A stretch of DNA of 64,000 nucleotides from Macrostomum lignano (Eukaryota), in the NCBI GenBank assembly GCA_002269645.1, contig NIVC01000686.1:62001-126000 (forward strand). The letters are read 5' to 3'. A program made the translations under genes and the position numbers. Shown here piece after piece: positions 1-64,000 of this stretch (positions within the stretch are counted from its first letter, which is position 1; every line of letters begins with the position of its first letter). A model generated the notes under the pieces. That model was not told the origin of the DNA. It did not search any database and saw nothing but the letters and a program-made list of their open reading frames with translations.

Positions 1-1294
1 TTGCCGCAGCCGACCGGAACAGCCATTGCGGAGCAGCGTGACGCCCCCCTCCCTCCCTGTATGAATGATGATTAGTGCAACACAGCTGTTACACAGGCGC
101 TAATCCTGTAATTCGATTCCATATATATATTTATAGTAAGTTGATTAATCACATAGATTATAAACATTGGAACGCCCAAAAGTTGGTGCGAAATCCCTTT
201 TGTTATCATTGGCCACGGATACTAAAATAGCTACGACGTAGATGGGCCACTCAGGCATATATACTTAGCAAAACAGCTTTCTACTGTCAGTTCAGTGGCA
301 AAGAAGAATCCATAAGCTATTTTATAAAAATACAGGCAGCTGAAATGACTTTGATAAGTTTAGAAGCCCAAGCTTTCAGGCGTAAACAACTTGCTAATTG
401 GTTCAGCAATAATGTACATTGGCCAGTCCACTGAAATGTACATGGCAGCTTTAGGCTGGAATTCCGAGAATGACAATAAAAATTGGGGCTGGACGTCGGG
501 GGGGGGGGTAGTCTGGAAAGGCGCGGTTGGAGGGTTTGAGCGGGGGGGTAAGAGCCTATAAATGAGCCTTGGCTTTAAAAATACATACTAAAAATACTAC
601 TAAACTAAAAGTAGCTTACACGCAAATGTGCTGTGTGGCCCATCTAGTTATTCTAGTATCTGTGTTACAGATCAAATCAGGGCTTAATTATTCAAATTAT
701 TTTCAGTTATTTTTTAGTATCGATCTGTCTGCCTGTTGGTACTGTCTGTCTGCCTGTTGGCTAATATATTTTATTTCTTAATACGCGTAATTATACTTTC
801 TCTTTTTATCAAGCAATCAGGAAATAATGCTTTAATTGTTTTGCCGCGTTAAGTTCGCTGATGCCACGAATTGCCCAGCCAGCCGGCCTCCCCCCGTCTG
901 TCTGTCCAGTGTGTTTCAAATGAGTTACCAGGCGAGAACTTCAGGAATTCATACACTTTTTATTGGTTTCGATATTTATCCTAATCTGCTCCCCCCCCCC
1001 CGACTCTGTTTTGCCCAATCCACATGCTGCTATTCTCACGTGTACACTTTGGCAGGAGATTTCATCTGGTTTTTTAACTGCTTTAACTGCGCCTCACTTA
1101 CTTTGTGTTTTTTTATAAATATTTTTGTGTTCTATTTTCTGCAAGTAGCCGTAACTGCTCTGTTGAATCAGGTGTCTCTGCGTGATTTTGTAACCGCTTT
1201 TCTTGTGCTCTGCTATTGCTGCTTTCAGTGCTATCGAGAGCTGCTCCAGCTGCTTGTAATCCTGCAGCTAATCAGCTTCTGTGCTCAGTCTGAG

Positions 1295-1817
1295 CAGCCT
1301 CCCCCTGCAGTTGCTGGGCCAGCCTCCCAGATCCTCAGTTGCTGGGCTACTGCCGACCTCGATCCTCCTGCAGTTGCTGGGCTACTGCCGACCTCCCAGA
1401 TCCTCAGTTGCTGGGTCATCACCAGCCTCCCAGATCCTCAGTTGCTGGGTCATCACCAGCCTCCCAGATCCTCAGTTGCTGGGTCATCACCAGCCTCCCA
1501 GATCCTCAGTTGCTGGGTCATCACCAGCCTCCCAGATCCTCAGTTGCTGGGTCATCATCAGCCTCCCAGATCCTCAGTTGCTGGGTCATCACCAGCCTCC
1601 CAGATCCTCAGTTGCTGGGTCATCATCAGCCTCCCAGATCCTCAGTTGCTGGGTCATCACCAGCCTCCCAGATCCTCAGTTGCTGGGTCATCATCAGCCT
1701 CCCAGATCCTCAGTTGCTGGGTCATCACCAGCCTCCCAGATCCTCAGTTGCTGGGTCATCATCAGCCTCCCAGTTCCTCAGTTGCTGGGTCATCACCAGC
1801 CTCCCAGATCCTCAGTT
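1295..1817. repeat. 34-bp minisatellite (CAGCCTCCCAGATCCTCAGTTGCTGGGTCATCAC), about 13 copies plus degenerate leaders
   Basis: Direct reading. Confidence 0.95.
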
Positions 1818-2859
1818 TAAACTCGAATCTGGCTGTACTGGCTGAGCTGTGGGTCGTTCTATTTTTTTATTCCCAAACTATGTTGTCGTTACCTCCAGCT
1901 TTACCAAACTACCTCGCTATGTTTTATATGCGCTTTGCATTGTATCTGTTCTCGTGAAGATTGCTGGCTGCATTGGCATTGCCGCCCTGTGTCACCCGCA
2001 TGCATTGTCATTTCCTCATTTCCATTGGGTTCCATCGTTGATTTATTAATGTGTACATACGCCTAACTGTGGCCCATATTTTTACACTGAGCTTCACCTG
2101 TGGTTTTCGCTTTCATTAACATTATGCATTGTATTCTGTATATAGCACTGCGCATTCTGAATTCACAAATTCATTGGGCCCTGGCTAGTTTAAAATAACA
2201 ATTGAAATGGTCAAATATTAGCTAAGTCTGCTACTAATAGTAGCGTAATGACGCAAAATAATAAGAATCTAGATTTTCTAGATTGTAGACTCTGAAGCTT
2301 GGCCCGGTATTAAGCAATCAAGCAACCTGGCGCTCATCTGTACATGCACCGCATCTCCGTACACGCGTAGACCGTAATCCCCCTTTTCTCAGCCAGCTTT
2401 TTTGTAAATTTTTCTTTCGAAAAATCTTTACTGACTCAGGATTATTTGCTGCGCTTTTTGCTTTTGATTTCGCTTGCTTCTTTCATCCCGTCTATGCCTC
2501 CTGTTCTCTTGTTCAGTGGGTCAAAAATCAACTGGGTTAAAATTGTATACTTTCGATACATATCGGCATCGAAGTTTAGCAAGAACTGATGTTGAAATCG
2601 ATAGTACTCGTAGTAGTAGCTTGATTGTGAGAAAGACACAGCTAGCTTAGACTTCTAGTAAGTACTAGACCCGTCTATTAGGCCCGTCTTCTTTCCGGTT
2701 GTCTGGATTTCTTGTTGCGCGTGTTCGACATCAAAGCGCGAGTTCCCCATCTTAAAGACAATATAATTTGAACGAATGCCTACTATGAATAGTCTACTAT
2801 GATTGAAGCTTATACAGAGACACTACAGTGATGCTGTTTTCTTCTTGTGTTTAATTTTT

Positions 2860-3010
2860 TAGCCTAGTGGTTAGAGCGTCGGACTCACGACTGAAAGGTC
2901 GGGGGTTCGATTCTCGACCCACTCGCTCGGAAAAAAATTGTGTTCTTGAGCAAGGCACTTAACTCTGCATTGCTTCAGTTCACCCAGCTGTAAAATGGGT
3001 GCCAGCATTA
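2860..3010 (+). mobile_element. tRNA-derived SINE with CORE-like domain (3' end uncertain, possibly to ~3165)
   Basis: A box TAGCCTAGTGG (2860) and B box GGTTCGATTC (2904), followed by TGTGTTCTTGAGCAAGGCACTTAACTCTGCATTGCTTCAGTTCACCCAGCTGTAAAATGGG, which closely parallels the MIR CORE consensus. Confidence 0.8.
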
Positions 3011-3650
3011 GCTGGGGTAATTGAGGCTGTGTGTGGCGACCTCCAAGTCCTTGGACTGAACAGCCGTACGCAGCCTTCAGATGCGGCTGAGTCAGAGCTT
3101 GCGTGTGCTATGGTACAAGTACAAAACGGCTTTAATCAAGAGGGCAATTGTTCAGTTCAATTCACACACATTATTACAAAATTTGTGCGGAAAATGACGA
3201 ATACTGAACGATGGCGTGCTGTTGGGATGCTGGAAGTCAATAAGTGAAACTATTCGAAGATTTGATAGGGCCCGAGAGCAGCAATTCGAAGTCCTGCGAG
3301 GTTCGGCATGGCTGAACAGCCAGAGCTGATGGCTGTCTGCTTCGAATTTTAGGGCAAACTCGCACTCTCTCAGACACCCTGCTCAAGCGCAGCATGCAAA
3401 AAGAGAATCACTGCGCATGTTGTGCGTAGTCAAAGCTCAAAATTCAACCCAGGAGTTACGCTACAACGCCGCGAACTAAAAAAGGGGGTGACAGTCAATA
3501 ACAATGAATTACATTGCTTTTGCAAACTGAAGAGAAGATTGGAGATTCTCCCACTAAGGATTAACTTGCTTGCTGTTTGGCTTGGAAATGCTGTATTGTT
3601 GGGGAGCACGGAGTCCTCTCTATCGCATGAAGAGCACCGATCTTTGTACC

Positions 3651-3981
3651 GACTCAATGGAGAGCAGGACTGACTCAATGGAGGGCAGGACTGACTCAAT
3701 GGAGAGCAGGACTGACTCAATGGAGAGCAGGACTGACTCAATGGAGAGCAGGACTGACTCAATGGAGGGCAGGACTGACTCAATGGAGAGCAGGACTGAC
3801 TCAATGGAGAGCAGGACTGACTCAATGGAGAGCAGGACTGACTCAATGGAGAGCAGGACTGACTCAATGGAGAGCAGGACTGACTCAATGGAGAGCAGGA
3901 CTGACTCAATGTATAGAGCAGGACTGACTCAATGGAGAGCAGGACTGACTCAATGGAGAGCAGGACTGACTCAATGGAGAG
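3651..3981. repeat. 21-bp minisatellite (GACTCAATGGAGAGCAGGACT), about 15 copies
   Basis: Direct reading. Confidence 0.95.
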
Positions 3982-4508
3982 TCATTGCACTTGGCTGCAT
4001 GCTAGGCGGAGGGAGAATGCCAGATTGCCTACTGCAAGGACTAAGCAACTGGACAGCGGAGATCAGACAAATTTTGTGGCGTCAGTCACCCCTCAGACAG
4101 AAGATGCTGCATAAGAAATCCGAATTCGGAGCTTAACGAATCGCGTCCCCCCCTTCTCTCAGTTCAGCCAATGGTGCAACGGCTTTTGACGAACATTTGG
4201 CCGGCAAAAAACAGTTTTATAGCTGGTGTTTTCCTCGCTTTGCACCATTCCAGCTGATAAAAGCCTCTCTATTGCTGGTAGCTGGTATTTCTCTGCTGCT
4301 TTTTCAACCTTTGCTTGATTGGCCTGCAGCCTCTTCCCTGTGATGTCGCCGCCGCTGATGCAGTTTCCGCTTTTATTGCTGCTCCTGCTGCACTCCGCTA
4401 GAGAAGCCAACGCTCAGCCGGATTTTGGCAGGTGCGTTTATGAATGACCGGAGTTCATCTGTGTTCGGGGTGGGCTCTTAGGATTGTAGTAGGAAACCGG
4501 GGATTTTA

Positions 4509-5504
4509 AGACAAGGAGTCAGGAGATCAGACAAGGAGTCAGGAAGATCAGACAAGGAGTCAGGGGATCAGACAAGGAGTCAGGAAGATCAGACAAGGAG
4601 TCAGGAAGATCAGACAAGGAGTCAGGAAGATCAGACAAGGAGTCAGGAAGATCAGACAAGGAGTCAGGAAGATCAGACAAGGAGTCAGGAAGATCAGACA
4701 AGGAGTCAGGAAGATCAGACAAGGAGTCAGGAAGATCAGACAAGGAGTCAGGAAGATCAGACAAGGAGTCAGGAAGATCAGACAAGGAGTCAGGAAGATC
4801 AGACAAGGAGTCAGGAAGATCAGTCAAGGAGTCAGGGGATCAGACAAAGAGTCAGGGGATCAGACAAGGAGTCAGGAGATCAGACAAGGAGTCAGGAAGA
4901 TCAGACAAGGAGTCAGGGGATCAGACAAGGAGTCAGGAAGATCAGACAAGGAGTCAGGAAGATCAGACAAGGAGTCAGGAAGATCAGACAAGGAGTCAGG
5001 AAGATCAGACAAGGAGTCAGGAAGATCAGTCAAGGAGTCAGGGGATCAGACAAAGAGTCAGGGGATCAGACAAAGAGTCAGGAAGATCAGACAAGGAGTC
5101 AGGAAGATCAGACAAGGAGTCAGGAAGATCAGACAAGGAGTCAGGAAGATCAGACAAGGAGTCAGGAAGATCAGACAAGGAGTCAGGAAGATCAGACAAG
5201 GAGTCAGGAAGATCAGACAAGGAGTCAGGAGATCAGACAAAGAGTCAGGGGATCAGACAAGGAGTCAGGGGATCAGACAAGGAGTCAGGAAGATCAGACA
5301 AGGAGTCAGGGGATCAGACAAAGAGTCAGGGGATCAGACAAGGAGTCAGGGGATTAGACAAGGAGTCAGGAAGATCAGACAAGGAGTCAGGAAGATCAGA
5401 CAAGGAGTCAGGAAGATCAGACAAGGAGTCAGGGGATCAGACAAGGAGTCAGGGGATCAGACAAGGAGTCAGGAAGATCAGACAAGGAGTCAGGAAGATC
5501 AGAC
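4509..5504. repeat. 21-bp minisatellite (AGACAAGGAGTCAGGAAGATC), about 47 copies
   Basis: Direct reading. Confidence 0.95.
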
Positions 5505-5848
5505 ACGAAGAATAAGTAAGGATCAGATTAGGAAGTCAGAGTGTCATAGCCAAATTGCAATAGAATTCCATAAATGAAAATTGACTGGCAGGTATCTTGT
5601 GTTGCTATGCCGCTGGCTGCATCATAAATTAATGGCAGCATCTTATTCTACATTGCCGCTAGGGTGGAACAGCAATTAACCCCAATAATTGCTACCTGAA
5701 CTGACCTTGGTGAACTGACGCGGGCGCTGAGTCACAAGAGACTGCGGCGGCGGGGCCTACTGAACGGGGGGAGCAGTTGACGTCATGGACTTCTGAATGG
5801 AACTTCTGGATCGTGAAAACTAGGAGGCTAGCTTTGATGTGATGATGC

Positions 5849-6895
5849 TACACAGTGATAGGGATTATAATTTTATCAGACAGTGATTGGGATTATAATT
5901 TTATCAGACAGTGATAGGGATTATAATTTTATCAGACAGTGATAGGGATTATAATTTTATCAGACAGTGATTGGGATTATAATTTTATCAGACAGTGATA
6001 GGGATTATAATTTTATCAGACAGTGATAGGGATTATAATTTTATCAGACAGTGATTGGGATTATAATTTTATCAGACAGTGATTGGGATTATAATTTTAT
6101 CAGACAGTGATAGGGATTATAATTTTATCAGACAGTGATTGGGATTATAATGAGATCAGACAGTGATTGGGATTATAATTTTATCAGACAGTGATAGGGA
6201 TTATAATTTTATCAGACAGTGATTGGGATTATAATTTTATCAGACAGTGATTGGGATTATAATTTTATCAGACAGTGATTGGGATTATAATGAGATCAGA
6301 CAGTGATTGGGATTATAATTTTATCAGACAGTGATTGGGATTATAATTTTATCAGACAGTGATTGGGATTATAATGAGATCAGACAGTGATTGGGATTAT
6401 AATTTTATCAGACAGTGATTGGGATTATAATGAGATCAGACAGTGATTGGGATTATAATGGGATCAGACAGTGATTGGGATTATAATTTTATCAGACAGT
6501 GATTGGGATTATAATTTTATCAGACAGTGATTGGGATTATAATTTTATCAGACAGTGATTGGGATTATAATGGGATAAGACAGTGATTGGGATTATAATT
6601 TTATCAGACAGTGATTGGGATTATAATTTTATCAGACAGTGATTGGGATTATAATTTTATCAGACAGTGATTGGGATTATAATGAGATCAGACAGTGATT
6701 GGGATTATAATGAGATCAGACAGTGATTGGGATTATAATTTTATCAGACAGTGATTGGGATTATAATGGGATCAGACAGTGATAGGGATTATAATTTTAT
6801 CAGACAGTGATTGGGATTATAATGGGATCAGACAGTGATTGGAATTTTAATGGGATCAGACAGTGATTGGGATTATAATGGGATCCGGCAGTGAT
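5849..6895. repeat. 28-bp minisatellite (CAGACAGTGATTGGGATTATAATTTTAT), about 37 copies
   Basis: Direct reading. Confidence 0.95.
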
Positions 6896-7578
6896 AGGTA
6901 TAAAAATCTGGCTTATCGGTTTCCAGTCCAGATACTTAACCTCAAACTCCGTGGCGTCCTTGAGTGCGTTAACGGCGGGTGGGCTGGCGCCCTGACGGAC
7001 AGCACCTGTTGGAAATCTGGGATCTTTAGAGGGGGGGGGAGTTCGAGGCTTCATAAAGCGCGAATGACTGTTGGGGATTTTCTGAGAGTTTCGGAATCGG
7101 GTAGTTCAGATTCAGGAGCATCTGATGCCCTGGGCGGCAGACGGGCTGTCAGGGTCGCTCAGCAGGTGCGGCGGCACGGCACACCTGGAAATTTTTTTTC
7201 AATTTGCTTTCTAAAATTCGTTTACCCTAGTTTTGGGAGGCTCTTCGAGGCTATATGATGATATACTGATAGTCTCCTGCATTAAATGTTCAATGCTGCT
7301 TTTAAATTATTTGTGTAAATTTGGAACAGATGGCGTGCGCAATCTTGCTAGCTTTCTGGGTAGATTAGATACCAAAACGGTGATTTGGATAAAAATGGGA
7401 TCTGTAAAATATTGGGATAAAAATGGGATCCAAGAAGGATTGGGATAAAAATATGATCCGAGTGGGATTGGGATAAAAAAGGGATCCGAGAATAGGGATA
7501 AGAATGGAGATTACACAGATATCGGGATGAAAATGGGATTAAACTGTGATTTACCTGTAGTTAGGATGAAAGCAGGAT

Positions 7579-7692
<114 letters not shown>

Positions 7693-7831
7693 CTGGCTGG
7701 GGGGCAGAAAGGAGCAAATTCTAGACCTGCTTGGTACTATAGAAAATCGGCAGAAAAGCTTACCAATTCTACCTGAGAGAGCTAGAGAAAAAGATCGATA
7801 CAAAACAAAATCTGCTTGTCTTCCTGTACCC

Positions 7832-7890
7832 ATGCAGCTGGCACACGGACAAGCTATTTACACACACACTTACACAACCTTATGCTGGAG
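7832..7890 (+). CDS. Candidate upstream exon of the divergent Cys-loop gene (MQ/LAHGQAIYTHTYTTLCW)
   Basis: The donor GAG|GTGCGC at 7891 is phase 2, matching the acceptor at 8932. It could begin at ATG 7832 or at the CAG acceptor 7837. No clear signal peptide. Confidence 0.3.
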
Positions 7891-8496
7891 GTGCGCAAGT
7901 GGCTTCAATTCTCCAAAACACTTATTAGCGGGCGGGGGCCTAATCAACGACTGTCGTTTGACTCGGGCCAAACTTCCCAGGGCCAGCTGAGGGTGGCAGA
8001 GGCACAGACAGACAGGCATGAAGAGAGTCTGGACAACTGGGACAAACGGGAAAAGTGCTGGGAAGGCCAGGAAATGACTGACCGTAGTCTATTACTCTCC
8101 CAGAAACTATAAGGGCCGCAGTGTTGGCCCAGTTTCCGCACCAGCTCGCCTGCATGTAGCAAAACCTGTATTCATAATTGCAGGAAATTGTTGGCTGAAA
8201 AATTTGTGCTTACAAATTCTATGAATTTTAATGTGGAATGAACTGTTTTAGAGATTCAGATGTGCTGTTTTAGACTTGTAATAGTTCTGCTTTTTGTTCG
8301 GCTTTGTGGGAATACAAAACTTGGGATGCGAGTAATCATTTCTTGTATAATAATAATTTTGTTAATAAAGTCGGTTGCTTGCTCAAAGATAATGAGGCTT
8401 CCCTTAAGCCTTATTAAGAATAATAGGGCGTAAGGGAAATGAGAATCAAAGATAATGAGGCTTAAGGATAATGAAGCTTAATGAGAATAAGGTTTC

Positions 8497-8865
8497 AGGG
8501 CTGTGAGGTTTTAGGGCTGAGGTTTTAGGCCTGTGATGCTTCAGGGCCATGAGGCTTCAGGGCTGTGAGGCTTCAGGGCTGTGAGGCTTCAGGGCTGTGA
8601 GGCTTCAGGGCTGTGAGGCTTCAGGGCCATGAGGCTTCAGGGCTGTGAGGCTTCAGGCCCATGAGGCTTCAGGGCTGTGAGGCTTCAGGGCCATGAGGCT
8701 TCAGGGCCATGAGGCTTCAGGCCCATGAGGCTTCAGGGCTGTGAGGCTTCAGGGCTGTGAGGCTTCAGGGCTGTGAGGCTTCAGGGCTGTGAGGCTTCAG
8801 GCCCATGAGGCTTCAGGCCCATGAGGCTTCAGGGCTGTGAGGCTTCAGGGCCATGAGGCTTCAGG
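8497..8865. repeat. 16-bp minisatellite (GAGGCTTCAGGGCTGT)
   Basis: Direct reading. Confidence 0.95.
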
Positions 8866-8931
8866 ATGCAAAGCCTTATGGACAAAGAGGATGCACATGC
8901 TCTGATTAAAACTCTCTCACCTAAATGACAG

Positions 8932-11900
8932 TCCGACCTCGCACCCGGACAGGAAACTGAGCACGGAGTCGGTCAAGGAGCAGATCCGCTCCCTGTACAT
9001 GAACATGGACGTGCCAGAGATTGCACCGTTAGGCGACTCTGTTGACGGCCTGTTGAATGTCTCACTCGAGATCGGACGGGTGCTGCGGTTTGCTAATCAG
9101 GCGAGTTTTTTGCTGTGCAAATTAGAAATCATCTTTGACATGATCTGCACATTCTAAGCATTCTTGACATGATCTGCACATTGTAAACATTCTTGACATG
9201 ATCTGAACATTCTAAGCATTCTTGAAATGATCTGCACATTGTAAACATTTTTGACATGATATTCACATTCTAAACATTCTTGGCATGATCTGCACATTCT
9301 AAACATTCTTGACATGTTCTGCACATTCTAAACATTCTTGACATGATCTGCACATTCTAAACATTCTTGACATACTTTGCAAAACATTCTAAGCATTTTC
9401 ACGTTATTTGCATGTTGAACGGTCTCGCAGACTTTGCTGAAATTCCGATCATAACTCGCATTGATTCTCTACCCCCCCCCTGCCACTTTGCCAGATCCTG
9501 GACATGTCCATCACCCTGGAGCTGCGCTGGCGGCATCGCTTCCTGAAGATGCTCCAGGAGGACCTGCAGTCGGTGCCGCTGAACCGTCAGAATCTGTGGA
9601 CGCCGCGGATGGCCTTCGTGAATGCGTTGTCCATGGAAGAGGATCAGAACTCGCTCTACCTTCATCTGGCTCCCGGCGACAGGGCAGTGATCTACAGGCT
9701 TTGGTGAGTGTGTCTGGGGCAGTGATCTACAGGCTTTGGTGAGTGTGTCTGGGGCAGTGATCTACAGGCTTTGGTGAGGTCCAGCGCGGCGCTCTGATGC
9801 GCCAGCGGCCCAGGCTCGATTCCAAGTGCAGTCACATTAATTTGGAACTAAATTGGAATCTCGGCTTGGCTCTGTTCGTCGAGGGTCATTCCCCAAGGCA
9901 CAGTGACGTGTTCATGCCTAACGATAAATAAAGTTAGGGCCGCTGTACACTCCTGTGTGAGTGTGTGCCTGTGCGTGTGACTGCGTACGTATCCGCGCTC
10001 TTGTGTGCCTGCTCAGGGGAGTCGGCGGAATGGGCAGCAATGCCTCTCGCCGGTTGTGTGACAATGTCGCTTAAAGTGCGCCAGTGTGCACACAACCCCC
10101 CGCCTCTACGAGCGTAATTAAAAAAAGAAATGTGCAATTTTGCTACCTATCTAGGCTGTACACTTAAGACGCCGTACATTTATAATGCACTTATATGCTG
10201 TTTATCAGCATTTATCAAGCTGTACATTTACCAGGCTGTATGTACATTTATTCTGAGGACTTAACAGTCTGTACATTGTGCGTATCCTCATCTCATAGCC
10301 GTACTCACCACAAACTGCAGGTACCGAGCGAGTGTAAGGTGCGACAGTTCCAGCATTCGGCATCCTCTAGGAGACCAACTGTGCGCGCTTGTCTTTGAAG
10401 AGAGTAAGCCGATTTGAAGCAACTTCAGGTTCCGGGTTGCTAACTTTCCAGACCTTTGGTCTTTGTTTATCTTAACTCTCTGTCTTCAACCGCAGCTCAT
10501 CCGCAGAGTCGCCGATCGATTCGGGTGAGTCCGAGCGACCGGCACCGGCTGAAGTGCAGCGAAGTGCGAGGCGGCCAGCACCCTCTGGTATATCGGGTGA
10601 CCGAGGCGGCCGGTTCTGCTGAGCAGGGTGAGCTCGACTGAAGCACGAACTGTTTGCTCCTTAGGATTCTGTTTGTGAGGCTTCCGTACAGGCAGTGAGG
10701 CTTCAGTACAGTTAGTGAGGCTTCCGTACAGGCAGTGAGGCTTCAGTACAGTTAGTGAGGCTTCAGTACAGTTAGTGAGGCTTCCGTACAGGCAGTGAGG
10801 CTTCAGTACAGTTAGTGAGGCTTCCGTACAGGCAGTGAGGCTTCAGTACAGTTAGTGAGGCCTGAGTACAGTTAGTGAGGCCTGAGTACAGTTAGTGAGG
10901 CTTCCGTACAGGCAGTGAGGCTTCAGTACAGTTAGTGAGGCCTGAGTACAGTTAGTGAGGCTTCAGTACAGTTAGTGAGGCCTGAGTACAGTTAGTGAGG
11001 CTTCAGTACAGTTAGTGAGGCTTCGGGACAGTCAGTGAGGCTTCAGGACAGTGAGTGAGGCTTCAGGACAGTCAGTGAAGCTTCAGTACAGTCAGTGAGG
11101 CTTCAGTACAGTTAGTGAGGCTTCGGGACAGTCAATGAGGCTTCAGGACAGTGAGTGAGGCTTCAGGACAGTCAGTGAGGCTTCAGGACAGTGAGTGAGG
11201 CTTCGGGACAGTCAGTGAGGCTTCAGGACAGTGAGTGAGGCTTCAGGACAGTCAGTGAAGCTTCAGTACAGTCAGTGAGGCTTCAGGACAGTCAGTGAGG
11301 CTTCGGGACAGTCAGTGAGGCTTCAGGACAGTGAGTGAGGCTTCAGGACAGTCAGTGAGGCTAGTTGGTGAGGCTTCAGGGTAATCAGTGAGGCTTCAGG
11401 GTAATCAGTGAGGCTTCAGGGTAATCAGTGAGGCTTCATTTAAAAAATCTCACTTCCACAGCTCGCGGGCTGAGACTGCAGGCGCAGGTGTGCATCCGGT
11501 CGGACCTGCTGAGCACGGCGGCCTCGCCTGAGCTTCGCCGTTGCATTCTGGCGGGTCTCCTCACCCTGTTGTGTCTGTCCAGTCTGTTTCTGCTCAGTGA
11601 ATGCCCAGCCGCTCGGGTATGCGTGAATCTGCTGGCGCTTCACTGCATCGTGCAGGTGAGACTTTTGCCTTCTGCTCTGAGTTTCTATTTTTTGTTTGAG
11701 ATTCACTGAACTTAAATTTTCTTTGAAATTTCCTTTTGAAATTATTAGATGATGCCGCTGATTCTCGCTAATTTGTATATAATCCCGTTAAAGAGAATCT
11801 TACAGAGTCTCATAGAATCTCAAAGAGTCTCATAGAATCTCACAGAATCCCATAGAATCTCACAGAATCTCATAGAATCTCACAGAATCTCATAGAATCT

Positions 11901-13307
11901 CACATAATCTCATAGAATCTCACAGAATCTCATAGAATCTCACAGAATCTCATAGAATCTCACAGAATCTCATAGAATCTCACAGAATCTCATAGAATCT
12001 CACAGAATCTCATAGAATCTCACAGAATCTCATAGAATCTCACAGAATCTCACAGATTCTCACAGATTCTCACAGAATCTCACAGATTCTCACAAAATCT
12101 AATTGAAACTCACAGAATGTCACAAAATGTCACAGCTTCTCACAGGATCTCACAGAATCTCATTAAACACGATAAACTCTCAAAGAATCTCCAGAGGCAG
12201 TCTCACAGTAGAGTACCAAGAGAATTCTACTCAAACTTCACCCCGCCCAGGCGTGGCAGCTCCCGCAGCCACTGTCCATTCTGGATGCCTGGCACGCCGT
12301 TGCCTGCATCGTCGCCGTCTGCTGCCTTCTGAGCGCCGCTGCCGACTCCGTCGCCTCGCCCGGCTCCGCCTCCACCGACAGTTGCTGCTGCTGTTGCTGC
12401 TTCTGCAGCCGCAGCGATGCTCGCGACGACGGTGGCAAGGAGGAAGACCGCGATGACGATGGTGAGCGACACGTCGACGGCTCCGACGCGAACAAAAATG
12501 GCGCCGGCGCCGGCAAGGTGAGAGTTCGGTTTGCTGTGCGGCCTTGCCTGCGTTTTTCCAAGTATAATATCAATAGTAGCAAAGTTAGGACGCTACTGTC
12601 TAGCTACTCACAGTAGCTGATTGGCGCAGACATTCATACCGTATTATGATCTCAACCCTATCCTTGCCTATGTTTTTATTCTCATCCTTTTTTATCCCCG
12701 TAATTTTAATCCTCATACTATGATACCCGTAGTCCTTTGAGATCACATCCTTTGATTACCTCTACCTTTAATTGCCCCATCCTTTGAGCTCGCCCATGCT
12801 TAATCCCCTCCCTGATCCCCTCCCTGATCTCATCCCCGATCCCATCCCTGATCCCCTCCCTGATCCCGTCCCTGATCCCGTCCCTGATCCCATCCCTGAT
12901 CCCGTCCCTGATCCCGTCCCTGATCCTATCCCTGAAACCATCCCCGATCTCCACCCCATCGGCAGCCGGCCTACCGCTCGCCCATCACGGCCTACTCGAA
13001 GGCGCCGCGGTCGACATCCGCCGCGGCGGCCGCCCTCGTGCTGTCAGACTCGTCGGATCATCTCGATCTGTTCAGCACGGCGGGTATCGATGCGTCGGTC
13101 GGCCGAGCTGCCGGACATGGTCGAGGCAGCGGCCGGCATCATCGTCGACGTCGTCAAGTTCGCTGCTGCCGGCTGTGCCGCCGCCTGCTGAGAGCCGCCC
13201 TGCCGCTGGCCTGGGTGGCCTTCAGCGCCGCCTACTGGGCTGTCCTGGCTGTCACTGCGCCTCTGTGCGAGACCCTGCTGCCTGAGTGCTTCCCTGCTGC
13301 TGCCTGA
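8932..13307 (+). CDS. Divergent Cys-loop (pentameric) ligand-gated ion channel-like subunit; exons 8932-9100, 9495-9703, 10321-10403, 10496-10627, 11462-11655, 12251-12517, 12966-13307 (about 464 aa, N-terminal exon(s) not resolved)
   Basis: Seven exons join in frame (intron phases 0,2,1,1,0,0; first donor GC, the rest GT-AG). The translation shows pLGIC landmarks in order: NQILDMSITLELRW (beta2), NLWTPRMAFVNA (loop A), C-x13-C loop CDSSSIRHPLGDQLC, M1 CILAGLLTLLCLSSLFLL, PAAR-M2, M3 LSILDAWHAVACIVAVCCLL, M4 RAALPLAWVAFSAAYW, and a stop at 13305-13307. Confidence 0.85.
9135..9398. repeat. 29-bp intronic minisatellite (TTGACATGATCTGCACATTCTAAACATTC)
   Basis: Direct reading; about 9 copies. 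Confidence 0.9.
9682..9778 (+). repeat. 35-bp triplication spanning an exon/donor junction
   Basis: GGGCAGTGATCTACAGGCTTTGGTGAG(TGTGTCTG) starts at 9682, 9717 and 9752. Confidence 0.95.
9779..10108 (+). mobile_element. SINE-like dispersed repeat, copy 1 (in intron of the Cys-loop gene)
   Basis: About 300 bp are shared with 59304-59605. It has a B-box-like GGCTCGATTCC preceded by a GGCGC/GCGCC anticodon-like stem. Confidence 0.65.
10675..11438. repeat. 20-bp intronic minisatellite (GTGAGGCTTCAGTACAGTTA) with left-to-right variant gradient
   Basis: Direct reading. Confidence 0.95.
11795..12170. repeat. 10-bp intronic repeat (AGAATCTCAY)
   Basis: Direct reading. Confidence 0.95.
12800..12950. 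repeat. 12-bp intronic repeat (CCTGATCCCGTC) abutting a splice acceptor
   Basis: Direct reading. Confidence 0.9.
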
Positions 13308-14225
13308 GTGCTTCCCTACTGCCTGAGTGCTCCCTGCTGCCTGGGTGCTTCCCTACTGCCTGAGTGCTCCCTGCTGCCTGAGTGCTCCCTGCTGCCTGAG
13401 TGCTCCCTGCTGCATGAATGCTTTCCTGCTGACTGAGTGCTCCCTGCTGCCTGAGTGCTCCCTGCTGCATGAATGCTTTCCTGCTGCATGAATGCTTTCC
13501 TGCTGACTGAGTGCTCCCTGCTGCCTGAGTGCTCCCTGCTGCATGAATGCTTTCCTGCTGCATGAATGCTTTCCTGCTGACTGAGTGCTCCCTGCTGCCT
13601 GAGTGCTCCCTGCTGCATGAATGCTTTCCTGCTGCATGAATGCTTTCCTGCTGACTGAGTGCTCCCTGCTGCCTGAGTGCTCCCTGCTGCATGAATGCTT
13701 TCCTGCTGCATGAATGCTTTCCTGCTGACTGAGTGCTCCCTGCTGCCTGAGTGCTCCCTGCTGCCTGAGTGCTCCCTGCTGCATGAATGCTTTCCTGCTG
13801 CATGAATGCTTTCCTGCTGCATGAATGCTTTCCTGCTGCCTGAGTGCTCCCTGCTGCCTGAGTGCTCCCTGCTGCCTGAGTGCTCCCTGCTGCCTGAGTG
13901 CTCCCTGCTGCCTGAGTGCTCCCTGCTGCCTGAGTGCTCCCTGCTGCCTGAGTGCTCCCTGCTGCATGAATGCTTTCCTGCTGCATGAATGCTTTCCTGC
14001 TGACTGAGTGCTCCCTGCTGCCTGAGTGCTCCCTGCTGCCTGAGTGCTCCCTGCTGACTGAGTGCTCCCTGCTGCCTGAGTGCTCCCTGCTGACTGAGTG
14101 CTCCCTGCTGCCTGAGTGCTCCCTGCTGCCTGAGTGCTCCCTGCTGCCTGAGTGCTCCCTGCTGCATGAATGCTTTCCTGCTGACTGAGTGCTCCCTGCT
14201 GCCTGAGTGCTTTCCCGCTGACTGA
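13275..14225. repeat. 18/19-bp two-monomer minisatellite (CTGCTGCCTGAGTGCTCC / CTGCTGCATGAATGCTTTC) overlapping the Cys-loop gene stop codon
   Basis: Direct reading. Confidence 0.95.
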
Positions 14226-14724
14226 CAGCAGCAAGCCTGACTAGCTAAATCTCCATTTACGGACTGACCCAGGCCAGTTTAATGTCTTTTTTTACAATAT
14301 AAATTGGTAACCACCAAGTTCTTATACAATTGTAAATGATTTGCTTCATTATTCCCGAATATTTTTTCGATACAATCGCAACAATCTACTTCACATATAA
14401 GTAATGTCTCTTAATTAATCGTAAACTCCTAACTCACTTAAACTCTTTATTGTTGTTTACGACTCAAGCTTTGTTACCACAGTGAAATCTGCAAACTTCG
14501 TAAAAGAATCTATTAAAGAATCTGCAAATTATTTGTTTATAATACAGTCATGGTTAGGCCTCAAATATCTGAGTCCATTTTCCTCACAAACCGCGCTAAT
14601 AGTCACACCTAGCTACTTGTAGTAGAAATGCGAGCACTGGCATCGATAAATGTTGTCTCAACTTGAATAAAATTAATTGTAATGAAAATGCATTTCACGT
14701 ACTCACTGGAACTACAACTGAAGG

Positions 14725-15500
14725 ACCCCATTGAAGGATACAGGGGCATGGGACAACCCACTGGAGGATAAAAGAGCATGGGACAACCCACTGGAGGATA
14801 CAATGGCATGGGACAACCCACTGGAGGATACAGGGGCATGGGACAACCCACTGGAGGATAAAAGAGCATGGGACAACCCACTGGAGGATACAGAGGCATG
14901 GGACAACCCACTGGAGGATACAATGGCATGGGACAACCCACTGGAGGATACAGGGGCATGGGACAACCCACTGGAGGATAAAAGAGCATGGGACAACCCA
15001 CTGGAGGATAAAAGAGCATGGGACAACCCACTGGAGGATAAAAGAGCATGGGACAACCCACTGGAGGATACAGAGGCATGGGACAACCCACTGGAGGATA
15101 AAAGAGCATGGGACAACCCACTGGAGGATACAGAGGCATGGGACAACCCACTGGAGGATACAATGGCATGGGACAACCCACTGGAGGATACAGGGGCATG
15201 GGACAACCCACTGGAGGATAAAAGAGCATGGGACAACCCACTGGAGGATAAAAGAGCATGGGACAACCCACTGGAGGATAAAAGAGCATGGGACAACCCA
15301 CTGGAGGATACAGAGGCATGGGACAACCCACTGGAGGATACAAGGGCATGGGACAACCCACTGGAGGATACAGAGGCATGGGACAACCCACTGGAGGATA
15401 AAAGAGCATGGGACAACCCACTGGAGGATAAAAGAGCATGGGACAACCCACTGGAGGATAAAAGAGCATGGGACAACCCACTGGAGGATACAGGGGCAAG
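14725..15500. repeat. 30-bp minisatellite (ATGGGACAACCCACTGGAGGATAAAAGAGC), about 26 copies with higher-order variant order
   Basis: Direct reading. Confidence 0.95.
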
Positions 15501-15658
15501 CGGCAACCCAACTCCGTCACTCTTAAACTCCCCTGAGTAACTTATGCCCTGCAACCATTACTCGTAAATAATCTCTCCGCCTTACTTTTACTCTGCATAA
15601 TTTGACCTATTTCGCGTTGAAAGTGTCTCAACTTAACATTTTTTATTGTCATATCTGC

Positions 15659-16634
15659 GGGTCGCCATCATAAGCTCGAAAAATCATATCGTCGAAAACA
15701 AGGCTCCATCACAATCTCGAAAAGTCATAAGCTCGAAAAATCATATCGTCGAAAACAAGGCTCCATCACAATCTCGAAAAGTCATAAGCTCGAAAAATCA
15801 TATCGTCGAAAATAAGGCTCCATCACAATCTCGAAAAGTCATAAGCTCGAAAAATCATATCGTCGAAAACAAGGCTCCATCACAATCTCGAAAAGTCATA
15901 AGCTCGAAAAATCATATCGTCGAAAATAAGGCTCCATCACAATCTCGAAAAGTCATAAGCTCGAAAAATCATATCGTCGAAAATAAGGCTCCATCACAAT
16001 CTCGAAAAGTCATAAGCTCGAAAAATCATATCGTCGAAAATAAGGCTCCATCACAATCTCGAAAAGTCATAAGCTCGAAAAATCATATCGTCGAAAATAA
16101 GGCTCCATCACAATCTCGAAAAGTCATAAGCTCGAAAAATCATATCGTCGAAAATAAGGCTCCATCACAATCTCGAAAAGTCATAAGCTCGAAAAATCAT
16201 ATCGTCGAAAACAAGGCTCCATCACAATCTCGAAAAGTCATAAACTCGAAAAATCATATCGTCGAAAAATTTAGCAGCCACCATCACAAGCTCGAAAAAT
16301 CACATCGTCGAAACCCCAAGGCACTAACCCTAACCCCAAGGCACTAACCCTAACCCCAACCCTAACCTAACCCTAAACCCTAACTTAAAGGCACTAGTTC
16401 TAACCCCGACCCTAACCCTAAACCCTAACCCTAAGGCACAAGTTCTAACCCCAACCCTAAACTTAACCCTAAACCCTAACCCTAAGGCACAAGCTCTAAC
16501 CCTAACCATGTTCGAGCTTGTGATGGTGGTTGCTAAACTTTTCGACGATATGACTTTTCGAGCTTATGATTTTTCGAGATTGTGATGGTAGATGCTTTTC
16601 GACGATGTGACTTTTCGAGCTTGTGATGGCACCC
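15659..16634. mobile_element. Complete non-autonomous DNA transposon (Merlin-like) with tandem-repeat arms and telomere-like core
   Basis: Perfect 8-bp TSD ATATCTGC (15651-15658 and 16635-16642). TIRs of about 23 bp: GGGTCGCCATCATAAGCTCGAAAA versus the reverse complement GGGTGCCATCACAAGCTCGAAAA. About 10 copies of a 57-bp unit in the left arm, about 2 inverted units in the right arm, and a CCCTAA-rich core at ~16315-16506. Confidence 0.88.
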
Positions 16635-17095
16635 ATATCTGCCCCCTGTTTATATGAGCGCAATACTGAACACAAAAGGTTTCTAGAGTCGGTTACTCGT
16701 GGGTAGCCCCCCCCCTTAGGGTTGGTCGGAGACAGGAGGTCTCTGGTTGGTTGGCCTGTTAGCCGTCCGCCCCTCCTCTCCATTCGCAGCCAAGAGAGGG
16801 ACAATAAATAGCGTATTCGGATTGAGGAGGCTTGAAGCTCAGCCCCCCTCCCTCCAGAACGGCTGCTATTCTATAAAGCAGACCTCTTTACTCAGCCTGT
16901 TCTCTCTGTGCATCAAGCAGTCTTGTTCGCCACTTACCCTCCCTTCTCAAGTGTCTTTTCGAATATTCGAATCTTTAATTTCCTCTTGAGTTGTCTAGTT
17001 GAATATATATTTTTTGTTTTGCCTGCAAAAGAATCCAAACACCTCCATAAAGATGTTGCTTTTGCTATAATGAGCATTTCTACATTGGTGCGGCA

Positions 17096-32456
<15,361 letters not shown>

Positions 32457-32929
32457 TAAATAGTTGATTATTATTAGCAGCGACTTGCTTTTCCGCCTAC
32501 TGAGCAGCTGTTTATCAGTAGGCAGCGAAGGAAAAATTTTCCGTTTCAAATAGAAACGAACTGTAACTGCCTCAGCGCTGAATTACGTATTACTGCCTAA
32601 TCTGAGTGCTTCTAGCTCGTTAAGTGGTGATTTTTTACGATAATCGCTGCATAGAAATCGCTCAATATTGTCCAGTTCTGTTACTGTTCAGTTCTGCTTC
32701 TGGCTGTGAGTTCTTTGTACCGCTTAGATTGATTGCACTTTCGAGTAGGACTCAGTCTGCACCTATCTGTTACAGACGCCAATTCGTTCTAGTGAATTAG
32801 TTGAACAAATGTAGCTCGTAAATGGTGTATTTTTTAATCTGCATCAATCTCTGCATCAAACTGTTTTTCACCAGGGAACTAGATTTATAAAAGGACTAAT
32901 TCGGTTTGAAACAAAAATGCACTTTCCAT

Positions 32930-33182
32930 ACTTCCTCCTCTCCCCGCCTCTCTCCCTCCGCCTCTCTCCCCGCCTCTCTCCCTCCGCCTCTCTCCCCGCC
33001 TCTCTCCCCGTCTCTCTCCCGCCTCTCTCCCTCCGCCTCTCTCCCCGCCTCTCTCCCTCCGCCTCTCTCCCCGCCTCTCTCCCGCCTCTCTCCCCGCCTC
33101 TCTCCCGCCTCTCTCCCCGCCTCTCTCCCGCCTCTCTCCCCGCCTCTCTCCCCGCCTCTCTCCCCGCCTCTCTCCCCGCCTT
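32930..33182. repeat. CT/C-rich ~12-bp repeat (CTCTCCCCGCCT)
   Basis: Direct reading. Confidence 0.9.
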
Positions 33183-33579
33183 CGAACTTTGTTTGCTAAC
33201 TATAACTGCTGTCCATAGTGTGCTATTATCTCATAGGTTGGAAAATTGTTTAAATTTTGTACAGAATTGTCACCTTTGTACAGCCTCTAATAACCCGCCA
33301 TTCGTTTGCAAAGCATGTAAAATTGATCAATTGATTAGCCAATCAAATATATCTCGTTAATTCGAGTAGCAAGGAGTATTTGTTAAATAATAAGCATTCT
33401 CTGCCTCTAGACTTGGGTATGACTTTTTCTACGAGTATATTGAAGTATATTGACAAATTATTTTTACGTTGGATTTTTGTTCATTGTGCTCATGGACAAT
33501 ACGAAAGAAGATGCGACGAAACTGCACAGGAGAATGATGACAGGGAGGAAGAGCAGATTAGAGAGATGAGTAGCAGAAC

Positions 33580-34190
33580 AGAGGAGAGAGATGAGAGGGG
33601 AGAGTAGAGGAGAGGGATGAGAGGAGAGAGGAGAGGGGAGAGGAGAGATTAGAGAAGAGGAGAGAGATAAGAGGAGAGAGATGAGAGGAGAGTGGTGAGA
33701 GGAGAGAAATGAGAGGGGAGAGTAGAGGAGAGAGATAAGAGGAGAGAGATGAGAAGGAAGAGTCGAGGAAAGTGATGAGAGTGGAGAGTAGAGGAAAGAG
33801 GTGAGAGGAGAGAGATGAGAGGACAGAGATGGGAGGAGAGAGATGAGAGGGGAGGAGAGAGATGAGAGGAGCGATAACATCTGAGCGGAGAGGGGAGAGA
33901 TGAGAGTGGAGAATAGAGGGAGATAAGAGGAGATATAACATCTGAGCGGAGAGGGGAGAGATGAGAGTGAAGAATAGAGGGAGATAAGAGGAGATATAAC
34001 ATCTGAGCGGAGAGGGGAGAGATGAGAGTGAAGAATAGAGGGAGATAAGAGGAGATATAACATCTGAGCGGAGAGGGGAGAGATGAGAGTGAAGAATAGA
34101 GGGAGATAAGAGGAGATATAACATCTGAGCGGAGAGAGGAGAGGAGAGGGGAGAGCAGTGATAACTTCTGAACGGAGAGGAGAGGGCTCA
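33580..34190. repeat. GA-rich low-complexity tract ending in a ~60-bp tandem unit
   Basis: Direct reading. Confidence 0.85.
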
Positions 34191-34784
34191 GTCAATGACA
34201 TTAAAGCTAAACTGCAATCCGAACTCACTCAACAAGCACACAGCCTTCATTAAGCAATCAATACAATTTTGTCGAATTACGAGTATTCTAGGGCGCCCTG
34301 CTGCAACGGCATTCGTTCGCGCCGCTAATTAGGAAACAGTGGACCAGAGCGTTTTTTGCCTGGCATGGAACAGCAGTTTCCTAGCCAGGCCCTGCCCAGC
34401 CGGCAGCAAATGTTTTAACGAACAAAATCTGTCTTCGTTGCAGAGAGCCATTTTGTCTCTGGTTTTGTCCGTTGCAGACAGACGCTGACTAAGCAGTGCC
34501 CATAGCAACCGGAGCTTTGCATTCTAGAAGCGTTAGAGGCAGAACGTTGGGAAGAAAGAAAGGGGAAAATGGGTGAATAAGCGCGCGCGAAGGCGGCTGG
34601 CTGCTGGCGGTATCGCAATATCTCTTGCTTTCTCTCTGAAAGAATCAAGGAGTTCCAGATTCAGAACCTGGAGTGTAGAAGCAGTGTTGATCAGAGGCCT
34701 GTATGACTTGACGCCGAAAAATTTAATTGGCGTCAAATTTTAATTAACTGGCGCCAATTTAATGTCTGGGGCGTTAAATTGGCG

Positions 34785-35716
34785 CCTCAGGCACTCACTT
34801 GAGCGCCGCAGGCACTCACTTTAGCGCCGCAGGCACTCACTTTAGCGTCACAGGCACTCACTTTAGCGCCGCGGGCACTCACTTTAGCGCCACAGGCACT
34901 CACTTTAGCGCCGCGGGCACTCATTTTAGCGCCGCAGGCACTCATTTTTGCGTCGCAGGCACTCATTTTAGCGCCGCAGGCACTCATTTTAGCGTCATGG
35001 GCACTCATTTTAGCGCCACAGGCACTCATTTTAGCGCCATAGGCACTCATTTTAGCGCCACAGGGACTCATTTTAGCGCCATAGGCACTCATTTTAGCGC
35101 CGCAGGCACTCATTTTAGCGTCATGGGCACTCATTTTAGCGCCACAGGCACTCATTTTAGCGCCATAGGCACTCATTTTAGCGCCACAGGGACTCATTTT
35201 AGCGCCGCAGGCACTCATTTTAGCGCCGCAGGCACTCATTTTAGCGTCGCAGGCACTCATTTTAGCGTCGCAGGCACTCATTTTAGCGCCACAGGGACTC
35301 ATTTTAGCGCCGCAGGCACTCATTTTAGCGCCGCAGGCACTCATTTTAGCGCCATAGGCACTCATTTTAGCGCCACAGGGACTCATTTTAGCGCCACAGG
35401 GACTCATTTTAGCGCCACAGGGACTCATTTTAGCGCCGCAGGCACTCATTTTAGCGCCATAGGCACTCATTTTAGCGCCACAAGGACTCATTTTAGCGCC
35501 ACAGGGACTCATTTTAGCGCCGCAGGCACTCATTTTAGCGCCACAGACACTCATTTTAGCGCCGCAGGCACTCATTTTAGCGTCGCAGGCACTCATTTTA
35601 GCGCCACAGACACTCATTTTAGCGCCGCAGGCACTCATTTTAGCGCCACAGACACTCATTTTAGCGCCGCAGGCACTCATTTTAGCGTCGCAGGCACTCA
35701 TTTTAGCGTCGCAGGC
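34785..35716. repeat. 21-bp minisatellite (AGCGCCGCAGGCACTCATTTT), about 44 copies, preceded by two hairpins
   Basis: Direct reading. The inverted repeats TTGACGCC/GGCGTCAA and GGCGCCAATTTAA/TTAAATTGGCGCC lie at ~34707-34786. Confidence 0.95.
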
Positions 35717-36160
35717 CCTCAAATCCAGGTTATCCACTCCAAAGCTTTATATTTAGAGCTCCACGGAGGGAATGTCCGGACGCAGCCATGACTCAGCCAG
35801 GTATTGCCTATTGCGGCATCCGAAAGCTGACAGACGCCCTCTGCTGCGGCAAATATTTTCAAGGGGTTGCCGGGCAGTTTTTGCTTGGGAAGGGAGGGAC
35901 GATGAAGGCGCAGAGGAGTTCGGTACTCGACGGTGTTCGTTCGGTCCAGCCTCTTGCATCCAGCCAGCCAATCCTATCACCCTCACCCTCACCAAGCCAG
36001 CCCGCCCGCTCTCTCAGCTTACCTGGTCTAGATAAATTTTACAGCAGCCGATGGAAGCCACGCGATAAGCGGTAGGTTGAAATAATAACTGCGGAACTTC
36101 ATTTCGTGTGTCTTTGCGCGACCCCTGACAGTTCAGCTTTGTGTCCCGCTTAATTCTACA

Positions 36161-42100
<5,940 letters not shown>

Positions 42101-42255
42101 TCAGCTGATTCACTGATGGGGTGCTCAAGATTGCTGAGCATCGAGTGACGTCACTTTTCATTTGCCTATTCACGGATAGACTGTCTTCCCTATTCCCACA
42201 TGTCAATACAGTACTACTGTCAATACAGTACTGCTGTCAATACAGCACTACTCTC

Positions 42256-42261
42256 AATAAA
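42256..42261 (+). promoter_or_regulatory. Candidate tubulin polyadenylation signal AATAAA inside a 17-bp tandem repeat (42192-42290)
   Basis: It lies 156 nt after the stop; neighbouring units read AATACA. Confidence 0.45.
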
Positions 42262-42977
42262 GCACTGCTGTCAATACAGCACTGCTGTCAATCACCGTAG
42301 AAAGGTTTTAAATTTATTGCTTTTGTTCAAAAAGCTTTGAAAAAATGTGAACTAAAGGCTACATCTTCTTTCTGATGATCCCAAATCTCTAAAATGCTTT
42401 AGTGCTTGACTGTTTATTAAAACACCTTTAAAGACAAATATTATGCTCAAACCATTGCTTTTCTGTGTTTTAATAACAAAAAAAAGTTTTATTTTTTTTC
42501 TTCATTTTTAAAAATTTTATTTGAAATTTTGTATACGTAAGTGTGCATGGTTCTGAAACTACCAGTATTTGAAAAAGTTAAAGCCTCGTAATTTACTGCT
42601 TTCAGCGCTAACCCTACTTTTTGATCTCTATTCGCCTTCTAACAGCCATATTGAAACTGTTTCAATTTTGATCTCTTCGTTAAAAGAAGGATCGGATCCT
42701 TTAATGCGAGAGATTTTTATTATTCTTCACAAGAATTATCTGGCTAATAAACGCTGCTGCTCGAGAGCGTTTGCACTGGGCAATTGGTCTAATTTTTGCT
42801 GCATAAGCTACCATCCTTTTGGAAAACAAACTAATGTGCTTTTCAGTATTTCTTCCTTGACTTTTAATCAGTCTGAGAATTCGGAAGGTCGATAAAGCTG
42901 AAGGGTTAGAGATAAGAGAAGCGGAACTTCGACCCGGAAATGGGTGAAAATGGTTACCAATTTTAGAACCATTTTAA

Positions 42978-44671
42978 CCCCTAGAAAACCAATGGATAGC
43001 GTGGCTAACTATCAGCACTTTTTACCAGTCCGATAGTCTATGGTCATGACAGTTAAGCGTGGCCTGCACTGGCAACACTGCGTGAAAATCCGAATGAACA
43101 GCGTGGCAGACCATGGAGTTTAAAGTGAATGAGATCAACAGAAAAATTGTAGAACGTTTTATTTGAGTCTCAATCTCAAAACAGGCATGAATATTTTTAT
43201 AATAATCAGAGTTATCCTTACATGTAAATACAAAAAATGCGGCTAAAATTCACTTTATAAATTTCCTTACGCATCGAGCCATTTTTGCGTATAATTTACA
43301 CTCTGAATTTCGAATGGGGATAGCTTTATGGTTGTTATAGTATGAGCGCATATGAAAAGGCCATTCAAAGAAGGAATATATATTAAAATTTGGTTAATAA
43401 ACCATTACACAGCTACAAAATTATATCCTGGAAGCATCAAACCCGAAGGCTAAAATAGTTTTAACGAAACATTTTGAGATAAATTACTGCATAGACAAGG
43501 TGCAAAAATTATAAAGTTTTCTATTCCGACTAAAAATAATAAGTCGCATAGCTGAGTCACATGGACGTGCAAAGTTTTATGTTGCTAGGGTCTATTGGAC
43601 ACTTAGCTCATTTAATATGGCTTTCCAAGAGAACTCTGATAAGCTCGTAAACATAATGTTGCATACAGACTATTTTACAGCATACTAAAATATACTCTAT
43701 CAATCAATTCTACCAATAATTATAAAAAAACATAAAAACCCAGTTCGAAAAAGTCATCCGTGCTGCAGATAATTGAATTGCTTAGCTGTGCCATTCTCGG
43801 AAGCAACCGGGAACGCACAGTCCGGGCTCACCTGGGCATTGCTCACACACGAAGACTGCCCGCCTAGTCCTGCCATTCCGGTAGCAGACTCGGCAGCGCC
43901 GCGTGGGCCGCTGGTTTCCAGGCGTTGCGGGCAGCTTGCCGGGCAGGTGCACAGCTCCGCCAACGTCGGGCACTGGGCGAACGCAGCGCTTTTCCCAGGT
44001 CCTGAGCTGTCAATCAGCGCGACGACCACATTCTCCATGAATGGTAAAAACTTCTTCGATCCTCCGGACAGGTGGTACACAATCCAGGAGTTGTGCGCCA
44101 GCTGCAGCAGAAAGTGGATGTCCAGCTTCTGATGCCAGCGGTACATTTTCCTGTTCGGATGGTTGGGTTGAAGTCCTGGCTCCAGATGCACTCCGGGAAC
44201 ACCAAGAAACTCCGGCAACAGTCCAGCTCTCTCATCGGTGGTTTCGTCCACTACCATCCAAGCCTCATTCTGAACAGTTTCGCCTGCCTCTTCGAGTACT
44301 TCGTCAGGAAATTCTTCACTTGATAAGGAATCGTCCGAGTCACTCAAAGACTCGTCGCTGGTAAGCAGCTGATCCATCAGTCACTTTGTTTGGTTGCAAA
44401 ACAATCAAGGAGAAATGCTTACTGCGCTGTACAGACTTGTTTATCTTAAAAGGAAGGGACTGGCCATGGACAATTAATGAAAAAGCCCCAGTATAGACGT
44501 ACAGTGAAGCTTTTATCTACAGATACTCTGCATAGTTAGGTAAGTTCTTTATCGGATTTTGGGGGAGTGTAGCAGACCCGCTCATTTAGGCCCAGTTGTC
44601 TATGGTCAGCGCTGCTCAGTGCGCACAAAATAAAGGCATAGAAGAGGATAATCCATGTCAACTAATCGTGG
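42978..44671 (-). mobile_element. Internally deleted, frameshifted piggyBac transposon (transposase remnant 44377-43782)
   Basis: An acidic N-terminus (SDESLSDSDDS...FLGVPG) is fused directly to RKMYRWHQKLDIHFLLQLAHNSWIVY. The C-terminal Cys-rich domain RRCRVC...VFVCEQCPGEPGLCVPGCFREWH lies in another frame, and the DDD core is absent. Candidate boundaries TTAA|CCCC (42974) and GG|TTAA (44672) match each other only weakly. Confidence 0.75.
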
Positions 44672-45630
44672 TTAAAAAATCCATCAAGTCGTCATCATCA
44701 GAGGCCATCATTGCTTGAAAATTGCATTGTATTTCAATATTAGAGCGGCGAGTTAACTACACAACAAAGTGAATATTGCATCGTATAGTACGTGTGTTCG
44801 AAATTCGTGCAACAAAGTCTCAGCGGTGTGTTCACTGTACTGTAGGCTGCAGTCATAAATGAGCGAAGTTTCGCAGACTTAGCGGTTACAAAAATTTGCT
44901 GAAATACCGAGAAAAGGAATAAATCTGCTTTGCATACTACTTATACACCCTACTCGAGCATCACAAAGTTTTGCCAGTGAGCATTTTTGCGCTTTTTGTA
45001 TGCATACAAGTACTAGTATAAACCACGCTCAGCGGAATAAAAAAACAATAGCTAAATCTACTGTTAGTATTGATGATAATGTTATTTTAAACAAAAAATG
45101 ACAATTTCATATACTACACAAAATATAGCGCGCAGAGTTTTCACTTTTACCGTCATGGTAATTGTTAATCTGGCGCCACTCTGCGTACAGAAAGTTTTAA
45201 CCTGTCTTAAATCGTCAAAAGGAATTTTTAATTACCTACCAGAAGTTTTAAATTACCACCTCAAGCTCAAATTATCTTCCGGAAGTTGCAATCATCTATC
45301 GAAAGTTTTAACCAACTATCGGACGTTCCAGCCATCTACCGGTACTGGAAATTCCAATCATCTACCGGAAGTTTTAATCAACTACCGGTCTGCAAAGCAA
45401 TCTCAAATTATCTTCCGGAAGTTGCAATTATCTACAGAGAGTTAAAAACATCCACGGAAGTTCCAATAACCTATCGTAAGTTCCAATCATTTAAAAATCC
45501 TCTACGATACAGAAAGCTCCACTCCGATTTTAATTTAATATTGAGCTGATATCACAAATCAAAATGGACGCCATATAACGCTCATTCATTGCACACCAAT
45601 GGACAGAAGTAAGTACCCAATCAATGTCAA

Positions 45631-54148
<8,518 letters not shown>

Positions 54149-54744
54149 CCTGTCTGAGGGAAGGAGGGGAGTATTGGGAATCGCAGAAGCGGCAGCAGCG
54201 GCTTTCGCCGAGGATTTCGCTTTGGCTTGAGGAGGCAGAGGTTGGGAACTGGAGTGGACTGGCTGGGGGGTAGGCCAGCATCGGTTCGGAGGGCCAATGG
54301 TGCGCTGGCTAGCTGCCTAGCTCGTAGCAGCTCTCCCTGGCCCTGTCAGAGGAAGTCACGAAATGTGTGGGGCTGTTCCCACCCCCCTCTAATTTTCCCA
54401 TTCCCTTTCTGGCTCAAATCCTCGTTCTCTGGATTCTTACAAATTCTTACTTTTCAAGGCTAGGCGAAAAAAACAACTTTTCTTTGAGGCCAACGGGTTT
54501 ACTTCACAATGGCACCGATGAGGGGTAGGTGTTGGGTCTAGGACTCTAGTGGCAGCTGGAGCGTGGATTAGGAGGCAAGGAAATCTTGGACTAGAGCTTG
54601 GAGTACTCGAACGAACCCTTCAGCTAGCTCTCATTGTCATTCTGAGTCTGAATGCAGCAGTTTTCCAGTTTACACAGTGCGGATAGGTCAGCGCCGCGCC
54701 CCCTTATTTATTAAGAGAAACAATAGAGTGACATTGGGAGTGAG

Positions 54745-55950
54745 TCATCTAGGGTGAGAATAGGGAGTGAGAGATCTAGGGCGAGAATAGGGAATGAGAG
54801 ATCTAGGGTGAGAATAGGGAGTGAGAGATCTAGGGTGAGAATAGGGAGTGAGAGATCTAGAGTGAGAATAGGGAGTGAGAGATCTAGGTCGAGAATATAG
54901 GGAGTGACAAAGCTAGGGCGAGAATAGGGAGTGAGAGATCTAGGGCGAGAATAGGGAGTGAGAGATCTAGGGTGAGAATGGGGAGTGAGAGATCTAGGGT
55001 GAGAATAGGGAGTGAGAGATCTTGGGTGAGAATAGGGAGTGAGAGATCGAGAGTGAGAATAGGGAGTGAGAGATCGAGAGTGAGAATAGGGAGTGAGAGA
55101 TCTAGGGTGAGAATAGGGAGTGAGAGATCTAGGGTGAGAATAGGGAGTGGGAGATCTAGGGTGAGAATATAGAGTGAGAGATCTAGGGTGAGAATAGGGA
55201 GTGGGAGATCTAGGGTGAGAATAGGGAGTGGGAGATCTAGGGTGAGAATAGGGAGTGGGAGATCTAGGGTGAGAATAGGGAGTGGGAAATCTAGGGTGAG
55301 AATAGGGAGTGGGAAATCTAGGGTGAGAATAGGGAGTGAGAGATCTAGGGTGAGAATATAGAGTGAGAGATCTAGGGTGAGAATAGGGAGTGAGAGATCT
55401 AGGGTGAGAATAGGGAGTGGGAGATCTAGGGTGAGAATAGGGAGTGGGAGATCTAGGGTGAGAATATAGAGTGAGAGATCTAGGGTGAGAATAGGGAGTG
55501 GGAGATCTAGGGTGAGAATAGGGAGTGGGAGATCTAGGGTGAGAATATAGAGTGAGAGATCTAGGGTGAGAATAGGGAGTGAGAGATATAGAGTGAGAAT
55601 AGGGAGTGAGAGATCGAGAGTGAGAATGGGGAGTGAGAGATCTAGAGTGAGAATGGGGAGTGAGAGATCTAGGGTGAGAATAGGGAGTGAGAGATCTAGG
55701 GCGAGAATAGGGAGTGAGAGATATAGAGTGAGAATAGGGAGTGAGAGATCGAGAGTGAGAATGGGGAGTGAGAGATCTAGAGTGAGAATGGGGAGTGAGA
55801 GATCTAGGGTGAGAATAGGGAGTGAGAGATCTAGGGCGAGAATATAGGGAGGGAGAGATCTAGGAGGAGAATAGAGAGAGTGTGTAAAGGGATCTAGGGT
55901 GAGATTCTAATGATAAGAGAGAGTAAAGAGATCTAGGGTGAGATTAGGGA
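54745..55950. repeat. 27-bp minisatellite (TAGGGAGTGAGAGATCTAGGGTGAGAA)
   Basis: Direct reading. Confidence 0.95.
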
Positions 55951-56569
55951 GTGAGAGTTAAGGAGCAGTGAAATGGAACAGGCCAAGAATATACCAGAGT
56001 CTGTTACTACGAGAATAGGCATGACAGATAAAAGTGCAAATGCAGGGACTCGGCTGCAGAGGGGACGCAAACGAATTGCAAATTGCTGATTAAAAGAATT
56101 CCCAAGGATGCCAGTCTGTCTATAGATCAGACTGGTCTTAGGAGAACAAAGAAATGCGTCTTATCCAGAAGAGTTAAGTCACGGATATCAATGAGAATAG
56201 CGCTGACTATGGGAGCAGAGGCGGAGAAGGGAGATCTGGGGAGCTTAGCTTGCTCAGCTCAATCAGTCGGTCGGATCCCGCCGGCGGGGAAACCCACCAG
56301 AGCCAGTAGTCAATGTACTGAATTATGCATAGCGGTGCACCAGTAATGTGTAGTATATTATATATCTAAGCCGGGTTTTGCGGCTCAACGGGGCACCGCG
56401 CGGTTGCTGAGAGAATGGCAGATTATGCGGCTTTGATAGCAGTGCATGACTGCTCAGGAGGCTGGGACTGATCGGCCTGTGCTGTACTGAAGATGAGCCG
56501 CGGTGGCCCCCCTAAAAAAGGCTGCGACGGTGGGAAGAGAGAGAGGCAGCGACAGACTGCAAGCAAGTA

Positions 56570-58560
56570 GTCAGAGTGAGGGGAAGGGAATCAGAGAGAG
56601 GAAGGGAACCCGAATAAGGGGAAGAGAATCAGAGTGAGAGGAAGGGAATCAGAGTGAGAGGAAGGGGATCAGAGTGAGGGGAAGGGAATCAGAGTGAGAG
56701 GAAGGGAATCAGAGTGAGAGGAAGGGGATCAGAGTGAGAGGAGGGGAATCAGAGTGAGAGGAAGGGAATCAGAGTGAGAGGAAGGGAATCAGAGCAAGGG
56801 GAAGGGAATCAGAGTGAGAGGAAGGGAATCAGAGTGAGAGGAAGGGGATCAGAGTGAGAGGAGGGGAATCAGAGTGAGAGGAAGGGAATCAGAGTGAGAG
56901 GAAGGGAATCAGAGTGAGGGGAAGGGAATCAGAGTGAGAGGAAGGGAATCAGAGTAAGGGGAAGGGAATCAGAGTGAGAGGAAGGGAATCAGAGTGAGAG
57001 GAAGGGGATCAGAGTGAGAGGAGGGGAATCAGAGTGAGAGGAAGGGAATCAGAGTGAGAGGAAGGGAATCAGAGTGAGGGGAAGGGAATCAGAGTGAGAG
57101 GAAGGGAATCAGAGTGAGAGGAAGGGGATCAGAGTGAGAGGAGGGGAATCAGAGTGAGAGGAAGGGAATCAGAGTGAGGGGAAGGGAATCAGAGTGAGAG
57201 GAAGGGAATCAGAGTGAGAGAAAGGGAATCAGAGTGAGAGGAGGGGAATCAGAGTGAGAGGAAGGGAATCAGAGTGAGAGGAAGGGAATCAGAGTGAGAG
57301 GAAGGGAATCAGAGAGAGGAAGGGAACCCGAATAAGGGGAAGGGAATCAGAGTGAGAGGAAGGGGATCAGAGTGAGAGGAAGGGAATCAGAGTGAGAGGA
57401 AGGGGATCAGAGTGAGAGGAAGGGAATCAGAGTGAGAGGAAGGGAATCAGAGTGAGAGGAAGGGGATCAGAGTGAGAGGAAGGGAATCAGAGTGAGAGGA
57501 AGGGAATCAGAGTGAGAGGAGGGGAATCAGAGTGAGAGGAAGGGAATCAGAGTGAAAGGAAGGGAATCAGAGTGAGAGCAATCGAATCAGAGTGAGAGGA
57601 AGGGGATCAGAGTGAGAGGAAGGGGATCAGAGTGAACGGAAGGGAATCAGAGTGAGGGGAAGGGAATCAGAGTGAGAGGAGGGGAATCAGAGTGAGAGGA
57701 AGGGAATCAGAGTGAGAGGAAGGGAATCAGAGTGAGAGAAAGGGAATCAGAGTGAGAGGAAGGGGATCAGAGTGAGAGAGAGGAGGGGAATCAGAGTGAG
57801 AGGAAGGGAATCAGAGTGAAAGGAAGGGAATCAGAGTGAGAGCAATCGAATCAGAGTGAGAGGAAGGGGATCAGAGTGAGAGGAAGGGAATCAGAGTGAG
57901 AGGAAGGGGATCAGAGTGAGAGGAAGGGAATCAGAGTGAGAGGAAGGGAATCAGAGTGAGAGCAATCGAATCAGAGTGAGAGGAAGGGGATCAGAGTGAG
58001 AGGAAGGGAATCAGAGTGAACGGAAGGGAATCAGAGTGAGAGGAAGGGCATCAGAGTGAACGGAAGGGAATCAGAGTGAGAGGAAGGGAATCAGAGTGAG
58101 AGGAAGGGAATCAGAGTGAGAGGAAGGGAATCAGAGTGAGAGGAAGGGGATCAGAGTGAGAGGAAGGGGATCAGAGTGAGAGGAAGGGTATCAGAGTGAA
58201 CGGAAGGGAATCAGAGTGAGAGGAAGGGAATCAGAGTGAGAGGAAGGGAATCAGAGTGAACGGAAGGGAATCAGAGTGAGAGGAAGGGAATCAGAGTGAG
58301 AGGAAGGGAATCAGAGTGAGAGGAAGGGAATCAGAGTGAGAGGAAGGGAATCAGAGTGAGAGGAAGGGGATCAGAGTGAGAGGAAGGGGATCAGAGTGAG
58401 AGGAAGGGTATCAGAGTGAACGGAAGGGAATCAGAGTGAGAGGAAGGGGATCAGAGTGAGAGGAAGGGTATCAGAGTGAACGGAAGGGAATCAGAGTGAG
58501 AGGAAGGGAATCAGAGTGAGAGGAAGGGAATCAGAGTGAGAGAGAGATGAAGGGAGTCAG
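56570..58560. repeat. 20-bp minisatellite (GAATCAGAGTGAGAGGAAGG), about 2 kb
   Basis: Direct reading. Confidence 0.95.
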
Positions 58561-59303
58561 AGTGAAGGGAAGAGAATCAGGTAAGGAGAGAGTTGGCAGT
58601 AAGAGTGGAGATGCAGCGAGAGTGAGCAGCCAAGCTAGTTGGTGTGCCGCCCCGCAACGCAAACCAGACGGTGGCAGCGGCTGCGCCGGAAGTGAATTTT
58701 TACTGCAGTGTTTGCGCAGAGCCGGGCGGGCGCGTCGGAGCGATGGCGGAAGCGGAGAGAACGGGCCTGCGCTGGTGGCCCCATAAAAATACAAATTTGC
58801 AGCGGGTGTTGACACAGAGTGACGGGTGCCAGTCTCAGAGCTCCGGTCTGAGTGAATGACTGAGTGCAGACAGGCAGGGAGAGCGCGAGCGGTTTGCTCG
58901 TGACATCAGGGGGCACTCCGAGAGGCAGTCACAGTGCTGGCCAATCAGTCATGCAGCGGCCCAGCTAGCTCCATATATTGGATTGGATTGAGTGCCCCAC
59001 TCTCTGTTTGATACTGCTGCTAGCCAATTCTAGGAAAAGCAGTGATTGATTGATCAACAGCAGAGCTCACGTGATTGTAACTTTGAGTATTCTAGCTAAC
59101 AGCATAGATAGGTGCACTAGTAAGAAAAGAAGACTTACGGATGCATCATGGTCTGATAGTTTAATTTATTAATCGATATGAAAACTGATATGAATAGGAA
59201 ACGAGAAATAGATTATTCATATCAATTGGGACGGATTTTCGATTCACGCCATGCATTACGACGTGAGAAGGTCAGAGCCCTTTTACGAGCTAGTTCAGTT
59301 GCA

Positions 59304-59605
59304 GCCCGGGCTCGATTCCAAGTGCAGTCAACATTAATTTGGGGCTAAATTGGAATCTCGGCTTGGCTCTGCTTGTGCAATTAACACCCAGCTTGAGGAC
59401 CAATCCTCAAGGCACAGTGAAGTGTACATGCCTAACGATAAATAACACTCCAGTGTGAGTGTGTGCCTGTGCGTATGACTGCATACGTATCCGCGCGCTT
59501 GTGTGCCTGCTCAGGGGAGTCGGTGGAATGGGCAGCAATGCCTCTCGCCGGTTGTGTGACAATGTCGCTTAAAGTGCGCTGGGGTGCACGCAGCCCCCCG
59601 ACTCT
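59304..59605 (+). mobile_element. SINE-like dispersed repeat, copy 2 (5'-truncated)
   Basis: Long near-identical blocks with 9808-10108 (GCTCGATTCCAAGTGCAGTC...AATGCCTCTCGCCGGTTGTGTGACAATGTCGCTTAAAGTGCGC). Confidence 0.65.
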
Positions 59606-60409
59606 AAAGAATCTCTGCCCTGCTGTGAACCCGGTGTACATGCAAGTGCGTACTCAGGGGTCAGTCAGCGAACGGGCCTGCACCTTTGCTGGCTGCCGCA
59701 GGTCGATTGTCGCCTTGAATTGCGCGGCAATGCCGAAGGAAGGAGTTTAAATTTAAACAGTGTTGAACCATCAAAACACGAGCCGTACAAGCTGCCATCG
59801 AACTTGATTGTCACGCACGGACGGCAGACCCAGATCGCAGGTTTACTCTAGAAATTCTGCTATAGCCCCCACTCCACTGCGGTTCGGGAATTATAATAAT
59901 AATTCACCTAGCTACGATCGAGCTGTCGAGTTGTGCGCGCGAACAACTCTCGATAGACGCCGCGAGCAAGCCCTGGGGACATCCAAGCACAGACGGGTGA
60001 GAAGGGGCTCGCTCAAGCGGATTTAGACTCGGGCGAACTGCCGTCAGTTTCTTTACGCAAAGCGGCTTGTCGATAGCTCAGAAGAGCTAATTAAATTTCC
60101 ACTCGGCTTCTTCTTATCGGCTTACAGCCGGCCCAGCTAGATGAAAAATATGCGCATTACAGCGGAATTCTGTTTGCTGTGCAAATTCACTATAATACTC
60201 TCTGGCCTGAATACTGCCAGCTGATTATTTCAGTTTATAAAGAAAAACCGCAAAAGAATGAACTTTAACGATTGCTGGCGAGATACGAGTAATCGCCAGA
60301 TACTGAGACACAGGCAGGAAGGCTTATTTAGGATATCCGTCTGAACTGCTCCAAATCTTTCGCCTGCATAACATAGTGTCAGTTGCTTCCTTCCTGCAGT
60401 CTTGCTTGG

Positions 60410-60510
60410 CTTCAACTGCCTCCACTGACTCAGCTGCTTCCACTGCCTCAGCTGCTTCCACTGCCCCAGCTGCTTCCACTGCCCCAGCTGCTTCCATTGC
60501 CTCAGCTACA
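60410..60510. repeat. 18-bp repeat (GCCTCAGCTGCTTCCACT), about 5 copies
   Basis: Direct reading. Confidence 0.85.
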
Positions 60511-61832
60511 GCTATTTCTGTCTTAGCGCATTGCACAAGTTAATAAAAGAAAATATTGGTAAAATAATAATTAATATTAAGCACAGTATACTCTGAAATT
60601 TTAAGCGTTCAAACGAGAAAGTGACTACTTGAAGCTTCTATTGTACCACAATGTCAGACACAACAGTCAAAGAAAAATATATTATAATTCATTATAATGA
60701 ATCCCAGCAACTACAGGCATACATATAGCTGGTTCTCGGTGCAATAGTTTTCTCCAGAATCAAAAAAAGAGCAAAAGTAGAATAAAGGACAAAGGTGGAC
60801 TCAAATTTGTAAGGGAGTAAAACGCCAAACAAGTGTGAAACAATATTTAATTAACAAATTTATAGGTTTATGGATAATAGACCAAGATGGCAAGCAAAAT
60901 CTAATTTAAGCATAAAAAATTCAGCACTGATCGAAATTCAAGTGCATCATGATCTCTGTTTCTGCTCGATAAAAATAGCATTCTGCAAATAATTTCCATC
61001 ATACTACTTACAACTGCGTGTTAGTAGTTGAAATTAGATTTTTTCTACAAATTATTCTAAGCTTTGCTTGGTGTAGTGACTTTGTTGGGCAGCAGTAACC
61101 GGAATGCTGGGCGACAATTTTTTGAGTGTAGAAGTGAAATGTAGACAGATTATAGATAAGTAATACAATCTACATATAGGCTGTAAATAACAAAGGAGAG
61201 GGAAATAACACAGAAAATATGATTGAGTATATCTACACACAGGTCATGTGCCAGAGGACCTAACGGGCCCGCATTCATTTGGGGCTTGTGTGCGGTTGTC
61301 GTACGATCAACAGCCACGAGAGCCAACTTATCCAAGAGCCAGAATAGTGTACATTCCCGACGGAATTAGAAAGTCAAAAAGGGCCGATGCGCCAATGATA
61401 ATGATGATTGACAACGCGCCAAGCCCTGCCCCCGTCAATGCATTTGGGCATCAAAATATCATCATTAGACAAAAAAATGTACAAAAAATCATCGCTTTAT
61501 ATATACCTGACGTTAATCAATAAAAAATCCTGGGGCAGTTAGAACTAACAGGTAAAATACACACGATTTCGATAGTTGACACAGTAGAATACATTTCGTA
61601 GCTTCTTATTATTCATATCTACAAACTGTAAAATGGCTTCTAAGAAAAGCTTATATGGTTAATCAACAACAGTCAACAACATACAGACAGAAGCTTGCAA
61701 ACATATGACAGGTGGGAACAGTTGTATAAATATCGAAATAAATTTATAATAGATTATAGATAGTAAAGAAACTACATTAAGCCAGGTGCACAGCTTAGTC
61801 ATTATTTGCGCAGTAATTTTTCAGTAGTAAAA

Positions 61833-62612
61833 ATTACTCATTATGACCAATTTTCATCTCAGGTGAATTACTCATTATGACCAATTCTCATCTCACGGGA
61901 ATTACTCATTATGACCAATTCTCATCTCAGGTGAGTTACTCATTATGACCAATTCTCATCTCACGGGAATTACTCATTATGACCAATTCTCATCTCAGGT
62001 GAGTTACTCATTATGACCAATTCTCATCTCACGGGAATTACTCATTATGACCAATTCTCATCTCAGGTTAATTACTCATTATGACCAATTCTCATCTCAG
62101 GTGAATTACTCATTATGACCAATTCTCATCTCACGGGAATTACTCATTATGACCAATTCTCATCTCAGGTTAATTACTCATTATGACCAATTCTCATCTC
62201 AGGTTAATTACTCATTATGACCAATTCTCATCTCACGGGAATTACTCATTATGACCAATTCTCATCTCAGGTAAATTACTCAATATGACCAATTCTCATC
62301 TCAGGTGAGTTACTCATTATGAACAATTCTCATCTCAGGTGAGTTACTCATTATGAACAATTCTAATCTCAGGTGAATTACTCATTATGACCAATTCTCA
62401 TCTCATTCGAATTACTCATTATGACCAATTCTAATCTCAGGTGAATTACTCATTATGACCAATTCTCATCTCAGGCGAATTACTCATTATGACCAATTCT
62501 CATCTGAGGTTAATTACTCATTATGACCAATTCTCATCTGAGGTTAATTACTCATTATGACCAATTCTCATCTGAGGTTAATTACTCATTATGACCAATT
62601 CTCATCTCAGGC
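61833..62612. repeat. 34-bp minisatellite (GAATTACTCATTATGACCAATTCTCATCTCAGGT)
   Basis: Direct reading. Confidence 0.95.
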
Positions 62613-62753
62613 GAGATACTACTATCAGATCAGATACTACTATTAGATAAATCGCCGATCTCATAATTATGACTAATCGCAGCAAGAAACAAATGAGAAA
62701 ATTAGCTGTTTAAAATGTGAACCAATAACAGAGTAGCAACGCCACCCAGCCAG

Positions 62754-63164
<411 letters not shown>

Positions 63165-63231
63165 CTAGGCAATGGGGGAGGGAAGGGTTAGGGCGGTGCA
63201 AATCTTCTTTGATGCTATAATACAAACATCA

Positions 63232-63625
63232 AAATCTTACAGAAATCCAATGGTAGAACATCTAAATCTTAAAGAAATCCATGCGTAGAACATCTAAATC
63301 TTACAGAAATCCATGCGTAGAACATCTAAATCTTACAGAAATCCAATGGTAGAACATCTAAATCTTACAGTAATCCAATGGTAGAACATCTAAATCTTAC
63401 AGTAATCCAATGGTAGAACATCTAAATCTTACAGTAATCCAATGGTAGAACATCTAAATCTTACAGTAATCCAATGGTAGAACATCTAAATCTTACAGTA
63501 ATCCAATGGTAGAACATCTAAATCTTACAGTAATCTAATGGTAGAACATCTAAATCTTACAGTAATCCAATGGTAGAACATCTAAATCTTAGTAATCCAA
63601 TGGTAAAACATCTGAATCTTACAGA
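63232..63625. repeat. 32-bp minisatellite (AATGGTAGAACATCTAAATCTTACAGTAATCC) in the nuclear receptor intron
   Basis: Direct reading. Confidence 0.95.
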
Positions 63626-64000
63626 AAAGTCTGATTAGATTAAATTAGCTGGGCTATGCACAAAACATAGTGCTAATTTATTCATGAGGTTCACCCGCCC
63701 ATCCTTGGCTTAATACGATGCATCTCCATATCAGATGAAATGTAACAGAAATGTATTTTTGAGCTGAAATTATAGATTCAATCTTCACTGTTGAAATTGG
63801 CCAAAAAAGCAGGCTTAACTGATGAATTTTTCCTACAAAGTATATTCCAGAATCAAAGCCTTCAATAATTCATAAAGAGAATTGCTCAACTGCAATTTTT
63901 GCGATCCACATTTAAAAAAATGCTTTGTACTCTTTCATAAAAAGAGAAGTAATGATTTGCATAAAAGCTTATTATATTCTATACTATGATGTAGGTTTGA

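Follow-up and report, generated by a model that had tools for sequence, protein, structure and literature searches.

Does the Macrostomum lignano genome hold a Cys-loop receptor (pLGIC) gene that is scattered over short exons, and does this gene place a histidine where the pore of its relatives is closed by a leucine? Both had been claimed in an initial annotation of the window, i.e., the complete 64,000-nucleotide stretch analyzed here (contig NIVC01000686.1, positions 62,001 to 126,000, assembly GCA_002269645.1). Comparison of the sequence with protein, profile, and structure collections confirmed a real, intact-looking, and very divergent pLGIC gene, and put the position of the histidine and the mode of action of the predicted protein into a more qualified light.

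Reconstruction of the gene and its database counterpart

Spliced in silico, the seven exons proposed at 8932-13307 agreed in coordinates and phases and contained no in-frame stops. All of them exist; as a complete gene, they have to be extended by at least one further coding exon, which lies outside the previously considered span, encodes the signal peptide, and stays in frame upon direct splicing from 4431 to 8932. The gene therefore comprises eight coding exons and an ORF of 494 aa (Table 1), with 1,485 coding bases free of stops and frameshifts. Every acceptor site is canonical, as are all but one of the seven donors, giving GT-AG borders for 6/7 introns of the full model, and a GC donor is used by the intron after 9100 (CAG/gcgagt), i.e., at the 3' end of coding exon 2. 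Third-position GC is 0.74 in the frame of the model and 0.69-0.81 in exons of tubulin and nAChR genes within the window, while the introns of the receptor gene range from 0.36 to 0.51. The exact full-length product was absent from a collection of 15 billion proteins.

Table 1. Features of the receptor locus (window positions)
Feature	Position	Strand	Basis
Coding exon 1: start Met, signal peptide MSPPLMQFPLLLLLLLHSAREANAQPDFG, 2 further bases (phase 2), donor gtgcgt	4343..4431	+	tblastn of A0A1I8HIK5 (P0002) residues 641-675, 94% identical
47-nt segment, exon in A0A1I8HIK5 (RYLTSNSVASLSALTA)	6932..6978	+	Comparison with UniProt model
Coding exon 2: N-terminal helix and beta1, KLSTESVKEQIRSLYMNMDVPEIAP...LNVSLEIGRVLRFANQ	8932..9100	+	Spliced frame; junction length equal in paralogues P0003, P0006
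Coding exon 3: 209 nt, phase 0 to 2, beta2-beta6	9495..9703	+	Core of Pfam PF02931 match
Coding exon 4: 83 nt, Cys-loop YRASVRCDSSSIRHPLGDQLCALVFEE	10321..10403	+	Spliced frame; size as 83-bp Gabra2 exon 6
Coding exon 5: 132 nt, usual place of loops B and F	10496..10627	+	Spliced frame
Coding exon 6: pre-M1, M1, M1-M2 loop (SECPAAR), M2 up to VCVNLLALHCIVQ	11462..11655	+	Spliced frame, hydropathy, profile alignment to GABA-A delta and GlyR M1-M2
Mid-M2 His codon CAC	11641..11643	+	Sequence read; conserved in paralogue P0006/P0004 (RLLINLALLH)
Coding exon 7: M2 end (AWQ), linker LPQPLS, M3 ILDAWHAVACIVAVCCLL, Cys/Asp-rich start of intracellular loop	12251..12517	+	Spliced frame
Coding exon 8: intracellular loop (SDHLDLF), M4 RAALPLAWVAFSAAYWAVL, C-terminal CETLLPEC, stop TGA 13305-13307	12966..13307	+	Spliced frame
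18-bp minisatellite CCCTGCTGCCTGAGTGCT, about 51 copies	13273..14211		Repeat analysis versus sequence

At the 3' end of the gene, the first units of the minisatellite double as the LLPEC codons and as the final 11 codons of the receptor.

Only one database model, the UniProt entry A0A1I8HIK5 (“ZP domain-containing protein”, M. lignano), represents part of this locus; it is a chimeric, truncated automatic model fused to an upstream ZP-domain gene, the last piece of which matches positions 3-38 of the window. Coding exons 2, 4, and 5 (the latter up to ..GGQHPLVY) are identical or nearly so in both, as is most of exon 3. The model mis-splices the 9100/9495 junction and ends before M1, and the channel half of the locus was therefore never annotated. 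The gene is thus not entirely unannotated, its first half being contained in the chimera, and the earlier description of a hidden gene holds only in part, as the paralogues already carry an automatic Neur_chan_LBD label. Inclusion of the 47-nt segment, which A0A1I8HIK5 treats as an exon, leads to a TGA at 8958-8960 in the window sequence. Probably, either this segment is no genuine exon or 1 bp is missing from the window copy (GGAAACTG versus the implied GGAAAACTG). Skipping is favoured because the paralogues run from the signal peptide (..SSREA) straight to STES. Furthermore, A0A1I8HIK5 carries frame-patching artefacts (ANPGHVHHPGAALAQ), an indication that the older assembly, rather than the present one, is in error.

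Ligand-binding half and paralogues

The ligand-binding domain was recognized by Pfam PF02931 (Neur_chan_LBD) with E=1.4e-7 and 31.6 bits (33.9 bits with the LBD alone as query), the curated cut-off being 26 bits. This match spans coding exons 2-4, the first three exons of the initial annotation, and is limited to profile positions 40-146 of 216, i.e., the first half of the domain. As it lies above the cut-off and the spliced product can be aligned colinearly with independent paralogues, the pLGIC assignment goes beyond chance. The lack of any pLGIC profile hit, which had been named as one of the findings that would speak against a very divergent pLGIC, can thus be set aside.

The exon that had been singled out as the carrier of the Cys-loop was read as described, comprising HPLGD and 13 residues between the cysteines (C-DSSSIRHPLGDQL-C). 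The corresponding loop of the paralogue is C-DGPALQYPLSDTL-C, its exon-4 counterpart reading CDGPALQYPLSDTLC. Both Cys-loops are devoid of the F/YPxD motif (HPLGD in the window gene, YPLSD in the paralogue), with the Asp shifted by one position relative to it. Coding exon 3 contains LRWRHRF and LWTPRMAFVN, in which Arg replaces the usual Asp of WxPD; this loop A position (LWTPR) is Q in P0003. The aromatic binding box (loops A-D), noted before as largely missing, was not found. Of the 67 residues that separate the Cys-loop from M1, the region of loops B, F, and C, one is aromatic. This single residue lies within coding exon 5, which is 31% identical to paralogue P0006 and contains no Pfam match. 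An NVS sequon in coding exon 2 is conserved in all three paralogue groups, which fits an extracellular or luminal domain.

Relatives were found by a full HMMER scan with the coding exon 3 peptide as sole query and no word index. It yielded M. lignano proteins, namely A0A1I8HIK5 from the same locus and two paralogue groups. The paralogues A0A1I8FW04, A0A1I8IB64, A0A1I8FBP5, and A0A1I8JEP1 occupy separate loci, are 39-60% identical, and are uncharacterised proteins automatically named “Neur_chan_LBD domain-containing protein”. The receptor family is small, with at least three paralogous groups in M. lignano. The motif STESxKExIxxLYMNMDVPE is invariant across all three.

A0A1I8FW04, a full-length paralogue with 39% identity to the window gene, is colinear with the gene model at five of the seven splice junctions, among them IVQ/AWQ (LLLNWQ in the paralogue). 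Of the other two, 4431/8932 is surrounded by a 17-residue gap and 12517/12966 falls into the gapped, poorly conserved intracellular loop. R-x8-H, W15'Q16', LDxW, SDHLDLF, the M4 motif AA(Y/F)WA, C-x-x-LLPEC, and the short M2-M3 linker are shared, and M4 together with the C-tail is 47% identical to coding exon 8 (tblastn). The layout of the family is kept despite ~60% residue divergence. The paralogues resemble the window gene in motifs, lengths, a weak Pfam signal confined to the LBD, and the mid-M2 His, and differ from it by an M1-M2 loop that is 2 residues shorter, by STR instead of PAAR, and by the YPLSD of the Cys-loop.

Transmembrane half and register of the M2 histidine

The 494-aa protein is laid out as signal peptide, N-terminal helix, beta-rich domain, four hydrophobic segments (aa 252-278, 275-296, 299-329, and 458-482 by hydropathy), long M3-M4 loop, and short Cys-containing tail. 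The HMMER check that had been suggested for both Pfam domains gave a divided result: beside the PF02931 match, PF02932 (Neur_chan_memb) was not matched at E<=10 by the whole protein, the TMD alone, or the paralogue. A phmmer search of the PDB with the transmembrane half alone found nothing either. For the neighbouring nAChR-like gene, the corresponding Pfam scores are 151 bits for the LBD and 44 + 53 bits for PF02932.

A family profile built from three sequences and searched against the PDB allowed M1-M3 as well as M4 to be aligned with GABA-A delta and GlyR, including M3 of coding exon 7 with AIDIWMAVC of GlyR. The top structure was human GABA-A delta (7qn5_E, E=2.2e-8, aligned from the LBD through M3), followed by GlyR alpha2 (1.3e-4), rho1 (6.7e-3), and GluCl (0.04), with GlyR alpha3 also among the matches after GABA-A delta; the best cation-type match was an AChBP/alpha7 chimera (0.14). 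M4 reads RAALPLAWVAFSAAYW compared with RAAFPLAFLIFNIFYW in GlyR. As a third indication we considered the gene structure. Exon 6 of Gabra2 presumably encodes the Cys-loop. Mouse Gabra2 exons 5 and 6 measure 221 and 83 bp, with the same phases as the 209 + 83 nt pair in the window, 0 to 2 to 1 (PMC4816644). Together, these data support the proposed affinity of the window gene to the anionic GABA-A/GlyR/GluCl branch as its closest relatives, in the sense of a similarity ranking and not of a phylogeny.

M2 of the window gene reads PAAR-VCVNLLALHCIVQ, and both this sequence and the His codon are as previously annotated. The PAR before M2, put forward as a hallmark, reads PAAR in the window gene and is not family-wide, the paralogue having STR. 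In both genes the His follows nine residues after the conserved Arg. Counted from this Arg as 0', it occupies 9', as had been proposed for the gate, with 6' being Leu (Ala in the paralogue). HMMER alignments place it at 13' (versus GABA-A delta) or at 7' (versus GlyR, with Leu/Ile then at 9'), and ungapped scoring prefers Arg = 0' for the window gene and Arg = -2' for the paralogue. Since these alternatives yield 9', 7', or 13', the register of the His is ambiguous.

An acidic residue at -1' is found neither in the window gene (P-A-A-R, Pro at -3') nor in the paralogue (S-T-R), and the conserved Pro is missing from M1. With ~17 residues directly followed by LPQP, M2 is short for a pore helix. 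The M2-M3 stretch is likewise shorter than in GlyR as claimed, the difference being 7 residues rather than about 5 (25 versus 32, measured between Arg 0' and the LDxW Asp of M3; 5 fewer in the paralogue). AlphaFold2 applied to paralogue P0006 returned an unusable model (mean pLDDT 34, pTM 0.24).

Possible function and rival explanations

The family is a lineage-specific, previously unstudied pLGIC variant. On balance, we lean toward the reading that the M. lignano gene encodes a highly derived pLGIC subunit of anionic-branch descent, forming a putative membrane pentamer with altered gating. The protein would still assemble as a pentamer in the membrane. Its gating would not depend on a classical transmitter; the aromatic box, the aspartates of WxPD and FPxD, the M1 Pro, and the greater part of the M2-M3 coupling loop have been lost. 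Considering Arg 0', the lack of an acidic -1', and the polar His and Gln on the normally pore-lining face, the most likely activity would be an anion-permeable or weakly selective pore. A His ring in mid-membrane would render conduction dependent on protonation or Zn2+, or leave the pore partly open at rest; polar 9' substitutions in nAChR and GABA-A receptors provide a precedent. The more specific proposal that this ring replaces the hydrophobic gate in a protein with almost no M2-M3 coupling loop, and that protons or Zn2+ would gate or block directly in the pore instead of via an extracellular agonist site, appears improbable.

The gradient of conservation, with 54-62% identity in the N-terminal motif and beta1-beta6 versus only 25-31% in M1-M3, would also fit a pLGIC-derived protein that no longer conducts, be it a silent or accessory subunit that co-assembles with conventional GABA-A-like subunits or a receptor-like membrane protein retained for a non-channel role, with its strongly conserved N-terminal helix and beta1-beta6 face as the binding surface. 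The loss of gating elements (WTPR, HPLGD, no M1 Pro, an M2-M3 stretch 5-7 residues shorter) and of the PF02932 signal points in the same direction. We nevertheless regard this explanation as rather unlikely, given that neither the M4 motif nor any of the four TM segments has been lost and that N4', H9', W15', Q16', and the 0' Arg are shared by the paralogues; such conserved polar M2 residues are not expected of a mere membrane anchor. Degeneration of the window copy to a pseudogene, non-functional allele, or homeologue, with other family members still working, is quite improbable. It would account for the window being 1 bp short under the exon structure of A0A1I8HIK5 with the resulting TGA, for the failure to find a transcript-derived or annotated full-length protein, for the last codons lying inside an expanding minisatellite, and for the one non-canonical GC donor. 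Against it stand the complete, undisrupted ORF obtained once the 47-nt segment is skipped, as in the paralogues lacking it, the otherwise canonical splice sites, a GC3 level as in expressed genes, and the (near-)identity of exons 2-5 to a UniProt model that itself carries frame-patching artefacts.

An ordinary GABA-, glycine-, or glutamate-gated chloride channel that merely looks odd through fast flatworm evolution is very improbable, even though GABA-A delta, GlyR, and GluCl lead the PDB matches and GABA-A receptors have been reported in M. lignano (PMC6881066). Its binding site would have to function with one aromatic in loops B, F, and C and after loss of the Asp residues of loop A and the Cys-loop. 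The evolutionary rate of the lineage alone offers no explanation, because the neighbouring nAChR-like gene retains strong scores for both Pfam domains, compared with 31.6 bits and nothing for the window gene.

If the derived pLGIC family conducts, nature would have provided an experiment on those two gating elements that Cys-loop receptors conserve most, the 9' leucine gate and the M2-M3/Cys-loop coupling interface, and the family would represent a flatworm-specific channel type without vertebrate counterpart. Should the His-ring reading be true, this would add a new gating logic to the pLGIC superfamily; a silent or accessory subunit would only modestly extend the long list of invertebrate pLGICs that are orphans. 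Flatworm LGIC surveys using PF02932 and F/YPxD (e.g., PMC6881066) probably miss the family, because it matches neither.

Comparison with known receptor systems

Within the superfamily, responses to pH or Zn2+ are known from GLIC (M2 His 11'), insect pHCl, C. elegans PBO-5/6, and vertebrate ZAC, none of which was among the top 60 PDB matches of the family profile; apart from shared superfamily membership, no relationship in sequence was apparent. GLIC resembles the window family by a His in mid-M2, which is functionally important there and faces M3 rather than the pore.

The schistosome “Cys-less” LGIC clade is, like the window family, a flatworm-specific group of divergent pLGICs, to which a ligand cannot be assigned (Johnson et al. 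2023, PMC9874803). It is characterized by missing Cys-loop cysteines, a retained F/YPxD, and Glu at -2' (PMC9874803). The window gene keeps the cysteines, has lost FPxD, and lacks an acidic residue before M2, thereby deviating in all three features, and membership in this clade was rejected.

The closest likeness is that to GABA-A receptor subunits and GlyR alpha subunits. These likewise have a signal peptide followed by an N-terminal helix, and their Cys-loop has the same C-x13-C spacing; the 83-nt Cys-loop exon follows an exon of ~210-220 nt with equal phases as in mouse Gabra2; and the M2 0' Arg after small residues, LDxW in M3, and (A/F)PLA...YW in M4 are common to both. Unlike GABA-A and GlyR, the window gene has no PF02932 match, loop B/C aromatics, or M1 Pro, has Arg for the WxPD Asp and HPLGD for FPxD, carries Leu (Ala in the paralogue) instead of Thr at 6' and His where the 9' Leu is expected, and combines a conserved C-terminal C-x-x-LLPEC tail with an interval between 0' and the M3 Asp that is shortened by 5-7 residues.

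Gene Model of the Divergent Receptor

Reading of the region 8500-13800 in the three forward frames retrieved all seven exons that the initial annotation had proposed for a divergent Cys-loop receptor (pLGIC) gene, here numbered 2-8, with matching phases at all junctions and zero internal stops upon forward-frame translation and exon assembly. Five of the six introns separating these exons follow the GT-AG rule, while the intron after 9100 carries a GC donor (CAG/gcgagt). The 83-nt exon encodes YRASVRCDSSSIRHPLGDQLCALVFEE with the C-x13-C cysteine spacing previously described, the M2 segment reads PAAR VCVNLLALHCIVQ as before, and the His codon at 11641-11643 was verified as CAC. The chosen reading frame is supported by the codon-position GC content, with a GC3 of 0.74 and a GC2 of 0.51 for the whole CDS; tubulin and nAChR exons in the same window have a GC3 of 0.69-0.81, and the introns 0.36-0.51 GC. 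Two further splice sites were considered and rejected. An acceptor at ~12221, adding RILLKLHPAQ and restoring a normal M2-M3 length, has a poor polypyrimidine tract, and the full-length paralogue A0A1I8FW04 is colinear with the short form; a donor at 9079/9080 for the intron after exon 2 would delete seven residues kept in the paralogues. Within the 64-kb window, no second copy of the gene was found. At the end of exon 3, a tandem repeat with a period of 35 nt (~2.8 copies) includes the GT donor (GGCAGTGATCTACAGGCTTTG/GTGAGTGTGTCTGG). The frame is preserved from the first of these donors only; use of a later copy would lengthen the exon by 35 nt and introduce a stop.

At the 5' end, exon 1 opens at the ATG 4343 with MSPPLMQFPLLLLLLLHSAREANAQPDFG and ends in phase 2 at a gtgcgt donor. 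Its direct splicing to exon 2 is in frame and yields a protein of 494 aa. The UniProt model of the same locus, A0A1I8HIK5, instead inserts a 47-nt exon, a path that runs into a TGA at 8958-8960 in the window sequence. Whether this path is open or closed is decided by the A count at 8954-8956 (GGAAACTG), where the window is one A short of what the UniProt protein implies, which is due either to an indel introduced by one of the assemblies or to a real polymorphism. Since both paralogues pass from the signal peptide (..SSREA) directly into STES, without a segment in between, we favor the direct splice and a reading of the 47-nt exon as the predictor's repair of an assembly indel; a genuine frameshift in the window copy is a possible alternative.

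Features of the window, with the identity of each receptor exon to the paralogue A0A1I8FW04
Feature	Position	Strand	Identity (%)	Remark
Exon 1	4343-4431	+	50	signal peptide
47-nt exon	6932-6978	+		A0A1I8HIK5 model
Exon 2	8932-9100	+	62	read and assembled from sequence
Exon 3	9495-9703	+	54	read and assembled from sequence
Exon 4	10321-10403	+	57	83 nt, Cys-loop
Exon 5	10496-10627	+	31	read and assembled from sequence
Exon 6	11462-11655	+	28	read and assembled from sequence
Exon 7	12251-12517	+	25	read and assembled from sequence
Exon 8	12966-13307	+	34	read and assembled from sequence
35-nt repeat	9683-9779			exon 3 end and donor
Intron minisatellite arrays	4509-5505, 5852-6879, 8490-8865, 9135-9373, 10675-11438, 11794-12162, 12803-12949
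18-bp minisatellite	13273-14211			~51 copies
ZP-domain gene, last matched piece	3-38	+		start of window
alpha-Tubulin gene	~37720-42100	+		last exon ORF 41447-42100
nAChR-like pLGIC gene	45631-54148	-		coding exons 53459-54148, ~46319-46834, 45631-46269

All introns of the gene longer than ~390 nt consist largely of minisatellites (period 12-29 bp), except 9704-10320, and the arrays 8490-8865 and 10675-11438, each in a different intron, have the core GTGAGGCTTCAG in common. The heavy repeat load is probably the reason why automatic gene models broke at this locus. In the 18-bp minisatellite (CCCTGCTGCCTGAGTGCT), the first units are the LLPEC codons and the stop codon. The array apparently expanded from the 3' terminus of the coding sequence; the last residues (FPAAA-stop) would thus be repeat-derived. 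Introns full of tandem repeats also split the alpha-tubulin gene of the window, the last exon ORF of which scores 145 bits for Tubulin_C.

Relatives and Database Records

An exhaustive HMMER search against 1.84 billion representatives, with the translated exon 9495-9701 alone as query, returned four hits (E<0.001). Of these, three are UniProt entries from Macrostomum lignano, namely A0A1I8HIK5 (P0002, “ZP domain-containing protein”, 883 aa), A0A1I8JEP1 (P0003, 147 aa), and A0A1I8IB64 (P0004, 372 aa), being 97, 57, and 52% identical to the query, respectively; the fourth, P0005 (E=2e-4), was disregarded as a repeat protein without relationship to the gene. A0A1I8FW04 (P0006, 538 aa) and P0007 are cluster mates of A0A1I8IB64. 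A word-index search with the spliced protein gave zero homologues and missed even the same-locus entry, probably because low-complexity words swamped the candidates, and its profile form found A0A1I8HIK5 and A0A1I8JEP1 only. Exact look-up of four plausible full-length variants in a 15-billion-protein collection retrieved none of them.

Mapping of A0A1I8HIK5 by tblastn placed residues 699-883 on the window exons 8932-10627, ending ..GGQHPLVY ahead of M1, residues 641-675 on 4328-4432, and residues 674-690 on 6927-6977, while a ZP-domain piece (AAADRNSHCGAA) matched the very start of the window, where the upstream neighbor is a ZP-domain gene. Judged from these alignments, the entry is a chimera of the ZP-domain gene fused to the pLGIC gene, and its name therefore conceals the receptor part. 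It also holds the frame-patched stretch ANPGHVHHPGAALAQ at the point where the GC donor was bypassed by the predictor. Annotation has in effect never covered the channel half of the gene.

Assignment to the Anionic Branch

The pLGIC affinity recognized by the initial annotation is borne out by Pfam for part of the ligand-binding domain (LBD) but not for the transmembrane domain (TMD). Neur_chan_LBD (PF02931) matched at E=1.4e-7 and 31.6 bits, above the curated cut-off of 26, covering only profile positions 40-146 of 216, i.e., from beta1/2 through the Cys-loop, whereas Neur_chan_memb (PF02932) gave zero matches even at E<=10. Searched alone, the TMD had no pLGIC match in PDB or Pfam, the sole Pfam row being an insignificant Dumpy_DPY (E=0.36). 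This weak signal is a trait of the gene and not of the genome, since the conventional nAChR-like gene in the same window (minus strand, 45.6-54.1 kb) had an LBD score of 151 bits and TMD scores of 44 + 53 bits. The best match of the latter gene's ORF is a UniProt protein from M. lignano (P0001; ~70% identity), so that the window comes from this free-living flatworm or from an extremely close relative. The two very different pLGIC genes lie on opposite strands with ~32 kb between them.

A three-sequence family profile was searched against the PDB, the output of which ranks similarity and not phylogeny. It was headed by GABA-A delta (E=2.2e-8, in a single alignment from beta1 to M3), followed by GlyR alpha2 (E=1.3e-4), the TMD of GlyR alpha3 (E=1.4e-3), GABA-A rho1 (E=6.7e-3), GABA-A beta2 (E=0.015), and GluCl (E=0.04). 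AChBP/alpha7 chimeras were the top cation-type match (E=0.14), and neither full-length cationic receptors nor prokaryotic channels appeared among the best 60 PDB matches. The M4 hallmark of the anionic branch noted earlier was reproduced, with RAALPLAWVAFSAAYW aligning to RAAFPLAFLIFNIFYW of GlyR. Furthermore, exons 5 and 6 of mouse Gabra2 (221 bp and 83 bp; PMC4816644) share their phases with the 209-nt and 83-nt exons of the window gene. The 12-nt difference (221 vs 209) corresponds exactly to a net gap of four residues when HMMER aligns the family to GABA-A delta. We take Gabra2 exon 6 to encode the Cys-loop. Taken together, the analyses demonstrate a conserved, secreted-pathway, four-TM family of pLGIC type and of anionic lineage.

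Lost and Conserved Features

Sequence inspection in combination with the family-profile alignments to PDB receptors revealed several departures from canonical receptors. Loop A reads WTPR (WTPQ in A0A1I8JEP1) in place of WxPD, and HPLGD (YPLSD in the paralogue) replaces FPxD in the Cys-loop. M1 lacks a proline, and M2 6' is Leu or Ala in the family. The aromatic box is indeed largely missing, with one aromatic residue in the 67 residues from Cys-loop to M1, the expected site of loops B, F, and C. The M2-M3 linker is shorter than in GlyR as initially described, but not by ~5 residues: Arg 0' and the Asp of LDxW are 25 residues apart compared with 32 in GlyR alpha2, the paralogue having 27.

Over its full length, the window protein is 38-39% identical to A0A1I8FW04. 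The latter is colinear at five of the seven junctions, among them the one with the GC donor and that within M2 (IVQ/AWQ). The remaining alignment shows a 17-residue gap around 4431/8932, and the 12517/12966 junction falls in a gapped, poorly conserved intracellular loop. Invariant or conserved in the family are STESxKExIxxLYMNMDVPE and an NVS sequon at the N-terminus; LRWxHxF, PLNRxxLWTP, and both Cys-loop cysteines in the LBD; R, N(+4), L(+5), L(+8), H(+9), W(+15), and Q(+16) in M2; and LDxW (M3), SDHLDLF (intracellular loop), AA(Y/F)WA (M4), and C-terminal C-x-x-LLPEC thereafter. Such a pattern over this divergence points to a functional family and not to copies in decay. The N-terminal helix motif (window 8960-9020) is invariant across all three paralogue groups. 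As this region is usually little conserved among pLGICs, it may represent an interaction surface specific to the family.

Register of the M2 Histidine

With the conserved basic residue of M2 numbered 0' as usual, counting from Arg placed the His at 9' in both paralogue groups, in line with the initial annotation; the HMMER alignments disagree. Against GABA-A delta, gaps were opened within M2 and the His came to lie opposite 13'. The alignment to GlyR, ungapped from M1 to Gln 14', assigned the family Arg to -2', the His to 7', and Leu/Ile to 9'. Ungapped BLOSUM62 scoring of M1-M2 was positive for the window gene only with Arg at 0' (+16 for GlyR alpha2, +8 for delta), whereas the paralogue, with an M1-M2 loop shorter by two residues, scored best with Arg at -2' (+29, +27). 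Because length differences in loops together with a basic 0' are the more parsimonious solution, we lean toward 9'. Whatever its number, the His is mid-membrane, nine residues above the interfacial Arg in a helix of ~17 residues. An AlphaFold2 model of A0A1I8FW04 from a shallow alignment, leaving out the peptides of exons 5-8 that were misplaced when aligned as fragments, was too poor for placement of the His (pLDDT 34, pTM 0.24).

Possible Activity and Comparison With Known Systems

The initial observation is thus confirmed and extended, and its interpretation supported in part. The family proteins would assemble into pentamers with the classical agonist site absent and the LBD-TMD coupling interface crippled. 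An acidic residue at -1' is absent, and polar His and Gln would lie on the canonical pore face. The likeliest activity would be an anion-permeable or weakly selective pore, with conduction set by protonation or metal occupancy of a putative His ring, or a pore partly open at rest. The effects of polar 9' substitutions in nAChR and GABA-A receptors serve as the model for this proposal. The leading alternative would be that the subunit is silent or accessory, or has a role other than that of a channel, for which the much better conservation of the N-terminal half relative to M1-M3 speaks. The chief importance would arise should the putative His ring and the absence of the coupling loop turn out to characterize a distinct mode of gating.

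No publication on the M. lignano family was found in the literature. In a flatworm LGIC survey including M. lignano (PMC6881066), HMMs were derived from proteins with PF02932, candidates had to have 3-5 TMs, and sequences were inspected for F/YPxD; the family, failing two of these filters, was probably left uncounted there. The schistosome “Cys-less” clade, being without the cysteines while keeping FPxD and carrying Glu at -2' (PMC9874803), is a group distinct from the M. lignano family.
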